From a virus: 64,000 nt of DNA. Under the pieces are notes generated by a model, which saw nothing but the letters and a program-made list of their open reading frames with translations, was not told the origin of the DNA and ran no database searches. The number at the start of each line of letters is the position of its first letter. The first letter of the stretch is position 1. Positions 1 through 64,000 of the stretch are shown here, piece by piece. The DNA is taken from IMG/VR virus record IMGVR_UViG_3300023184_000036. One strand, 5' to 3'. A program made the translations under genes and the position numbers.

Positions 1-1443
1 CATAACAAGGTCATCAGTTTCACCAATCTTCGCTGCATAACTTACACCATGTGCAACAAATGTTTTTAATTCACTAACCAAAATCTTACTGGAAATTTTA
101 ATTTTACCTGTTTCAACCCATAGTTTAAACTTGCTACATGCCGCAATTTTGCTCTTTGGTGTGGTATTAAACCCTTTACGATACCTACGTCCACCACTGC
201 CAGCAGGTTCACTCAAAAAACTACCTGGTATATTTTCTTCACCAAAGTCAGCAACTGCATTAAGTGCAGCTTCGCCAATAGTATTATTTTCTATACTATA
301 ATAGATGTTACCAGGTTCATTTGTAACTTCCTTAATGTATTTGCAGATTTCTGCCATAATTGCTACTTGTTTTTGTATGATTGTTAAATTATGTTGCCAT
401 TCTGCTACTTGGCGCATAGTAGTTGCATTGAAAACTTGAATAGCGGCAGGATCACCACCTGTTCCAAGACTTGGATCAAGTGCTACAATATAGATATGGT
501 CACGTTGTGGTTTTTCATACCAACGCACTTGACCTTGACGTTCAATTGGGTCAATTCCATTTAAATCTAATAATATTCCTGGTGCAATAAGAGTTTCATC
601 ATAAATGACAAATTCACAGTTATGTTCACGGCGAAAACGATCTATACCTACACTAGCCATTTCACGTTCTGCCCAATCACGATCACGTTCAGGATGACGA
701 TCCCATGTAGCAAGAAAAGCACTGAATCCATTACGACCAAGTTTAGTTTCATTGCCATAAGTATCAAATTTTTTGTTTGCTTCTTTCCAAATATCAGCAA
801 ATTGATCTTCATCACTATTAGGTGTAGAAGTAATAATAGCTTTACCACCAGTTGAAAGTGTGGGACTGATTGATGTCCAAAACTCTTTTGCAATTGTAGG
901 TCGTACAAATGCCAACTCGTCACAATAAAGTAGCGAAATACTCATACCACGACCAGTAGTTTCTGTTGTTGTTGCACTTACAATACGTGAACCGTTATCA
1001 AATGCAATACTGCCTTTGTTATAATCTACAACACCAGCACGAATATGATCTGGTGAGTTTTCATAAGCATAACGAATACGCTGCATAATATCTTGCGCAC
1101 CAGTATATTTGTTACTTGCAACCAATATAGTGCTATCAGGTATAAACATTGCATACCATAATAAGTAGCCCGCCGCTAGTGTGGATTTACCCATTTGGCG
1201 ACCTAACATATTGATACTAAATCTATTAGTATGATAATTTTTAAGAAGTTCTTCTTGATAGTCAAATGGTGTAAACTTTAACCTACCACGAGTAGGATGT
1301 TGAATATAGAAGAAATTGCGTAAGAAATAATCTGGTCCTGTATCTGGATCAGCACATAAACTAAACTCTACTAGTTCTTTTTTTGTTAGTTGCATACGTA
1401 TATGCGGTTTACGTATAAGATTAATTTCTGGTTGTTTTGCCAT
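1..1443 (-). CDS. gp17: Terminase large subunit (T4 gp17-like), 3' end outside window
   Basis: Manual translation from ATG at 1443: MAKQPEINL...YQEELL...LGRQMGKST (Walker A)...GRGMSISLLYCDELAF (Walker B)...ITSTPN...; open to window edge. Confidence 0.95.
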   Translation of the reverse strand, partial: MAKQPEINLIRKPHIRMQLTKKELVEFSLCADPDTGPDYFLRNFFYIQHPTRGRLKFTPFDYQEELLKNYHTNRFSINMLGRQMGKSTLAAGYLLWYAMFIPDSTILVASNKYTGAQDIMQRIRYAYENSPDHIRAGVVDYNKGSIAFDNGSRIVSATTTETTGRGMSISLLYCDELAFVRPTIAKEFWTSISPTLSTGGKAIITSTPNSDEDQFADIWKEANKKFDTYGNETKLGRNGFSAFLATWDRHPERDRDWAEREMASVGIDRFRREHNCEFVIYDETLIAPGILLDLNGIDPIERQGQVRWYEKPQRDHIYIVALDPSLGTGGDPAAIQVFNATTMRQVAEWQHNLTIIQKQVAIMAEICKYIKEVTNEPGNIYYSIENNTIGEAALNAVADFGEENIPGSFLSEPAGSGGRRYRKGFNTTPKSKIAACSKFKLWVETGKIKISSKILVSELKTFVAHGVSYAAKIGETDDLVM

Positions 1444-1517
1444 GACAAATATTTATTGACATGTTTATAGTATATTGTATTATTAAAATGTCATAAAAAT
1501 ACTGGTAAATAAAATAT

Positions 1518-2027
1518 ATGTCAGACACACTGATTTTGAATGCTAATTATCAACCACTATCTTGGCTTCCGTTAAGCGTAATTCCATGGCAACAAAGCGT
1601 AAAGTTGCATTTTATGGACCGCATCAAGATTTTGGAATATTATGATGACTGGGAAGTTCATAGTCCAAGTGTAACTATGAAAGTGCCTGCGTTGGCTATT
1701 ACAAAAGACTATCATAGCTTTAATAAAGGTATTCGTTTTAGTCGGCAAAATCTGTATATTCGTGACTTATTTCAATGTCAGTATTGTGCTGAAACTTTTG
1801 ATTATCATGAATTAAACATAGATCATGTTACTCCATTAAGCAAGGGTGGTAAAACAAATTGGGAAAACTGTGTGACAAGTTGTATTCCATGCAATAGTCG
1901 TAAGGCTAATCGTATGCGTAAACCAATTCGTGAACCATTTAAACCTGATTATTGGACATTAAGTGCTCGTCGCAAACAATACACTTATGATTTAAAACAT
2001 CCAAGTTGGCGTGATTACATTAATTAG
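1518..2027 (+). CDS. HNH endonuclease (McrA-like)
   Basis: RDLFQCQYC...NIDHVTPLSKGGKTNWENCVTSCIPCNSRK motif. Confidence 0.92.
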   Translation: MSDTLILNANYQPLSWLPLSVIPWQQSVKLHFMDRIKILEYYDDWEVHSPSVTMKVPALAITKDYHSFNKGIRFSRQNLYIRDLFQCQYCAETFDYHELNIDHVTPLSKGGKTNWENCVTSCIPCNSRKANRMRKPIREPFKPDYWTLSARRKQYTYDLKHPSWRDYIN

Positions 2028-2406
2028 GACGGCGGGTTGGAACATATTTTGCCACTGGACTAACTTGATTTACATCACTATGTTCTGCTTTATTAGTGTA
2101 ATTATGTGATTTTACTGCAGCATGACCACTTGCTTTACTTGCACCTTGCATTGCTAACATATCACCATCACTATAAGGTGCAATAATTAATTTATCACCA
2201 AGTGCAGTTTGGTCATCATAAGCATCTGGTTGTGGTTCGGGACTACGAGCCATAAGAATACCATAACGATACATTCTATAAAAGTTTTGACTGGCATCTG
2301 GGATTATAAAAGCACCAGGAACTTCACGTGCTTCATAATCTTTGTGGTCAGCCGCAAAGTCTTTTTCATAATCTTCTTGTTCAGTTATAAATTCTTTGGC
2401 TCTCAT
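2020..2406 (-). CDS. Putative head/internal protein, paralog family A
   Basis: MRAKEFITE N-terminus; YRMYR..MA..P and N..SPV motifs shared with 3666-4025 and 4022-4375. Confidence 0.6.
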   Translation of the reverse strand: MRAKEFITEQEDYEKDFAADHKDYEAREVPGAFIIPDASQNFYRMYRYGILMARSPEPQPDAYDDQTALGDKLIIAPYSDGDMLAMQGASKASGHAAVKSHNYTNKAEHSDVNQVSPVAKYVPTRRPN

Positions 2407-3496
2407 TATATCTATTTACCAAAAGTTCAGTGCATTGTTTCTTTACAAAATCATCAAAGGGAAAATTCATAAGGTGGTTAAAATTATGCTCTACTATAGG
2501 TTTTATTTTTTCTAAAACATATTCTTGTGGTAAATTTAATAACTGTTCTACGCAGTTCCATGCTTTTTCATATCGCTGTTCATTGTCTTGAACTAAATCA
2601 TAAGATTCATCTATTATGCTATCAAATGTTTTAAAACCCAATTCTCGTAGTGAACGTAAAAAGTATTGCCCACTGAATATAATAAAAAGTCGCTTTCCCA
2701 AAATTGGTTTAGCAGTTTTCTCTGTTGGAAAACTTACACCATTTTTGTAACCAGTTTCTGTTACTATTGTATAAGCAGATTTATTGTATACTCCAAAAGG
2801 AATTACATGAGCAATCCATACAGGTTTATCATAATAAGTTATAGGATTACTACTCATTAGCTTTGAATAATTATTTTTATTTTCAATATACTGACTATAA
2901 TCTACGTCATCATCTCTATACCAGGATTCACTTGTAATATCGTTTAGGTAGCTTGTTATAATTCTATCTTGTAAATTATTCTCGGTAATTTTTTTATAAA
3001 CAAAATCTCTATGAAATCGCTGTGATCCTAGCAGTGCATCAAATGTAAAAGGTTTAGGGGATAATGGATTTAGTTCATCTAACTTAAATTTTAAATCTTT
3101 ATAGATTCTAACACATTGTTCTAACCAACTTAAATTAGTAGAAGACTTGAGTTTAAACAATTCATGATTAATTATTCCGCCTGTCATAGCAAATATTTTT
3201 GGATTTCCCAAAACTCGTGAGTATATATTTTTATCACCGCAAGTATTAAATTGGTAATCATGTAATTCTTCATTCCAAATCAACAATAAATCACAGTTAT
3301 TTGCCAAATCAGTGTATTCAATGATTTTTTCTTTTATATTACGATCTATATTACTATAAAAAATACTTTCACGTTTTATTAGTATTCTAAATGATTTTGA
3401 ATTTATAAATCTATCCCAATCATAACATTGTTCATAATCAAAGGTAAAAATTTTATTGAAAAAATCTAATCCATAAACAATAATATCTAAAGTCAT
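2381..3496 (-). CDS. AT-rich hypothetical, possible glycosyltransferase-like (GT10-like C-terminus)
   Basis: 371 aa ORF; IVTET...PTEKTAKPILGKRLFII...LRELGFKTFDSIIDESYD motif. Confidence 0.45.
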   Translation of the reverse strand: MTLDIIVYGLDFFNKIFTFDYEQCYDWDRFINSKSFRILIKRESIFYSNIDRNIKEKIIEYTDLANNCDLLLIWNEELHDYQFNTCGDKNIYSRVLGNPKIFAMTGGIINHELFKLKSSTNLSWLEQCVRIYKDLKFKLDELNPLSPKPFTFDALLGSQRFHRDFVYKKITENNLQDRIITSYLNDITSESWYRDDDVDYSQYIENKNNYSKLMSSNPITYYDKPVWIAHVIPFGVYNKSAYTIVTETGYKNGVSFPTEKTAKPILGKRLFIIFSGQYFLRSLRELGFKTFDSIIDESYDLVQDNEQRYEKAWNCVEQLLNLPQEYVLEKIKPIVEHNFNHLMNFPFDDFVKKQCTELLVNRYNESQRIYN

Positions 3497-3669
3497 TTTT
3501 TCTTTGGGGGTTTTTCATGAGTTAAAAATGGTCTTGCAAACCATAACTTAAACCAATCTTCTGTTCCTGGTTTTATTTTTTCACGTTTTTCACGATCATG
3601 CAAATGAGTTCCATGCTTACTTGTAGCATATCCAAGACTTTTATCATCACCAAATTCTTGATATCTCAT
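3493..3669 (-). CDS. Small phage protein, 58 aa (not in ORF track)
   Basis: MRYQEFGDDK...IKPGTEDWFKLWFARPFLTHEKPPKKK; ATGA overlaps with both neighbours. Confidence 0.75.
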   Translation of the reverse strand: MRYQEFGDDKSLGYATSKHGTHLHDREKREKIKPGTEDWFKLWFARPFLTHEKPPKKK

Positions 3670-4025
3670 TTTCTTTTATATTTGCCACTATTAAAAGGCA
3701 CTGGACTTGTTTTATTAATTTGAGGCATTTCGCTGCTATCTTTTGTCGTGAGTTCTTTACTTGTATATCCCATATTTTTACCAGCCTTAATAGCAATTTC
3801 TTCATCTGCTGGTGTATAACTTATTGTAACCATATTTGGTCCTGTTGGACCATTTTTAGGCATATCATTATCGGGACAACCTGCCATTGCTACTAACATT
3901 CTATACATATCGTATGGATTACCGTTACTTAATTGAGGCCAAACACGTGCACCTGGTATACCAAATATTGCATTTTTAGGTAATTTACTATGACCAAGAG
4001 ATTCTATTATTTCTTTAAATCTCAT
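3666..4025 (-). CDS. Putative head/internal protein, paralog family A
   Basis: MRFKEIIE; YDMYRMLVAMAGCP; INKTSPVP. Confidence 0.6.
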   Translation of the reverse strand: MRFKEIIESLGHSKLPKNAIFGIPGARVWPQLSNGNPYDMYRMLVAMAGCPDNDMPKNGPTGPNMVTISYTPADEEIAIKAGKNMGYTSKELTTKDSSEMPQINKTSPVPFNSGKYKRK

Positions 4026-4375
4026 TTTTTTCTCCTTGCTCCGCTATTGTGCGGAACAGGACTAACTTTGTTATTAGAATCTGGTTCACGACCTTTTTCT
4101 TTTGTAATCCAATTACTTTTATAACCAAGACCTTTTAGTGCATTATTCAACATATCCATTTCTTGTGGACTATAAGCTGCTGCAAGTGGTTGATCACGGA
4201 AATGTTCATGCTCATGTGGTGCTTTGTGATGTGGATGTGCGGCAACAACTGTCATAAAGCGATAATAATCATAACCTGAATCCATATCAGGATATACCAA
4301 ACTTGGTGGCATAGTGCTAACATGCTCACCATGCGTTTTAGCTTTACCTTCAATTACAAATTCTGCGGCTCTCAT
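4022..4375 (-). CDS. Putative head/internal protein, paralog family A
   Basis: MRAAEFVIE; YDYYRFMTVVAAHP; NNKVSPVP; late promoter motif at 4381-4387. Confidence 0.6.
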   Translation of the reverse strand: MRAAEFVIEGKAKTHGEHVSTMPPSLVYPDMDSGYDYYRFMTVVAAHPHHKAPHEHEHFRDQPLAAAYSPQEMDMLNNALKGLGYKSNWITKEKGREPDSNNKVSPVPHNSGARRKK

Positions 4376-4394
4376 AAAGATATTTATGAGAAAA

Positions 4395-4985
4395 TTACTT
4401 CTTTACAGGAAGTATCCAATAATTTGCAGTTTCGTTATCTCTACTGCAATCTACACCTTCAAGAAACAATTTACTACGCTTTGCATCTGTTCTCTTAAAT
4501 GTGCATTCAAATGTTACACGTGCTTCTGTTGCACTTGGATTAATTGCAATAACAGTAACTTCACTTTCTGGAAGTTGGTCTGTTTCTACAAGACTTGCAA
4601 CAGCATGACGTAGCTTGTAACCTTGCTCAACCATTGTTTCATTAATCTTGTTTGCTTTTGCAATATTACGAACAAAATCTTGTGTAATACCAGCAGCTTC
4701 CATTGGTGGTTGATGTAGGAATGATTTTTGAACTTTTTCACCATCACGTTCAAATGTAAGAACAAACTCTGCCATATGTTGTGCTACACCTTCACTTAAA
4801 AGATGATGTCGGTCAAGCATGTTCCATGCTGCATTATCAAGGTATAATTTAATACTATTATCAGTATGTTCAACAACACTTGCTTGAACACTGCGTAAAC
4901 TATCAATTTCAATGTTTACTATATCACCAGTTACTGGTGCATTATTTGCTCTTTCTACTGATTTTAAGTAATCACGAAAATTCAT
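4395..4985 (-). CDS. Hypothetical protein (probable virion)
   Basis: 196 aa ORF with RBS, in late operon. Confidence 0.7.
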   Translation of the reverse strand: MNFRDYLKSVERANNAPVTGDIVNIEIDSLRSVQASVVEHTDNSIKLYLDNAAWNMLDRHHLLSEGVAQHMAEFVLTFERDGEKVQKSFLHQPPMEAAGITQDFVRNIAKANKINETMVEQGYKLRHAVASLVETDQLPESEVTVIAINPSATEARVTFECTFKRTDAKRSKLFLEGVDCSRDNETANYWILPVKK

Positions 4986-4994
4986 AATAATTCC

Positions 4995-5618
4995 TTAATC
5001 AAAATCTACTGCAACGTGTGTTGGATTATCGCCACCCGCAACCTTTGGATAAGTTCCTTTAGGTCTTGCTAAATCTGTTCCACTTGGAACTGCTGCACGT
5101 GTTGGTTTTACAATTTCATGTGGACTATTTGTATAAGGACGATTGGTAGCGTCATCCATAGTAATACTTGTTTCATCACCCATAGGATTCATTGGTAGTT
5201 GAGAACCTACTGCTGCAATAGGTGCGGCAATTGTAGCTACTGCTGGTGTATTATCAGCAGCCATAGTCATACTTGTTTCTGCATTAATCATACCAGCAAG
5301 TTTAAGAATTTGACCAAGCACAGCATCTTCGCCACTTAAATCAATCTTAACACCTTCGGAAACTGGAATACCGTTTAGCTTTGAAACACTGCTTATAGCA
5401 CGACCCACTTCTTCTGGACTACGATTACTGATTTCACCCAACTTTGCTAAAACATCAAACATTTGTGCGCTATTTGCTGCACGTGATGCTGTAACACCTT
5501 CTCTTACTGCACCAGTGTGTGGTGTTAGTTTATTTGCATTATCAATAGCACGACCAATATCTTCGGGGCTACGGTGTGAGATTTGTTCAAGTCTCTTTAA
5601 TACGTCAATCATTTCCAT
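4995..5618 (-). CDS. Hypothetical protein with N-terminal duplicated ~30 aa motif
   Basis: MIDVLKRLEQISHRSPEDIGRAI / MFDVLAKLGEISNRSPEEVGRAI. Confidence 0.7.
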   Translation of the reverse strand: MEMIDVLKRLEQISHRSPEDIGRAIDNANKLTPHTGAVREGVTASRAANSAQMFDVLAKLGEISNRSPEEVGRAISSVSKLNGIPVSEGVKIDLSGEDAVLGQILKLAGMINAETSMTMAADNTPAVATIAAPIAAVGSQLPMNPMGDETSITMDDATNRPYTNSPHEIVKPTRAAVPSGTDLARPKGTYPKVAGGDNPTHVAVDFD

Positions 5619-5620
5619 AA

Positions 5621-6190
5621 TTATGCTCTCCCCGTTCTTGGGCGTTCTGGTAATTTATTTTTTGTTGTTCCAACTGGGCTTGTGTTGGATTGTGGAATAT
5701 CATTTGTAGTTTTACCTACTTCTGGCTTTACTGCAAACTGATGTTCAATAGTCTTAACTTTTAATGCATTTGCAAGGTCAGCAAGCAATTGTGGTGCTTT
5801 CTGTGTAGGAAGTGGTGTGTCAAGAATTGCACGACCTTCTGCCTCTGGAGCAATAGGTGCGGCAAGAACTTCTTGATTTGGTGTTACAACCATAATACGA
5901 GATAAAGAAATACCAGTTGCTTCATGAATTGCTGCTTGCATTTCTAATGGACTTATTGGATAATTTACAACCATATCAATGATATAAAGATCGGTTGCCT
6001 TTAAGTGACCAAATCCTGTGTGATCTTCACTGACTGGCAAACGCTTTGGTTCACTTATTGCTTCAAGATTCCACCGAGCAAGAACCTTTTGAAGTTTGTC
6101 TAATTCTTCTTTTGTAGGTTCCTGTGCTAATTTAGCACGGAAACCATACTTCTTTTCATGGTCTAACAAATACTGAATATAGGGTTTCAT
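5621..6190 (-). CDS. Hypothetical protein
   Basis: 189 aa ORF in operon. Confidence 0.7.
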   Translation of the reverse strand: MKPYIQYLLDHEKKYGFRAKLAQEPTKEELDKLQKVLARWNLEAISEPKRLPVSEDHTGFGHLKATDLYIIDMVVNYPISPLEMQAAIHEATGISLSRIMVVTPNQEVLAAPIAPEAEGRAILDTPLPTQKAPQLLADLANALKVKTIEHQFAVKPEVGKTTNDIPQSNTSPVGTTKNKLPERPRTGRA

Positions 6191-6211
6191 TTCCTAATAC
6201 CTTTTAGATAT

Positions 6212-6637
6212 TTATTGTTTTCGGAAGGATTTTAGAAGTTCGTTTCTGTCGAAAACTTGTGCCTCTATAGTTTCTGGCTCATCACCCTTATCTTTACCCA
6301 TATCAAACTTTAACTTCTGTGCTTTAAGGGCAAGTTCAGTTTGTTTTAGCTTCTTTTGAACTTTACCAAGTTTGGCAGTAACAGCAGTTGCCAACATTTT
6401 AGCACTTGCTTCAAATATAGGTGCACTAAATCTAGCTTCAACATTCATACCAAGACTCTGTAGATTTTCAAAACTTTCAACTGCTTTATCAACTAATTCA
6501 TCCAATTCTTTATCCATTGCATCTTCTGGTTGCTCTGGAATAGCACTTTCAAGTTGATGCGCAGTTTCGATTGCTTCTGCAACTTCTTTACTTGGTGCTG
6601 GTGGTAAGTCAAATAGTTCTTCAAGTTTTTGAGTCAT
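6212..6637 (-). CDS. Putative terminase small subunit
   Basis: Helical acidic 141 aa protein next to head completion gene; function inferred from size and context. Confidence 0.45.
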   Translation of the reverse strand: MTQKLEELFDLPPAPSKEVAEAIETAHQLESAIPEQPEDAMDKELDELVDKAVESFENLQSLGMNVEARFSAPIFEASAKMLATAVTAKLGKVQKKLKQTELALKAQKLKFDMGKDKGDEPETIEAQVFDRNELLKSFRKQ

Positions 6638-6645
6638 ACTATAAT

Positions 6646-7086
6646 TTATCTTTTTGCTTTTTTTGTATTTGTAAACATATCATGTTCTGTTATAACTCTA
6701 AAACTTATTCCATTACGTTTACAAAATTCTTTAGCTGCTTCCCATTTTGCTTGATTTACTACTGCTTGAATTTGATTTTTTGTGGATCGACCAGCAGCTT
6801 CTAATGTAGTTTCTTTATGGGGTTTAATTTCTACTAACTCGCCTTTACGATTACCACTTGCATCTTCATAAATTATAAAAAAATCTGGAACATAACTTTT
6901 TACTTTTTTAGCTACAGGATTTTCATATTTTATACTAATGCTTTCACTTGCCCATTGTTTTACACTTGGGTGAGTGTCTAAAAAATTCATAAATCGCAAC
7001 TCCCAACTGCTGCGATATTTTATACTACCACGACCAATATATTTTTCTGGATTTGTTGGAATGAAAAATCCTTGGCTAAACTTCAT
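6646..7086 (-). CDS. gp4: Head completion nuclease (T4 gp4 / TnsA-like)
   Basis: PTNPEKYIG, YRSSWE, WASE, YVPDF, VEIKP, NQAKWEAA motifs. Confidence 0.9.
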   Translation of the reverse strand: MKFSQGFFIPTNPEKYIGRGSIKYRSSWELRFMNFLDTHPSVKQWASESISIKYENPVAKKVKSYVPDFFIIYEDASGNRKGELVEIKPHKETTLEAAGRSTKNQIQAVVNQAKWEAAKEFCKRNGISFRVITEHDMFTNTKKAKR

Positions 7087-7439
7087 GGTATAATATTTCG
7101 TGCTACACTTGGTGCTATTGTTGTATTTTTATTATAACCAAGTTTGCTTGTTGCGCCTTTTGCATTATTAAAAAAGCTAATTAATAAATTTTTTGTATTA
7201 TTACTTGTGGGATTTGTTTGAAATTGCTTAATGATATCAAGGGGTTCTAATTTATTATTATAACTTAATGTGATAACGCTTTGTGCCAGTGAACTTGCGG
7301 CATCAACACTTTGGGTTAAACCATAAAAATATCCAAATACTTGACCCCATAGTGCTTCACTTACTTGAATAGGTTGACTAAAATAGCCATTAAAAAATAC
7401 TTGGGTATCAGTTTGCTGATTATAAGGTATATTTGCCAT
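7083..7439 (-). CDS. Hypothetical protein
   Basis: 118 aa ORF in tail operon. Confidence 0.7.
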   Translation of the reverse strand: MANIPYNQQTDTQVFFNGYFSQPIQVSEALWGQVFGYFYGLTQSVDAASSLAQSVITLSYNNKLEPLDIIKQFQTNPTSNNTKNLLISFFNNAKGATSKLGYNKNTTIAPSVARNIIP

Positions 7440-7447
7440 AAAATTAT

Positions 7448-8959
7448 TTATTGGTTTGTAGTTGAAGTTATTTTGTTATTTTGAATATAATTTTTTGCAA
7501 GTGGAACTAAATTAAAACCAGGAGGAACATTTAATTTACTAATATGACTGCTTGCCAGTGTAATATCACTATCAGTATATCCTTGTTTTTTTAATGTTTG
7601 AATCCAGTCGTCACTATTATAAACAGCATTTGGTGGACTTGTTGGGTCAGCAAAACTTATGCTACTTGGAACATAATTTGGTTGACCATAGTTTACATCA
7701 CCAATGCTTGCAACACTATTTGGATTATCAATATATTGCTGTGCTATTACTGCTTTTGCAGTTTCAGTATTACTAAAACCACCATAACTAGCTAATGTTG
7801 ATGTTGGAACAGTAGCAATGAAATTAGATGCATCATTAACTTGTTGAGCACTATATCCTTGATTCCATAGTGTAGTTTGCCAACTATTTGTTTCAAATGG
7901 ATTTGTTGGAACAAAGCTACGTGAAGTATCTATACTTTGTGTATTTGTATCAATATCACTTGGTCTTGGTGGTGGCAGTGGAACTGCTATTGCTACAGGC
8001 GCAACACTTGTATCAGCTAATGGAAATTCTGTATTTGCATTAGTTTGATTCAAGTCATTATTTTGAATGATAGCATTAATTTCTTCGGGGCTAAAACCTT
8101 GATTTGCAGTTGGATTATAATATGTTCCTTGATCTACAAATCCGAATGAACCTCTTTGTTGTTGGTAATATTGTCCACGATTTACAAACTCACTGCCTTG
8201 TTGTTCAAGTTGTCCAGTTACTGGATTTATAAAATTATTTCTGCCTAAAATACCACTCAACGGACTTAATGAATTATCATAATATGCTGTTTCATTAAAT
8301 CCTGGCATGTCCCGAACATAACCACCTTCATAGGTTACTCCATTATAACGAACTTGCATAGTGGCTTCCATTAAACTATCGCTTGCGCTATAATCATGTG
8401 TATCGTGTTGAAAACTTGTAATTACAGGACTCATAAGAGTTATCTTATTTGCTTGACCACTTTGCATGCTATATATTTCAATTGCACTTAAAAATGGTGT
8501 TAAACTTCCATTATCTAGACCCCAAGCACTATGCAGTCTTTGTTGATAACGATCATCATAGTTGTAATCATTTAAACTATATAGTCCATCAGCATAATAA
8601 TAGTTGTAATAATCTTGCCATAATTCACGTAAACCATTTTGGTTATCATCATGAAATTTGATAGTTACTGGATCATATTTTATACGATCTTGGATATAAG
8701 TGTGTTTATTATATTGGTTTAAGTCTTTTACATCTATAGTAAATCTTGGTAAGTCAATACTTTTTACAAGATAGCCAATTTCACGTGTAGAAACATGTCG
8801 TGGAACGCCTTGACCCAAAATAAAATTAACATAAAAAAGAAATTTATACTTTGGACTACGACTAAAGTTACTAGTTCTAAAAATTTGAGCGGCGTGTGCA
8901 TAATCATGAACATCACCGCCGCCCAATAAACTATTTAAAAAGCCCCATAAACTAGCCAT
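7448..8959 (-). CDS. Tail tube-like / baseplate tube initiator protein
   Basis: N-terminal tube fold (VKSIDLPRF...NQYN...YDPVTIKFHDD) adjacent to tail tube gene. Confidence 0.65.
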   Translation of the reverse strand: MASLWGFLNSLLGGGDVHDYAHAAQIFRTSNFSRSPKYKFLFYVNFILGQGVPRHVSTREIGYLVKSIDLPRFTIDVKDLNQYNKHTYIQDRIKYDPVTIKFHDDNQNGLRELWQDYYNYYYADGLYSLNDYNYDDRYQQRLHSAWGLDNGSLTPFLSAIEIYSMQSGQANKITLMSPVITSFQHDTHDYSASDSLMEATMQVRYNGVTYEGGYVRDMPGFNETAYYDNSLSPLSGILGRNNFINPVTGQLEQQGSEFVNRGQYYQQQRGSFGFVDQGTYYNPTANQGFSPEEINAIIQNNDLNQTNANTEFPLADTSVAPVAIAVPLPPPRPSDIDTNTQSIDTSRSFVPTNPFETNSWQTTLWNQGYSAQQVNDASNFIATVPTSTLASYGGFSNTETAKAVIAQQYIDNPNSVASIGDVNYGQPNYVPSSISFADPTSPPNAVYNSDDWIQTLKKQGYTDSDITLASSHISKLNVPPGFNLVPLAKNYIQNNKITSTTNQ

Positions 8960-8970
8960 TGGCTAAATCC

Positions 8971-9594
8971 TTAGCCAGAAATACTGGCCCCACTGGTTCT
9001 TGTCACAGCCTTACCAACTCCATTACTAGTTGGAATTTGAAGTGCATTATCATAACGAATGGTCAATGTAATAGTTGCTGGATCATTGCTATTATAATCA
9101 AAGTTGTTATAATTTACTTCTGCCAAGAAGCAACCATACAATTGCCAAGTTTCAAGTGTAGTTGGACCGTTTTGACCATTGCCACCATCAAGTGCTTCAA
9201 ATTGTGTAGTAAACTTATAATCAATACCACTAACTGCACTTGTTTGTTCAGCAAAATCAAATTGCTTTTGGATTTGCTCACCAACAAGAACACGCACGCT
9301 GCCATTGGCATCATCACGAAGGTTAACAGTAACCTGTTGCCACTCAGGACGACCTTGTAGGTACATTCTGCTGTTATAAACTGGAATTTCAATTTGATTA
9401 AAGTTTACATTTGGACGTGTAAAATCCATAACTTGCTTTGTAAGTTCTGTAGTTGGGTTTGTGACGCCAAAATTCAAGAATGTAACTCTAAAGCGGTATT
9501 TTAGCAAAGGCATTAATAAGCCTTGATTGCCCGCACTCTGGTCACTATTACTAGCAACAGGAACCGTCATGTTGAGTAATGATGCAACTGCCAT
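8971..9594 (-). CDS. gp19: Tail tube protein (gp19-like)
   Basis: KYRFRVTF...RPEWQQVTVNLRDD...ETWQLYGCF...TLTIRYDNA; follows sheath. Confidence 0.9.
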   Translation of the reverse strand: MAVASLLNMTVPVASNSDQSAGNQGLLMPLLKYRFRVTFLNFGVTNPTTELTKQVMDFTRPNVNFNQIEIPVYNSRMYLQGRPEWQQVTVNLRDDANGSVRVLVGEQIQKQFDFAEQTSAVSGIDYKFTTQFEALDGGNGQNGPTTLETWQLYGCFLAEVNYNNFDYNSNDPATITLTIRYDNALQIPTSNGVGKAVTRTSGASISG

Positions 9595-9651
9595 CTGTAT
9601 CTCCTATTAAAAGTATTTATAACAATTAGAATACTTTTTAAGGGGGGTATA

Positions 9652-9682
9652 AAACAAAAAAGCCGCCTATAAAGGCGGCTTC
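9652..9682 (-). terminator. Intrinsic terminator after tail sheath
   Basis: AAGCCGCCT-ATAA-AGGCGGCTT hairpin with U tract on minus strand. Confidence 0.75.
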
Positions 9683-9710
9683 TTGTATTTTTTTATTTTA
9701 ATGTATAATA

Positions 9711-12700
9711 TTATACACCCAAAGTTAAACTTGGAGTAATATTACTTAATCCACCTTGGTTTGCATTTGTACCAGCAATTGCACCAGTATTTAAGATACG
9801 AACAGGTATATAGATGAACTCTACAGCCTTTGTTGGTTCAATTGCGATATCAATATGCAATTCATTTTGATCAATAGTAGATGGTGTATTGTTTGTAGTA
9901 TCACAAACTACAAGATAATCATACACACCACGTTGAGTTTTAACATCGTTTAGCAATGCTGATACAGCGTTTGTAGCAGTATTACGTGTTACAGTGTCGT
10001 TTGGCTCAAATACCAATGGTTTAGCAATACGTTCAAGGTTGTAACGTAGATAGTTGATTAGACGTGCAACGTTGATACGGTCAAGAGCAGTAGCAGTTGC
10101 CTGACGAGTATGGTTACCATAGTTAAGAATACCTTCTGTTGGGAACACTGCAACTGGATTTACGTTATTGCTATATAGTAAATCACGTAGACCTTGGTTA
10201 GTTCCAATACTATAGAACTTACCAGTTACACGGTCAACATAACCAATCTTGATTACATTGTCAATTTTACCACGCAATGAACCTGCTGGTGCAAACCATG
10301 GAGCACTTGCTTGATCGCTCTTAATAATCATACGTAGGATTGCATGTGTAATAGGAACAACAATCTGACCATTGCCATCAAGTGCATTTGTATAACCTGC
10401 ACCTGGATAGAACACAGCAGTATAACTATCACTCGTAGCAAGACCATCTTCACCAGTGCTTGCAACACCACTTGTGTTAGTAACATAGTTGCTTACACTT
10501 GTAGTATCAGCAGTAAGACCCATTGGTGTGTCAGCAATGATAAATCCAGTGTTACGACGATCATTATTAAGTGAAATTAGATTTGTCGTCAATTCTGGAT
10601 ATCCTGGACATACAAGAAGATTAAAGTTAGTTTGATCTTCACGTATTGTTGTATTATTATCAACTGCTGTCTTAAGTGCATTTACAACAACATTGCGAAC
10701 TGCCTTACGACCCATGTAAGGAACACCAGCAGTATTGCTACCACTTACACTTTGCCAAGTAGCAGCAACAGCAGGAATAGTTCCTAATGGATAGTTTGCA
10801 CTTGTAAACTTGTTAGCCTTGTATTGTTTTACATTATAAGTGCTACGACGAGTATTGAATAGCAACATACCACGTGGATATAGTTGTGGATTTGGTGCAT
10901 CTAAATCAAGATAATTGCTTGTCAATAGACTTACAATTGTTGGCTTTGCATCAAGAGCAGGATCTACTGTGCCGGAAGTATCCCAACGTGCATCAGCAAA
11001 CAAGATACCATTTTCAGTTGTATTATCAGTGTTATCAATTTGAACCCACTGTGCGGTGCCGCTTACACTCTGCCAACGATAAATCTTTGGATAGTTTTCA
11101 AGATCACTTGTATCTACCCATAGGTCACCATAAACAAGACTTGAATTGTCAGTTTGTTTTGTAGGTTGACTTGCACTAATAATTGGACCAAGTGGATCTG
11201 TATTTGCAAGATTATATCCACGTGCATCACTACTTACGTTTTGATAACCTCTCCAATTAGTGCCATTACTAATCATAATGTCAACTTCAAGTGGAGTTGA
11301 AGCATACCAATAAGTGCCGTCATCAGGTTCTACAACTGGTTGTGTAGCTTGTTGGTAAAGATTACTTGCAGGATACCAATTACTACCAATAAGATAACCA
11401 TCACTTTCATCATCAAATACGTTATCAAGACTTGTTGTAATACCAGCAGCAGTAATTGGAGTTCCACTTACGTTGTGAAATTCAATATCACCACCACTTG
11501 TATGACTAATTGAAATGTAATTAGTTGCACTTAATGATGCAGTAAGATATGGAACATTAGCCGCAAGTACATCACTTACAAAACTTGCCGCACTTGTGCT
11601 ACTCAATGTAATTGTATATGCGCTACTCCAGCTGCTACTACCAGGACTTGTTGTTCTTATAGTAAAGCTATTACCAGCACTAAATGTTGGATTTGCAACA
11701 CTACCAGTAACAACAGTAGCAGTTCCACCACCATTCCATTGTAATAGTTTATATGTGCCTGTGTTTGTACCAAGAACATCATATTCAACAAATAGCGTAT
11801 CTGCTGCAATACCTAAACCACCAAGTGTTGGATCAAGATTATAAAGTGCAGTTTTACGATCTGCATAAACTGGTGCAGGTATAGTGTCAAACGCCATAGT
11901 AGCACTGTTATAACGATAAATCTTAAAGTTTGCACCACCGTTTACAGCGGTAGTTTTCATCCAAATACTACCTGTTGGATGTGGTTGCGCATCAGTTGAT
12001 TTCCATGCAGGAACACTGTAGTGTGCACCATAACTAAGTGCAGGACTCCAGTATGTACCTGGTGTTAAGCCAAGAGCATTAAGTGGGTTACCACTGCTAT
12101 TACTAATAGTAATTTTACCGTCAGCTGCAGCATTAGCACCACCACTCTTTGCACTTGCGTTTGCAAACAAATTAAAGTAACCATTAACAACTTGTGCATT
12201 AATACCAGACAAACCAGCACTATTAATAGTTGCGGCAAGATTTGACGCACTTGTGTTTGCTATTGTAAATGTATTACCATTTATTACAAGTGCTGTTGCA
12301 AGAGTTAACGCACTTGCTTGTGCATTACCAGTAAGAGTTGGTGTTTTAATTGCCCATGCATTGCTACCAATAAGGTTCCAAGAATTATCATAAGCCTTAC
12401 GATATATTGGATTCTTTACATCTGTAGCATTAAGTGCATAACTTCCAACTGTGCCAATATTACTATAAGGAACACCACCAGTTAACTGTGTTGAACTTGT
12501 TATTACAGTTGGGCTTTTTTGGACGAATGTTTCATTTGTGTAATCCCATTCAAATACGCCATAACTTGTAGTTGCGGTATCCATCCATTGAGTTCCGCCT
12601 GCTGGTTCAGCATAAGGACGTGAACTACTGCCACTTAACTGTGCAAGGTCAACATTTGCACGAAGAACATAAACTTGATTAGTAACACCAAGTGTGCTGT

Positions 12701-12992
12701 GTGCAGCCATAAGACCGTATTCTGCGGTCTCGCTACCAAATAAACGATTTCCACTTGCATCTGTTGGGAAAATTGGTAAACCATAATTTGTAAGAAGGTC
12801 TTTTTGACTTGAAATAAGTTGTAGTGTGTTTACTGTTGCTTCAGTTGTGTAACTTGCTATACCGCCAGCAGTGCTTGTTTTGTCTGTTGCAGTAGCAAGA
12901 AGAACGAAAGGTACTGTGCCAGGACCAGTAGGAGCGTAATTGCTTTGATCAATTACTGTTACTGATACGCCAGGAGATGTTAGTGTTGCCAT
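9711..12992 (-). CDS. gp18: Tail sheath protein (gp18-like), large inserted domain
   Basis: LTSPGVSVTVID start; PWFAPAG..RG, NVNPV, LDRINVARL, FEPND, IEPTKAVEFIYIP. Confidence 0.95.
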   Translation of the reverse strand: MATLTSPGVSVTVIDQSNYAPTGPGTVPFVLLATATDKTSTAGGIASYTTEATVNTLQLISSQKDLLTNYGLPIFPTDASGNRLFGSETAEYGLMAAHSTLGVTNQVYVLRANVDLAQLSGSSSRPYAEPAGGTQWMDTATTSYGVFEWDYTNETFVQKSPTVITSSTQLTGGVPYSNIGTVGSYALNATDVKNPIYRKAYDNSWNLIGSNAWAIKTPTLTGNAQASALTLATALVINGNTFTIANTSASNLAATINSAGLSGINAQVVNGYFNLFANASAKSGGANAAADGKITISNSSGNPLNALGLTPGTYWSPALSYGAHYSVPAWKSTDAQPHPTGSIWMKTTAVNGGANFKIYRYNSATMAFDTIPAPVYADRKTALYNLDPTLGGLGIAADTLFVEYDVLGTNTGTYKLLQWNGGGTATVVTGSVANPTFSAGNSFTIRTTSPGSSSWSSAYTITLSSTSAASFVSDVLAANVPYLTASLSATNYISISHTSGGDIEFHNVSGTPITAAGITTSLDNVFDDESDGYLIGSNWYPASNLYQQATQPVVEPDDGTYWYASTPLEVDIMISNGTNWRGYQNVSSDARGYNLANTDPLGPIISASQPTKQTDNSSLVYGDLWVDTSDLENYPKIYRWQSVSGTAQWVQIDNTDNTTENGILFADARWDTSGTVDPALDAKPTIVSLLTSNYLDLDAPNPQLYPRGMLLFNTRRSTYNVKQYKANKFTSANYPLGTIPAVAATWQSVSGSNTAGVPYMGRKAVRNVVVNALKTAVDNNTTIREDQTNFNLLVCPGYPELTTNLISLNNDRRNTGFIIADTPMGLTADTTSVSNYVTNTSGVASTGEDGLATSDSYTAVFYPGAGYTNALDGNGQIVVPITHAILRMIIKSDQASAPWFAPAGSLRGKIDNVIKIGYVDRVTGKFYSIGTNQGLRDLLYSNNVNPVAVFPTEGILNYGNHTRQATATALDRINVARLINYLRYNLERIAKPLVFEPNDTVTRNTATNAVSALLNDVKTQRGVYDYLVVCDTTNNTPSTIDQNELHIDIAIEPTKAVEFIYIPVRILNTGAIAGTNANQGGLSNITPSLTLGV

Positions 12993-13059
12993 TTGGTCTA
13001 TCCTTATAGGTGTTGATAATATTTAGCGGATAGACCTAAAAGAACCGCCATTTAAAGAG

Positions 13060-13683
13060 TTATATACGGATATTATCCAATAATGTGCTGACTTTACTCT
13101 TTAAATCTTCAATAGTGCCACTATTGTCAATTAGTGTGTCAACATTTTCTGTAACCCAACTCCACTCACTTGGGTGAATATCGTTAGGTTCTTCACCTTT
13201 TGTTACTAAATTTACTAACCAATCAGGGTCTTCACCACGACGAACACCCCATACTTCACCACCAAGTTTGCGAATCATTTGTATTTCATTTGGAAAACGA
13301 GTATCAGGAATTACAATATTATGTGGTTTATTAACATAACCGATTCCCATGCTTTTTATTTTTTTTTCAAGACTTGCAACCCAAATTTCTTCATGGAAAC
13401 CTACACGGCATACTTCTGTGCCCCAATATTGTAAAACCCATCGTGGTGTTAAATTTGGTATAGCAAGTCGTGCGCTCCACCAATCATCAACAGTTTCACG
13501 CCATTCACGACTTTCTTTTGTATCGCCTTCAAGTAAATGACGAGACCAACTGAACACTGATGCAACAACGTCTTTAAGACTATCAGCAAAACTTAACTTT
13601 TCAAAGCCAAATTCACCAACTAATATATCTGCAACGGTTCCTTTGCCACCACCGATAAGACCGCATACACCAATAATTTTCAT
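13060..13683 (-). CDS. gp1: Deoxynucleoside monophosphate kinase (gp1-like)
   Basis: GLIGGGKGT, SFADSLKD, TPRWVLQYWGTE, DTRFPNE, HPSE. Confidence 0.92.
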   Translation of the reverse strand: MKIIGVCGLIGGGKGTVADILVGEFGFEKLSFADSLKDVVASVFSWSRHLLEGDTKESREWRETVDDWWSARLAIPNLTPRWVLQYWGTEVCRVGFHEEIWVASLEKKIKSMGIGYVNKPHNIVIPDTRFPNEIQMIRKLGGEVWGVRRGEDPDWLVNLVTKGEEPNDIHPSEWSWVTENVDTLIDNSGTIEDLKSKVSTLLDNIRI

Positions 13684-13690
13684 AATTTAA

Positions 13691-13719
13691 TTTATAACAA
13701 AATTAAAGGTTGTTGTCAA
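13691..13719 (-). promoter_or_regulatory. Sigma70-like promoter for dNMP kinase
   Basis: TTGACA-17 nt-TATAAA on minus strand. Confidence 0.65.
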
Positions 13720-13720
13720 A

Positions 13721-14473
13721 TTATCCTATGACAAACCACATTGGAGTTTCACCAGTCATACTGTTTGTAATTTCAAGTTCAAGTGCATCTAACTTTGCTT
13801 GACCACGTGTTAATAGGTCAGTCCCGTTTAATGAACTACCACCTTGTGGACCAGGCAATGTTGAGAATTTACTACGTACTTCGCCTAAAATCATCATACA
13901 TTTTGCTAAAGTATATTCACGAAGCCATGGTTTGCTATAAATGTCAGTTAATAATGTAATATCTGGTTTATAATTTTCTGTCCAAATAAGAATAGTTTCT
14001 TTGTCACTACGTGGACGGCGCATAATTGTAAGTTCTTTTGTAACTGTATTAAACTTATAATTTAAGAAACCACCGAACATTTTTGCGGCTTCTTTCAAGA
14101 AAGAACTGTAAAGATAATATGTTGCTAAACCACCAACACGACCACTTTGTATCATATAAAAGTTTACGAAACCTGCTTCAAATGGTTCGTATTGGCTACT
14201 TGTGCCACTGTTTGCACCAATATTACGCTTAAAACAATTACGAACACTTATAACTTCATTTGGTAATGTATAAGTGTTTGTATCTTGTATGAGTTCTAAA
14301 AATGAATAACTTTCTTCAACACTGTTGGCACTGCGTTGGCGATAGCGAATAATAGCCTGTGTTAATGCAGTTTCATAATGAATTGGATCAAGTTCAATGT
14401 CAATGATACCATCACCAAGGGTATAACGGACATAATCAAATACTTCTGTTTTTAATTCTTGCAGTGTTGCCAT
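13721..14473 (-). CDS. gp13: Neck protein (gp13-like)
   Basis: LGDGIIDIELD...WLREYTLAKCMMILGEVRSKFSTLPGPQGGSSLNG. Confidence 0.88.
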   Translation of the reverse strand: MATLQELKTEVFDYVRYTLGDGIIDIELDPIHYETALTQAIIRYRQRSANSVEESYSFLELIQDTNTYTLPNEVISVRNCFKRNIGANSGTSSQYEPFEAGFVNFYMIQSGRVGGLATYYLYSSFLKEAAKMFGGFLNYKFNTVTKELTIMRRPRSDKETILIWTENYKPDITLLTDIYSKPWLREYTLAKCMMILGEVRSKFSTLPGPQGGSSLNGTDLLTRGQAKLDALELEITNSMTGETPMWFVIG

Positions 14474-14503
14474 GCAAATATTTATCGGTTAAATAACATT
14501 AAT

Positions 14504-15412
14504 ATGAGTCAAATTATTTGCAAATTAAAAGATGGGCAGACAATAGATATTGAACTATTGAATAATCCATTTATGTTTGATTTTATTGAGCAGTTTAAAA
14601 AGGTAAACCACAATCTTGAATTTGATCAAGAATTTTTTAATCCGTGTGGTTATGAAAATAGGTGGTCACAAAAAAGAATAGAAATCTTTGAATCAAAAAT
14701 AAAAGAAGCAATCAGAAATTTAAATTTTCTTGGTGTAAATTTTCCCATTGCAGAAGATGAAATTCAAATTACAAATGATTCAAATGGCAGAGATTTGTTA
14801 AACCGTTTACACCGACACTTTACAACGGGACATAGATCAGCATCTGAAACAAAAAATTTTATATGGTTAGAAAATTCAAATTTAACTTTTTCTATCAATG
14901 AGGAAAATTATAATGAATTTGCAAAATGGACTCATCAAATAAATGATTATGTTCACCAAAGTGAACCTTATTTTATTAATTCTAGAAAATTAAATTTTCC
15001 CATGACAAAAGAATACTTGATTTTATATAAAAGTATGGCATTTAGTGAACAAAATTTTAATTACTTCTGTTCAATAAAACAAGAACATTACGAATATTTT
15101 AGTGATGATATGCACTTTGATGTATGGTTACCATTAAATCAAATTCAAGGAAAAAATTATTTACAAGGTTATATAGATGAAGATAATCCAACACATTGGG
15201 ATATAAGTTCAAATATTTTTTACAGTGGTAGTTTTAGTATAGGTGATAGAGGATGGTATCATAATGAAGAAATTCAAAACTATCTCAAATCGTATGGAAT
15301 TGAAACAGGACCGCATACATGTGGTATGCCTCTAGGAAAAATAATAAAAGGACGTGAATTAATTCCCAGCTTAACTAAAAATAAAATAATAGCAATTGAT
15401 TACAACGAATAG
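14504..15412 (+). CDS. AT-rich hypothetical protein
   Basis: Long ORF; likely start ATG 14504 after TAAATA motif; LNRLHRHF motif. Confidence 0.7.
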   Translation: MSQIICKLKDGQTIDIELLNNPFMFDFIEQFKKVNHNLEFDQEFFNPCGYENRWSQKRIEIFESKIKEAIRNLNFLGVNFPIAEDEIQITNDSNGRDLLNRLHRHFTTGHRSASETKNFIWLENSNLTFSINEENYNEFAKWTHQINDYVHQSEPYFINSRKLNFPMTKEYLILYKSMAFSEQNFNYFCSIKQEHYEYFSDDMHFDVWLPLNQIQGKNYLQGYIDEDNPTHWDISSNIFYSGSFSIGDRGWYHNEEIQNYLKSYGIETGPHTCGMPLGKIIKGRELIPSLTKNKIIAIDYNE

Positions 15413-15688
15413 TTAGATAGTATCCCAATCACGACTGTGACTTACAAGTTCATCGCCCCAACGAAGATGAAAATAAACTTCATCCTCTGGTGTAAAATCT
15501 GCTTCAATAGTTACTGTATACCCAATATAACCATCAGGACTGTTTATGCCTGTTTTAAAAACAGGAGTTTGCAGAGCATGTTCCATTACCCATGCACCAG
15601 CATCGCTGTCTTGCCATTTCATTATAGGACCAGCAGCATATATTTGTGCATCTTCTACATCACCCATACGGAAACGATGAACTATCAT
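15413..15688 (-). CDS. Hypothetical, F-x-LRWG family
   Basis: C-terminal EDEVYFHLRWG. Confidence 0.65.
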   Translation of the reverse strand: MIVHRFRMGDVEDAQIYAAGPIMKWQDSDAGAWVMEHALQTPVFKTGINSPDGYIGYTVTIEADFTPEDEVYFHLRWGDELVSHSRDWDTI

Positions 15689-15696
15689 AGTTTTAT

Positions 15697-16113
15697 TTAG
15701 AAGGGGATATCTTCATCTTCCTTACCTTCATGCCAATCTGGACCTGGGTCTTTCCCATCTACGACAGCCTTTGTCATACGATCCATTTTACGCTTGGTTG
15801 TGAACTTTTCTTCACGGTCAGTAATTGTTTTGTCCTTAAATCCAAGCATATTCAAATACTTACGACATTCGTTCCAACCGTGCATAAAGTGAATGCAATC
15901 TTCTGCACTGCCACTAAAGATAGTAACACCACGTGTGTAAATTGGTAACACATCTCCATCATCTTTTGGAACCATAAGTGCAAACTCTGTGCCATTATTA
16001 GTTTCATAAGCATATGAATTAAATGCACCACGACTTGGACCAATTTCAAATCCAATCTTGTTGGCAAGACCTGTCATATCGTTGATAGTGCGATAATGAT
16101 TATAATTTGTCAT
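15697..16113 (-). CDS. Hypothetical protein
   Basis: 138 aa ORF ending EDIPF. Confidence 0.7.
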   Translation of the reverse strand: MTNYNHYRTINDMTGLANKIGFEIGPSRGAFNSYAYETNNGTEFALMVPKDDGDVLPIYTRGVTIFSGSAEDCIHFMHGWNECRKYLNMLGFKDKTITDREEKFTTKRKMDRMTKAVVDGKDPGPDWHEGKEDEDIPF

Positions 16114-16433
16114 GTTTCAAATCCTATTACAAATTGAACTAAATCTTCTTCTTGCAAATAAACATGGTAGCGTGTGTAAGTTTCACGTATTTTATATACT
16201 TGCGGTTTAGGTCTTTCATAGTTTTCACGATAAACACTTGCATAATGTGGTGACCATAGATAAATGTCACGCAACTCGCAAATGTTTTGTTCAAACCATT
16301 TTTCAACATTAATGCAATTTTGTCTGTCACGCACAATTATACGATGGCTGTAATGTTCAACCATTTTATTACGACCATCTAATTTTGCCCAACTGATACG
16401 TGGGTTAATATATCCGCCATCATATCTCATCAC
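16110..16433 (-). CDS. Hypothetical protein
   Basis: ORF in operon with ATGA overlap. Confidence 0.6.
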   Translation of the reverse strand: MMRYDGGYINPRISWAKLDGRNKMVEHYSHRIIVRDRQNCINVEKWFEQNICELRDIYLWSPHYASVYRENYERPKPQVYKIRETYTRYHVYLQEEDLVQFVIGFET

Positions 16434-16440
16434 GATTTAC

Positions 16441-16662
16441 CTATGTTTCAACCGTTTTCCAACCTTTTAATTCAGGATACAGATAATTTTCCAATACTAC
16501 AACAGCATCACTCATTGCAATAAGTGCTGCATTTTTATCCGCATCTGCTTCATCATCTATAAGCACATCAATTTCAATTGCCAAAAGTGTAACAATGTAT
16601 TCAAGTCGATCACGCAACTGCGGATCAAGATTTGTGATGTTGCCAGTGTTTGTCTGTTCCAC
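16441..16662 (-). CDS. Hypothetical acidic protein
   Basis: 73 aa ORF in operon. Confidence 0.55.
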   Translation of the reverse strand: MEQTNTGNITNLDPQLRDRLEYIVTLLAIEIDVLIDDEADADKNAALIAMSDAVVVLENYLYPELKGWKTVET

Positions 16663-17026
16663 CTAAATGTCCCCAATCACTGTCAACTGTCATCTTGCTT
16701 GTAATACCACCACGTGGACGGAACTCAATCTCAAGGCGAATACGTTCAGGATCATATACTACCATAAGGTGCTTGAACATAACATCAATGCAACGCTCAT
16801 AACTGATAATTGTATCACGATACTGATAAAAGTATTCTTTTAGGCTTTTAAGTTCAATAGTTTTATCTTTACCATAAAACCAAATTACAATATGTCCAAA
16901 ATCAGGTTGATCATGAACACCAAGAAATGTAAACTCTGGCACAGTGATACGTTGTTCATAACCACGTGCCGCATTAGGCAGTGCTTTCAGCACTGTAAAA
17001 TCAATAGTATCCCAAAGTTTTTTCAT
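16625..17026 (-). CDS. queF: QueF-like T-fold protein lacking catalytic Cys
   Basis: PEFTFLG..DQPDFG, ELKSLKEY QueF motif, SYE, PRGGI. Confidence 0.8.
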   Translation of the reverse strand: MKKLWDTIDFTVLKALPNAARGYEQRITVPEFTFLGVHDQPDFGHIVIWFYGKDKTIELKSLKEYFYQYRDTIISYERCIDVMFKHLMVVYDPERIRLEIEFRPRGGITSKMTVDSDWGHLGGTDKHWQHHKS

Positions 17027-17027
17027 A

Positions 17028-18188
17028 TCATTTCACCGCTTTTAAGAGGATAGTATCACCGTTCAAGCGTCCTGTCAAGCCAATTTCAACAGCACGTATA
17101 TTATCAAGGAACTTACGAAGTGCAACCTTACCACTGTTCTGAAACTCTTTGATTTGTTCCTTTGGCTTGCGTAGTGTCTTTGCTACACTTTGCTTGGCAT
17201 CATAACCAAGGATAGTGCTACCCTTGATACCCAATACGCCGCTTGTAGCATCAGCAACATATTTGCCAATTTTACGTGTCTTGATATTGTAAACCCACAA
17301 TTCAGTAGCGTTCAACACATCAACAGGGCTAATGCTAACAAGGTTCAACTCATCAAACTTTTGCAAGAACTTAACATTCTTGACAAGTTTTTCCTTGCTT
17401 ACAGGACGAGGCTTGCGAACCTTGCGAACAGCACTCTTAACATTACCATAGGTTGTAAGTGCATCAAACAGTGATTTATACCAAGTATCATAACGCTTGA
17501 AATCTGCCTTTGTCATCCAAGAATAGGCTTCACGCAAATCAGCATCGCCTTTCTTGTTTTGGCTTTCAAGCAATTCATTATATTGCGCCGCATACTTTTC
17601 ACGGATACGACTACAAAAAGCCTGCGGCATATTCTTCTCACGAAAGTAAGCCATAAAATCAGGCAATTCAATGCTACCTTCAATCATTTCATCATACTTG
17701 GCTTCAAGTTCACCAATAGTATCATCCAACTTTTCTGCCATAATTTCGGCAACATTGCGCTTTGGCACATCCTTAACTACCTTTTTAGTAGCCAATTTCT
17801 CACGACCATAAGCAAGCAATTCTTCTAATTTGTTTACAATATATTCAGCATCATGTGCCAATGGTGCGCCATTAAGAATCATCTTGCTGGCGCTACCAAT
17901 TGTGATACCTACCCGATTGTCATCGCATTCAGCAAATGCACTAATTTCTGCCTTGCCCCACTTGTAATATGTCTGCCCAAATTCTACAACATATTTCCGC
18001 ATATCGCCAGCGGACATATAATAATTGTAGAAATAAAAGGCATGAGTAATTTCCTGACGCTTCTTATCGTCAGTCCATTTACTGGCACCATCCCACTTTG
18101 GTTCTGGACCAGTAAACTTTTCGTCCATAAACTTGGGGGTTGAAACCTTACGTTGTGGTTTTTTAGCGACCATCAATCGGTTTACCAT
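17028..18188 (-). CDS. Conserved large-phage hypothetical protein
   Basis: 386 aa; C-terminal LWVYNIKTRKIGKY...KTLRKP...GRLNGDTILLK. Confidence 0.75.
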   Translation of the reverse strand: MVNRLMVAKKPQRKVSTPKFMDEKFTGPEPKWDGASKWTDDKKRQEITHAFYFYNYYMSAGDMRKYVVEFGQTYYKWGKAEISAFAECDDNRVGITIGSASKMILNGAPLAHDAEYIVNKLEELLAYGREKLATKKVVKDVPKRNVAEIMAEKLDDTIGELEAKYDEMIEGSIELPDFMAYFREKNMPQAFCSRIREKYAAQYNELLESQNKKGDADLREAYSWMTKADFKRYDTWYKSLFDALTTYGNVKSAVRKVRKPRPVSKEKLVKNVKFLQKFDELNLVSISPVDVLNATELWVYNIKTRKIGKYVADATSGVLGIKGSTILGYDAKQSVAKTLRKPKEQIKEFQNSGKVALRKFLDNIRAVEIGLTGRLNGDTILLKAVK

Positions 18189-18715
18189 ATATATTTCCTT
18201 TCGGTTGACCAGACACCACTACCGTTCCAGTCTTGTTGATCCTGATAATCCCAAAATTCATTAGAGTAACCAGTCTTATCACCGATCAGTGCATTTGTCA
18301 ACTGTTCTTTTGAGATACCATGTTGGGTATAACCTTCCATGCACATATTATAATAATGTGTGGATGGATTGCTTACATAATCTTGGTCATTCATCATATA
18401 AACCCAAGCAACGCCATATCCATTATCAGTTTCTACCCATGCACGTTGACGTAGGTAATAGCTTGGAAAACTTTCAAGACGATCAAGTGCTTGTAGGCAT
18501 TTATCGCTTATATCCCACAGAACACCTTCTACTTGACTTTCCCAATCTAATTCAACATCTGCATGACCACGGAATACAAACTTATAACCTGGCAAAATGG
18601 CCGCACCGATAACTTTGCTATCAGGGCAACGACTTGCCATTTGTTGTTTGTTTGTATTCATTCCGTAACCGAAATAAAGATGTCTATTCTGCAATTCGTA
18701 ATCTACCGTATTCAC
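18182..18715 (-). CDS. Gamma-glutamylcyclotransferase (AIG2-like)
   Basis: YFGYGMN...QMASRCP...VEGVLW...LDRLE..P..Y. Confidence 0.85.
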   Translation of the reverse strand: MNTVDYELQNRHLYFGYGMNTNKQQMASRCPDSKVIGAAILPGYKFVFRGHADVELDWESQVEGVLWDISDKCLQALDRLESFPSYYLRQRAWVETDNGYGVAWVYMMNDQDYVSNPSTHYYNMCMEGYTQHGISKEQLTNALIGDKTGYSNEFWDYQDQQDWNGSGVWSTERKYIW

Positions 18716-18763
18716 TATACTAATTTACACCTCACTATGTTGGGCATAATTGCCCGTAGGTGT

Positions 18764-18791
18764 AAATTACCATAGATTTAACTTTTGTCAA
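18764..18791 (-). promoter_or_regulatory. Sigma70-like promoter (leftward)
   Basis: TTGACA-16 nt-TAATTT. Confidence 0.5.
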
Positions 18792-18859
18792 GTCCTAATT
18801 TTAATTTATATCAAGATATTAAAAAACCTTGACAAATAGCTAAATTATGATAGATTTAG

Positions 18860-19132
18860 ATGATGTTCTGGTTTTTTGTCATATCTTTGGTTTTAATTGG
18901 CGGTCTTATAGTCCTTTATGTGGTAGAGGCTTGGCTTGACCTTGACCGTTGGATTGCGGATGCCCCCAAACGTGAGGCAGAAGGGTATCGTGATCCTGTC
19001 AATATTATGACACCTACGTCCCAACCCAAACCCGAACCTGTCAAAATATTGACACCAAGCCTTGAAAATTTCCCCAAAAGTAGTGAGGATGCCAAGGCAA
19101 AAATAGATAGATTGTTGAAAAAAAGTACTTGA
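18860..19132 (+). CDS. Small membrane protein
   Basis: N-terminal hydrophobic helix; TTGACA promoter at 18829. Confidence 0.55.
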   Translation: MMFWFFVISLVLIGGLIVLYVVEAWLDLDRWIADAPKREAEGYRDPVNIMTPTSQPKPEPVKILTPSLENFPKSSEDAKAKIDRLLKKST

Positions 19133-19156
19133 CAGTCCTGAAATATATGGTATTGT
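19129..19156 (+). promoter_or_regulatory. Early sigma70-like promoter
   Basis: TTGACA-16 nt-TATTGT. Confidence 0.65.
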
Positions 19157-19187
19157 AAGAATATAAGGTGAATTGATGGAGAAAACA

Positions 19188-19325
19188 ATGGTTTTTACAG
19201 GAAAACCCGCATACACCACCAAGAAATTGCGTGATTTGCATGGTCGTGGTTGGGCTATTGTTCGTAGCCACAAGCATCCTGATGGCACGACCACCTACGT
19301 TATGACTTATGTAGGTAAAAAATAA
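19188..19325 (+). CDS. Small early protein, 45 aa (not in ORF track)
   Basis: GGAG RBS; MVFTGKPAYTTKKLRDLHGRGWAIVRSHKHPDGTTTYVMTYVGKK. Confidence 0.7.
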   Translation: MVFTGKPAYTTKKLRDLHGRGWAIVRSHKHPDGTTTYVMTYVGKK

Positions 19326-19328
19326 CCC

Positions 19329-19356
19329 TTGACAGCCTCTTAATCTGTGTTATATT
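19329..19356 (+). promoter_or_regulatory. Early sigma70-like promoter
   Basis: TTGACA-16 nt-TATATT; same AATCTGTGTTATATT core as at 21896-21910. Confidence 0.7.
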
Positions 19357-19384
19357 AAATTATAGTCAATTGATGGAGAAACAA

Positions 19385-19792
19385 ATGGCTTACATGTCAC
19401 AGGAAAAGAAATCCAAGATCGCCCCTACGGTCAAGAAAATCCTCGCCAAGTATGGCGTTAAGGGTTCGTTGGCAGTTTCTAATCATATGACCCTTGTGCT
19501 TAATGTTAAGAGCGGTTCTATTGACTTTATACAAAATTATAATAAAACTGTTGGTAATCAGGTTGGTGGTTTCCGTCTTGGAAGTGCCGCAACTGATCAC
19601 GTTGATGTAAATCCATATTGGTATCACGAACATTTTACAGGTAAAGCCAAAGATTTCTTGACAGAAATCTTTATCGCTATGAATGATGGCAATCACGATA
19701 ACAGCGATCCACAGACCGACTACTTTGATGTCGGTTGGTATGTTGACGTAAATATTGGTAAGTGGAACAAACCTTATATTCTTTCCAAGTAA
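19385..19792 (+). CDS. Conserved phage early protein
   Basis: MAYMSQEKK...DNSDPQTDYFDVGWYVDVNIGKWNKPY; GGAG RBS. Confidence 0.8.
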   Translation: MAYMSQEKKSKIAPTVKKILAKYGVKGSLAVSNHMTLVLNVKSGSIDFIQNYNKTVGNQVGGFRLGSAATDHVDVNPYWYHEHFTGKAKDFLTEIFIAMNDGNHDNSDPQTDYFDVGWYVDVNIGKWNKPYILSK

Positions 19793-19802
19793 GGAGTATA
19801 AC

Positions 19803-20069
19803 ATGTCACAGGTTAAAACCAAAGGCGTGAGACTTAAAACAATAATGTATTCACGTGCATTTATGCTTGGTTACAAAGAAGTTGTAAATGGTTTGCCTTT
19901 TAATAGTGATTATGATAAGTGGAAAAGTGCTGACCAATGGAGTTATGAACGTGGTCGCCAGTTTGCTATTTTAAGTGGTGGTAAACAACCACCAAAAATC
20001 GGCAAGCAAGTAAACTATCAAGCATTATTAAACTATGCTGAACTAAATTATAATGGTGAAATTATATAA
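19803..20069 (+). CDS. Hypothetical protein
   Basis: AAGGAG RBS before ATG 19803; WSYERGRQFA. Confidence 0.7.
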   Translation: MSQVKTKGVRLKTIMYSRAFMLGYKEVVNGLPFNSDYDKWKSADQWSYERGRQFAILSGGKQPPKIGKQVNYQALLNYAELNYNGEII

Positions 20070-20070
20070 T

Positions 20071-20104
20071 AAAAAAGGCGGGAAAAAATCCCGCCTTCAA
20101 TTTT
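20071..20104. terminator. Bidirectional intrinsic terminator
   Basis: AAGGCGGGA-AAAAA-TCCCGCCTT between convergent genes. Confidence 0.75.
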
Positions 20105-20121
20105 ATTTGATGTTCTAACTA

Positions 20122-20769
20122 TTAGAACTTAACTGTGAAAGCACCAGTAACAGCATCACCAGTAGCATTCCAGTTAGTGTCATAACTGCGAGTTACGCTT
20201 AAACCAACTGAATAGTTTGATGTGATGTCATATGTTACGCCAGTACCAAGACGATGGCTTTCGTAAGCATTTGTAGTATCAAAAGCATTACGATAACGAT
20301 AGTTGATAGCATTTAGAGTCAAGCCATCAACCAACTTGTAATCAGCTGCGCCATAAAGTGCATAGTATGGGAAGTTAGTTGTAGCAAAACGCTCACCAAC
20401 ACCAACCTTACCGCTGACAGTTACGCCAGAAAATGCAGGAAGTGCATAACCAGCTTGAACTTCAAGATTTTGCTTAAGAAGCGCACCTGAAACTTGAGTT
20501 GTGCTTGCAACGCCACTGACGCTGAAACCACCACCAAGATTATGCTTATAAGTTACACCATAAGCATCATCAACCTTTGCACCAAAATTGTTGCCAAGGT
20601 CTTGACCATAGCTAACTGACAAGCTATCATTGCTTGCAGCTGGCTTTGCAGCTTCTGCAGCAACTGGCTTTGCCGCTTCTGGAGCCTTCTTCTTGTTTGG
20701 AAGGTCAGTTGCATTTGCAGTTGCAGTAAGAGCCAAAACAGCCAAAGTTGAAATAATAAGTTTCTTCAT
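20122..20769 (-). CDS. Outer-membrane beta-barrel protein (Rhizobiales Omp-like)
   Basis: Signal peptide, ATDLPNKKKAP after cleavage site, amphipathic strands, C-terminal Phe. Confidence 0.8.
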   Translation of the reverse strand: MKKLIISTLAVLALTATANATDLPNKKKAPEAAKPVAAEAAKPAASNDSLSVSYGQDLGNNFGAKVDDAYGVTYKHNLGGGFSVSGVASTTQVSGALLKQNLEVQAGYALPAFSGVTVSGKVGVGERFATTNFPYYALYGAADYKLVDGLTLNAINYRYRNAFDTTNAYESHRLGTGVTYDITSNYSVGLSVTRSYDTNWNATGDAVTGAFTVKF

Positions 20770-20999
20770 TTTAAATTTTCCTTTCAGATTGTGGTTATAT
20801 CATAGACAACGAAGTTTGTCTAATTTTTTTATCAACCAATTTTATTATTAGTTGAAGGCAACGTATGATTTTACTCCCACGGTGTTAAAAATTCGATTTG
20901 CATCGCTGCCATGCCCCCCACAATGTTGGGAAGCATAGATATTTATCCCAATGCAATGCAACATAAAATAAAATGACCAAATAATCAATAAATATTTTA

Positions 21000-21878
21000 A
21001 TGCTATTGAGTGAATTATACGACGATCAGCTTAATGAGGGACCATGGACAGATGCCCTAAAACGTCTGGCAATGGCTGGAACCGTAGCAACTGGTATAGG
21101 AACTGCTGGAATTAGTGCATATAATGCACAAAAATCACCAGAACCAGTAACTGCTGTGGCCCAAATACCACAAGTTTCACAAACTGACGTAAAATCAGAA
21201 CCAGCAATACAAAAAGCACAAAAAAGTATCAATCCAAACTTTCCAAAATCACTTACCGATGTTGACAAATTACAACCAGGCGCACGTGTAGAAACATTTA
21301 TTAAAACCTTATTACCAATGGTTCAAGCAGAAAATAATAAAATTTTACAAGATCGTCGTAGACTCATACAAGATATAAAAATATTAAAAAGTGGCAAAAA
21401 ATTATCTAATGAAGAAACTACTTGGGTTCGTGGATTGGTTGAAAAATATGGTGAAGATAATCTTTATGAATTAGCAAAAAAGGTTGATATTATTCCACCA
21501 AGTATTGCATTAGCACAAGCTGGTATTGAAAGTAGTTGGGGAACTGATCCAAAAACAATAAGCAGTAATGCTTTTTATGGACAAAAATCTTGGTCAAAAA
21601 GTGGTGGTGTAGAAGGTCCATATGGTGAACGTTATCGTGCATTTAAAACACCAAGTCATAGTATAGCGGCATATATGACAAATCTCAATACACATAATGC
21701 CTATGACGAGTTCCGTGACGCACGTGCAGAATTACGTAAAACTGGTAAACCAGTTGTAGGTTTGGAATTAGTTCCAAAACTTGTGGCGTATACCGATACA
21801 GGTAGCCAATATCCAAAAAAACTTAAAAGTATTATACAAGGTCGCAATTTAGGTCAGTACGATTTACCTAAAAAATAA
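21000..21878 (+). CDS. Glucosaminidase (Bax/GH73-like) peptidoglycan hydrolase
   Basis: VDIIPPSIALAQAGIESSWGT...NAFYG...SIAAYMTNLNTHNAYDEFR. Confidence 0.85.
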   Translation: MLLSELYDDQLNEGPWTDALKRLAMAGTVATGIGTAGISAYNAQKSPEPVTAVAQIPQVSQTDVKSEPAIQKAQKSINPNFPKSLTDVDKLQPGARVETFIKTLLPMVQAENNKILQDRRRLIQDIKILKSGKKLSNEETTWVRGLVEKYGEDNLYELAKKVDIIPPSIALAQAGIESSWGTDPKTISSNAFYGQKSWSKSGGVEGPYGERYRAFKTPSHSIAAYMTNLNTHNAYDEFRDARAELRKTGKPVVGLELVPKLVAYTDTGSQYPKKLKSIIQGRNLGQYDLPKK

Positions 21879-21881
21879 TGC

Positions 21882-21909
21882 TTGACAACCCCTAAATCTG
21901 TGTTATATT
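21882..21909 (+). promoter_or_regulatory. Early sigma70-like promoter
   Basis: TTGACA-16 nt-TATATT. Confidence 0.7.
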
Positions 21910-21939
21910 GGGTTGTAAGTTGAAAAACAGGAGATTTTT

Positions 21940-22632
21940 ATGCCTAATTGGTGCTATAACCGTGCGACTTTTACGCACGATGACCCCGAACAGATTACCC
22001 GTCTTGTCAATGCTGCCAAAGCTGGCAAGCTGTTTAATGAATTTTATCCTATGCCACCTGAATTACTTGAGGAAGCACCCGTAGGTGATGATTATCAAGA
22101 ACGTAGTGCCGCTATTGCAAAACGCAATGAAGAAGAATTTGGGTATGTAAGTTGGTATGATTGGAGTATTGCACATTGGGGAACTAAATGGGATATCTCC
22201 GAAATGGATGATGACGACAATTTTAACATCACAAATGATGGCAAAACTGTATCGTTTAGTTTTGATACAGCTTGGGCACCGCCTACTGAATGGTATGATA
22301 ACATTGATGGTTTCCACATTGAAGCATATTATCATGAACCTGGTGTTGGTTTCTGTGGTAAATGGACCAGTGAAGATGGTGATGACCAATATGAAATTGA
22401 CATGATGGAAGATATTGAAGGCGTTAAAGAACGTATTCCAAATGACATTCTTGATGAGTTTGGTATTCTTGATGATATGGAAATGTATCAAGAAGAAAAT
22501 CAAGAAGAAGTGGAAGAAGATGATGGTGAAGAATGGTGGAGTGCAGACGAAGCACTTGAGGGCATTGATGTTGGTGAAGTAACTATTGAAATTAAACCAA
22601 GTGAAGAAGATGAAGAAGGAGAAGACAAATGA
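21940..22632 (+). CDS. DUF1281/YubB-like protein with acidic tail
   Basis: MPNWCYN...WYDWSIAHWGTKWD...FDTAWAPP...YHEPGVGFCG. Confidence 0.8.
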   Translation: MPNWCYNRATFTHDDPEQITRLVNAAKAGKLFNEFYPMPPELLEEAPVGDDYQERSAAIAKRNEEEFGYVSWYDWSIAHWGTKWDISEMDDDDNFNITNDGKTVSFSFDTAWAPPTEWYDNIDGFHIEAYYHEPGVGFCGKWTSEDGDDQYEIDMMEDIEGVKERIPNDILDEFGILDDMEMYQEENQEEVEEDDGEEWWSADEALEGIDVGEVTIEIKPSEEDEEGEDK

Positions 22633-22772
22633 AGCAGTTTACCTTTAAGATGGATGATGGTGGTATTTTTCTTTGCATCGCACGTGATTTCCGTAGTGCA
22701 TGTTTACTCTTTGACCAAAACCAGATGGGTTTCAAGGCACAAGATATTCTTGAAATCGTAGAACGTGCCTAA
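22629..22772 (+). CDS. Small hypothetical, 47 aa
   Basis: GGAG RBS, ATGA overlap; MKQFTFKMDDGG... Confidence 0.6.
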   Translation: MKQFTFKMDDGGIFLCIARDFRSACLLFDQNQMGFKAQDILEIVERA

Positions 22773-23040
22773 AATCTACGCACTACCAAGTAAAATATTA
22801 GTTGCAGAAACGCTGGTCAAGTGGGAAGTGCTTGACTGGCTTTCTCGCAATATAGGCATTGTTCATAGAAGTGAAGACCCACAAAAACCTATTCATAGCG
22901 GTGAGGGTTGGAGATTTATTTTTACGTATAGATTTGCTTCTATTAATACACGTAGAACTACTGTAAAAATTGAATTTGATGATAGTGTTCCAGATGACAT
23001 AATACTTTATTTCTTATTGCGATTTGGTGATAGCACATGA
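22765..23040 (+). CDS. Hypothetical, F-x-LRWG family
   Basis: ends ILYFLLRFG. Confidence 0.6.
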   Translation: MPKIYALPSKILVAETLVKWEVLDWLSRNIGIVHRSEDPQKPIHSGEGWRFIFTYRFASINTRRTTVKIEFDDSVPDDIILYFLLRFGDST

Positions 23041-23363
23041 GTATTACACCAGTAGGACAAATTTGGTTTGACACTGCAACAAGTGAATTAAAGATGTATG
23101 ATGGTATGGGTTGGATAACTATTAGGAAAATGCCCTACACCCAAGACCCATTCAACACTGGTGCAAAGTTTGTTAAAAGATTTGCATTTTTACCACACAA
23201 ATGTCATCTAACTGGTCGTAAAATATGGTTAGAATGGGCAATTCGTGGTGAACTAATTGATCCTAATTGGAATAACACATACCCTAAATTGGCTGGCACA
23301 TATAAAGAATTTCGTTGGTATGATAAGTTTGAATATCTAAATTGGGCAATTGCAAATGCTTGA
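23037..23363 (+). CDS. Hypothetical protein
   Basis: ORF in operon. Confidence 0.6.
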   Translation: MSITPVGQIWFDTATSELKMYDGMGWITIRKMPYTQDPFNTGAKFVKRFAFLPHKCHLTGRKIWLEWAIRGELIDPNWNNTYPKLAGTYKEFRWYDKFEYLNWAIANA

Positions 23364-23601
23364 TTTAAACTTTGAAAATGGTTTTTGGATTTCAACTGAT
23401 TGGATAGATGCAACCGATACCATGTGGAAAAATTTTAAAACTTACTGTAAGAGCAAAGGTAACAATAATGAAGTTGTTTTACTGACGGAATTTAATGCCA
23501 AAGCACAACGATATGTTGGTGATGATGACGAAGATGACCAATGGTTTATACGATTTAATACACCAGAAGATTATACTTTTTTTGTAATGAGATTTGGATA
23601 A
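23350..23601 (+). CDS. Hypothetical, F-x-LRWG family
   Basis: ends EDYTFFVMRFG. Confidence 0.6.
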   Translation: MQMLDLNFENGFWISTDWIDATDTMWKNFKTYCKSKGNNNEVVLLTEFNAKAQRYVGDDDEDDQWFIRFNTPEDYTFFVMRFG

Positions 23602-23831
23602 TGACTAAAATTAGGGTCCATGATTTAGGACCGCAACGGTGGCATATGACTATCAGGTTTACTGATAATGGCACTATAAATTATGAGTTTAAGAAATGGA
23701 TGAACGACAATTATCCAGATTGCCTTTGCATACACAGATTTAATAACGGTGAACCATTTTGGGAAGTTCGTGGCGCTGATCCAAGTGACCAAGCATTTAT
23801 AGCAATGCGTTGGGGTGGAGAAAATAATTGA
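23601..23831 (+). CDS. Hypothetical, F-x-LRWG family
   Basis: KKW..RFNNGEPFW...AFIAMRWG. Confidence 0.6.
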   Translation: MTKIRVHDLGPQRWHMTIRFTDNGTINYEFKKWMNDNYPDCLCIHRFNNGEPFWEVRGADPSDQAFIAMRWGGENN

Positions 23832-23877
23832 CATCATATAAAATTGTGTTATTATAATAATAAACACAGGACTTACT

Positions 23878-24099
23878 ATGGTTAGAAAAAGCAGCGAAAT
23901 TATTGAAGATTTTATTAAGTCACTAGAAACTCTTGTTGATGCACTTGATGATGAATGGCATCACAATGATGAAGGTGAATGGCGCATGGCAGATAATATT
24001 CGTAAAAATGTATTGCCAATTGCTAAACAGCGATTTAAAGAACATCTTGATGAATATATTGACCGCAGAATTGAAACTTATTTGGAGAAAAACAAATGA
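23878..24099 (+). CDS. Hypothetical protein
   Basis: ORF after TTGACA promoter at 23828. Confidence 0.65.
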   Translation: MVRKSSEIIEDFIKSLETLVDALDDEWHHNDEGEWRMADNIRKNVLPIAKQRFKEHLDEYIDRRIETYLEKNK

Positions 24100-24560
24100 C
24101 AGATGAAACCGAAAAAATGATTAAATGGAAAGTTTCACCACGTTATAAGAAAAGTGTAATTGATATTGAAACTTTTCGCAATGGTGAAAATGAAATTACT
24201 TTGGAAACTGGCTGGCGTTGGGGTCATGTCGTTCTTCTTGTTCCAGAAGGCATTGACTTGGTAACACAACTTAATCCAGAAGAAAATACACGTATCCAAA
24301 TTGATGGTTTAGAATATGATATCTATGATCGTGAAATGGATGATGGTTGTTGGGAAGAATGGGATTTAGATGCACTTGATGATGAAGAAGAATTTATTGA
24401 AGCATGGGATGAAGATTCACACGATGGCATAGCAAATCTTGGTTGGGAAGCGTGGGACAGTGAATTGTTCTTTGATGGTCCACTTGATATAGAAAATCTT
24501 GGCGAACATGTGCCGCCAGTGTGGGATGAAGAAGAAGATGATGAGGATCAAGAACAATGA
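24096..24560 (+). CDS. Acidic hypothetical protein
   Basis: ORF in operon. Confidence 0.7.
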   Translation: MTDETEKMIKWKVSPRYKKSVIDIETFRNGENEITLETGWRWGHVVLLVPEGIDLVTQLNPEENTRIQIDGLEYDIYDREMDDGCWEEWDLDALDDEEEFIEAWDEDSHDGIANLGWEAWDSELFFDGPLDIENLGEHVPPVWDEEEDDEDQEQ

Positions 24561-24802
24561 CATATAAAATCTCTATAAGCGATGAAACAGCAGAAAGCAT
24601 GTTCCGTGATATGCTTATTGAAGATTATCGTCGTGTTCGCAATGACATCTATAACATGACCAACAAGGCTGCAGAGTTTGGTAAACTTGAAAAGTATGAA
24701 AGTGAAGATTTAGAAGATTGGAAACGTTGGTTTGGTGCAATGAAAATCCTCATGGAATATTACTTGCCACAAGATCGGTATAATGAAGTTGTAGGCGAAT
24801 GA
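24557..24802 (+). CDS. Hypothetical protein
   Basis: ORF in operon. Confidence 0.65.
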   Translation: MTYKISISDETAESMFRDMLIEDYRRVRNDIYNMTNKAAEFGKLEKYESEDLEDWKRWFGAMKILMEYYLPQDRYNEVVGE

Positions 24803-25059
24803 AAATAGTAGATAAACTACGTGACATTGCAGAAGATTGTGAACGTGGTGAACGTTCACCTATTAGCGGCATTTCCACTTGGCCAAAAGAAACTACGGTT
24901 GAGTGGAAAGCCGCACATATTATTGAACAAGCCATGCAATCTTTAAAAACTATCATTGATACCGATGAAGTTGTGCCAGCAGATGCACTACGTTTTATGG
25001 CGCAACGTAATTATGAAATGTTGTTAGGATTATGCAATGCCGCAGAATTGGATAGTTGA
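24799..25059 (+). CDS. Hypothetical protein
   Basis: ORF in operon. Confidence 0.6.
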   Translation: MKIVDKLRDIAEDCERGERSPISGISTWPKETTVEWKAAHIIEQAMQSLKTIIDTDEVVPADALRFMAQRNYEMLLGLCNAAELDS

Positions 25060-25216
25060 ATTAATTGAAGACCCTGAAACCAAAGACTTGTTACTACCAT
25101 TTCCAGAGGATATGTTAAAAGTCCTTGATTGGGAAGAAGGCACTGTTGTGTGTTGGGAAATCACTACCAATGGTTTAAGTCTAAAAAAGATGGTAAAGAA
25201 GGATGATGTGGAATGA
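25037..25216 (+). CDS. AbrB/MazE-like small DNA-binding protein, 59 aa (not in ORF track)
   Basis: EDPETKDLLLPFPEDMLKVLDWEEGTVVCW pattern. Confidence 0.65.
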   Translation: MPQNWIVELIEDPETKDLLLPFPEDMLKVLDWEEGTVVCWEITTNGLSLKKMVKKDDVE

Positions 25217-25419
25217 AATATTTGTCAACAATCGTATTGGGAATTGTGCTGTGTGCTTGCAGTAAAACAACAGATTATGTATTACCACAAAATCCTACTG
25301 GTATTGAACGTAAACTACTTGTTGTTCCACATCGTGATTGGATTGAAAGTGGTTGTTATCCAAAGTTAGTAGATGGTCGTGATGTGAAAGTATGCAATGC
25401 GAATACAAATAGTAAGTGA
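25213..25419 (+). CDS. Putative lipoprotein
   Basis: Lipobox LCAC. Confidence 0.6.
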   Translation: MKYLSTIVLGIVLCACSKTTDYVLPQNPTGIERKLLVVPHRDWIESGCYPKLVDGRDVKVCNANTNSK

Positions 25420-26221
25420 TTTACATTTAGAGTTTGCTGAAATACCAACAATTAAAAATGTGGGTGCAGAAGTGCTTGTGCTTGGCGGTGACATTTGTGT
25501 TGCCCAACATCTATATCGTCATCCACGCAATAATCTTCGTAATAATGATGGTCATGCTGTTGATGCCGCAAAGTATCGTGATTTCTTACAGTATTGCAGT
25601 GATAATTGGAGTAGCGTAATTTACCTTATGGGTAACCACGAGCATTATAGTGGTCGTTGGGATAGAACTGCACAAATCCTACGTGAAGAAACAGAAAATT
25701 ATCATAATATATTATTTTGTGACCAAGATCGTGTAGATTTTGGTGATGTTGTATTTTTAGCAACTTCACTATGGACAGATTTTAACAATCATGATCCGCT
25801 TACAATTATGTCAGCACGTGATATGATGAATGATTATCGTGCTATTACTGAAAGTCCAAAGGATTTTGTATATCATAAACTACGTCCAACTACTGCACTT
25901 GCTAAACATGTTGCTGATTTAGAGTGGTTGCGTGTTCAGTTATCACTGCTACAAGACCGCAAGGTTGTTGTATGCACACATCACGCACCAAGTCACAGTA
26001 GTATTCATCACACTTATGCGCATCAGCATATTATGAATGGTTGTTTTGTATCTAACCTTGATGGATTTATTATGGATCATCCGCAGATTAAACTGTGGAC
26101 ACACGGTCACGTGCATAATGTGTTTGATTACACCATTGGTGAAACTCGTATAGTATGCAATCCACGTGGATATCCAGGTGAACAAAGTGGTTGGAATCCA
26201 CAATTTGCCGTGGAAGTTTAG
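25397..26221 (+). CDS. Calcineurin-like metallophosphoesterase
   Basis: SDLHLE, GGD, GNHEHY, THHAP, HGHVH. Confidence 0.92.
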   Translation: MRIQIVSDLHLEFAEIPTIKNVGAEVLVLGGDICVAQHLYRHPRNNLRNNDGHAVDAAKYRDFLQYCSDNWSSVIYLMGNHEHYSGRWDRTAQILREETENYHNILFCDQDRVDFGDVVFLATSLWTDFNNHDPLTIMSARDMMNDYRAITESPKDFVYHKLRPTTALAKHVADLEWLRVQLSLLQDRKVVVCTHHAPSHSSIHHTYAHQHIMNGCFVSNLDGFIMDHPQIKLWTHGHVHNVFDYTIGETRIVCNPRGYPGEQSGWNPQFAVEV

Positions 26222-26560
26222 CTACAATACCACACACCATTATAATAAGTGGCAATAATAATTTGCCCTTGTTGGCTTGGTTGATTACCTTTTGTTGTAG
26301 CAGGACTTTGTGCGGCAATAGTAGTGCCAGGATTTCCTGTATGGACTGTATCAGCAATTTGATACTGACGACCAGTAACAGCACCGTTTGCTGCATTAGG
26401 TAGTGTTATAGTTAGATTTTTTACAGTAGTTCCGATCCAATAATCTGCTGATGTTGCTGTATAATCAACATTGGCGAGTTTTGTTCCTACTGTCCAACCA
26501 CTAACATTGATAGTTCCAGTAGCATCACGAACCACGATAGTATTAGCAACATTAGCAGTT
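26218..26560 (-). CDS. C-terminal segment of tail fibre, out of frame with 26487-29627
   Basis: Frame reads TANVANTIVVRDATG...ITLPNAANG, a natural continuation of the upstream fibre. Confidence 0.6.
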
Positions 26561-29500
26561 TTGTAGCATCAGTGATAATAGTTGCTACATTGCCGCTCTT
26601 TGTAGCAGCAATATGAACAGTAGAACTTAATGCATTTGGTATTATTGTAGCAACAAAGTTGTTCCAAATATTACCAATCCATACCTGTTGTGCGGCTGTA
26701 TTTGAAGTAAGTGTAGCAAGATTGCTTTCTTGACTTGCCGCATTTGCTTGCCAAGCAACATTAGCCGCAGAAATATTAGCACGAAGTCCGCTTATTTCAC
26801 CTTCTTGATAAGAAGCATTTGCCATCCAAGCACTGCTCATATTAGTAATACTAACATTGGCTGCGTTGATATTTGCATTTAGATTTGCTATTTCATTTTC
26901 TTGATAAGCAGCATTAGCAAACAATGTTGCTAAATTAGCATTGATAGTAGTAATACTGTTTAATGTTGGCAATCCTGTAAGATAATAACCATTACCAAGA
27001 TAATATGTTGCACTTACATTGCCAGTAGCCGCAATATTACCACTTACACCTAATTGTGTATTACTAAATGTTGCGATAACATTAGCGGCATTGACACCGC
27101 CAGCAATAATTTTAACTACTTTACTTGGTGTAATCGCACCAATCGTTAAATTACCGCCAATAGCAGTAGCAACATTGGCATTGCCTTGCATATAAAGATA
27201 GCCATCACTTCTGCCAACACTGGTTCCAAGACTATTATTTGGACTGGTATTATCATAATTACTGCCAGTAATACCTAAATCTACATAATAGTTTAGATCA
27301 TCACCATTATCACTGGTAGCAATGTAATCAGTAGAAGCAAGCGTACCAGGTGAATGGTTTTGTGAAACAACTTGTGAATAATTGTTTACATAACTATCAA
27401 TTTGTATTGAGGTATTAGGATATGTATAACCGTTAAATGCACCACCGATTTTAGCAGTGCCGTTAGCAAATAAGTTGCCACTAAAATAACCATCGGTTGC
27501 ATTCAAGTGTTCAGTTTGGAAACCAACCGTAGGATCAGTATACCAGTAGTCGCCGTGCGGACCAGTTAGTTGATATAACAAACTAACAGCATAAGCCGCA
27601 CCATTAGCACCTAACTGAATACCACCGCCTTGTATATCAGCACTGCTTGTAGAATTATTAGCAAGATAAAGTTTCTTGCCATTGATAGCGGCTGCATTTT
27701 GACTTATAATATTACCAGCAACATAAAGATTGCTATTGACATAAAGATTGCTAAATGTTGGACTGTTATTTGGTCCAATTTCTTGTGCCAATTGCAATTT
27801 AAGATTTTTACCACCAGTATCCGAAACAGTTAAACTGCTGCTTAAACTTGCTACATCTTGAACGCCAGTTGCGTTTATATAAACATTACCAAAGGTTGCG
27901 TTTTGTGTTAAACCTGTGCCAACAGTAAGTGAAAACACGCTTTGACTTGGAATATAAGCAGTGGTTTGGCGACTATTGTCGGCAAATGTAATGCCTGTAT
28001 TTGCACCCAATACCATACCATTACTATAAAAACTTGCAGTAGTTGCAATAGTATTACTGCCTACTGGTGTAGTTTGAATTGTTACACGAGTGCCAGTGCT
28101 TAAATTGCTTGTAAATGTTTCTGCGGCTTCTAAATTGACACGAACAATACTACCAGCATAAACGCCATTGCCTGTCCAACCTTGACCAGTAAATCGCAAT
28201 ATAGTATCACCAGCCTGTGTAGTAGATGGTGCATCAACTGAACCACGAGCAATACGAGCAGCAATTGCAGTATAAGAGTTTTGACCGCTTGAATAACCAA
28301 ACGCATCGAAACTAATGCGGTTTGGTGCATTATCTTGACCAGTTACCTGTATCATTGTGTTAGCAAAGTTGCGTGGTTGAACATAACCTGATGCAGAACC
28401 ATTGATATTAAACACTGCTTGTGTATTTGTAAGACCAATAGGTGCTAAAATAGTTGTTAAACCATTTCTATCAACTCTAAATGCTGGTTTTGCTTGTGCG
28501 TTTAGTACCTGCACTGGACGGTTTAAGTTTAGATTACCAGTAGCAAATTGTGTGCCAATATTAAAATCTTCTGTTGGACTTGCAAGAGCAATTGTATTAC
28601 CATAAAGTGTAAACTTACCAACAGTTAAACCAGTGCCACCACCAATATAAAGATTGCCATCCTTTGCGCCAATAGTTTGGTCAGTTCCAAGTGTTTCATC
28701 AAGAACATAGATAGTGCCAGCACCTACCCATACGTGACGCCAACGACGTAGCGGTGATCCTAAATCATATACATCATCAGCAAATGGTAAAATGCTACTG
28801 CCTGTTACTACATAACCATTAGCACCAGGTACTAAATCAATATCGGTATTTGATTGTGTTGATAGCGTAAGACCAGCATTTACAATTGGTCGTGAAGTAA
28901 AGATAATTGTGCCAGTTTGTGGCGGATTTAACAAACCTTGAACAGTATTGCTTGTAATAACAACATTAGCATTAGCACTATCGGTGCCGCTAATATTACC
29001 AACAAACAGCACTTTACTTTGATAAGGAACACCAGTGCCAGTAATTGTATCATTTACTGCAACATTGGCAGCAGTTGTAGTCATACGATATACTGTCCAA
29101 CCAGGCGCAGCACCACTTATACCATTGGTTAAACCATATTCACCAATCAACAAATTATCCATTGTTGAAGTGGCATATTTGTCAATATAGTTTAATACAA
29201 GATTAGCAACTGTAACACTGATAGCAGAACTATTACCAATGATACTACCAACTGGCACTCTTAAACCAGGCACACTTACTAAACCACTGCCAGCAGGTGC
29301 TAATGTAATATCACGGTTATTGATTAAACCGCCAATAGTTTCATCGCTTATATAAAGATTACCAAGATTTAGTGTAGAAGTGCTACTAAATGTTACATTA
29401 CCACCAGTCACATATAGATTGTTAAACTGAACATCATTATAAGTGTTTAGATTTTGGTTAAATGGGTTTGCAGTATTTGTTCCAACAATTTGACCACCAG

Positions 29501-29627
29501 GGTAACCATTGCCAACACGTATCGTATTAGTGGCACTTTCATACCATAAACGACCGCCTTCACCAATTCTGGTAAGACCGTCACCTTGATTTTTTCTACT
29601 GGTGAATAATTCTTGGTAGTAAGTCAT
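26487..29627 (-). CDS. Tail fibre-like virion protein (apparently frameshifted near C-terminus)
   Basis: G/N/T-rich, YDLGSPLRRWRHVWV motif, coiled coil near end. Confidence 0.75.
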   Translation of the reverse strand: MTYYQELFTSRKNQGDGLTRIGEGGRLWYESATNTIRVGNGYPGGQIVGTNTANPFNQNLNTYNDVQFNNLYVTGGNVTFSSTSTLNLGNLYISDETIGGLINNRDITLAPAGSGLVSVPGLRVPVGSIIGNSSAISVTVANLVLNYIDKYATSTMDNLLIGEYGLTNGISGAAPGWTVYRMTTTAANVAVNDTITGTGVPYQSKVLFVGNISGTDSANANVVITSNTVQGLLNPPQTGTIIFTSRPIVNAGLTLSTQSNTDIDLVPGANGYVVTGSSILPFADDVYDLGSPLRRWRHVWVGAGTIYVLDETLGTDQTIGAKDGNLYIGGGTGLTVGKFTLYGNTIALASPTEDFNIGTQFATGNLNLNRPVQVLNAQAKPAFRVDRNGLTTILAPIGLTNTQAVFNINGSASGYVQPRNFANTMIQVTGQDNAPNRISFDAFGYSSGQNSYTAIAARIARGSVDAPSTTQAGDTILRFTGQGWTGNGVYAGSIVRVNLEAAETFTSNLSTGTRVTIQTTPVGSNTIATTASFYSNGMVLGANTGITFADNSRQTTAYIPSQSVFSLTVGTGLTQNATFGNVYINATGVQDVASLSSSLTVSDTGGKNLKLQLAQEIGPNNSPTFSNLYVNSNLYVAGNIISQNAAAINGKKLYLANNSTSSADIQGGGIQLGANGAAYAVSLLYQLTGPHGDYWYTDPTVGFQTEHLNATDGYFSGNLFANGTAKIGGAFNGYTYPNTSIQIDSYVNNYSQVVSQNHSPGTLASTDYIATSDNGDDLNYYVDLGITGSNYDNTSPNNSLGTSVGRSDGYLYMQGNANVATAIGGNLTIGAITPSKVVKIIAGGVNAANVIATFSNTQLGVSGNIAATGNVSATYYLGNGYYLTGLPTLNSITTINANLATLFANAAYQENEIANLNANINAANVSITNMSSAWMANASYQEGEISGLRANISAANVAWQANAASQESNLATLTSNTAAQQVWIGNIWNNFVATIIPNALSSTVHIAATKSGNVATIITDATKLLMLLILSWFVMLLELSMLVVGQ

Positions 29628-29630
29628 TGC

Positions 29631-29960
29631 TTACCCCAGTGGCGATTGTGAGATATTCTTCATTACCAGCATTTTCTGGCTGGGATTCATGTTATCTGTG
29701 CTTTGAGCAGAGGCTGCGTCATCATATGCATTTTCAATGCCAGCAACCTTTTTTAACATTTCAATTTCTTGTTGTAGTGGAGGAACCATCATACCAGTAT
29801 CACTTGTAGTAGGTTCTGCATCATCTTGTGGTTGTTCTGCGCTACTTTGTGTAGCATTAGTTCCATTGATATTGATGACCACAGGTGGTTGCTTTTGTTC
29901 ATCACCTTCAATTGAGTCTAAAACACTCAATAATGATCTTAAAAACTCTTGCGCTCTCAT
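29631..29960 (-). CDS. Hypothetical (probable head-associated)
   Basis: MRAQEFLRSLL; MVPPLQQEIEMLKKVAG. Confidence 0.65.
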   Translation of the reverse strand: MRAQEFLRSLLSVLDSIEGDEQKQPPVVININGTNATQSSAEQPQDDAEPTTSDTGMMVPPLQQEIEMLKKVAGIENAYDDAASAQSTDNMNPSQKMLVMKNISQSPLG

Positions 29961-29969
29961 TGCAATTCC

Positions 29970-30263
29970 TTACGTGCTTTGGACTACTGGGATTGCACTA
30001 TTTGCTACAAAGCCAACGTTTACCACGCTTACTTCTGCTACACTGGTTGTAGTAATGAAGGCAATCTTATTGTTTAAGCCTTCCATATTGATAAATCTGG
30101 TAGATGCAGCAGGAATAACATCACAGTTACCTGTATAAGCAATCGGATTTGTGCCAACTGCATAATGAACACTTGCGTTTGCCGTAACCTTTACTTTGGT
30201 TGACGTAATTGCTGTGCTTTGTGAACTGCTTGTTGTTGCATTTATAATCTGTGCTGCTGGCAT
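29970..30263 (-). CDS. Hypothetical virion protein
   Basis: 97 aa ORF after late promoter motif 30283-30289. Confidence 0.65.
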   Translation of the reverse strand: MPAAQIINATTSSSQSTAITSTKVKVTANASVHYAVGTNPIAYTGNCDVIPAASTRFINMEGLNNKIAFITTTSVAEVSVVNVGFVANSAIPVVQST

Positions 30264-30333
30264 TTTCTAAATCCTCTGCAGTTATTTATATGAAAGTTCT
30301 TGACTTTATTGGATTAAAAGTATAAAGTAAATT

Positions 30334-31638
30334 ATGGCTGATGTAAACATACTGCACGGCGATTGCCGTGAACAACTCAAGACTCTACCCGACAATAGCG
30401 TTGATAGCATTGTTACTGATCCACCATATGAACTTGGATTTATGGGTAAAAGTTGGGATGCCAGTGGTATCGCATATAATGTAGATATGTGGCGTGAATG
30501 TTTGCGTGTTCTTAAACCAGGCGGGCATATGCTTGCTTTTAGTGGTAGCAGAACATATCACCGTATGACAGTTGCTATTGAAGATGCTGGTTTTGAAATA
30601 CGTGACCAGATTATGTGGGTTTATGGAACAGGATTTCCAAAGAATCATGATATAAGCAAGGCAATTGACAATGCTGCTGGTGCTGAAAGAACTGGTGGTG
30701 GCAGAGTATGGAGCGGCGGCGCACGTAGTGGTGGTATTATAAAAGATGATGCCAGTGAAAATACAACAGAGCGAATCATCTATGATGAACCAGCAACCCT
30801 AGAAGCAAAAAAATGGCAAGGTTGGGGAACAGCACTTAAACCATCACATGAACCAATTTGCGTTGCACGTAAACCAATAAGTGAAAAAACTATTGCTGAT
30901 AATGTATTGCAATGGGGTGTCGGTGCATTGAATATTGATGCTACTCGTATACCACTTGATGACAATGATCCACTACAAAATGGTGTAAAACACGATAATA
31001 AAAAACTTGATACTGGTGATGCTGATACAAAATGGGGATTTAAAGCAGTAGATCGTGCGGCAGGTTTAGGTCGTTGGCCAGCAAATTTGATTCACGATAA
31101 CAGTGATGAAGTTACGGAATTATTTCCAAATAGTAAAGCAGGCAAAGATACTGGAAAACGTGGCACTGGTGGTATTTGGAATAGTGGAAATGGTGTGCCA
31201 GTTGGGTTTCAATATGGCGATGAAGGAAGTGCTGCACGTTTCTTTTACGGTGCAAAAGCAAGTCCACAAGATCGTAATGATGGTTTAGATAATTTTGAAG
31301 GTGGTAAAACCAATGATGGTCGCAAAAAAGATGCAAACAATGCTTATCAACGTGGTGCCACAATACGTAAAAACACACATCCTACTGTAAAACCAACAGA
31401 TTTAATGATATATTTGTGTAAAATGGTAACACCACCTGGTGGAACTGTGCTTGATCCATTTATGGGCAGCGGTTCTACTGGTCGTGGTGCTGTCAACGGT
31501 GGATTTAATTTCATTGGTATTGAAATGAACAGTGAGTATATAGATATTGCCAAAGCACGTATTGCTGTGGTAGAAAAGAAGATGTCAGAAGTAAAAGACA
31601 AAGTTACTACATACAATAATCTATTTGAGGAAGAATAA
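30334..31638 (+). CDS. DNA amino-methyltransferase (N4/N6 family, DPPY)
   Basis: TDPPY, HPTVKP, DPFMGSGSTG. Confidence 0.93.
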   Translation: MADVNILHGDCREQLKTLPDNSVDSIVTDPPYELGFMGKSWDASGIAYNVDMWRECLRVLKPGGHMLAFSGSRTYHRMTVAIEDAGFEIRDQIMWVYGTGFPKNHDISKAIDNAAGAERTGGGRVWSGGARSGGIIKDDASENTTERIIYDEPATLEAKKWQGWGTALKPSHEPICVARKPISEKTIADNVLQWGVGALNIDATRIPLDDNDPLQNGVKHDNKKLDTGDADTKWGFKAVDRAAGLGRWPANLIHDNSDEVTELFPNSKAGKDTGKRGTGGIWNSGNGVPVGFQYGDEGSAARFFYGAKASPQDRNDGLDNFEGGKTNDGRKKDANNAYQRGATIRKNTHPTVKPTDLMIYLCKMVTPPGGTVLDPFMGSGSTGRGAVNGGFNFIGIEMNSEYIDIAKARIAVVEKKMSEVKDKVTTYNNLFEEE

Positions 31639-32591
31639 TGGGCGTCCAGATATTACAAGGTGATTGCCGTGATGTTTTGAAAACTTTGCCAGAAGGCAGT
31701 ATCAACATGTGTGTAACATCACCGCCTTATTTTGGGCTGCGTGATTATGGTGGTCAAGAAAAACAAATTGGTCTTGAACAAACACCAGAAGAATATATCG
31801 CACAGTTGGTAGAAGTATTCCGTGAAGTGCGCAGAACACTAAAAGATGATGGCACACTTTGGGTTAATATTGGTGATAGTTACTACAATTATCGCAGTGG
31901 AACTGCATTTGTTAAACAAAGTGTTGCTAAGACAAATCAAGATTTGCCTACACATAGCCCAAGCCGAAATAATAAGTTGGACGGTCTTAAAAGCAAAGAC
32001 CTTATTGGTATTCCATGGATGTTAGCATTTGCTCTACGTGCTGATGGTTGGTATTTGCGTCAAGATATTATTTGGCATAAACCTAATCCAATGCCAGAAA
32101 GTGTAAAAGATCGTTGCACAAAAGCACATGAATATATTTTCTTGTTAAGCAAAAGCAAGAATTATTATTTTGATTATGAAGCAATCCGTGAACCAGCAGT
32201 AACTGCTCCAGTTGCTCGCAATAAAGCAGCAGAGGGATATCAAGCTGATTATCCAAATGGTGATAGATTTAGTAAAGGTGAACGAGTTTGGGGCGAAGAT
32301 AACAAACGTATGAAGCGCAGTGTATGGACTGTTAATACCAAACCATACAAAGAAGCACATTTTGCTACTTTCCCTACTGAACTTATTGAGCCAGCTATTA
32401 TTGCTGGTTGTCCAAAAGACGGTATGGTAATTGATCCATTTGGTGGCAGTGGCACAACAGGTTATGTAGCAGATAAGTTAGGGCGTAATGCTACATTGAT
32501 TGAACTTAATCCATCATATATTAATATTGCTGAAAATCGCATCGATCCACCTGAACAACGTTTAGATAGTAATTTGTTTACAATTGAATGA
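31638..32591 (+). CDS. DNA amino-methyltransferase (SPPY, likely N4-cytosine)
   Basis: TSPPY, HFATFP, DPFGGSGTT. Confidence 0.93.
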   Translation: MGVQILQGDCRDVLKTLPEGSINMCVTSPPYFGLRDYGGQEKQIGLEQTPEEYIAQLVEVFREVRRTLKDDGTLWVNIGDSYYNYRSGTAFVKQSVAKTNQDLPTHSPSRNNKLDGLKSKDLIGIPWMLAFALRADGWYLRQDIIWHKPNPMPESVKDRCTKAHEYIFLLSKSKNYYFDYEAIREPAVTAPVARNKAAEGYQADYPNGDRFSKGERVWGEDNKRMKRSVWTVNTKPYKEAHFATFPTELIEPAIIAGCPKDGMVIDPFGGSGTTGYVADKLGRNATLIELNPSYINIAENRIDPPEQRLDSNLFTIE

Positions 32592-32953
32592 TACTTTCAC
32601 ATACAATTCTAATTACAGTGACAAAACAACAAGTATTAGATTTTGCTAATCTAACGGGTGATAACAGCGCAATTCATGTTGAAGGTGGTATTGTGCAAGG
32701 TGGATTGATTTTAAGTATGTTACCACATTGGTCTAAAATAGCGATAGAATTAGGTAACTTTCCAAAAATATTTAACGATAGCGTTACTGTTAAAATGGAT
32801 TGCAGATTTAATGATCCGTTAGTTGCAGATACACCAGTAAACATAACGTTTAATTATACACCATTAAAATATCGTATGTCTAAAATAACTTGGGATATTG
32901 CGGGTGACATAAAATATTGCAGTGGTGATTGGATTATTTGCAGTTTGTCATAA
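32588..32953 (+). CDS. MaoC-like hot-dog fold protein
   Basis: FANLTGDNSAIH...IVQGGL. Confidence 0.7.
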   Translation: MILSHTILITVTKQQVLDFANLTGDNSAIHVEGGIVQGGLILSMLPHWSKIAIELGNFPKIFNDSVTVKMDCRFNDPLVADTPVNITFNYTPLKYRMSKITWDIAGDIKYCSGDWIICSLS

Positions 32954-32973
32954 TACTGTCATATTAGTGTGAT
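32945..32973 (+). promoter_or_regulatory. Pho box (PhoB binding site)
   Basis: TTGTCAT-AATA-CTGTCAT-ATTA-GTGTGAT, 11-bp periodicity directly upstream of pstS. Confidence 0.85.
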
Positions 32974-33005
32974 AAATTAGGTCAGCATACTAAAAGGAGA
33001 GAAAT

Positions 33006-33929
33006 ATGCTTACTAGGTTTATTGCTGTTGCAGCCGCAACACTTATTAGTACTGCTGCTTTTGCAGTAGAAGTTACAGGTGCAGGTGCTACTTTCCCACA
33101 ACCAATTTATATGAAGTGGGCAGAAGGTTATAAGAAGGCTACTAGCAATGTCATTAATTATCAAGGCATTGGTAGTGGTGCAGGTATCAAGCAAATTGAA
33201 GCAAAGACAGTAAATTTTGGTGCTACAGATATTCCAGTAAAGACAGAAGACCTTGAAAAGAAAGGTCAAGTTCAATTCCCAATGATCGTTGGTGGTATTG
33301 TTCCAATTATTAACCTTAAAGATGTTGACCATCTAACATTAACAACAGACATTCTTGCAAAAATCTATATGGAAAAGATTAAACGTTGGAATGACAAGGA
33401 AATTGCAGAACTTAACCCAGGTGTAAAACTTCCTGACCTTCCAATCATCAAGATTCGCCGTGCTGATGGTAGTGGCACAACTTGGAACTTTACAAAGTTT
33501 CTTTCAGAAGCAAATGAAGACTGGAAGAAGAAGTATGGAATTGGTCAAACTGTTGAATGGGTTGGCGGTGCAATTGGAGCAAAGGGCAATGACGGTGTTG
33601 CAAACAACGTTTACCAAACAAATGGTTCAATCGGTTATGTTGAATATGCTTTTGCCAAGCAAAATGATCTTACTGTTGCTGATATGATTGGCAAGGACGG
33701 TAAGAAGGTTTCACCAGGTCTAAAAGCATTCCAGACAACTTGGCCAATGGTTGCTACAAGTTACATTGTTCTAAACAAAGAAAATGATAACAAAGAAGCA
33801 GTTCAAGCAGCAATCAAGTTCTTTGAATATGGTTATGCACATGACAAGGATGCAGAAGTACTTGACTATATTCCATTGACTGCTGCACAAAAGGCAGAAA
33901 GCAAAAAGGCTTGGTCTACAGTCAACTAA
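33006..33929 (+). CDS. pstS: Phosphate ABC transporter substrate-binding protein
   Basis: GAGATFPQPIY, YQGIGSGAG, FGATD, RADGSGTT, GAKGNDGV, IGYVE. Confidence 0.96.
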   Translation: MLTRFIAVAAATLISTAAFAVEVTGAGATFPQPIYMKWAEGYKKATSNVINYQGIGSGAGIKQIEAKTVNFGATDIPVKTEDLEKKGQVQFPMIVGGIVPIINLKDVDHLTLTTDILAKIYMEKIKRWNDKEIAELNPGVKLPDLPIIKIRRADGSGTTWNFTKFLSEANEDWKKKYGIGQTVEWVGGAIGAKGNDGVANNVYQTNGSIGYVEYAFAKQNDLTVADMIGKDGKKVSPGLKAFQTTWPMVATSYIVLNKENDNKEAVQAAIKFFEYGYAHDKDAEVLDYIPLTAAQKAESKKAWSTVN

Positions 33930-33952
33930 TTTACATAAAATTACTGTAAAAT

Positions 33953-33992
33953 ATGCCCTACCAAATTATTTTTTGTAGGGCATTATTTTTTT
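33953..33992 (+). terminator. Terminator after pstS
   Basis: ATGCCCTAC...GTAGGGCAT followed by T tract. Confidence 0.6.
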
Positions 33993-33993
33993 C

Positions 33994-34023
33994 TTGACAT
34001 TATATTATTTTCGTGTATAAATA
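33994..34023 (+). promoter_or_regulatory. Promoter of leader/attenuator (sigma70-like plus T4 late motif)
   Basis: TTGACA-16 nt-TATAAA; TATAAATA at 34016-34023. Confidence 0.7.
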
Positions 34024-34044
34024 AACCCACAACAGAGAGTGAAT

Positions 34045-34125
34045 ATGATTAACACGCCTAAACATTACGATTATATCATTTGCCGCATGCCAGAAGGTTT
34101 CTGGATTACGGGGGCGTGTGCCTAA
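34045..34125 (+). CDS. Attenuator leader peptide, 26 aa
   Basis: AGAGAG RBS; MINTPKHYDYIICRMPEGFWITGACA*; overlaps antiterminator arm. Confidence 0.7.
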   Translation: MINTPKHYDYIICRMPEGFWITGACA

Positions 34126-34152
34126 TGTGACCGCACATTAGTGTATGCACTT

Positions 34153-34185
34153 AGCCCCCGAAGCGAAAGTTTCGGGGGTTTTTTT
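34153..34185 (+). terminator. Attenuator terminator hairpin
   Basis: AGCCCCCGAAGC-GAAA-GTTTCGGGGGTT-TTTTT. Confidence 0.88.
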
Positions 34186-34440
34186 ATTTTCAGGACGGTA
34201 GCCCCTATGTATAAGGCTACCCACCGACCAGTACTTGGGCCAAATGGCTGAATAGGTGGTTTCGGCGGTGAAAAATGGGGTGGGGTGTCAAGATTTTGAC
34301 ATTTTTACCCAAAATTGCCTAAAATTTGTGCAAACTTTTTTTAATTTTCGTGCATTTTTTTCTTGACTTATTATATGGTTGTGCTATTATGCATATGTTG
34401 ATGACGACATGGTGTCGTCCTTTTTATGGAGAAAGTAACT

Positions 34441-34707
34441 ATGACTATCGTATCAAATACAGACCGTGTTCTTGAAGCCCTTAAGTCTGGTGAGTTGCTC
34501 ACCGCAAAGCAGATTTCTGCTCGTTTTGGCGTTGCCAATCCACATGCAGCTATCTCTGCAATCCGTCTCAAGGGTTATGCAGTTTATCTCAATGAGTATA
34601 AGACTGCCAAGGGTGAAGTAACAAAGAAGTATCGTCTTGGCAATCCTTCACGTGAGATCGTTGCCGCTGGTATGCGGGCTCTCATGGATGCTGGCGTTCG
34701 CATCTAA
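34441..34707 (+). CDS. Winged HTH DNA-binding protein
   Basis: LTAKQISARFGVANPHAAISAIRLKGY..YRLG; GGAG RBS; own TTGACT promoter at 34363. Confidence 0.75.
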   Translation: MTIVSNTDRVLEALKSGELLTAKQISARFGVANPHAAISAIRLKGYAVYLNEYKTAKGEVTKKYRLGNPSREIVAAGMRALMDAGVRI

Positions 34708-34738
34708 TTCTATAATTATAGGATTATATAATGTTGTG

Positions 34739-34764
34739 AAGGGGGCGGCTTTCCGCCCCCTTTT
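34739..34764 (+). terminator. Hairpin/weak terminator before tRNA-Trp
   Basis: AAGGGGGCGG-CTTT-CCGCCCCCTT-TT. Confidence 0.6.
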
Positions 34765-34772
34765 AGTTGTTT

Positions 34773-34846
34773 ATCAGTGTAGTTCAATGGTAGAACGGCG
34801 GTCTCCAAAACCGCATATCAGGGTTCGATTCCTTGCACTGGTGCCA
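34773..34846 (+). tRNA. tRNA-Trp(CCA)
   Basis: Cloverleaf, GCGGT-CTCCAAA-ACCGC, TTCGA, 3' CCA. Confidence 0.92.
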
Positions 34847-34890
34847 ATTATGACATTGACAAATCTGGCTGATGTAAATATAGTAGTAAC

Positions 34891-35142
34891 ATGACCCAAT
34901 CAAGAACGCCAAGAGAAGTCAAAAATAAACCCCTAGTTCCAGAAATTACATGTCCATATATTGACATGGTAATACAAATTATTGACCAAATGGAAGAGCA
35001 AGACAATGCTGAATGGCGTGGTGAACAGGCCGCACTTGCTAAATCGCTGCTTGAGTATGTAAGATCAAGTAATGACAAATTACGTGCTAGTGGTAAGTTT
35101 TGGTATGAACGTTGTAAGAGAACAGGAAAAGATTTAGTATGA
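34891..35142 (+). CDS. Hypothetical protein
   Basis: PEITCPYID...LEYVRSSNDKLR. Confidence 0.7.
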   Translation: MTQSRTPREVKNKPLVPEITCPYIDMVIQIIDQMEEQDNAEWRGEQAALAKSLLEYVRSSNDKLRASGKFWYERCKRTGKDLV

Positions 35143-35786
35143 ACGGCACCATAGCAATTTTTATGGATCATCCACGGTGTTCTGTTGATGGCGTAAATGC
35201 TATAATGAACTCGCTGAACCCACATTACAAGTTTAAAATACTTACAAAACACAAAGTCCAAGACCCTGATTTTTGGAATGATGTTGATATAGTTTGTATA
35301 CCTGGCGGTATAGGTGACGCAGATACATTTAAGAAGATAATGAAACACCAAATTACACCAATTAAAGACTTCCTTGCAAGAGGTGGTCGTTATCTTGGTA
35401 TTTGCATGGGTGCTTATTGGGCTGGTCCAAATTACTTGGATATCCTTAAAGGTCGTGATTGTGTGCAATATCTAGCACGTCCAAAAACTGATACAAGACG
35501 CCCACATGCCAAAGATTTAGAAGTTACTTGGTTAGGTAACAAAGAAAACATATTCTGGTATGATGGCTGTGCTATCACTGGTAAAGGTCAGTTTGATGTG
35601 GTAGCAACATATGCCAATGGCGATGTCATGGCTGGCTATCAAGGTCGTATTGGATTGATTGGTTCACACCCAGAAGCAGAAAAGTTCTGGTATGACGAAT
35701 ATACTTGGATGAAGCCAAAATATATTGGCAAAGAACGCAATCATGAATTATTACATGATTTTGTTGATGAACTTATGAAACGCTAA
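35139..35786 (+). CDS. BPL-N / class I glutamine amidotransferase-like protein
   Basis: IPGG, GGRYLGICMGAY, GSHPE. Confidence 0.82.
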   Translation: MNGTIAIFMDHPRCSVDGVNAIMNSLNPHYKFKILTKHKVQDPDFWNDVDIVCIPGGIGDADTFKKIMKHQITPIKDFLARGGRYLGICMGAYWAGPNYLDILKGRDCVQYLARPKTDTRRPHAKDLEVTWLGNKENIFWYDGCAITGKGQFDVVATYANGDVMAGYQGRIGLIGSHPEAEKFWYDEYTWMKPKYIGKERNHELLHDFVDELMKR

Positions 35787-36031
35787 TGTTAGAATATATT
35801 ATCGTATTTTTATCGATGTTTTTCGTAGATGTATTCTATGCAATATATCTTAAAAGCATTGAAAATAACAAACCTATATTTGCCTCTTTTATGGCTACAA
35901 TTGTATTTTTTGTTGCAAGTATCGCAACAATAGGGTATATTGATAATCACTGGTTACTTGTTCCAGCTTGCATGGGTGCATTTGCTGGCACATGGGTTGG
36001 TGTAATGTATAATATTAAAAAGAAAAGCTAA
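35786..36031 (+). CDS. Small membrane protein
   Basis: Three hydrophobic segments. Confidence 0.7.
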   Translation: MLEYIIVFLSMFFVDVFYAIYLKSIENNKPIFASFMATIVFFVASIATIGYIDNHWLLVPACMGAFAGTWVGVMYNIKKKS

Positions 36032-36033
36032 TT

Positions 36034-36111
36034 GGGGAAGTGAGTGCGGAATGGTTACGCCAAGGTCTGCAAAACCTGTTCATGTGGGTTCGAGTCCCAT
36101 CTTCCCCTCCA
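36034..36111 (+). tRNA. tRNA-Cys(GCA)
   Basis: GGGGAAG/CTTCCCC, CT-GCA-AA loop, U73, CCA. Confidence 0.88.
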
Positions 36112-36126
36112 ATTTTTTGGTGATGT

Positions 36127-36537
36127 ATGAGAAAAAGATTTGATAGCGACTTATAGAATACAAATGATCCTGCAAAACAAAAGGCAATAGATTATTTTAA
36201 AAATCAAGGCGTAGATGCTATCGTAAATCCTAATGATTATGGCATTGACCTTATTGTAGATGATACATTTTACTGTGAAGTTGAGGTCAAGCATAATTGG
36301 CGTGGTGATAGTTTTCCATTTTCAACGCTACAAATACCTGAAAGAAAGATTAAGTTTGCAAAGTTAGATAAACCAGTAGTGTTTATGGTGCTGAATAGTG
36401 AACACACACATGCACTTATGACTACTGGTGAAGATGTTTTGGATTCTCCATTACGAGAAGTATCCAATAAGTTTGTCAAAAGTGGTGAGTTATTTTTCCA
36501 AATACCCACAAGTAAATTATTAAAAATTAAAATATAA
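36127..36537 (+). pseudogene. PD-(D/E)XK nuclease-like ORF with in-frame TAG at codon 10
   Basis: MRKRFDSDL*NTND...YGIDL...CEVEVKHNW...PERKIKF; otherwise open to TAA 36535-36537. Confidence 0.65.
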
Positions 36538-36538
36538 C

Positions 36539-36613
36539 GGCTCCATCTTATAATGGCTATTATCCTTGACTGTCTATCAGGGGATAGGGGTTCGATTCTC
36601 CTTAGAGTCGCCA
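36539..36613 (+). tRNA. tRNA-Asp(GTC)
   Basis: CTTGA-CTGTCTA-TCAGG, G73, CCA; one acceptor mismatch. Confidence 0.8.
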
Positions 36614-36624
36614 TAAATAACTAT

Positions 36625-37065
36625 ATGGCACTTGATCCTAAATCAGCACATAAACTTGGTGAAGCATATGGCAAAGGTGTCACTGACGCTGTATTTGGTA
36701 TTGTTGATGATGTTCGCAATGCTAAAAATATCAAAGCATCAAATAATGCAAAAATTGCGGCAAAAAATAAAATTACAGAAATTAATAATCAAATAATTCG
36801 TAACAATAATGCACTGCGTGAACAAGCAATGCGTGAAATAGCGGCAGAGCAAGAAGCACATGCTCTTGCCCAAATGACACCATCACAAAGACAAGCATAT
36901 AAAGCTACAAAAGCTGCCAATGAAGCAAAGGCTGCACGTGCAGCCAAAGAAGCTGAAATAAGACGTGAAAACTTTTGGCAATATTTTTGGGCAATTGTAA
37001 TAATACTAGTCTGCATACCAGTTTTGGGTGGTGCAGGTTATCTAATACTTAAATTAACACACTGA
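36625..37065 (+). CDS. Coiled-coil protein with C-terminal TM helix
   Basis: Start reassigned to ATG 36625 after tRNA-Asp and ATAAATA motif. Confidence 0.7.
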   Translation: MALDPKSAHKLGEAYGKGVTDAVFGIVDDVRNAKNIKASNNAKIAAKNKITEINNQIIRNNNALREQAMREIAAEQEAHALAQMTPSQRQAYKATKAANEAKAARAAKEAEIRRENFWQYFWAIVIILVCIPVLGGAGYLILKLTH

Positions 37066-37110
37066 TTTCAATTATATCAGTATCTCAATTACATCTATGA
37101 TTTTCCATAT

Positions 37111-37359
37111 TTGGAGATACTGTTGGATATTCTACCACAAAGCTATGATATGGCTTGGAACCAATGTTATTGGCGATTACATTATTTTTATATTCAAGCA
37201 CATGAATATGCTTGGCCACGTTGGGATACAAAAGCTGATTACAGTAAACAAGATAGTAAAAATGCTTGGGTTGAAGCTGTGAACAAAGCTGATTCAACCA
37301 TAAGAGTTCGTATAACTTGTCAAGGTGGCAAGTATATTGTGTTGGATACACGTCCTTAA
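37111..37359 (+). CDS. Hypothetical protein (start uncertain)
   Basis: ORF between tRNA genes. Confidence 0.4.
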   Translation: MEILLDILPQSYDMAWNQCYWRLHYFYIQAHEYAWPRWDTKADYSKQDSKNAWVEAVNKADSTIRVRITCQGGKYIVLDTRP

Positions 37360-37363
37360 TTTA

Positions 37364-37440
37364 CCGCCCATAGATAACGCTGGCTATATCACTGCCCTTT
37401 CAAGGCAGAGTAACGAGTTCGACACTCGTTGGGCGGACCA
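37364..37440 (+). tRNA. tRNA-Glu(TTC)
   Basis: CTGCC-CTTTCAA-GGCAG, CCA. Confidence 0.85.
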
Positions 37441-37447
37441 ATTTTAC

Positions 37448-37522
37448 TGGCAAGTAGCTTAATGGTAAAGCATTCCCCTGATAAGGGAAAGAGTGGCGGT
37501 TCAATTCCGCCTTTGCCAACCA
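37448..37522 (+). tRNA. tRNA-Ile(GAT)
   Basis: TTCCC-CTGATAA-GGGAA, CCA. Confidence 0.88.
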
Positions 37523-37525
37523 AAT

Positions 37526-37561
37526 AAAAAAAAATGAGAGGAAATTGCTTTCCTCTCATTT
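37526..37561. terminator. Bidirectional terminator
   Basis: AAAATGAGAGGAAA-TTGC-TTTCCTCTCATTTT. Confidence 0.7.
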
Positions 37562-37587
37562 ATTGTAGAATAAACTTTTTGGGAAAA

Positions 37588-37821
37588 TTACTTCTTCTGC
37601 CAAATGTTATAGAGAACCCAAATTGCAATCAAGCCTACAAGACCTTCTGATCCAAGACCCTTAACAATTGATGTAACGTTTGCAATAACGTCTACATTTG
37701 GAAGGAATGGGATTGCAACACCCTTGAAGATTACACTTGTAACAATCATAAGTGCTAATACGCTAAGAAGTGTATCTGCAAGTGCTGACACCCAACTTTT
37801 TACTGTTTTTAAAATATCCAT
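37588..37821 (-). CDS. Small membrane protein
   Basis: Two hydrophobic helices, AGGAG RBS, late promoter motif at 37864-37870. Confidence 0.75.
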   Translation of the reverse strand: MDILKTVKSWVSALADTLLSVLALMIVTSVIFKGVAIPFLPNVDVIANVTSIVKGLGSEGLVGLIAIWVLYNIWQKK

Positions 37822-37872
37822 TTTATACTTCTCCTAATACCTTTTGTCATAAAAAGGTAATAATATTTATTC

Positions 37873-37949
37873 GCTGTTGGGGCGGTTGTGGAAATCGCAC
37901 CACTCTCATAAGGTGGGAAAAGCTGCTTCGAGTGCAGCCAACAGCACCA
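37873..37949 (+). tRNA. tRNA-Met/Ile2(CAT)
   Basis: CCACT-CTCATAA-GGTGG, GCTGTTG/CAACAGC, CCA. Confidence 0.8.
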
Positions 37950-37956
37950 ATTCTAT

Positions 37957-38034
37957 GGACCGTTAGCTGAGTTGGTTCTAGCGGGAGACTCTTAATCTCC
38001 GTCAACGTAGGTTCAAATCCTACACGGTCTACCA
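37957..38034 (+). tRNA. tRNA-Lys(CTT)
   Basis: GGAGA-CTCTTAA-TCTCC, CCA. Confidence 0.9.
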
Positions 38035-38046
38035 ATTAAATACAAT

Positions 38047-38505
38047 ATGAAAAAAATAATTTTACTTTGTTTGTTATTGTCAGGATGCAATACATTTCAA
38101 CCAAACAGTGTTGATATTGTTGGAACTGGATTATCTCATCATGTTGTAGAGCGTAGCAATCCACCATATAATGAAATTAATAGTGGGGTAGGATTGCGAT
38201 TGAACCTTGATAATGACACTGCTTTTCAAGGTGGATTTTTTAATAACAGTTATAACAAACAAAGCAACTATACAATCATAGATTATTCACCATATAAATT
38301 ACTCAAACAAAATGATTGCGGCAATATAGATGGGGGTGGATTTTTAGGTGCAGCAAGCGGCTATAAAGATTATGCAATACCAGTTGGTGGTATACAAGGC
38401 GCAATACATTGTGGTGATTTCTATGTGCGAACAAGGGTAACGCCAGCGCCAAAAGCAGGTGCGGTATTATCCTTTGAAGTAGGGTACACAGTTTTTAAAT
38501 TTTAA
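38047..38505 (+). CDS. PagP-like beta-barrel lipoprotein
   Basis: Lipobox LSGC; SHH...YNEINSGVGL...FFNNSY; C-terminal Phe. Confidence 0.55.
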   Translation: MKKIILLCLLLSGCNTFQPNSVDIVGTGLSHHVVERSNPPYNEINSGVGLRLNLDNDTAFQGGFFNNSYNKQSNYTIIDYSPYKLLKQNDCGNIDGGGFLGAASGYKDYAIPVGGIQGAIHCGDFYVRTRVTPAPKAGAVLSFEVGYTVFKF

Positions 38506-38506
38506 T

Positions 38507-38581
38507 GCTTTCTTGGTGAAATGGATATCACAGAAGTCTACGAAACTTTAGTTCCAAGTTCGAATCTTGGGGAGAGCGCCA
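38507..38581 (+). tRNA. tRNA-Arg(ACG)
   Basis: GAAGT-CTACGAA-ACTTT, CCA. Confidence 0.88.
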
Positions 38582-38586
38582 ATTAA

Positions 38587-38748
38587 TTAAGGACGACCTT
38601 GACCACGATATGCTTTGGTAGCACGACGAACATGTTTATTTTTAGGACGACTTGCTTTGGCATTACCTATACTGGTGCGTTTTTTAACACTTGCTTTTTT
38701 AAATGTAACCTTTTGTGCTGCATTACTGCCACCTTTTGCTTTTGCCAT
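38587..38748 (-). CDS. Small basic protein, 53 aa (not in ORF track)
   Basis: GGAG RBS, late promoter motif; MAKAKGG...KHVRRATKAYRGQGRP. Confidence 0.75.
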   Translation of the reverse strand: MAKAKGGSNAAQKVTFKKASVKKRTSIGNAKASRPKNKHVRRATKAYRGQGRP

Positions 38749-38807
38749 GGTTGATTCTCCCTAAAAAAATATTTATTGATAAAATTAATTTGATATATAC
38801 CAATAAT

Positions 38808-38881
38808 GCGGATATGATGTAGAGGTAACCTGTCTCCTTGCCAAGGAGAATTCACCAGTTCGATTCTGGTTATCCGCTCCA
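38808..38881 (+). tRNA. tRNA-Gly(GCC)
   Basis: GCGGATA/TATCCGC, TCTCC-TTGCCAA-GGAGA. Confidence 0.92.
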
Positions 38882-38896
38882 AAATTTTTTTGTGCT

Positions 38897-39541
38897 ATGA
38901 AAAAATATCTAGAAATTTTAGACATACCCAAATTACCTGATGAATTTATAAATCACATTTTACATGGTTTTGCATTTTTAAAAGAAAATAATTTTTTAAA
39001 TTCGGCAAATTTTTTAACTAATTTTATTGACTTGCACAACCCAAAAGAAAGCAATCCACTTGGTATTGTAAATCCAAAAGAAATTAAAAAAAGTTTAGAA
39101 ATTAACAATTTTGCTGTTAATGATATGGCAGACGATTGGAAATATACTATTGATTTACCAGTTGGTTTAGAAGAGTGGGTAAAAGAAAATGTTATGACAA
39201 ATGGTATACCAAAAATTTTTATTTTTGGCAATGGTATTAGATTTTATCCACATATTGATCCAAGAAACAAAATAGCAATTAATTTTTTAATTCAAAAAAG
39301 TGGTTTTGCAAAAACAACTTTTTATAAAGTTAAACAAGAGTTTTCTGATAAAACTATTTTTCCTACAGTATATTTGCCATATGAAAAATTAGAAAAAGTA
39401 GCAGAATATGAAATTGAAAAATATCAGTGGTATAAATTTAATCCAGAAATTCCTCACAGTGTAGAGGAAATGGACCCAAATGAATACAGAATAATTTTAT
39501 CGATTGATGCTGATTTAGAAAAAAGTAAAGTTTTATTTTAA
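38897..39541 (+). CDS. Cupin/2OG-Fe(II) oxygenase-like protein
   Basis: PHID...AINF...PHSV...RIILS. Confidence 0.55.
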   Translation: MKKYLEILDIPKLPDEFINHILHGFAFLKENNFLNSANFLTNFIDLHNPKESNPLGIVNPKEIKKSLEINNFAVNDMADDWKYTIDLPVGLEEWVKENVMTNGIPKIFIFGNGIRFYPHIDPRNKIAINFLIQKSGFAKTTFYKVKQEFSDKTIFPTVYLPYEKLEKVAEYEIEKYQWYKFNPEIPHSVEEMDPNEYRIILSIDADLEKSKVLF

Positions 39542-39602
39542 ATGAATAAGTTTTTATTAAAAACTACTAAAACAATATCAAAAGTTTATCTTAAATAATT
39601 AT

Positions 39603-40223
39603 ATGGAAGATATAGAAGCAATTTCTTGGAAAAAAACTCACAAAGAAGATTTATGGGTATTTGATAAACTAATTATTGCCAAGAAAATGGGTTATACATG
39701 TGGTCCTGTAGGAGTTGATGTACCTAAACCTGGTTTTTACATTGTGCGTCCGTGTGTCAATATACCAGGCATGGGACGTGGTGCTAAATTGAGACACCTT
39801 ATTAAACGAACAAAACACTTACCTACTGGACATTTCTGGTGTGAATCATTCAGTGGTAGACATATAAGCGTTGATTATAAAAATGGTGAACAAGTGTTAG
39901 CAGTAGAAGGATTTCGTAGAGACGGTCATCTTTGGCAATTTTGCAAGTGGGAACGTGTAAACGATGATCTACCACTATCAGAAATATTTTATGACTTGAC
40001 AAATCGTTATGAATATATCAATGTTGAATATATTGGTGGTAAGGTAATAGAAGTTCACTTTCGTTACAATCCTGACTTTGTTTGGGGCAATAGTGTGGCG
40101 TATCCAGTTTGGGAAAAAATTGATGTGCGACAATTATATCCAGAAGTTGACTTTGATAGTTTAACTTTTGTATCATCTCCAGATTATAAACGTTTAGGGT
40201 TTTATATAGATATGCCGTCTTAG
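39603..40223 (+). CDS. Hypothetical (ATP-grasp-like)
   Basis: YIVRPCVN.PGMG...HISVDY...INVEYIGGKVIEVHFRYNPDF. Confidence 0.55.
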   Translation: MEDIEAISWKKTHKEDLWVFDKLIIAKKMGYTCGPVGVDVPKPGFYIVRPCVNIPGMGRGAKLRHLIKRTKHLPTGHFWCESFSGRHISVDYKNGEQVLAVEGFRRDGHLWQFCKWERVNDDLPLSEIFYDLTNRYEYINVEYIGGKVIEVHFRYNPDFVWGNSVAYPVWEKIDVRQLYPEVDFDSLTFVSSPDYKRLGFYIDMPS

Positions 40224-40289
40224 TGTTGTTGGTCAGCACACCAGTATGTGGTACTGGTAGAGTTAGTTCGAATCTAACAGACGGTGCCA
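40214..40289 (+). tRNA. tRNA-His(GTG), no encoded G-1
   Basis: CCAGT-ATGTGGT-ACTGG; G1:U72, G73. Confidence 0.88.
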
Positions 40290-40333
40290 TTAAAATTTGA
40301 CAAATATAAAAAAATATGATATATTAAAAATAT

Positions 40334-40409
40334 TGCGGGGTAGAGAAGTAGTATCTCGTCTGGCTCATAACCAGAAGATCGTTGGTGCAAATCCAACCCA
40401 CCGCAACCA
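40334..40409 (+). tRNA. tRNA-Met(CAT), initiator-like
   Basis: TGCGGGG start, TCTGG-CTCATAA-CCAGA, ACCA; bulged acceptor. Confidence 0.8.
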
Positions 40410-40414
40410 ATTAT

Positions 40415-40491
40415 CGGAGAGTAGCACAGCCTGGTAGTGCGATGCGTTTGGGACGCATAGGTCGTAGGTTCGAATCCTATCTCTCCGACCA
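40415..40491 (+). tRNA. tRNA-Pro(TGG)
   Basis: CGGAGAG/CTCTCCG, TT-TGG-GA loop. Confidence 0.93.
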
Positions 40492-40505
40492 TTTTTTTAA
40501 AATTT

Positions 40506-40581
40506 GGACCCATAGCTCAATAGGTAGAGCAAGCGGCTTTTAACCGAGAGGTTACAGGTTCAAGTCCTGTTGGGTCTACCA
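40506..40581 (+). tRNA. tRNA-Lys(TTT)
   Basis: CT-TTT-AA loop; top two anticodon-stem pairs are purine mismatches. Confidence 0.85.
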
Positions 40582-40586
40582 TAATT

Positions 40587-40663
40587 GCCTACGTAGTTCA
40601 ATGGATTAGAATGACGGTCTTCGAAACCGTGGGTTGGGGGTTCGAATCCCTCCGTAGGCTCCA
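40587..40663 (+). tRNA. tRNA-Arg(TCG)
   Basis: ACGGT-CTTCGAA-ACCGT. Confidence 0.9.
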
Positions 40664-40714
40664 AAAATAATGCATGACAAATAGACAAAAATAAGTATAA
40701 TAGTTAATAGTTGT

Positions 40715-40791
40715 TCCGTGGTAGCTCAGTTGGTAGTAGCATGTGACTGTTAATCACAGGGTCGCTGGTTCGAGCCCAGCCCACGGAGCCA
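40715..40791 (+). tRNA. tRNA-Asn(GTT)
   Basis: TCCGTGG/CCACGGA, TGTGA-CTGTTAA-TCACA, G73. Confidence 0.93.
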
Positions 40792-40794
40792 TTT

Positions 40795-41421
40795 TTAAAA
40801 TGCTAATGGATAAAAATACCAAATACCATCAGCAAGTATTGCTAATCCAACCAATCCTACAAGAATACTACCGCCCCATAACAGTATGTTAGCACCAAGT
40901 ATAGCAGTAGTGCTTAATACAATTGCAATTTGAAATGAAGTGCTTGCCAATCCAAATAGTGGATTACGTTGTTTAGCAGCATCACGTTCTGCTTCAAGTT
41001 CTCGTGCTTCTGCCATAATTTCTTTTTTTCCATGACCTTTTGGATCACTTTCAAGTTTATCAATAACAGCTTGATAACGCTTTGCACGTTCTTCCAATAT
41101 TTTTCTTACATTTGCTGGTGTAGATGGGTCTTCTAGTTGTGCTTTTGTATTTTCTAAATCAACATAATATAAGTTTTGTTTAATGCTTTTAGCCTGATAA
41201 TATGCCCAAGCATTTGTAACTTCAATATTTGTTTCCATAATTCTGGTTGCATTTTTTCCACCAAAAAGTGTGCATACAGATAATATCATTGCAAATACGG
41301 TAATGGTAATTGTAGAAAGTTTTCTAATCTTTGCTTCTTTTTCTGCAAGTTTTTCTATATCACCATCTTTACGTGTTTTTAGATATGTGTTTACAGTATT
41401 TTGAAATTGCTTAATATCCAT
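40795..41421 (-). CDS. DUF4337-like membrane protein
   Basis: AWAYYQAKSIKQ...FQIAIVLS motif, TM-coil-TM. Confidence 0.75.
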   Translation of the reverse strand: MDIKQFQNTVNTYLKTRKDGDIEKLAEKEAKIRKLSTITITVFAMILSVCTLFGGKNATRIMETNIEVTNAWAYYQAKSIKQNLYYVDLENTKAQLEDPSTPANVRKILEERAKRYQAVIDKLESDPKGHGKKEIMAEARELEAERDAAKQRNPLFGLASTSFQIAIVLSTTAILGANILLWGGSILVGLVGLAILADGIWYFYPLAF

Positions 41422-41472
41422 GGTATTATTCTCTTAACTATATGTAATATTTAGGATATATATAATACAGTT

Positions 41473-41556
41473 GCGTCCGTGGTGGAATGGCAGACACGCT
41501 ACGTTTAGGCCGTAGTGCCGCAAGGCATGGGGGTTCAAGTCCCTCTGGACGCACCA
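41473..41556 (+). tRNA. tRNA-Leu(TAG)
   Basis: CTACG-TTTAGGC-CGTAG, long variable arm. Confidence 0.92.
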
Positions 41557-41558
41557 AT

Positions 41559-41632
41559 GCTCTTGTAGTTAAATGGTATAACAGTTGATTAGTAATCATC
41601 TATTGGCAGTTCGATTCTGTCCAAGAGCACCA
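41559..41632 (+). tRNA. tRNA-Thr(AGT)
   Basis: GCTCTTG/CAAGAGC, GTTGA-TTAGTAA-TCATC. Confidence 0.8.
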
Positions 41633-41637
41633 TATGA

Positions 41638-41727
41638 GGAAAGGTGGCCGAGTGGTTGATGGCTCCAGTCTTGAAAACTGGCGTGGGCGTAAGTTCACCG
41701 TGAGTTCGAATCTCACCCTTTCCGCCA
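41638..41727 (+). tRNA. tRNA-Ser(TGA)
   Basis: CCAGT-CTTGAAA-ACTGG, long variable arm, G73. Confidence 0.93.
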
Positions 41728-41731
41728 TAAT

Positions 41732-41805
41732 GCGGAGTTGGCATATTGGTTGTGCTCCAGCCTTCCAAGCTGGCTAAACGAGTTCGATTCTCGTACTCCG
41801 CTCCA
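41732..41805 (+). tRNA. tRNA-Gly(TCC)
   Basis: CCAGC-CTTCCAA-GCTGG, U73. Confidence 0.92.
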
Positions 41806-41825
41806 TTATTTATTAAGTATATAAA

Positions 41826-43091
41826 ATGTGTGGTTTTGTTTATAGTAATAAAGATATTAATGAAATTGATTTAAAGGATTTAACTCCACGTGGTCCAGAT
41901 GATTCGCATTTTGACAAAAATAAATTAGGATATTTTTATCATTGTAGATTAGCTACACGTGATACAAAAATTAAACAACCAGCAAAAAATAATTTTGGTA
42001 TTTTACTTTATAACGGAACAGAATATTCATTAAAAGAAAATGATTTAGATTATATTTTGAATAATTTGAATGATAATATTGATGATAATATTGAATTTAT
42101 AAAAACATTACGTGGTGATTATTCGATTTGTTGGGTGACAGAACAATATATTCTTATTGCCAAAGATTGTTTTGGAACAAAACCTCTTTTTTGGAGTATT
42201 TCTGAAAATACATTTATAGTTGCAAGCACAGTATTAGCAATTGAAAGTTCTAAGTTAAGTGCATATAAGTTAACTGCAAATAAAATTATGGTATTTTCGC
42301 AAAAAGATTACAAATTGATAAGAAAATGTGAAATTGTAGAATGGGATTTGACACAGGGAAAAAGAAATTTACATAATATTTTTGATGCTTTTGAAGAAAG
42401 TGTTTTAAATCAATATGATAAAAATTGCATGTTGCATTTGAGTAGTGGTTTTGATAGTGGTGGAATTGCTTGTTGTCTACAAAAACACAATAAAAATTTT
42501 ACTGCATTAACATTCGTGGGAACTGAAAATAAAGAAATTTTAAAATTAAGATATAAACTACATACAGGTAAAAAAATTTTTATTACCCCTAACGATTTCA
42601 TTGCCAATGATAACTTAAAAAATGCAATTTATTGGCATGATTTTTTAATGAAAGATTCAATTATATACGATATAAGTTTAGTTGCGGCGCAATTTGCAAA
42701 AAAGCATGAAATAAAAGTAATGCTAACTGGTTCAGGAAGTGATGAATTGTTTAGTGATTATGGATACGATGGCAAACGATTAAAACTTCATAGTCAATTT
42801 GGTGGTAAATTTCCCAATGAATTAAAAACTATATTTCCATGGCATTTATATGCATGTTATCCAATGGAAGTTGATATTCCAATAGTTGAATATATCGACG
42901 GTCTTTATGGTATTGACACACGCCATCCTTATCTAGATCGTAAATTATTTCAAACATGGTTAAATTCTGATTTGCAAATAAAAAATGGAGCATATAAAAA
43001 TTGGTTAGCAGAATATTTTAAACAACATAATTATCCCTTTGCTCCCAATCAAAAAATTGGTGCACATAATCCTGTGGTCTATGTTAAGTAA
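41826..43091 (+). CDS. Asparagine synthetase-like amidotransferase
   Basis: MCG N-terminus, RGPD, YNG, LSSGFDSG, TGSGSDELFSDY, RHPYLD. Confidence 0.85.
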   Translation: MCGFVYSNKDINEIDLKDLTPRGPDDSHFDKNKLGYFYHCRLATRDTKIKQPAKNNFGILLYNGTEYSLKENDLDYILNNLNDNIDDNIEFIKTLRGDYSICWVTEQYILIAKDCFGTKPLFWSISENTFIVASTVLAIESSKLSAYKLTANKIMVFSQKDYKLIRKCEIVEWDLTQGKRNLHNIFDAFEESVLNQYDKNCMLHLSSGFDSGGIACCLQKHNKNFTALTFVGTENKEILKLRYKLHTGKKIFITPNDFIANDNLKNAIYWHDFLMKDSIIYDISLVAAQFAKKHEIKVMLTGSGSDELFSDYGYDGKRLKLHSQFGGKFPNELKTIFPWHLYACYPMEVDIPIVEYIDGLYGIDTRHPYLDRKLFQTWLNSDLQIKNGAYKNWLAEYFKQHNYPFAPNQKIGAHNPVVYVK

Positions 43092-43103
43092 AATAAATAT
43101 TGT

Positions 43104-43262
43104 ATGGGATATTCAATTGCAAAAATGATTGAGTTTGCTTTATCTTATTTGCTTTCTAATGAATTACTTGTTGGTAAAACAAATTTACCTGATTCAACAA
43201 AAGAAATTATTATTAATTATTTTAATGAACGTATTGCACAGATACGTTCCGAACACAAATGA
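43104..43262 (+). CDS. Small hypothetical, 52 aa
   Basis: Fills gap; ATGA overlap with next ORF. Confidence 0.45.
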   Translation: MGYSIAKMIEFALSYLLSNELLVGKTNLPDSTKEIIINYFNERIAQIRSEHK

Positions 43263-43558
43263 AACAACCAACAATAGATGATATAATAATAGACCAAACT
43301 ATAAGTTTGGCACCAAATAAAATATTAATAAAAATATTTCCTAATTTAATTGGAACAGTATTTTTCCCACCACTATCCACAGATTTTTTAAAAGAAACAA
43401 TACAAGAACCGCTAAAGAAATGGTGTAATGAACATTTAAGTCCAAATTACAATATTGTTTATAGATATAATGATGGTGATCCATACTGGTCGCTGTTTTT
43501 AAGTGATACCAGTGACGTGAATCTTTTTATGCTACGTTTTGGTGAAAATAAACACTAA
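43259..43558 (+). CDS. Hypothetical, F-x-LRWG family
   Basis: KKWCN..RYNDGDPYW...LFMLRFG. Confidence 0.65.
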   Translation: MKQPTIDDIIIDQTISLAPNKILIKIFPNLIGTVFFPPLSTDFLKETIQEPLKKWCNEHLSPNYNIVYRYNDGDPYWSLFLSDTSDVNLFMLRFGENKH

Positions 43559-44159
43559 CATTATTTGTTAGATAATTTTGTTTATATTCTTCTGGTGGAT
43601 AATCTATCCCTAATGTATCACACAAATCAATATTATCATCCAACAACGACAAATTGTAATTGGCAACAAACTTTCTTAAATCATGATTTTGATTATCAAT
43701 ATGTTTGCTCATTTCACGCAAATTTTTATAATATCCAATATAGTTTGGATATGTTATATTAAATTCCCCACAACGAACCCACCACCCTAAACAACTATCA
43801 TTGCTACGTTCTACTAAAACAATAGGACAATCTGGCCAGTTATGATTAATAAAATCAAGATGATGACAAAATATATGACTTTTAATTATTCTTATACCAT
43901 TACCACTAAATGGTTTATCAAATTCTTTTTCTAATTCATCTTTACTAAATCTGGTAAAGTTTCTCCAATCACTACCAAATTCCATATCTGGATCAAAGTA
44001 AGTACCAAGATGCATAAGTTGATACTCACCGCTTGCATCATGATAATAAGTTCTATTTTCACTGTAATCAGTTTGATCAATATCTGGTGACCAATAAATG
44101 TTTTTTACAACACTGCTCCATTTACTACCAGGTGCACCAGCTACAAAGATATATTTCAT
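43527..44159 (-). CDS. Sulfotransferase-like P-loop protein
   Basis: IFVAGAPGSKWSS, IIKSH, IVLVER. Confidence 0.6.
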   Translation of the reverse strand: MKYIFVAGAPGSKWSSVVKNIYWSPDIDQTDYSENRTYYHDASGEYQLMHLGTYFDPDMEFGSDWRNFTRFSKDELEKEFDKPFSGNGIRIIKSHIFCHHLDFINHNWPDCPIVLVERSNDSCLGWWVRCGEFNITYPNYIGYYKNLREMSKHIDNQNHDLRKFVANYNLSLLDDNIDLCDTLGIDYPPEEYKQNYLTNNVSVYFHQNVA

Positions 44160-44521
44160 AGACCCATTTCTTTACGGATCTTTGTTGCGCTTATAGCATG
44201 TGTTTCTTCATCAAACACTTCTTGTTCAATCTTATATCCAACATCACGACCGTAAGTTATGTTTACAATGTTGGGAACAAGTTCAACTACAAAATCCGAT
44301 TGATTGTAATAACCTGCATCATGTAAACTTTGTATAATACGATTTTTTACATCAACAAAATTAAATGGGTTATTATCTGTGCCGCCAACATCACGAATCA
44401 TAATGCATACTTGACCTGTTTTTGCATGTGCCCTTTTAAATAACGCAAAGTGACCATCATGCCATGGTTGCCAACGTCCTAACATTTGCACTGTTGGTGC
44501 TTTATTATCCCATGCTTTCAT
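44156..44521 (-). CDS. Cytidylyltransferase-family nucleotidyltransferase (ATP sulfurylase-like role inferred)
   Basis: GRWQPWHDGH (HxGH), ISATKIR. Confidence 0.85.
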   Translation of the reverse strand: MKAWDNKAPTVQMLGRWQPWHDGHFALFKRAHAKTGQVCIMIRDVGGTDNNPFNFVDVKNRIIQSLHDAGYYNQSDFVVELVPNIVNITYGRDVGYKIEQEVFDEETHAISATKIRKEMGL

Positions 44522-44991
44522 GATGATTTCAAACCTTTTAACATTGCTTTAATCCAAGTTGGATGTGTATCAAAATCAAGTTCTTCCATTATATACTTTG
44601 ACCAGAAATCTGCATCTTGAGTATCTACACGGAAATAATAACTGCCTGGTTCTGGTGGAACAAACATCTTGTTTGTATCTTCAAAACGTCCTTCTTTAAT
44701 TGTATCAACCCAAATAACAGTAGCAGGTCCAAAGGCCGCACGAGTGGCTATTGTGGGACATACGAAATCTGCAATTGCCCATGAACCTGCTGCTGTAACT
44801 TGGTCACATAGCCAACCCATACGTCTGGCTTGTTCAATACGATCTGCTTCACTAAAACCAAGATGGCTGTTAATATTTGCACGAACAGCGTCTGCGTTCC
44901 AATGAACTGCTTTTAATTTTGGTGCCAAGGCTTTCGCCAAGGTGGTTTTACCCGACCCTGGCAAGCCCATTATTAGTATCTTCTTATTCAT
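44518..44991 (-). CDS. cysC: Adenylylsulfate kinase-like
   Basis: GLPGSGKTT, NADAVR..LGFSEADRIEQARR, FVCP, F.PP. Confidence 0.8.
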   Translation of the reverse strand: MNKKILIMGLPGSGKTTLAKALAPKLKAVHWNADAVRANINSHLGFSEADRIEQARRMGWLCDQVTAAGSWAIADFVCPTIATRAAFGPATVIWVDTIKEGRFEDTNKMFVPPEPGSYYFRVDTQDADFWSKYIMEELDFDTHPTWIKAMLKGLKSS

Positions 44992-46424
44992 GCCTTTGTA
45001 ATCTTGCTAACGATATAACAGATTATACCACTTCCAAGAGTTTGAATCAATACTCCTGTTGTCATAATTTGTGGACCACCACCTAAAAATTGTCCATAAA
45101 CAAATACAGGTGCACCAATAAACAATCCAACAAATCCACCAGCAAGGAAACCACTGCGAGTAAGAAGATTGTTACCAAGCAATGCTAAAACAATTGGAAC
45201 AAAGAATGTTAATGTAAGTGTCTTACCAAATACAAATATTTGATTCAAATCAAGACCTGGTATATTTGCAAGTGCGATACCAAGAACGGCAAGACCGACC
45301 ATTCCCCACTTACCCCAACTTACAGCATTACTACCACCAGCATTATCATGAACATCATTACCTACAAGATTAGCACTTGAAAGCAATTGTGTATCAATAA
45401 TACTAACAAGACCACTGAATACTACGGCAAGATAGATAAGTGGCAACCACCAACCCACAACGTTAGCCATAACATAAAGATTAATAAATTGTGTATTTGC
45501 TCCTTCAACTGGATAATGTAAACCAGCGGCAGTCATACCAAGTAGACCACCAACTATTGGAAGAATTAACCAATACATAGGACCAGTAATAAATGCTTGA
45601 CGAACAAATTCTGCTTTCATACTAAAAGCATTTTGATACATTGCATTATCACTCCATGGACTTGCAAGGTGACCAAGAACTGTAGGTACACCAAAACCAA
45701 GCAACAATCCAAGTGTAAATGGACTATCCCAAAGATTTGTTCCTTGTCCTGTTTTACCACCAATACCAGCAAGTGCAGGTTCAAACCCAACTGTGCCAAA
45801 TACGCTGACAGCAACAATAATCATACCAATCCAAATTGCTGCAATCTTAACTATATCAGTGCCGATTGTTGCTTTAAGACCACCACGCCAGCTATAAACC
45901 ATAGCAATGGCTACAAGAAGTAAACTAACTAACAATGGGCTTAAACCAGTTAATAGTGCAACACTTTTACTGCCTGCAAATAGGTTAATTGTTAAACCTT
46001 GTAGTGCATAAAAAGCTGTTTGTAGTAGAACACAATACTGAACAAGCCTACCATACTTGGTTCTAAACCATTGGCTTAATGTAAAGCCTTGTCCATATTG
46101 CTCTCGCAACCTATAAATTGCAAAACTAAACAGTATAAGAGCAAAGAAATTTCCCAGACTAAACCAAAAAACACCTGCTATACCATTATTAAAACCTTGT
46201 TGTGCGGCAACAAAAAGACCTGGTGCCCAAATCCAACTTGCACCAACGCTCATACTACCTTGCCAAAAATTGACATTACGATTGGCAACAAGAAATGCTT
46301 CTTTACCAACGCCATAACCTTTGGCAAACCAACTTGTAAGGGCAAAAACAAATACTGCATAAAGTGCAATAAGTGCTAACCCTGTTCCCTGACTAAAAAG
46401 TGGGAATAAATTTTGAATATCCAT
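44988..46424 (-). CDS. Sodium:solute symporter family transporter
   Basis: About 13 hydrophobic segments; FLVANR, SVGASWIWAP, GGLKATIGTD. Confidence 0.88.
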   Translation of the reverse strand: MDIQNLFPLFSQGTGLALIALYAVFVFALTSWFAKGYGVGKEAFLVANRNVNFWQGSMSVGASWIWAPGLFVAAQQGFNNGIAGVFWFSLGNFFALILFSFAIYRLREQYGQGFTLSQWFRTKYGRLVQYCVLLQTAFYALQGLTINLFAGSKSVALLTGLSPLLVSLLLVAIAMVYSWRGGLKATIGTDIVKIAAIWIGMIIVAVSVFGTVGFEPALAGIGGKTGQGTNLWDSPFTLGLLLGFGVPTVLGHLASPWSDNAMYQNAFSMKAEFVRQAFITGPMYWLILPIVGGLLGMTAAGLHYPVEGANTQFINLYVMANVVGWWLPLIYLAVVFSGLVSIIDTQLLSSANLVGNDVHDNAGGSNAVSWGKWGMVGLAVLGIALANIPGLDLNQIFVFGKTLTLTFFVPIVLALLGNNLLTRSGFLAGGFVGLFIGAPVFVYGQFLGGGPQIMTTGVLIQTLGSGIICYIVSKITKA

Positions 46425-46434
46425 TTTTATTTCC

Positions 46435-47151
46435 TTATAATTTTACTACTAAATTCTTGCTTGCACCGCCTAACACATCTCGTGTGCGGTCAGTGACATA
46501 TCCTGTAATCTGCAACATAGGACGATTCCACCATCCCATATTTGCAGTGCTATGTGGGATATCTTTCCATTCCCACGTGATACAATCGCCTGCTCGCCAT
46601 TGTGACCAATTAGCATTGCCAAGTTGGAATATTTGTCCTAATTCCCAATCAGCTAACATGATTGCAAAACGACGAATAATATCAGGGTTCTTGTCAAAGT
46701 CAACAACTTTGTAACTGTTTTCACGTTCTGGACGACCAGCAAAGTTATCCATATGAGTGTGTAGCATTTGTCCCGTTGTTTGATTATGAAATTTAATTGT
46801 GCTATCTTCTAACCCAAGCCAATCTCGTATCTGAACAAATAGTGGGATATCTTCTGCGGTTGCTCGATCAAATACAGACGCTTTTGGATCAGCACCAGCA
46901 CGGATCAAATCATTTTCTTCTGGGTCTGCACTATAAATTCTTTCAATGTTAGGATTACGTGAACCCCATGTGCTTGCTTTTGTGCGAGGCAAACACTGTG
47001 CAATTGCATCAGTAAAATCTGCATCAAATCTACAAACAGGTGTATAACTGTCTATACCAGATACTGGGGGAAGTGTAGTATCAAAATGCCAACGGCTATT
47101 GCCTTTAGTAAATTCCCAACGACTGTCGCCCCATTTTTCGTATTCATTCAT
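46435..47151 (-). CDS. 2OG-Fe(II)/cupin oxygenase-like protein
   Basis: LHTHMD...WELGQIFQ...PHSTAN.G...R..LQITG. Confidence 0.65.
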   Translation of the reverse strand: MNEYEKWGDSRWEFTKGNSRWHFDTTLPPVSGIDSYTPVCRFDADFTDAIAQCLPRTKASTWGSRNPNIERIYSADPEENDLIRAGADPKASVFDRATAEDIPLFVQIRDWLGLEDSTIKFHNQTTGQMLHTHMDNFAGRPERENSYKVVDFDKNPDIIRRFAIMLADWELGQIFQLGNANWSQWRAGDCITWEWKDIPHSTANMGWWNRPMLQITGYVTDRTRDVLGGASKNLVVKL

Positions 47152-47178
47152 ATTTTTTCCTTACCAACTAAATTTTTC

Positions 47179-47190
47179 ATAAATATTTAT
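47179..47190. promoter_or_regulatory. Palindromic back-to-back late promoter motifs
   Basis: ATAAATATTTAT between divergent genes. Confidence 0.6.
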
Positions 47191-47218
47191 ATAAAAATTA
47201 AAATCGGAAAAAATTTCT

Positions 47219-47956
47219 ATGAATCACAAAATTTTTAACTATTTGATAAAAAATTTACAAGATGCGTTTAATTTACCAAAATATGATTATGTCCGTCACG
47301 CAATAAATGAAAACACTGACATTGGAACATTACCATGGACACCAAAACGTTTGGAAAAATTTTGTGAGCAAATCAATAATGAATTTGATTTAGATATCAA
47401 CTTTATTGGAACATTGGCAGATGTTACCAATGATATTAATGAAAAATACTGTGGACGTTTTTGGGGTGGTATATGGCAACCACGCACAGAAATTTATCAA
47501 TACACTGGATGGAATATCGTGGAACGCATCAATAAAGAAAATCCAATTGCAGTATTAGATGTTGGTTGTGGATTTAATCCATTTAAAGCACGTATTCCTA
47601 ATTTGATTGGTATTGATGCCTATAACAACAGTGCCGATTATATGGTTGATATTCTTGATTATACAGTTGCAAATAACACCTACGACCATGTTATTGTTTT
47701 TGGTAGTATTAACTTTGGTGATTACAACGATATTGCGCTTCGTATGAAAAAGGTAATTGATTTAACCATGCCAAATGGTAAAATTTATGTTCGTGCAAAT
47801 CCTGGTATTGCACATAAAAATGGACCATGGATTGACATTTATCCATGGGATTTTGATACGGCATACAAGATTGCTAATACGTATAACTGTGAATTGAGTT
47901 CATTTAAAAAAGATAATGGCGATAGACTTTATTTTGAATTGAGAAAACTACCATGA
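47219..47956 (+). CDS. Class I SAM methyltransferase with N-terminal ACP-like extension
   Basis: VLDVGCG, GID, GSINFG. Confidence 0.8.
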   Translation: MNHKIFNYLIKNLQDAFNLPKYDYVRHAINENTDIGTLPWTPKRLEKFCEQINNEFDLDINFIGTLADVTNDINEKYCGRFWGGIWQPRTEIYQYTGWNIVERINKENPIAVLDVGCGFNPFKARIPNLIGIDAYNNSADYMVDILDYTVANNTYDHVIVFGSINFGDYNDIALRMKKVIDLTMPNGKIYVRANPGIAHKNGPWIDIYPWDFDTAYKIANTYNCELSSFKKDNGDRLYFELRKLP

Positions 47957-48588
47957 AGATGTTAATAGTAATCGGACCCCAAGGTAGTGGTAATCATTTG
48001 TTTGGTAAAATATTTTCACTACACGATGCGGTTCATGGTTGGAAAGCGGCGTTAGAACCAGATGGATATTTTATTCCACATTGGTATGAACCATTTAATG
48101 AATACTGGAATGACCCAAATAAAATTACAAATGAAATAATGGGTGGAAAACAATATGCTGTTACAAGTGTAAGCAATCCATATATGGAAAATTTTTCAGC
48201 ACGTATTCCAAAGGTTGAAGAATTTATAGATGCACTTGAAAAAGTTGGAATACAAAGTCAACTTGCAATTATAGGTAGAGATCGTAATATATTAGATTTA
48301 CAACAACGCAGAGTTCGTGGTGGTCCTACTTGGGGCATGATGCAAATCACGTTAAACAAAATAAAAGAACCACCATTTTTCATAAGCCAAGAATTACTAT
48401 ATCTTTATCGCCAACAATATGTTAGAAGTTTGGGTAAATGGTTAGATTTTCCTGTTGCTTGGAATGATTTACGCATAGAAGATATACTTGTAGAAGATGC
48501 TAATGCAAAGTATATTCAACCATGTGAACCCACTGCACTTGATGCACATGTAAAGAACTTTATAAAACCTGACTGGTTAAAAAACTAA
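47953..48588 (+). CDS. Sulfotransferase-like P-loop protein
   Basis: IVIGPQGSGNHLFGKIFSLH, IIGRD. Confidence 0.6.
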   Translation: MKMLIVIGPQGSGNHLFGKIFSLHDAVHGWKAALEPDGYFIPHWYEPFNEYWNDPNKITNEIMGGKQYAVTSVSNPYMENFSARIPKVEEFIDALEKVGIQSQLAIIGRDRNILDLQQRRVRGGPTWGMMQITLNKIKEPPFFISQELLYLYRQQYVRSLGKWLDFPVAWNDLRIEDILVEDANAKYIQPCEPTALDAHVKNFIKPDWLKN

Positions 48589-48622
48589 TCATAATTTTCC
48601 CATAAATATTAAGGGAAACAAT

Positions 48623-49717
48623 ATGCCACGTTTAAGTCTTTACCGTGAAACACATACCAACGATTACAAATGGCAAGATAATCGTATTCGTGAACTATAC
48701 ACTATAAGTGGTGTAGGAATAAACGTGCACAAATATCTTGGTCCAAAAGACCAAGGTCAAACAACAGATTTAACACAACCACAATATAGCACACAAAGTG
48801 AAAAGAATATCCAAGATTTACTATTCTTGGAAAACCGTGACCGTGCATATGATAAAGATGTTTATAATTTACGTGGTCATTATACTATTCAAGATAATGA
48901 TTTTAATTTAAGTCAGTTTGGTCTTATGGTAACTAATGATACATTGTATATCACTTTTCATATCAATGATATGAGTGAACGTCTTGGTCGTAAAATCATG
49001 CCAGGTGATGTATTTGAATTGCCGCACTTACGTGATTTTAGTCCACTTGATGAAAGTATACCTGTTCCACTTAAAAAGTTTTATGTTGTTCAAGAAGCAG
49101 TACGTGGTAGTGAAGGTTATGCACAAACATGGTGGCCGCATATTTGGCGTTGTAAAGTTACACCAATGGTTGACAGTCAAGAGTTCAAAGATATTCTTGA
49201 CCAAGAAGCACTTAAGAGTGATGGAACACCAACTGGTAGCACACTTGGCGATCTGTTAAGCAGTTATAATCTTAACGTGCAAATTAATAATGCAGTTATT
49301 GCACAAGCAGAAACAGATGTACCAGCAAGTGGCTATAATGTAAACAAACTTTACATATTGCCAACACAGGATGGCGTTAGTCCAGTAAAAGTAATTAATG
49401 GTTATCTTACTGGTGATGGAACTGCACCAAATGGATTACCTGTTACAGTTGATACTGCGTTTCCATTAAATGCAACTTTAGGTGAATATGTATTGCGCAC
49501 AGATTACATTCCATCAAGACTATTCCGTTATGATGGTCAAACTTGGCGTGCAATACAAGATGTTCAACGTGCAAACCTTACTGGTGCAAATACAAATACA
49601 CAACTTGGCACATTTATTAATAATAACGCCACTGTTACATTAGCCAACGGTTATACAATACCAAGCCGTGAAACATTAAGTAATCTATTCAAATTACAAC
49701 CAGATATTATAGGATAA
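48623..49717 (+). CDS. gp14: Neck protein (gp14-like)
   Basis: IQDLLFLENRDRAYD...FNLSQFGL...LGRKIMPGDVFELPHL; precedes gp15-like. Confidence 0.75.
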   Translation: MPRLSLYRETHTNDYKWQDNRIRELYTISGVGINVHKYLGPKDQGQTTDLTQPQYSTQSEKNIQDLLFLENRDRAYDKDVYNLRGHYTIQDNDFNLSQFGLMVTNDTLYITFHINDMSERLGRKIMPGDVFELPHLRDFSPLDESIPVPLKKFYVVQEAVRGSEGYAQTWWPHIWRCKVTPMVDSQEFKDILDQEALKSDGTPTGSTLGDLLSSYNLNVQINNAVIAQAETDVPASGYNVNKLYILPTQDGVSPVKVINGYLTGDGTAPNGLPVTVDTAFPLNATLGEYVLRTDYIPSRLFRYDGQTWRAIQDVQRANLTGANTNTQLGTFINNNATVTLANGYTIPSRETLSNLFKLQPDIIG

Positions 49718-49721
49718 CAGC

Positions 49722-51110
49722 GTGGGTCAATATTTCTACGACAAACAGATACGCAGATTTATGGGTCAATTCATTCGCATCTTTGATGAGATGTATGTTG
49801 AATTTGGCAAAGATAACAATGGTAATAGTATATTAAAACGTGTTCCTGTTCGTTATGCTGATACAAACCGTCAAGTCAGTGCTATTTTAAAACAAAACAG
49901 CGATAATAGTACACTTAATGTTCCAATGATGGTTTGTTATATTAAAGAAGTAAACTATGACCGAACACGTATACAAGAACCAAAATATGTTGATAATAAA
50001 AGTGTTCGCACACGTGCAACCGATCCACTTACAGGAAATGCTAATACACAACAAGGGCAAAATTATACTCTTAAAAGATTAATGCCAGCACCATATCGGT
50101 TAACAGTTGTAATGGAATTATGGACAAGTAACTTTGACCAAAAAGCACAACTGTGGGAACAAATTACCACACAATTTAATCCAGATATGGAAATCCAAAG
50201 TAATCAAAATTACTATGATTGGACAAGTTTAAGTTATGTTTTACTTACATCAACAAGTTGGACAACACGTGATATTCCTGTTGGAGCAGATGATCCAATA
50301 GATGTTGCTACACTAACATTTGAAATGCCGATTTGGTTTAGCACACCTGCTAAAATTCAAAAACTTGGTATTGTTCAAAGTGTAGTAAGCAACATTTATG
50401 ATGCAAATGGTAATCCAAGTAATGCACTTATAGAAGCGACAAACCAATTAGGTAATCGTCAATATTTTACAGCTACTGGATACCAAGTTTTAGTAAATCA
50501 AGGAAATGTAAAATTACTTCCACGTGGTGGTCCAGAAATTTATGCAAACAGTTATAGCATACCAACAACTACTGCTAATGCTATTGCATGGGCACCTGTT
50601 ATAAATCTATTTGGTAATATTGCAAACAATTATAGCATGATGTATCTTACTGATAGCAGAACTGATAGATTAGTTACTGGCACGGTTGCATATGATCCAA
50701 ATAATGTAAATAATTTGTTTTTTAACGTAGATAGTGCTACTATACCAAGTAATATATTACCAAGTATAAATGCTATTATAGATCCACGATTAAATGGACC
50801 TGGTATAGGACTACCAGCCGCTGCAAATAATCAGCGATATTTAATAGTAAATCCACTTGGTAATGCATCAACTGGTAATGGTTCAGCGGCTTGGCAAAAT
50901 GCAAATACAAGTATTACACATGCACTACCTAATGATATTATACAATATGTTGGTAATGCTTGGACTATTTCTTATAGACCAAATGCAAACAGCAATGCAA
51001 GTTATGTTACAAATACATTTACAAATATTCAATATGCATGGGATGGCAGTCAATGGGTAAAATCGTGGGAAGGAGTTTACCAAGAAGGTCTTTGGTCAAT
51101 CGTGATCTAA
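49722..51110 (+). CDS. gp15: Tail terminator/sheath stabiliser (gp15-like)
   Basis: YFYDKQIRRFMGQFIRIF...VPVRY...MPAPYRL..ELW...EQITTQFNP. Confidence 0.85.
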   Translation: MGQYFYDKQIRRFMGQFIRIFDEMYVEFGKDNNGNSILKRVPVRYADTNRQVSAILKQNSDNSTLNVPMMVCYIKEVNYDRTRIQEPKYVDNKSVRTRATDPLTGNANTQQGQNYTLKRLMPAPYRLTVVMELWTSNFDQKAQLWEQITTQFNPDMEIQSNQNYYDWTSLSYVLLTSTSWTTRDIPVGADDPIDVATLTFEMPIWFSTPAKIQKLGIVQSVVSNIYDANGNPSNALIEATNQLGNRQYFTATGYQVLVNQGNVKLLPRGGPEIYANSYSIPTTTANAIAWAPVINLFGNIANNYSMMYLTDSRTDRLVTGTVAYDPNNVNNLFFNVDSATIPSNILPSINAIIDPRLNGPGIGLPAAANNQRYLIVNPLGNASTGNGSAAWQNANTSITHALPNDIIQYVGNAWTISYRPNANSNASYVTNTFTNIQYAWDGSQWVKSWEGVYQEGLWSIVI

Positions 51111-51532
51111 CTGCGGTTGGTGCGTTGTTTATAAGTGAAAAAACTGGTCGTGGTTTATTTCTATTACGAGATCAAGACACTTATAGCAATACATGGGGTT
51201 TAGTTGGTGGACAATTAGAACCAAATGAAACATTATATGGTGGATTGGTTCGTGAAATTGTAGAAGAAATTGGATTTGAACCGCCAATTAAAAAAGTTTT
51301 ACCACTTGAATATTTTAACAGTCCAGATGGACATTTTAGTTATCATACTTTTGTTGTGATTGTTCCACAAGAGTTTATACCAACTTTAAGCAATGAACAC
51401 AAAGGTTATAGTTGGTGTAGTTTGGATTCAACTCCAAAACCATTACATCCTGGTTTGTATAATAGTTTAAATAATAAAATTATAAAGGAAAAACTAAAAA
51501 CAGTTCAAGAAATATTAAAAATCACCAGCTAA
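51038..51532 (+). CDS. NUDIX hydrolase (true start probably near 51092)
   Basis: GGQLEPNETLYGGLVREIVEEIG Nudix box. Confidence 0.9.
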   Translation: MGWQSMGKIVGRSLPRRSLVNRDLTAVGALFISEKTGRGLFLLRDQDTYSNTWGLVGGQLEPNETLYGGLVREIVEEIGFEPPIKKVLPLEYFNSPDGHFSYHTFVVIVPQEFIPTLSNEHKGYSWCSLDSTPKPLHPGLYNSLNNKIIKEKLKTVQEILKITS

Positions 51533-52222
51533 TACTGCTTCACGAACGTTTACTTCGTGGTAATTAGGTAGTGAATTTAATTGTTTACTATAATTATAAC
51601 TATGATATGTTCTTACACGATAAAATTCTGTGCTATTGTAAACACGACAAACCTCATACAAATAACTATGATGAGTTTCATGAGTAAAATCATTGCGTTC
51701 ATATCCTAAAGAATTGGCATAAACATTTTGATTTGTATCGTTGTCACTTCCATCAAAACCAAATAGGAAAACCTTTTTATGTCCATCAAATGCGGCCAAA
51801 TAAGCACCAGTTGATCCACTATCCATATAATAGATGTATGGAATTAAGTTAGTATCACGATACGTAACCCACATGTCATTTGAAACAAACATAGAATTAT
51901 ATTTTTCAACTGGTATTTCTGCAAATAATAATCTTTCCTTAACTATATAATAATCTGCTTTTACATCACGATAAGCAGCATTACATGCATAAGTTGTTTT
52001 ATATCCCTCTGCTACACGGCGATTATTTTGATTTATAATAAGTTGTACTTCTGGAGTTATGCGACTTATACCATTTCCCAAAACAATAGCGGTTGACACT
52101 TGACGATCATAGGGAAATTCACGTGGATTTACAAACAGCGATTTCATTTGTCCATTATCAACATACGTGATTGGTTCACCTTTGTAATCTCTGCGAAAAT
52201 ATGGAGAATTTAACTGTGGCAT
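51515..52222 (-). CDS. Hypothetical (DUF115-like)
   Basis: AIVLGNGISR, YACNAAYRD, SGSTGAYLA, VFLFGFD. Confidence 0.65.
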   Translation of the reverse strand: MPQLNSPYFRRDYKGEPITYVDNGQMKSLFVNPREFPYDRQVSTAIVLGNGISRITPEVQLIINQNNRRVAEGYKTTYACNAAYRDVKADYYIVKERLLFAEIPVEKYNSMFVSNDMWVTYRDTNLIPYIYYMDSGSTGAYLAAFDGHKKVFLFGFDGSDNDTNQNVYANSLGYERNDFTHETHHSYLYEVCRVYNSTEFYRVRTYHSYNYSKQLNSLPNYHEVNVREAVLAGDF

Positions 52223-52230
52223 GTCACTAT

Positions 52231-52476
52231 TTATGGTATTAAAACTTCACTCGGAAAGTCATTAAGATTATATTTCATTTGACTGAATTGTGTAGCAACA
52301 TATCGTGAACCTTGTGTATCAAGTGCATAACTTTCCAATTCAAAATCTGGCCAATTGCCTTGCGCCTTCCATACCAGATATTCCTGAAAATGACGATTTT
52401 CATGGTCTGGTGTAATATGCCATCCGTCTTCATTGTCAACAATTGTTCCGTGCCAACATAATGTATATTTTGTCAT
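52231..52476 (-). CDS. Tail fibre assembly-like protein
   Basis: DHENRHFQEYLVWKAQGN motif after fibre gene. Confidence 0.6.
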   Translation of the reverse strand: MTKYTLCWHGTIVDNEDGWHITPDHENRHFQEYLVWKAQGNWPDFELESYALDTQGSRYVATQFSQMKYNLNDFPSEVLIP

Positions 52477-52479
52477 AGT

Positions 52480-53808
52480 TTACATATCCGCATCTGCATA
52501 AAGTGTAACTGTTTGGTTGCTACCCCATACTAAATTTGTGCCATAACTTGCAATACTTGCTGTAGTTAAACTCCATCCGTCCACTGTTATAGATGTCGCT
52601 GTTATACTTGTCATGCTTACATTAACAGGAGCATAAGGAGTGGTAGTAGTAGTTCCTACACCAACCATATTCCAACTTGTGGAACTAAAAGATATAGCAG
52701 GTGCTACACGCATTTGTTGTGGATGGTTAACACGACCACGTGTATCGCCATTAGTTGTATAAGTTACCCATGGACCCCATTCTTTACCACCACTTGTAAG
52801 AGTATAATAGTATCGCTGACATATTGCAAGTTCCGTTGGATAGTGTCTATTTTCATAAGGTGTTGCAATACTACCTGGCTCAAATTGAACACCAGTCCAT
52901 TGCATAGTGCTACCAACTGCAGTTAAAACGTTACCACTTAATGCACGACTATTGGCACCAGTATAGTTACCACTTGTCCAAGTATTTGAAGATGCTGGTG
53001 CGTAAACAGAACCATTCCATACTGCAAATCCTAACTCTATGCCACACCCGCTACCACCGCCCCATGTTCCAGAAGTTGATGCAGTAATTGGAATAGTAAC
53101 ATATGTCCATGTATTTGCACTTGGAATATTATATGTAAAACTTAAACTTTGGTCAAAGGTTGGATTGTTTCTTATAAATCCACTATAAACACCAGCATTA
53201 CTACTACGTGTCCAAAAACTTAAAGTAGCATTTCTTGCCCAAGTTTGTCCCCAACCTAAATCACGAGCAATGTAACCTTCAATTTTTTGTGATAAGAAAA
53301 TGTAATCACTAGTATTTAATGTTGAAGGAACACTTGTAGTTGTCCAACCATAATAGCTAAAATGTCCTGTTGGACTTGTAATAGCACCTTGATTTTGTCC
53401 AGTATAACCTTTATTTACGGTATTTGTGGTTGTATTCCAAACCCAACGGTCAATATAATACGCAGCAAAAGAAGAAACAGCAACATTGGCTGCACCATTG
53501 CGTTGGTCAATTTTAAAATCACCATTTATAATGCGGTTTCTTGCGCCAAATGATTGAACCGTGCCAAAAATAGTTCCATCAGCAAAACCAACGTTAGCGG
53601 TATATACGTTACCTTGAACACCAATACCTCCCACAACTTGTAGTGCACCTGTTGTTCTACTTGTTGATGCTGTGTTTGCCGCAATAGTAATAGGTGTAGA
53701 GACACCAGCCTGTGTAGCAGTCCAAGTTCCTTGCGCTGCATTATAGGTATAACTTGTATTGTTTAATACATATGTTTGTCCATCTGTTGGACTATTAGGA
53801 AATGGCAT
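52480..53808 (-). CDS. Tail fibre/receptor-binding protein with carbohydrate-binding-like domain
   Basis: RNRIINGDFKIDQR...TGVQFEPGSIATPYE.R...ELAICQRYY. Confidence 0.8.
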   Translation of the reverse strand: MPFPNSPTDGQTYVLNNTSYTYNAAQGTWTATQAGVSTPITIAANTASTSRTTGALQVVGGIGVQGNVYTANVGFADGTIFGTVQSFGARNRIINGDFKIDQRNGAANVAVSSFAAYYIDRWVWNTTTNTVNKGYTGQNQGAITSPTGHFSYYGWTTTSVPSTLNTSDYIFLSQKIEGYIARDLGWGQTWARNATLSFWTRSSNAGVYSGFIRNNPTFDQSLSFTYNIPSANTWTYVTIPITASTSGTWGGGSGCGIELGFAVWNGSVYAPASSNTWTSGNYTGANSRALSGNVLTAVGSTMQWTGVQFEPGSIATPYENRHYPTELAICQRYYYTLTSGGKEWGPWVTYTTNGDTRGRVNHPQQMRVAPAISFSSTSWNMVGVGTTTTTPYAPVNVSMTSITATSITVDGWSLTTASIASYGTNLVWGSNQTVTLYADADM

Positions 53809-54368
53809 TAATATCTACCCACCGCTATCTCTATTTTTCTTATAGAAGCATCTGTAATTATTTCCATGCTTTTACCAATTATACATCCAACTTCATATTT
53901 TGTTTTATCTAATGCACAAGCAACACCTTTAATGTCACTACTGACAAGTAATGTTCCTTTTGCAACTGGTCCACGCACCATACATGGAACACGACCAGTA
54001 AGTGCCACTGGTACCCAATTGTCTTGTTCAAAATTATCATTCATGAGATAAGCAGGATTTGTTGATACAACACCAGCGATACGTGTATCGTGTGAAGTTT
54101 TTGAAATTGTAACATCAAGATCACCACCAAATATCATAACTGTGCCAGGTGAATAATAATCATCAGCATGATACATTTCTGCCAAGTCAGCGTATTTTGC
54201 TGTGGTTGATGTTCCCACAAAGTTTACACCATAAATTGTGCTCCAATAAGAAGTAGAGGAACCAAGATTTGCCGAATTATTAGCACTTGGGTAAAAACTA
54301 CCAGCAACTGCTACTTGATTACGTGATGGATCATATGACAGATATGATGGAGATAACGTTATCGACAT
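53808..54368 (-). CDS. Short fibre-type protein with C-terminal chaperone-like (ADLAE) domain
   Basis: AKYADLAE...GVVSTNPAYLMN...VALTGRVPC. Confidence 0.75.
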   Translation of the reverse strand: MSITLSPSYLSYDPSRNQVAVAGSFYPSANNSANLGSSTSYWSTIYGVNFVGTSTTAKYADLAEMYHADDYYSPGTVMIFGGDLDVTISKTSHDTRIAGVVSTNPAYLMNDNFEQDNWVPVALTGRVPCMVRGPVAKGTLLVSSDIKGVACALDKTKYEVGCIIGKSMEIITDASIRKIEIAVGRY

Positions 54369-54377
54369 CGCAACTCC

Positions 54378-57300
54378 TTATGCTTGCGCTTCTGTCCAAC
54401 TCAAACGTGCCTGAATAGTTCCAGTTGAAGCACCAATATTTGTTGCAACAATTGTAACAACATCTGGTCCATCAGGATAAACTTGAATAGCACCAGTTGA
54501 TACTCCACCACTTAATATACTTGTTCCCATATCACGGACCAAGTTAAGGTCTTGTTGAGTAGCCGCTGCCGCACTTGTAGCAAAGTTTGTATAGAAACCA
54601 AAGATAGGCTCACCACCGCTAATTGTTGTGCCACCAAAGTGAATGATGTATTGTGCAAAACTACTACCACCAACAGATGTCCAACTATCACTTGTATATG
54701 CAGTGGTGCCGTTAAGGAATAACTGAATCAAGAATGAACCGTTACTAAACAAGTCCATTTGACGCAGAACCATCTGCATACGATTTACAATTTCACGCTG
54801 ACCAAGTTGGTTACCAGTAATACCGTTACTGACACTTGGTGAAAGTCGGAAACTCATAATGGCATTACGTGCGCCTGAATTAACACTGATGTTTGTATTC
54901 ATACCCTGAATAAACACGAATGACTTATCGTCATCAAAACGACCGTCCATAATAACACTGGTTCCCCAGTGACTGATAGTTGGTGCAAATGCAGGACTAT
55001 GACTTTCAACTGCAATAGGTGCAGTTGCACTATAAGTCCAAGTTTGTCCACTGCTCATACCCATTGGGCTAAATGTAACAGTTTGGCTACCACTTGAAAC
55101 TGGATATTGACTTAATGTAACGCTTGTATTAGCAACAAAACTTACAACGTAAGTGCCTTGTGGAATACCAACACCTACTACATATTGTCCAATTTGAACA
55201 CCACTTGTGCTTGCACCTGTAATAACATTACTTGTTGTTGATAGCGTAAATGTTAATGCACCACCTGCCTGTGCACGAGTTACACCAGTTAATGATGGTC
55301 CAAAATAAAGTGTTTGTGAACCAGTTGCTGTTACAGCAACACTTAAGACAACGCTTGAATTTGTAGCTATGCTTATAACATATGCACCGCTTGGAATACC
55401 TGTTCCAATTACATATTGTCCAGTAGAAACACCACTTGTGCTTGTCATACCAATAGTACTACTGCCATAAGTTAATGTGCCAGTCAGTGTAGCTGCTTGA
55501 GAAACACCAGTATAATTGATGTATTCCTGTTGAGTTGCATTTCTTATGACAGCAGTTCCACTTGTTGGCCAACCACTCCAATCACTTACATAAATTACGT
55601 TATCACCACCAGCTGCACTTTGTGTCAAAATGCCATATTTTGAAAATGTATTTGTTTCATAACGGCCTGGTAAGTTACCACTACGCATATATGCTTCGTT
55701 ATTATAATTGTTATTTGCAAGTTTATGGCAATAAATTACGTTGCCATCTGCTCCACGGAAACCCCAACGAATAAAACCAGCACCATACCAACTGTAATCC
55801 ATATAGAACATTTGCATTTTGGCAAGGTTCATGTTAAATCCGCTTGGTCCTGTTCCGTCACAACGATCAATGTTCCAAAGACTTTGTGGAATACGTAAGT
55901 CAATAGTTTTACTAACAATAGCATTTGTTAAGTTTGCAACACCACGATAAGCAGGTGAGATAGTCATACTTGTATCACTAGCAATATTGACAATACGATA
56001 ACTCATGCCCTTAATAACAATAAAATCATTTGGTTGTAGTTGCTTACTAAAGATAGTGCTTACACCGTTTACTGTTTGACCAGTTACAGTGCTACTACCA
56101 GCATTGACGCTGACAAATCCACTTATTTGTTGTGTGCTACTACGACGAACTGCATATAATGTTTGACCATCAAACTCAAAGAAAATACCATTTTGACTAT
56201 CAAACATACCTGTACGTACAGCAGCATTATACCACCCAACAACACTTACAACAACAGGACCACTTGCTGTTGTAGCAGTTACAGCGGCTGACAATGTATA
56301 TGTGAATGTATAGGCATCTTTAACTGCAGCAACCGTAAATGTGCCATTATATCCAGTTTCATTTGCACCTGAAATAGTAATTGAAACACCAGGATTAACG
56401 TTATGAGCTTGTTTAGTAACAACAGTTGCTGTACTACCTGCTGTTAGAGCACTTGCAGTCAATGAGTCAACGTTAAAGTTTGGCTTCATGATAGTACCAG
56501 TGCTCATCTGGATACCCTTACCACTTTGGTAACGGAAATAACGACGAGTTTGGCGAACATACTGTTGGTTATGACTTTGTGCGTTTGTGCTGAACTGAAC
56601 ACCACCATCAAATGCACGGTGAACTGTTAAACCTGGTGGACGAACAAACATATTTGCTGTTGCAGTAACTGTTGCACTACTTACAGTAGCATTAGCAGGA
56701 TTGCTTAATGTAATGCTTGTATTAGTTGATGTTGCAGTAATATATGTTCCAAAAGGAATACCGTTTGCTGGTTGAATATATTGTCCAATGAAAGCATTTG
56801 CAGTTGCGCTACAAGTAGCAGTAGCACTATTAGCAGTAGTATTAATAACTAATGTATTACTTGTATTAATAAAACTACCAGGTGCACTTGCAACATAAGT
56901 TGTAAATGCAGTAGCATTAGGAACACCTACTACACTCCAACTACCATTTGGTGGAGTTGTAGCATTAGCACCAGTTATCGCAATTTCATTACCTAAACTT
57001 AAACCATGTGGAACAGCAGTAGTTACAACCAGTAGGTTGCTGCTTACTTGGTTAATGTTTGATAATTGTATTTGTGCGTTAGCAAATTGTTTACCATTAT
57101 ATATAGCGGTGACACCAGCATTGTTAATACTACCAGTTGAGCCTGTATATGTATATTTTCCTGTGTATGTAAAGTTTGTGCCAGCAGAAACTGAATTAAC
57201 AACATAAAGACCGTCAGCACCTGTAAAAATAGTGTCTTGGATGAATACAACACTGCCTAATGCTGGTGGTGTAGTGGTTGCAACAGTATATGTTATACTT

Positions 57301-57785
57301 CCACTTGTAGCTGTAATATCAGTATAAGCCTGCACGCTTGATTGAGTATAATACGCAAATGGGCGATTATTTATAAGAGAAAGTGATTCCCACTTGGTTG
57401 ACTGTGCACCATATTCAAAGTCAGTATCAATAAGTGCTTGTGGCGATGATGTTCTAAACTTATTAACAGGGTCAGTTAGTGTTTCACTCGGAGTAAATGA
57501 TTGGTCAAATGTATCGGTAATAATCTGCAATTTATCAGATGAACTCATGGCAACTGTGTTGTAGTTAAGAACAATAGTTGTATAGTTATTTTGACCTGTG
57601 CTGTCAGAAGTAATTGTATAACTTGTAGCTGTAAGACTATTATCGCTAAAATTGTAAATTACAGTGTTTGTTGTGACGTTTGTAATCAATATCATACGTT
57701 CACGTGGAATAACTTTGTTAATCACAATTGTGCGTGTAGTTGGATTAAATGTATAATATTGGTCTAAAATAACGTTTCTTGACAT
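54378..57785 (-). CDS. Baseplate wedge-like virion structural protein
   Basis: DPVNKFRTSSPQALIDTDFEYG, RQTRRYFRYQSGKG, MFYMDYSWYGAG, SHWGTSVIMDG. Confidence 0.78.
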   Translation of the reverse strand: MSRNVILDQYYTFNPTTRTIVINKVIPRERMILITNVTTNTVIYNFSDNSLTATSYTITSDSTGQNNYTTIVLNYNTVAMSSSDKLQIITDTFDQSFTPSETLTDPVNKFRTSSPQALIDTDFEYGAQSTKWESLSLINNRPFAYYTQSSVQAYTDITATSGSITYTVATTTPPALGSVVFIQDTIFTGADGLYVVNSVSAGTNFTYTGKYTYTGSTGSINNAGVTAIYNGKQFANAQIQLSNINQVSSNLLVVTTAVPHGLSLGNEIAITGANATTPPNGSWSVVGVPNATAFTTYVASAPGSFINTSNTLVINTTANSATATCSATANAFIGQYIQPANGIPFGTYITATSTNTSITLSNPANATVSSATVTATANMFVRPPGLTVHRAFDGGVQFSTNAQSHNQQYVRQTRRYFRYQSGKGIQMSTGTIMKPNFNVDSLTASALTAGSTATVVTKQAHNVNPGVSITISGANETGYNGTFTVAAVKDAYTFTYTLSAAVTATTASGPVVVSVVGWYNAAVRTGMFDSQNGIFFEFDGQTLYAVRRSSTQQISGFVSVNAGSSTVTGQTVNGVSTIFSKQLQPNDFIVIKGMSYRIVNIASDTSMTISPAYRGVANLTNAIVSKTIDLRIPQSLWNIDRCDGTGPSGFNMNLAKMQMFYMDYSWYGAGFIRWGFRGADGNVIYCHKLANNNYNNEAYMRSGNLPGRYETNTFSKYGILTQSAAGGDNVIYVSDWSGWPTSGTAVIRNATQQEYINYTGVSQAATLTGTLTYGSSTIGMTSTSGVSTGQYVIGTGIPSGAYVISIATNSSVVLSVAVTATGSQTLYFGPSLTGVTRAQAGGALTFTLSTTSNVITGASTSGVQIGQYVVGVGIPQGTYVVSFVANTSVTLSQYPVSSGSQTVTFSPMGMSSGQTWTYSATAPIAVESHSPAFAPTISHWGTSVIMDGRFDDDKSFVFIQGMNTNISVNSGARNAIMSFRLSPSVSNGITGNQLGQREIVNRMQMVLRQMDLFSNGSFLIQLFLNGTTAYTSDSWTSVGGSSFAQYIIHFGGTTISGGEPIFGFYTNFATSAAAATQQDLNLVRDMGTSILSGGVSTGAIQVYPDGPDVVTIVATNIGASTGTIQARLSWTEAQA

Positions 57786-57821
57786 AAGAAGTCCCTGTTG
57801 TTACGATTACAGATATTTATA

Positions 57822-59966
57822 TTAATCTGCGCCTAGCAATATATCAACTGGTTTAAATGGATATATTTTTGGAGGTTGGCTGTAACTTCCAGTAACTGTT
57901 CTAACCAAAACTTGGCTGGCTATTTGTAATGAATCTGCAAACTTAATAAGTGGACCAGATAACACTGTTCCATTTGGATAATAATAATTTATAACCGTAT
58001 ATCCTTTATTACCAGTAAGGACAAAACTTTGCCATAAACTTTCAATATTGTAAGCCCATGCAGGTTGTAATTGTCCATTAACTGTTACTGTTAATTGCCA
58101 TGGACTTAATATAGTAACATTGGCTTTATTATAAGTTAATGCGAAAGTATTAGTTGTACCATCAACATAATTACTTAAATCATCTAAATCATATATGGAA
58201 CTTATAATTGGTGTTCCATTTGAATAATAATGACTATTACTGTAAAGTGCGGTTGCATTTATGTTACCGCCAACGCCAATACCACCACTTACTACTAATG
58301 CACCAGTTGTTGAAGAAGTAGATGTTGTTGCACTATTAGATACAAGATTGCCACTTGTTTTGTTATATTGCAGATAAGTTGCGCCAGCAAAATTTGTTCC
58401 ATCGTTAAATTGAATAAATGTGTTGCTACCACCAGCAGGCGTAGTTATAGTACTACCATTACTATAAAGATAGTAATTACTGTAAAATGCATTAGCATTT
58501 ACTGTAACAGCAGATAAAGTCCCTTGGGTAATTGTAGTAGTGCTTGGTGTTATGATATTACCATTTTCATATATGCGCATGGCTTCAACAAGTGAAGAAC
58601 CATTATAAGTGCTAAACACCATTTGACCAACGTTGGTTGCTGTTGCACTATTTGTTACACTTATACGTGCACTATTGACAAGTGTATTTCCACCAGGCAC
58701 TTTGTCAACAAAGTCAATCTTACTTTGGATACCACTGCCGCTACCGCTGCTTCCTTGAATTTCAAGAGCACCAACACCAGTAACTTGGCTACCAGTATCA
58801 CCAAGACGTGCGCCCATAATAGTTAGATAAGCACGACTACCAGCAATTAAACCGATGTTTTGGACACCAGTTAGTGTAGTAGTTGAACCAATTAATATAT
58901 TAGCAGCATAAATGTTACCACCAACACCCAAGCCACCAGCAAGAACTAGCGCACCTGTGCTAGTTGAAGTGCTTTGTGTTGTGCTGTTAGATACAAGATT
59001 ACCACTTGTTTTATTATACTGAATATATGTTGCACCACCTAATGAACCAGCATCACTAAATTGAACCATGGTATTACTACCACCAGCAGATGCAGTAACA
59101 GCAACCCAACTTAATCCACCGTTGCCATCTGTGCGTAAAACATAACCAGCGGTTCCGCCAGTAACATTTAAACTGTTAACATCTATGTTTAAATTACCAG
59201 TTACTGTAAGCGTATTAGCAACAGTTAAATTACCATAACTGCTTGGATTACTGCTTAAGTCTAACCAATATCTGTTATTGTTAGCATCTTGAATGTATTC
59301 ATAAAGAATATCTGTATTACCCTGATACCAAGTATCACCTAAATTAGGTGAAGTAGGAGCAGTATTACCAGTTCTAAAACGTGGAAGTGCGGTAGAACCC
59401 ATATAAATGTTTCCACCAGCACCTATGTTTATATTACCACTATTTGTTACATCAATATTACCAGTAACTGTTAAGCTATTAGCATATTCAGTAAGAGATA
59501 TTGTTTCATATGATTTTGTAATAATATTACCAGTAACAGTTAAGCTACCAGCAATATTAACATTGCCTGGAAAAGATGTAACATTACCGTTAACACTATA
59601 AAGATTACTAAAATTAATAGCAGTTGTATTAATTGTAACGTTAGAACCGCCACCATTAATAAAATAAAAAGCATTACCGTTTATTGAACCTGCTTCAACA
59701 AACACCATTGCACCAGGACTAATTTCACGCCAATCGTTAAAATCACTACTGCGTGTCCAACTACCGTTAGCACCTGTGCCTAATGTAGTTACACGATAGA
59801 TACCATTAAGATAAGTTGGGGATTGATCTTTGACAAGAACACGGTCATTTGCTGATAAACTTACGCCATCAATAGTATTTGGAGCTGCTGCAAGATTGAT
59901 ATTTGCGCCAGTAGAAGCTGCTTTTACACTATCTTTATAATCGTTAACAAGACGAGTTAATGCCAT
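57822..59966 (-). CDS. Tail fibre-like protein with internal ~60 aa duplication
   Basis: VKAAST..NINL..DRVLVKDQ..NGIY; two AGGSNT.VQF...TGALV..GG.GVGGN repeats. Confidence 0.8.
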   Translation of the reverse strand: MALTRLVNDYKDSVKAASTGANINLAAAPNTIDGVSLSANDRVLVKDQSPTYLNGIYRVTTLGTGANGSWTRSSDFNDWREISPGAMVFVEAGSINGNAFYFINGGGSNVTINTTAINFSNLYSVNGNVTSFPGNVNIAGSLTVTGNIITKSYETISLTEYANSLTVTGNIDVTNSGNINIGAGGNIYMGSTALPRFRTGNTAPTSPNLGDTWYQGNTDILYEYIQDANNNRYWLDLSSNPSSYGNLTVANTLTVTGNLNIDVNSLNVTGGTAGYVLRTDGNGGLSWVAVTASAGGSNTMVQFSDAGSLGGATYIQYNKTSGNLVSNSTTQSTSTSTGALVLAGGLGVGGNIYAANILIGSTTTLTGVQNIGLIAGSRAYLTIMGARLGDTGSQVTGVGALEIQGSSGSGSGIQSKIDFVDKVPGGNTLVNSARISVTNSATATNVGQMVFSTYNGSSLVEAMRIYENGNIITPSTTTITQGTLSAVTVNANAFYSNYYLYSNGSTITTPAGGSNTFIQFNDGTNFAGATYLQYNKTSGNLVSNSATTSTSSTTGALVVSGGIGVGGNINATALYSNSHYYSNGTPIISSIYDLDDLSNYVDGTTNTFALTYNKANVTILSPWQLTVTVNGQLQPAWAYNIESLWQSFVLTGNKGYTVINYYYPNGTVLSGPLIKFADSLQIASQVLVRTVTGSYSQPPKIYPFKPVDILLGAD

Positions 59967-59995
59967 TTTTATTCTCTAATATAGTATTTACCCTA

Positions 59996-61315
59996 TTAGA
60001 GACGACCAACAACAACCTCTATAACGCCTGTTCCGTCACCAAAATTCTCTAATGCTTTACCGATAACACTGCCCATTTTTGGATTGCGTTCCATACGTGC
60101 AGTTCCATCACCATTACTAACTACCATAGCACCTTTTTCTATTGGACCTGTAACTTTACATGGGACACGACCTTGTAGTGCAACAGCAACAAAGTTTTCT
60201 TCTAAGCTACCATTCATAAGATAAGCAGGATTAGTTGATACTACACCAGCAACATATTGACTAGCATTGATATTACTGAGAGTTACTTCTGCGGTTCCAC
60301 CAAAGTCAACTACTGTGCCTGGTTCATAATCTACATCACTTGTATAACGTTCGGCCAAGTCAGCGTATTTTGCTGTGGTTGAGGTTCCAAGGAAGTTTAC
60401 TGCATATACGTTATTCCAATATAAACTAGTTGTGCCAAGATTTACAGATGCGTTAGCACTTGGTGATACAGCACCACTAAATGTTCCAGTAGTTGCTGTA
60501 ACAGGACCACTACTATAAACATTACCAACAAATATTGTGTTAAAGTAATTGCTTGGACCACCAAGGTTTAGTGTATTGTTTGTTGTTGGAAGTATATTTT
60601 GATTACTACGCCAAGCACTAGCAGCATTGTTATAAGTCCAAGTTACAACACTATTATTTCCAAGTAGGATACCAGCACCATCAACACCACTTGTTGTATT
60701 TTGGTTGTTTGCTAATACAAGATTTTTATTATCTGTAACAATGTTACTTGAACCACTTGTTGTAATAGCTCCAGTAACTTGTAAGTTACCACTAACAATA
60801 AGACTGTTTACAATGTTAACGTTACCAGTTGTATCAATATAAGCACGAGTAGTATCATTCTGTTTTAAGTTAAACTGACTGTTTGTTACAGAACCAACGT
60901 GGAAACTTGTTGCATCAGTAATTGCCATACCAACGGCACTACCAGTATTGTTACGAACAAAAAGATTTCCTGCGCCGCCAGCTTGTAATGATGTGTTACC
61001 AGTAATAAAAACACTACCATTTGCAGCAATAAATGCTGGTGTTTGACCTGCCATTTTAAAGTTAAGCTGTGTTGCACTTAAACTACCAAAGTGTGTATAA
61101 CTATTATCTGCAACAATATATGCACTAACACTACCTGTGTAGTTATTGGCATAAATTGTTCCAAAACCATTACTACCAGCAGGTGCATTAACTGCAAATC
61201 CAGATGAACCAGTTGTTATAAGTGAACCACCAATGGTAAGATTACCACTTACGGCATCAATGCTTGTTGGTCCTACTGTAAGACCATTGTGTACTATAAA
61301 ATTACTATTAGCCAT
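59996..61315 (-). CDS. Tail fibre protein with C-terminal chaperone-like (ADLAE) domain
   Basis: AKYADLAERY...GVVSTNPAYLMN...GRVPCKV...IGKALE. Confidence 0.8.
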   Translation of the reverse strand: MANSNFIVHNGLTVGPTSIDAVSGNLTIGGSLITTGSSGFAVNAPAGSNGFGTIYANNYTGSVSAYIVADNSYTHFGSLSATQLNFKMAGQTPAFIAANGSVFITGNTSLQAGGAGNLFVRNNTGSAVGMAITDATSFHVGSVTNSQFNLKQNDTTRAYIDTTGNVNIVNSLIVSGNLQVTGAITTSGSSNIVTDNKNLVLANNQNTTSGVDGAGILLGNNSVVTWTYNNAASAWRSNQNILPTTNNTLNLGGPSNYFNTIFVGNVYSSGPVTATTGTFSGAVSPSANASVNLGTTSLYWNNVYAVNFLGTSTTAKYADLAERYTSDVDYEPGTVVDFGGTAEVTLSNINASQYVAGVVSTNPAYLMNGSLEENFVAVALQGRVPCKVTGPIEKGAMVVSNGDGTARMERNPKMGSVIGKALENFGDGTGVIEVVVGRL

Positions 61316-61339
61316 AGTTCCATATCTCCCTGTTGGCTA

Positions 61340-64000
61340 TTATTTTGGTATATAGATTTCTTGAACTTTTGCAAAACTAGTTACACTAGCATTTGCATAA
61401 AGTCTTGCGGTTGTTCCACTCACGTTAGCATAGAAGTTGCTTATGGATGTTCCATTGGCCGCAACAACACCATATGTTTGAACTGTTGCATTACTGACCC
61501 CAGTTACAAGTATAACTTCACTCATTTGGAAATTATTGTTTGTATAATCTGATACACTGATAACATATTTTGCACCACGGAATACATTCATATCAAAACT
61601 ATCAATAATAGTTGGAACATTAGGACTTAAACTTACATTTGGACTTAAAGTGCTTATACTACCAGTACCAAAGAAATTACCAGCACTATTAGCTACAAAT
61701 TGTGTAGTGTTCACAGCGGTAATAAATGAACCATTTGCGTTTGCAACAAAGGTATTACCGCCAGTAGCATCAGTTATGCTTGTAACAGTTCCTGTTGTAG
61801 TAAGAGCACGTGCGTCAATTATATCAGTGCTTAATGGTGCTTCTGTAAATGTAAGAGTCGTGCCACTTACACTATAGGCAGTAGTTGGAAGCTGTATAAC
61901 ACCATTAATTGAAACCAAAGTGCCTGCGGTAGTAGTGCTTTGACTTAATGTAAAGTTAGTTTGACTGCCATCACCAACAAACTGATCTGCTGTAATAATA
62001 GTAAACGCAGTCCCAGTTCCACTCCAAGTTGTTCCAGTATAAAATTCCAATTGACTGCTGTTGGTATTAAAACGTATCATACCTTGTTGTGCATTACTTG
62101 GACGATTTGCCTGTGCACCAGTTGGAATAATCATAGAATCTGTGCCATTAATTTGCAGAGATGTGTTACCAACTATTTGGCTTGGTGCTACTTTAATACC
62201 AACTTGACCAGTTGCACCATTAGTTGTGAGTAGATTTTGGTAACCAGCAGCACTATTACCGTGAACAACAAGGTTTGCAACAATTTGATTTGCATTAACT
62301 GTAACGTTTGTGTTTAATTGTGGGTATAAATTAATATTACCAGCATTTGCGTATGGGTAAATGTTACTTGTATAACTTGTTGGAACATTTTTCGTTACAG
62401 CACCATTTATATTACCACCAATATTCAAGTCACCAGTAACACCAGCGCCGCCTTGAACAATTAACGCACCACTTGTTGTTCCAGTTGATGCTGTTCCACT
62501 ATTTGCAATTAAATAGCCAACTGTTGCCGCATTGCTAACATTAATATTTTGTGCAGTAACATTCCCTGTAAGAGTTTGACTTGCACCAGTAAACACAGCA
62601 CCAGTATTACCAATTGTTCCAGCATTTACCGTAGGTGCACTTACAGTGCCTTGTGCAGTTATTGTGCTTGTAGTAGATAAAGTAGCACCAGTAAACACAG
62701 CACCAGTATTGCCAATTGTTCCAGCATTTACCGTAGGTGCGCTGATAGTTCCTTGTGAAGTAATAGTGCCTGTAGTTGTAATTGTAGTAAATGCACCAGT
62801 ATTTGCAGTATTAGCACCAATTGCACCAGTATGATAACCAATTACTTGACCAGCACCAGTGATTGTTCCTTGTGAAACTATTGTGCTGCTTGTTGTAAGA
62901 GTCGTAAATGCACCAGTAGATGCCGTTCCATTACCAATTGGAGTATTTTGAATTGCACCAGCATAAATGTTACCCTGTGCACCAATACCACCATATACAA
63001 CAACTGCACCTGTTGTCTTGGATGTAGATGTATTTCCACTCCAAGCAACAACATTACCCAATATTAAAGTATCATATACAATACTTGCATTTGCAAGATC
63101 AATTGTTGAAGTAGGTTCCGTTCCAATATTACTAAACAAATACCATGCATTATCAAGGTGATTTCTTACTAAACCTGTATGTTCATAGGCATTATCAACT
63201 TTATTACTGTAAAAACCTATTTCATAATTGTATGTAGAAAACGCATTTGCAGTCAAGTATAATAATGGTGCATTTGCTATAAGTTGATTAAAACCAGTGC
63301 TAGTGATGTTACCTACAATAAGATTACCTGCGATGTAAGAATCACCACCAGCATAAAAACCTCCAGTAATTTGCAGCGCACCTTGACCACTGCCATAACT
63401 ATTTGCTGTTCCTGTTAGCGTTGCAGTAGACGCAGTAATCGCAGCACCAGTATTACCAATTGTTCCAGCATTTATAGTAGGAGCACTTATAGTGCCTTGT
63501 GCAGTAATAGCACCACTTGTTGTAACTGTTGTGAACGCACCAGTATTAGGTGTGTTGGCACCAATAGCACCCGTTATATAACCAATATGTTGACCGCCAC
63601 CAGTAGAAGTAAAACTATCTGCTTTAAGGTCATTATTAACGGTAGTTGTGCCAGTATCAGCACCAATGCTAACTGTTGTTGCTGCCCCACCAATGTTTAC
63701 AGTTGTAGCGTTTGCATTAAAGATAGATGCAGTGCCAGTAGAACTTGTGTCAATTGTTGGATTTGTACCATTCATCAATACTTGTGTAGTATTAGGTAAA
63801 GTTAATGTTGGATTGTTTATAGTAGCTTGACCAGTTGCAGCACCCATATTGAGTGAAGTAGCCGCACCACCAAAGTTTAATGTGGTCGCAACAGTATTAA
63901 ACAATGATTGAGTAGCGTTGTTACCAAGAATTGTTGGGTTACGCAAATATGCTGTGCCAGTTGTAGCACCAGCAATAAGTGTAGTTGCTGCGCCAGCAAA
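61340..64000 (-). CDS. Long tail fibre-like protein, 5' end outside window
   Basis: Frame open to window edge; G/T/A/N-rich repeats, GMIRFNT..LEFY, FRGAKYVI. Confidence 0.8.
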   Translation of the reverse strand, partial: FAGAATTLIAGATTGTAYLRNPTILGNNATQSLFNTVATTLNFGGAATSLNMGAATGQATINNPTLTLPNTTQVLMNGTNPTIDTSSTGTASIFNANATTVNIGGAATTVSIGADTGTTTVNNDLKADSFTSTGGGQHIGYITGAIGANTPNTGAFTTVTTSGAITAQGTISAPTINAGTIGNTGAAITASTATLTGTANSYGSGQGALQITGGFYAGGDSYIAGNLIVGNITSTGFNQLIANAPLLYLTANAFSTYNYEIGFYSNKVDNAYEHTGLVRNHLDNAWYLFSNIGTEPTSTIDLANASIVYDTLILGNVVAWSGNTSTSKTTGAVVVYGGIGAQGNIYAGAIQNTPIGNGTASTGAFTTLTTSSTIVSQGTITGAGQVIGYHTGAIGANTANTGAFTTITTTGTITSQGTISAPTVNAGTIGNTGAVFTGATLSTTSTITAQGTVSAPTVNAGTIGNTGAVFTGASQTLTGNVTAQNINVSNAATVGYLIANSGTASTGTTSGALIVQGGAGVTGDLNIGGNINGAVTKNVPTSYTSNIYPYANAGNINLYPQLNTNVTVNANQIVANLVVHGNSAAGYQNLLTTNGATGQVGIKVAPSQIVGNTSLQINGTDSMIIPTGAQANRPSNAQQGMIRFNTNSSQLEFYTGTTWSGTGTAFTIITADQFVGDGSQTNFTLSQSTTTAGTLVSINGVIQLPTTAYSVSGTTLTFTEAPLSTDIIDARALTTTGTVTSITDATGGNTFVANANGSFITAVNTTQFVANSAGNFFGTGSISTLSPNVSLSPNVPTIIDSFDMNVFRGAKYVISVSDYTNNNFQMSEVILVTGVSNATVQTYGVVAANGTSISNFYANVSGTTARLYANASVTSFAKVQEIYIPK
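62583..62761. repeat. 102-bp-period tandem repeat in tail fibre (third partial copy 63444-63505)
   Basis: GCACCAGTAAACACAGCACCAGTATT.CCAATTGTTCCAGCATTTACCGTAGGTGC at 62583 and 62685. Confidence 0.85.

Follow-up and report, generated by a model that had tools for sequence, protein, structure and literature searches.

The window analysed here is a 64,000-nt stretch of DNA from an uncultured giant phage, whose closest viral record is a complete 338-kb genome with terminal repeats (96% identity over the region). By its tail sheath protein, it comes closest among cultured phages to the Pseudomonas giant phages of the PA5oct group (42% identity); PA5oct itself lacks an RNA polymerase gene and relies on the enzyme of its host (PMC7318152). 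A nucleotide search of a cultured-phage collection with positions 33900–34450 gave zero matches. The region of interest opens with a pstS-like gene, followed by a terminator, a short leader, a structured RNA, and the tRNA genes (Table 1). Since the terminator of the pstS-like gene marks a boundary just ahead of the leader, the leader is a separate transcription unit. ARAGORN predicted 18 tRNA genes in the window and Rfam one more (36539–36610), which gives the 19 downstream tRNAs counted in a preliminary description of this DNA that had been made from the sequence alone.

The space past pstS differs in some of the related phages. In four contigs (L019, L021, L022, and L025), the first 100 nt past pstS contain a consensus promoter followed within ~10 nt by a terminator hairpin and U-run, a pair that would yield a transcript of ~35 nt a short way ahead of the leader promoter. 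A further related phage carries a circularly permuted (two-piece) tmRNA gene between pstS and the tRNA genes (L026 3939–4317), in the locus position that the leader holds in the window.

The preliminary description had proposed a promoter, a ribosome-binding site, a 26-codon reading frame, a set of pairing segments, and a terminator, and we could confirm all of their coordinates on the sequence. The −10 hexamer of the promoter-like motif is without the usual final T of the consensus, which is why the leader promoter is absent from the list produced by a consensus scan. A pausing role is possible for the hairpin at 34090–34104, which lies within the frame and immediately 5′ of segment 2.

Table 1. 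Coordinates of features at the leader locus. Positions are those of the window, except in the last row, where they are those of the contig named.
Feature	Position	Strand	Remarks
pstS-like gene	33006–33929	+	Pfam PBP_like_2 match, E 2.6e-33
Terminator of pstS-like gene	33953–33992	+	Upstream of leader; inverted repeat 33953–33961/33975–33983, then T-run
Promoter-like motif	33994–34023	+	TTGACA 33994–33999, 16-nt spacer, TATAAATA 34016–34023
Ribosome-binding site GAGAG	34035–34039	+	5 nt ahead of ATG
Leader reading frame	34045–34125	+	26 codons plus TAA
Segment 1	34052–34058	+	Can pair with 34113–34119 (helix 1:2)
In-frame hairpin	34090–34104	+	Just before segment 2; folds under all conditions tried
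Segment 2	34109–34122	+	G-run and following bases; antiterminator 5′ strand, pairs with 34147–34160
Hairpin at top of antiterminator	34122–34141	+	Stop codon 34123–34125 in 5′ arm
Segment 3	34147–34160	+	Antiterminator 3′ strand; last eight bases are the start of the terminator stem
Intrinsic terminator	34153–34185	+	12-bp stem 34153–34180, GAAA loop, seven T at 34179–34185
Structured RNA	34191–34270	+	Would be the first element transcribed on read-through
Structured RNA, pseudoknot	34192–34194/34204–34206		
Structured RNA, helix A	34197–34203/34215–34221		
Structured RNA, helix B	34222–34231/34263–34270		
Structured RNA, hairpin	34239–34241/34246–34248		
52-residue protein gene	L023 4147–4305; L041 683–841; L057 2667–2825; L095 3042–3200; L147 170–328	− in L095 and L147	

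Relatives were collected using the pstS neighbour as bait, which gave 33 loci with the element in a subset of them, and using a pattern derived from the leader, which found further copies. Many more came from viral and metagenome contigs by way of a pattern derived from the conserved downstream RNA, which makes no use of the leader and so does not bias the set towards it. The related phage contigs contain 31 distinct leaders, which fall into four diverged clades: clade I, the window's own, including the divergent L005; the AT-rich clade II (L080, L095, L114, L122, L133, L147, and L164); clade III (L110 and L137); and the GC-richer clade IV (L120, L129, and L135).

The layout is the same throughout. 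All 31 leaders are preceded by a promoter-like motif (TTGAC-N17-TATAAA, or TATAAC in two clades) and contain an ATG frame of 24–50 codons, near the end of which lie four or five consecutive G (the G-run), complementary to the C-run in the terminator 5′ arm. The stop codon starts 8–14 nt past the G-run in every variant, and in all clades a hairpin either holds the stop or directly follows it; clade II (e.g., L080) also has a hairpin, of other sequence, at the position equivalent to 34090–34104. A C-run opens the terminator stem and a U-run follows it in 31 of 31 variants, with compensatory changes in the stem. The check proposed in the preliminary description, a search of related phages for a short reading frame and terminator with covariation, thus returned 31 leaders from four clades in which the stop geometry and the pairings are kept. 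Sequence comparison therefore gives good support to a putative ribosome-dependent attenuator at the head of a phage RNA-gene array. Its carriers are a group of uncultured giant freshwater phages, with the presumed switch conserved at the head of an array of tRNA and small-RNA genes.

Only the first few residues of the leader peptide are alike between clades; since the peptides differ beyond these, it is the act of translation, not its product, that seems to be kept. Two leaders carry in-frame indels (L005 and L149), and synonymous third-position changes are found at many codons. In the group of L019, L021, and L023, one inserted base at the stop places the frame's end two codons away, and the stop hairpin is preserved by an A-U to G-C change that compensates for it. 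The GAGAG motif and the ATG are conserved among relatives, with a variable spacer between them. In clade IV, the ATG lies 6–7 nt past the −10 motif, which is the arrangement of leaderless mRNAs. A plausible start for the leader frame can thus be proposed in every clade. When leaders were shuffled with dinucleotides preserved, an ATG frame of at least 20 codons ending at the right place appeared in 6–11% of shuffles per clade, and a frame of native length in 0.3–5.5%. The joint chance of the frame, as a product over four clades taken as independent, is <1e-4.

The full leader has a predicted folding energy of −57.3 kcal/mol (z = −4.85), and none of 200 shuffles was as good. By itself, the terminator folds with −21.4 kcal/mol and the antiterminator (34109–34160) with −29.1 kcal/mol, close to the −29.0 kcal/mol obtained by evaluating the structure drawn in the preliminary description. 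Transcripts truncated at 34160–34164, which do not yet have the 3′ arm of the terminator, fold into a three-part hairpin spanning 34109–34160, with the G-run paired to the C-run. If a 30-nt ribosome footprint is masked in such a cut transcript with the A site on any of codons 20–27, the stop included, the antiterminator is lost, whereas it remains when the footprint is masked on codons 5–17. The complete leader at equilibrium always takes the terminator form, wherever the footprint is masked, so that any switch would have to be kinetic only, as in classical attenuators. In the comparison of alternative structures that had been suggested as a check, the leader folds better than its shuffles and cut transcripts give the antiterminator, both in favour of the design; that the complete leader always gives the terminator counts against it. 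The GNRA-capped terminator with a U tract (helix 3:4) described earlier is likewise present, with its GAAA loop, and is kept in all 31 variants.

Evidence for the antiterminator (helix 2:3) also comes from comparison among the variants. The minimum-energy fold of the cut transcript pairs the terminator 5′ arm with the G-run in 26 of the 31. In the remaining five, helix 1:2 prevails (L023, L025, and L041) or the arm pairs with the 5′ untranslated region (L133 and L137), which indicates that the alternative forms are close in energy. When the whole leader is searched for the best partner of segment 3, this partner ends 2–8 nt 5′ of the stop in all nine representatives. Compared to shuffles, this partner has P values of 0–0.019 in six AT-rich representatives, and none of 1,000 shuffles matched it in L110; for the GC-rich clade, neither the segment 3 partner nor the 2:3 energy differed significantly from shuffles (P 0.1–0.4).

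Segments 2 and 3 hardly vary within the window's clade, and the covariation of helix 2:3 therefore rests on the comparison between clades, for which segments 2 and 3 were aligned by hand with the G/C runs as anchors. The first pair beyond these runs varies by lineage (C-G, U-G, or U-A) without ever losing its pairing; at the second, two clades have U-A and clade IV has G-C. As the C of this second pair is unpaired in the terminator form of clade IV, its complementarity is specific to the antiterminator. At the fourth pair, L080 and L095 are set apart by an A-U to U-G exchange. In a MAFFT alignment of clades I and II, 80% of cells are paired vs. 40–60% for slid partners, and the covariation score is 0.19 vs. 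0.05–0.10. For cross-clade counts of terminator and stop-hairpin pairs, a column-based approach was unusable because MAFFT placed the clades in different registers; it was dropped, and run-anchored tables were used. Together with the cut-transcript folds, these compensatory changes across clades uphold the antiterminator that had been claimed from the window alone.

Within the window's clade, positions 34147–34159 are nearly invariant, though unpaired in the terminator form. The exceptions in segment 3 are a C to U change at 34159 (L025, L041, and L057), a C to T change at 34150 (L144), and a one-base insertion (L165). In the lineages with the C to U change, the partners of segment 3 in segments 2 and 4 still pair with it, via a G-U wobble or a matching G to A change in segment 4. 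Helix 1:2 is found in the minimum-energy fold of the window's complete leader and is absent from folds of the window's transcripts ending before segment 4. It is kept within the window's clade, where all its changes are one-sided, and has no counterpart in the other three clades; being confined to one clade, it does not appear to belong to the general design.

The structured RNA that follows the terminator was compared in 38 distinct sequences. Of the cells in its helices, 96% are paired (slid partners, 31–50%), and 14 pairs have changed on both sides; none of 500 shuffles reached the score. An Rfam search with 34191–34270 matched no family. About 48 distinct phage sequences have this RNA at the front of tRNA/small-RNA arrays. 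In many related phages that have no leader, it stands directly after a promoter of its own, at the head of an array of tRNAs and structured RNAs (further carriers include L061, L063, L067, L072, L079, L084, L085, L087–L089, L092, L097, and L099). It is to be regarded as a separate and apparently new RNA family, with strong covariation. From its position at the start of the unit, one might guess that it keeps the polymerase going or protects the 5′ end. The put RNA of HK022 (PMC9378689) and the boxA leaders of rRNA operons, both antitermination elements that act in the nascent RNA, are likewise compact structured RNAs placed right after the promoter of a long, largely untranslated unit; the likeness drawn here is one of position.

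Prompted by the permuted tmRNA of L026, we also considered whether the leader and the downstream RNA could together be a diverged tmRNA. This reading was rejected: ARAGORN and Rfam detect no tmRNA in the window, and the partner of the would-be acceptor 3′ strand lies downstream of it instead of upstream. Several relatives have arrays of structured-RNA modules 3′ of the companion RNA (L085 7700–8130, L087, L089 7630–8040, L092 4100–4520, and L025 ~4300–4610). Each module is enclosed by conserved complementary flanks, a conserved hairpin lies between modules, and some modules have a T-arm-like motif. When these arrays were searched against Rfam at E up to 0.01, only true tRNAs matched.

The structured RNA follows the leader in all cases, and in three clades the tRNA genes come directly after it, leaving no room for a promoter. 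In L110, for example, the U-run is 8 nt from the structured RNA, which is itself 15 nt from a tRNA-Val gene; a tRNA-Trp gene lies 8 nt past the structured RNA in L041, and a tRNA-Cys gene 60 nt past it in L120. The + strand of L080 (2.6 kb with the leader and five tRNA genes) contains no promoter match of at least 10/12. In five contigs from two clades, a conserved gene for a basic protein of 52 codons is inserted between the terminator and the structured RNA (Table 1). It starts 12–19 nt past the U-run and has a strong ribosome-binding site of its own, without a promoter; a family search with the 52-residue protein gave no informative match. Because the tRNA genes and the 52-codon gene adjoin the leader unit and have no promoter, their expression would come only from the leader promoter, through the terminator.

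In the window itself, the structured RNA is followed by a palindrome, promoter-like sites at 34296 and 34363, a small winged-helix gene, and then tRNA-Trp at 34773. Since promoters and a small gene precede the first tRNA, the only certain target in the window is the structured RNA at 34191–34270, and the caution voiced in the preliminary description, that the regulated unit may be shorter than the array, is right for this genome. Some details of this stretch may be added. The palindrome (16 nt, 34286–34301) shares bases with the −35 hexamer of the site at 34296. In the 5′ untranslated region of the winged-helix gene, whose likely start is 34441 based on alignment with L005, a hairpin and U-run lie at 34400–34419, and the hairpin has compensatory changes in L005 and L052. 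Among the tRNA genes of the relatives, L080 7555–7677 matches the Rfam tRNA model over 123 nt, pointing to a tRNA gene interrupted by an insertion or intron, and is uncalled by ARAGORN.

The codon content of the frame bears on what the leader might sense. The window leader has no run of one codon, as had been stated. It was also said to sample many amino acids, including most of those served by the downstream tRNAs. The tallies are correct (16 amino-acid kinds, with 13 among the 15 served by the tRNAs), but the match to the tRNAs is at chance level (hypergeometric P for 13 or more, 0.25), and the idea of a leader built to sample what those tRNAs carry was rejected on this basis. Leaders of 24–29 residues contain 16–18 amino-acid kinds, and the 45–50-residue leaders of clade IV contain all 20. 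Compared with phage protein composition, this variety has P values from 0.003 to 0.09. The bulk of the effect is gone when the comparison is made with stop-free shuffles of the leaders' own nucleotides, leaving the variety only mildly unusual (P 0.24, 0.09, 0.03, 0.24, and 0.02–0.06); for the four clade representatives combined by Fisher's method, P is about 0.01. Amino-acid variety is thus on the high side in all clades, and weakly significant against the proper null.

We propose that the leader is a ribosome-dependent transcription attenuator gating a phage operon of RNA genes, and put the probability of this reading at about 0.65. The comparison of related phages supports its parts, their geometry and conservation, the covariation, and the need for read-through. 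We infer that translation sets the choice between terminator and antiterminator, and likewise the direction of that choice and the physiological signal. The trp/his-type layout recognised in the preliminary description agrees with the 31 variants, where frame, antiterminator, and terminator are kept across four diverged clades with compensatory changes. Host RNA polymerase would start at the promoter-like motif and make a leader of about 155 nt, the frame of which would be translated during transcription. The G-run (34109–34122) and the C-run (34154–34160) would be the base strands of the long hairpin, the C-run also being the 5′ arm of the terminator. With no ribosome on the last seven or so codons as segment 3 emerges, the long hairpin would hold the C-run and block the terminator, and polymerase would read through into the structured RNA and, in related phages, into the tRNA genes that directly follow it. 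A ribosome that keeps pace, and so stands on the last codons or the stop, would cover the G-run; the C-run would then pair with 34169–34180, and transcription would stop at the U-run.

What such a device would read out is the lag of the first ribosome behind the polymerase, and slow translation of any cause would lead to more transcription of the tRNA array. Its predicted geometry fits a report of ribosome lag whatever the cause, and the phage can probably use the switch to raise its tRNA output during slow translation. The earlier suggestion of a general sensor of charged-tRNA shortage or of anticodon nucleases may reasonably be drawn from this geometry. A more elaborate version is possible, although we hold it only tentatively: a many-amino-acid sensor of usable-tRNA shortage would switch on the array, and the structured RNA at 34191–34270 would make the polymerase resistant to termination over the many kilobases of untranslated RNA genes. 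Shortage of this kind could come from starvation, from a codon mismatch with the host, or from host defence nucleases that cut tRNA. Counting against the attenuator model, coupling of ribosome and polymerase is not universal among bacteria, and the −10 motif departs from the consensus in its last base.

Another explanation would be a fixed, leaky terminator. The leader would then be a small gene or small RNA in its own right, a constant fraction of read-through would set the ratio of leader to array, and translation would have no regulatory role. The strength of the terminator and the fact that the complete leader always folds into the terminator form agree with this, and attenuator-type leader RNAs can have functions of their own (PMC6614838). 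However, a leaky terminator leaves unexplained why a G-run complementary to the terminator 5′ arm is found 8–14 nt before the stop in four clades, why the stop is always in the 5′ arm of a long hairpin, why the frame is kept despite divergence of the peptide, and why antiterminator-specific pairs covary. We consider it unlikely for these reasons. Somewhat less likely again is a frame that senses one signal, which could be the supply or queuosine modification of tRNAs reading NAY codons (Asn, His, Tyr, and Asp), or a small molecule acting via a stalling peptide. NAY codons occupy codons 7–10 in the window, and runs of four or five are found at codons 7–11 in its clade, where codon 8 toggles between Tyr and Asn only; the chance of a run of at least four is 0.024, and of at least five 0.004. 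A ribosome stalled at this run would cover segment 1, and a ten-codon block in the GC-rich clade, from our reading of the sequences, changes mostly at synonymous sites. Yet the run is absent from L005 and the three other clades, helix 1:2, which a stall there would control, is missing in those three clades as well, and the peptide is not conserved between clades.

The last reading we weighed makes the frame incidental and has a protein, tRNA, or small ligand bind the leader RNA, in the style of a T-box, PyrR, or a riboswitch. It would account for one feature of the window's clade, where the part of the frame at 34078–34108 is conserved even at synonymous sites, which points to a constraint on the RNA. 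Against it, the frame is common to all clades and no sequence or structure upstream of the G-run is. In the Rfam search, leader families stayed far from their gathering thresholds (His_leader, 20 bits vs. 49; PyrR, 19.6 vs. 54; trpB motif, 21.1 vs. 59), and T-box was not among the matches even at E up to 10. A ligand-binding leader appears improbable, and is the least favoured of the explanations considered here.

The current view of phage tRNA genes is that they offset codon usage and make good the loss of host tRNAs to defence nucleases (PMC10264068, PMC11464382, PMC11555353). Literature searches on phage attenuators, PA5oct transcription, and phage tRNAs gave no description of the regulation of tRNA arrays or of an attenuator of this type. 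If the array is indeed preceded by a ribosome-dependent attenuator, tRNA supply would be tied by feedback to the demand of translation. Leader-peptide attenuation, a control of amino-acid synthesis in bacteria, would thereby reach the translation machinery itself and also phages. If the many-amino-acid sensor were also true, the sensor and the structured RNA would together be an inducible counter-defence circuit made only of RNA and a throw-away peptide. The family lends itself to testing, given its simple geometry and four natural sequence variants of one design.

Among known systems, the proposed attenuator has most of its parts in common with the trp, his, leu, thr, ilv, and pheA leaders of enterobacterial amino-acid operons: a promoter, a short leader, an intrinsic terminator, and an antiterminator built with the terminator's 5′ arm. 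In leaders of the trp/his type, the stop is likewise placed so that a terminating ribosome covers segment 2. In contrast to them, the phage leader has no run of codons for one amino acid, helix 1:2 occurs in one clade only, and its antiterminator, a long hairpin in three parts, encloses the stop codon. Trp/his-type leaders regulate biosynthetic enzymes, whereas the phage leader precedes tRNA and other RNA genes. Antibiotic-induced resistance leaders control single bacterial resistance genes and need defined stalling peptides. They likewise couple the progress of a ribosome on a short frame to RNA refolding without a specific amino-acid signal, but the phage peptide varies freely between clades, and the target would be a phage RNA-gene array. 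In the pyrBI attenuator of E. coli, what is sensed is how far the leading ribosome is from the polymerase, and a close ribosome disrupts the terminator, giving read-through. The sign would be opposite in the phage leader, where a close ribosome would disrupt the antiterminator and so bring about termination.
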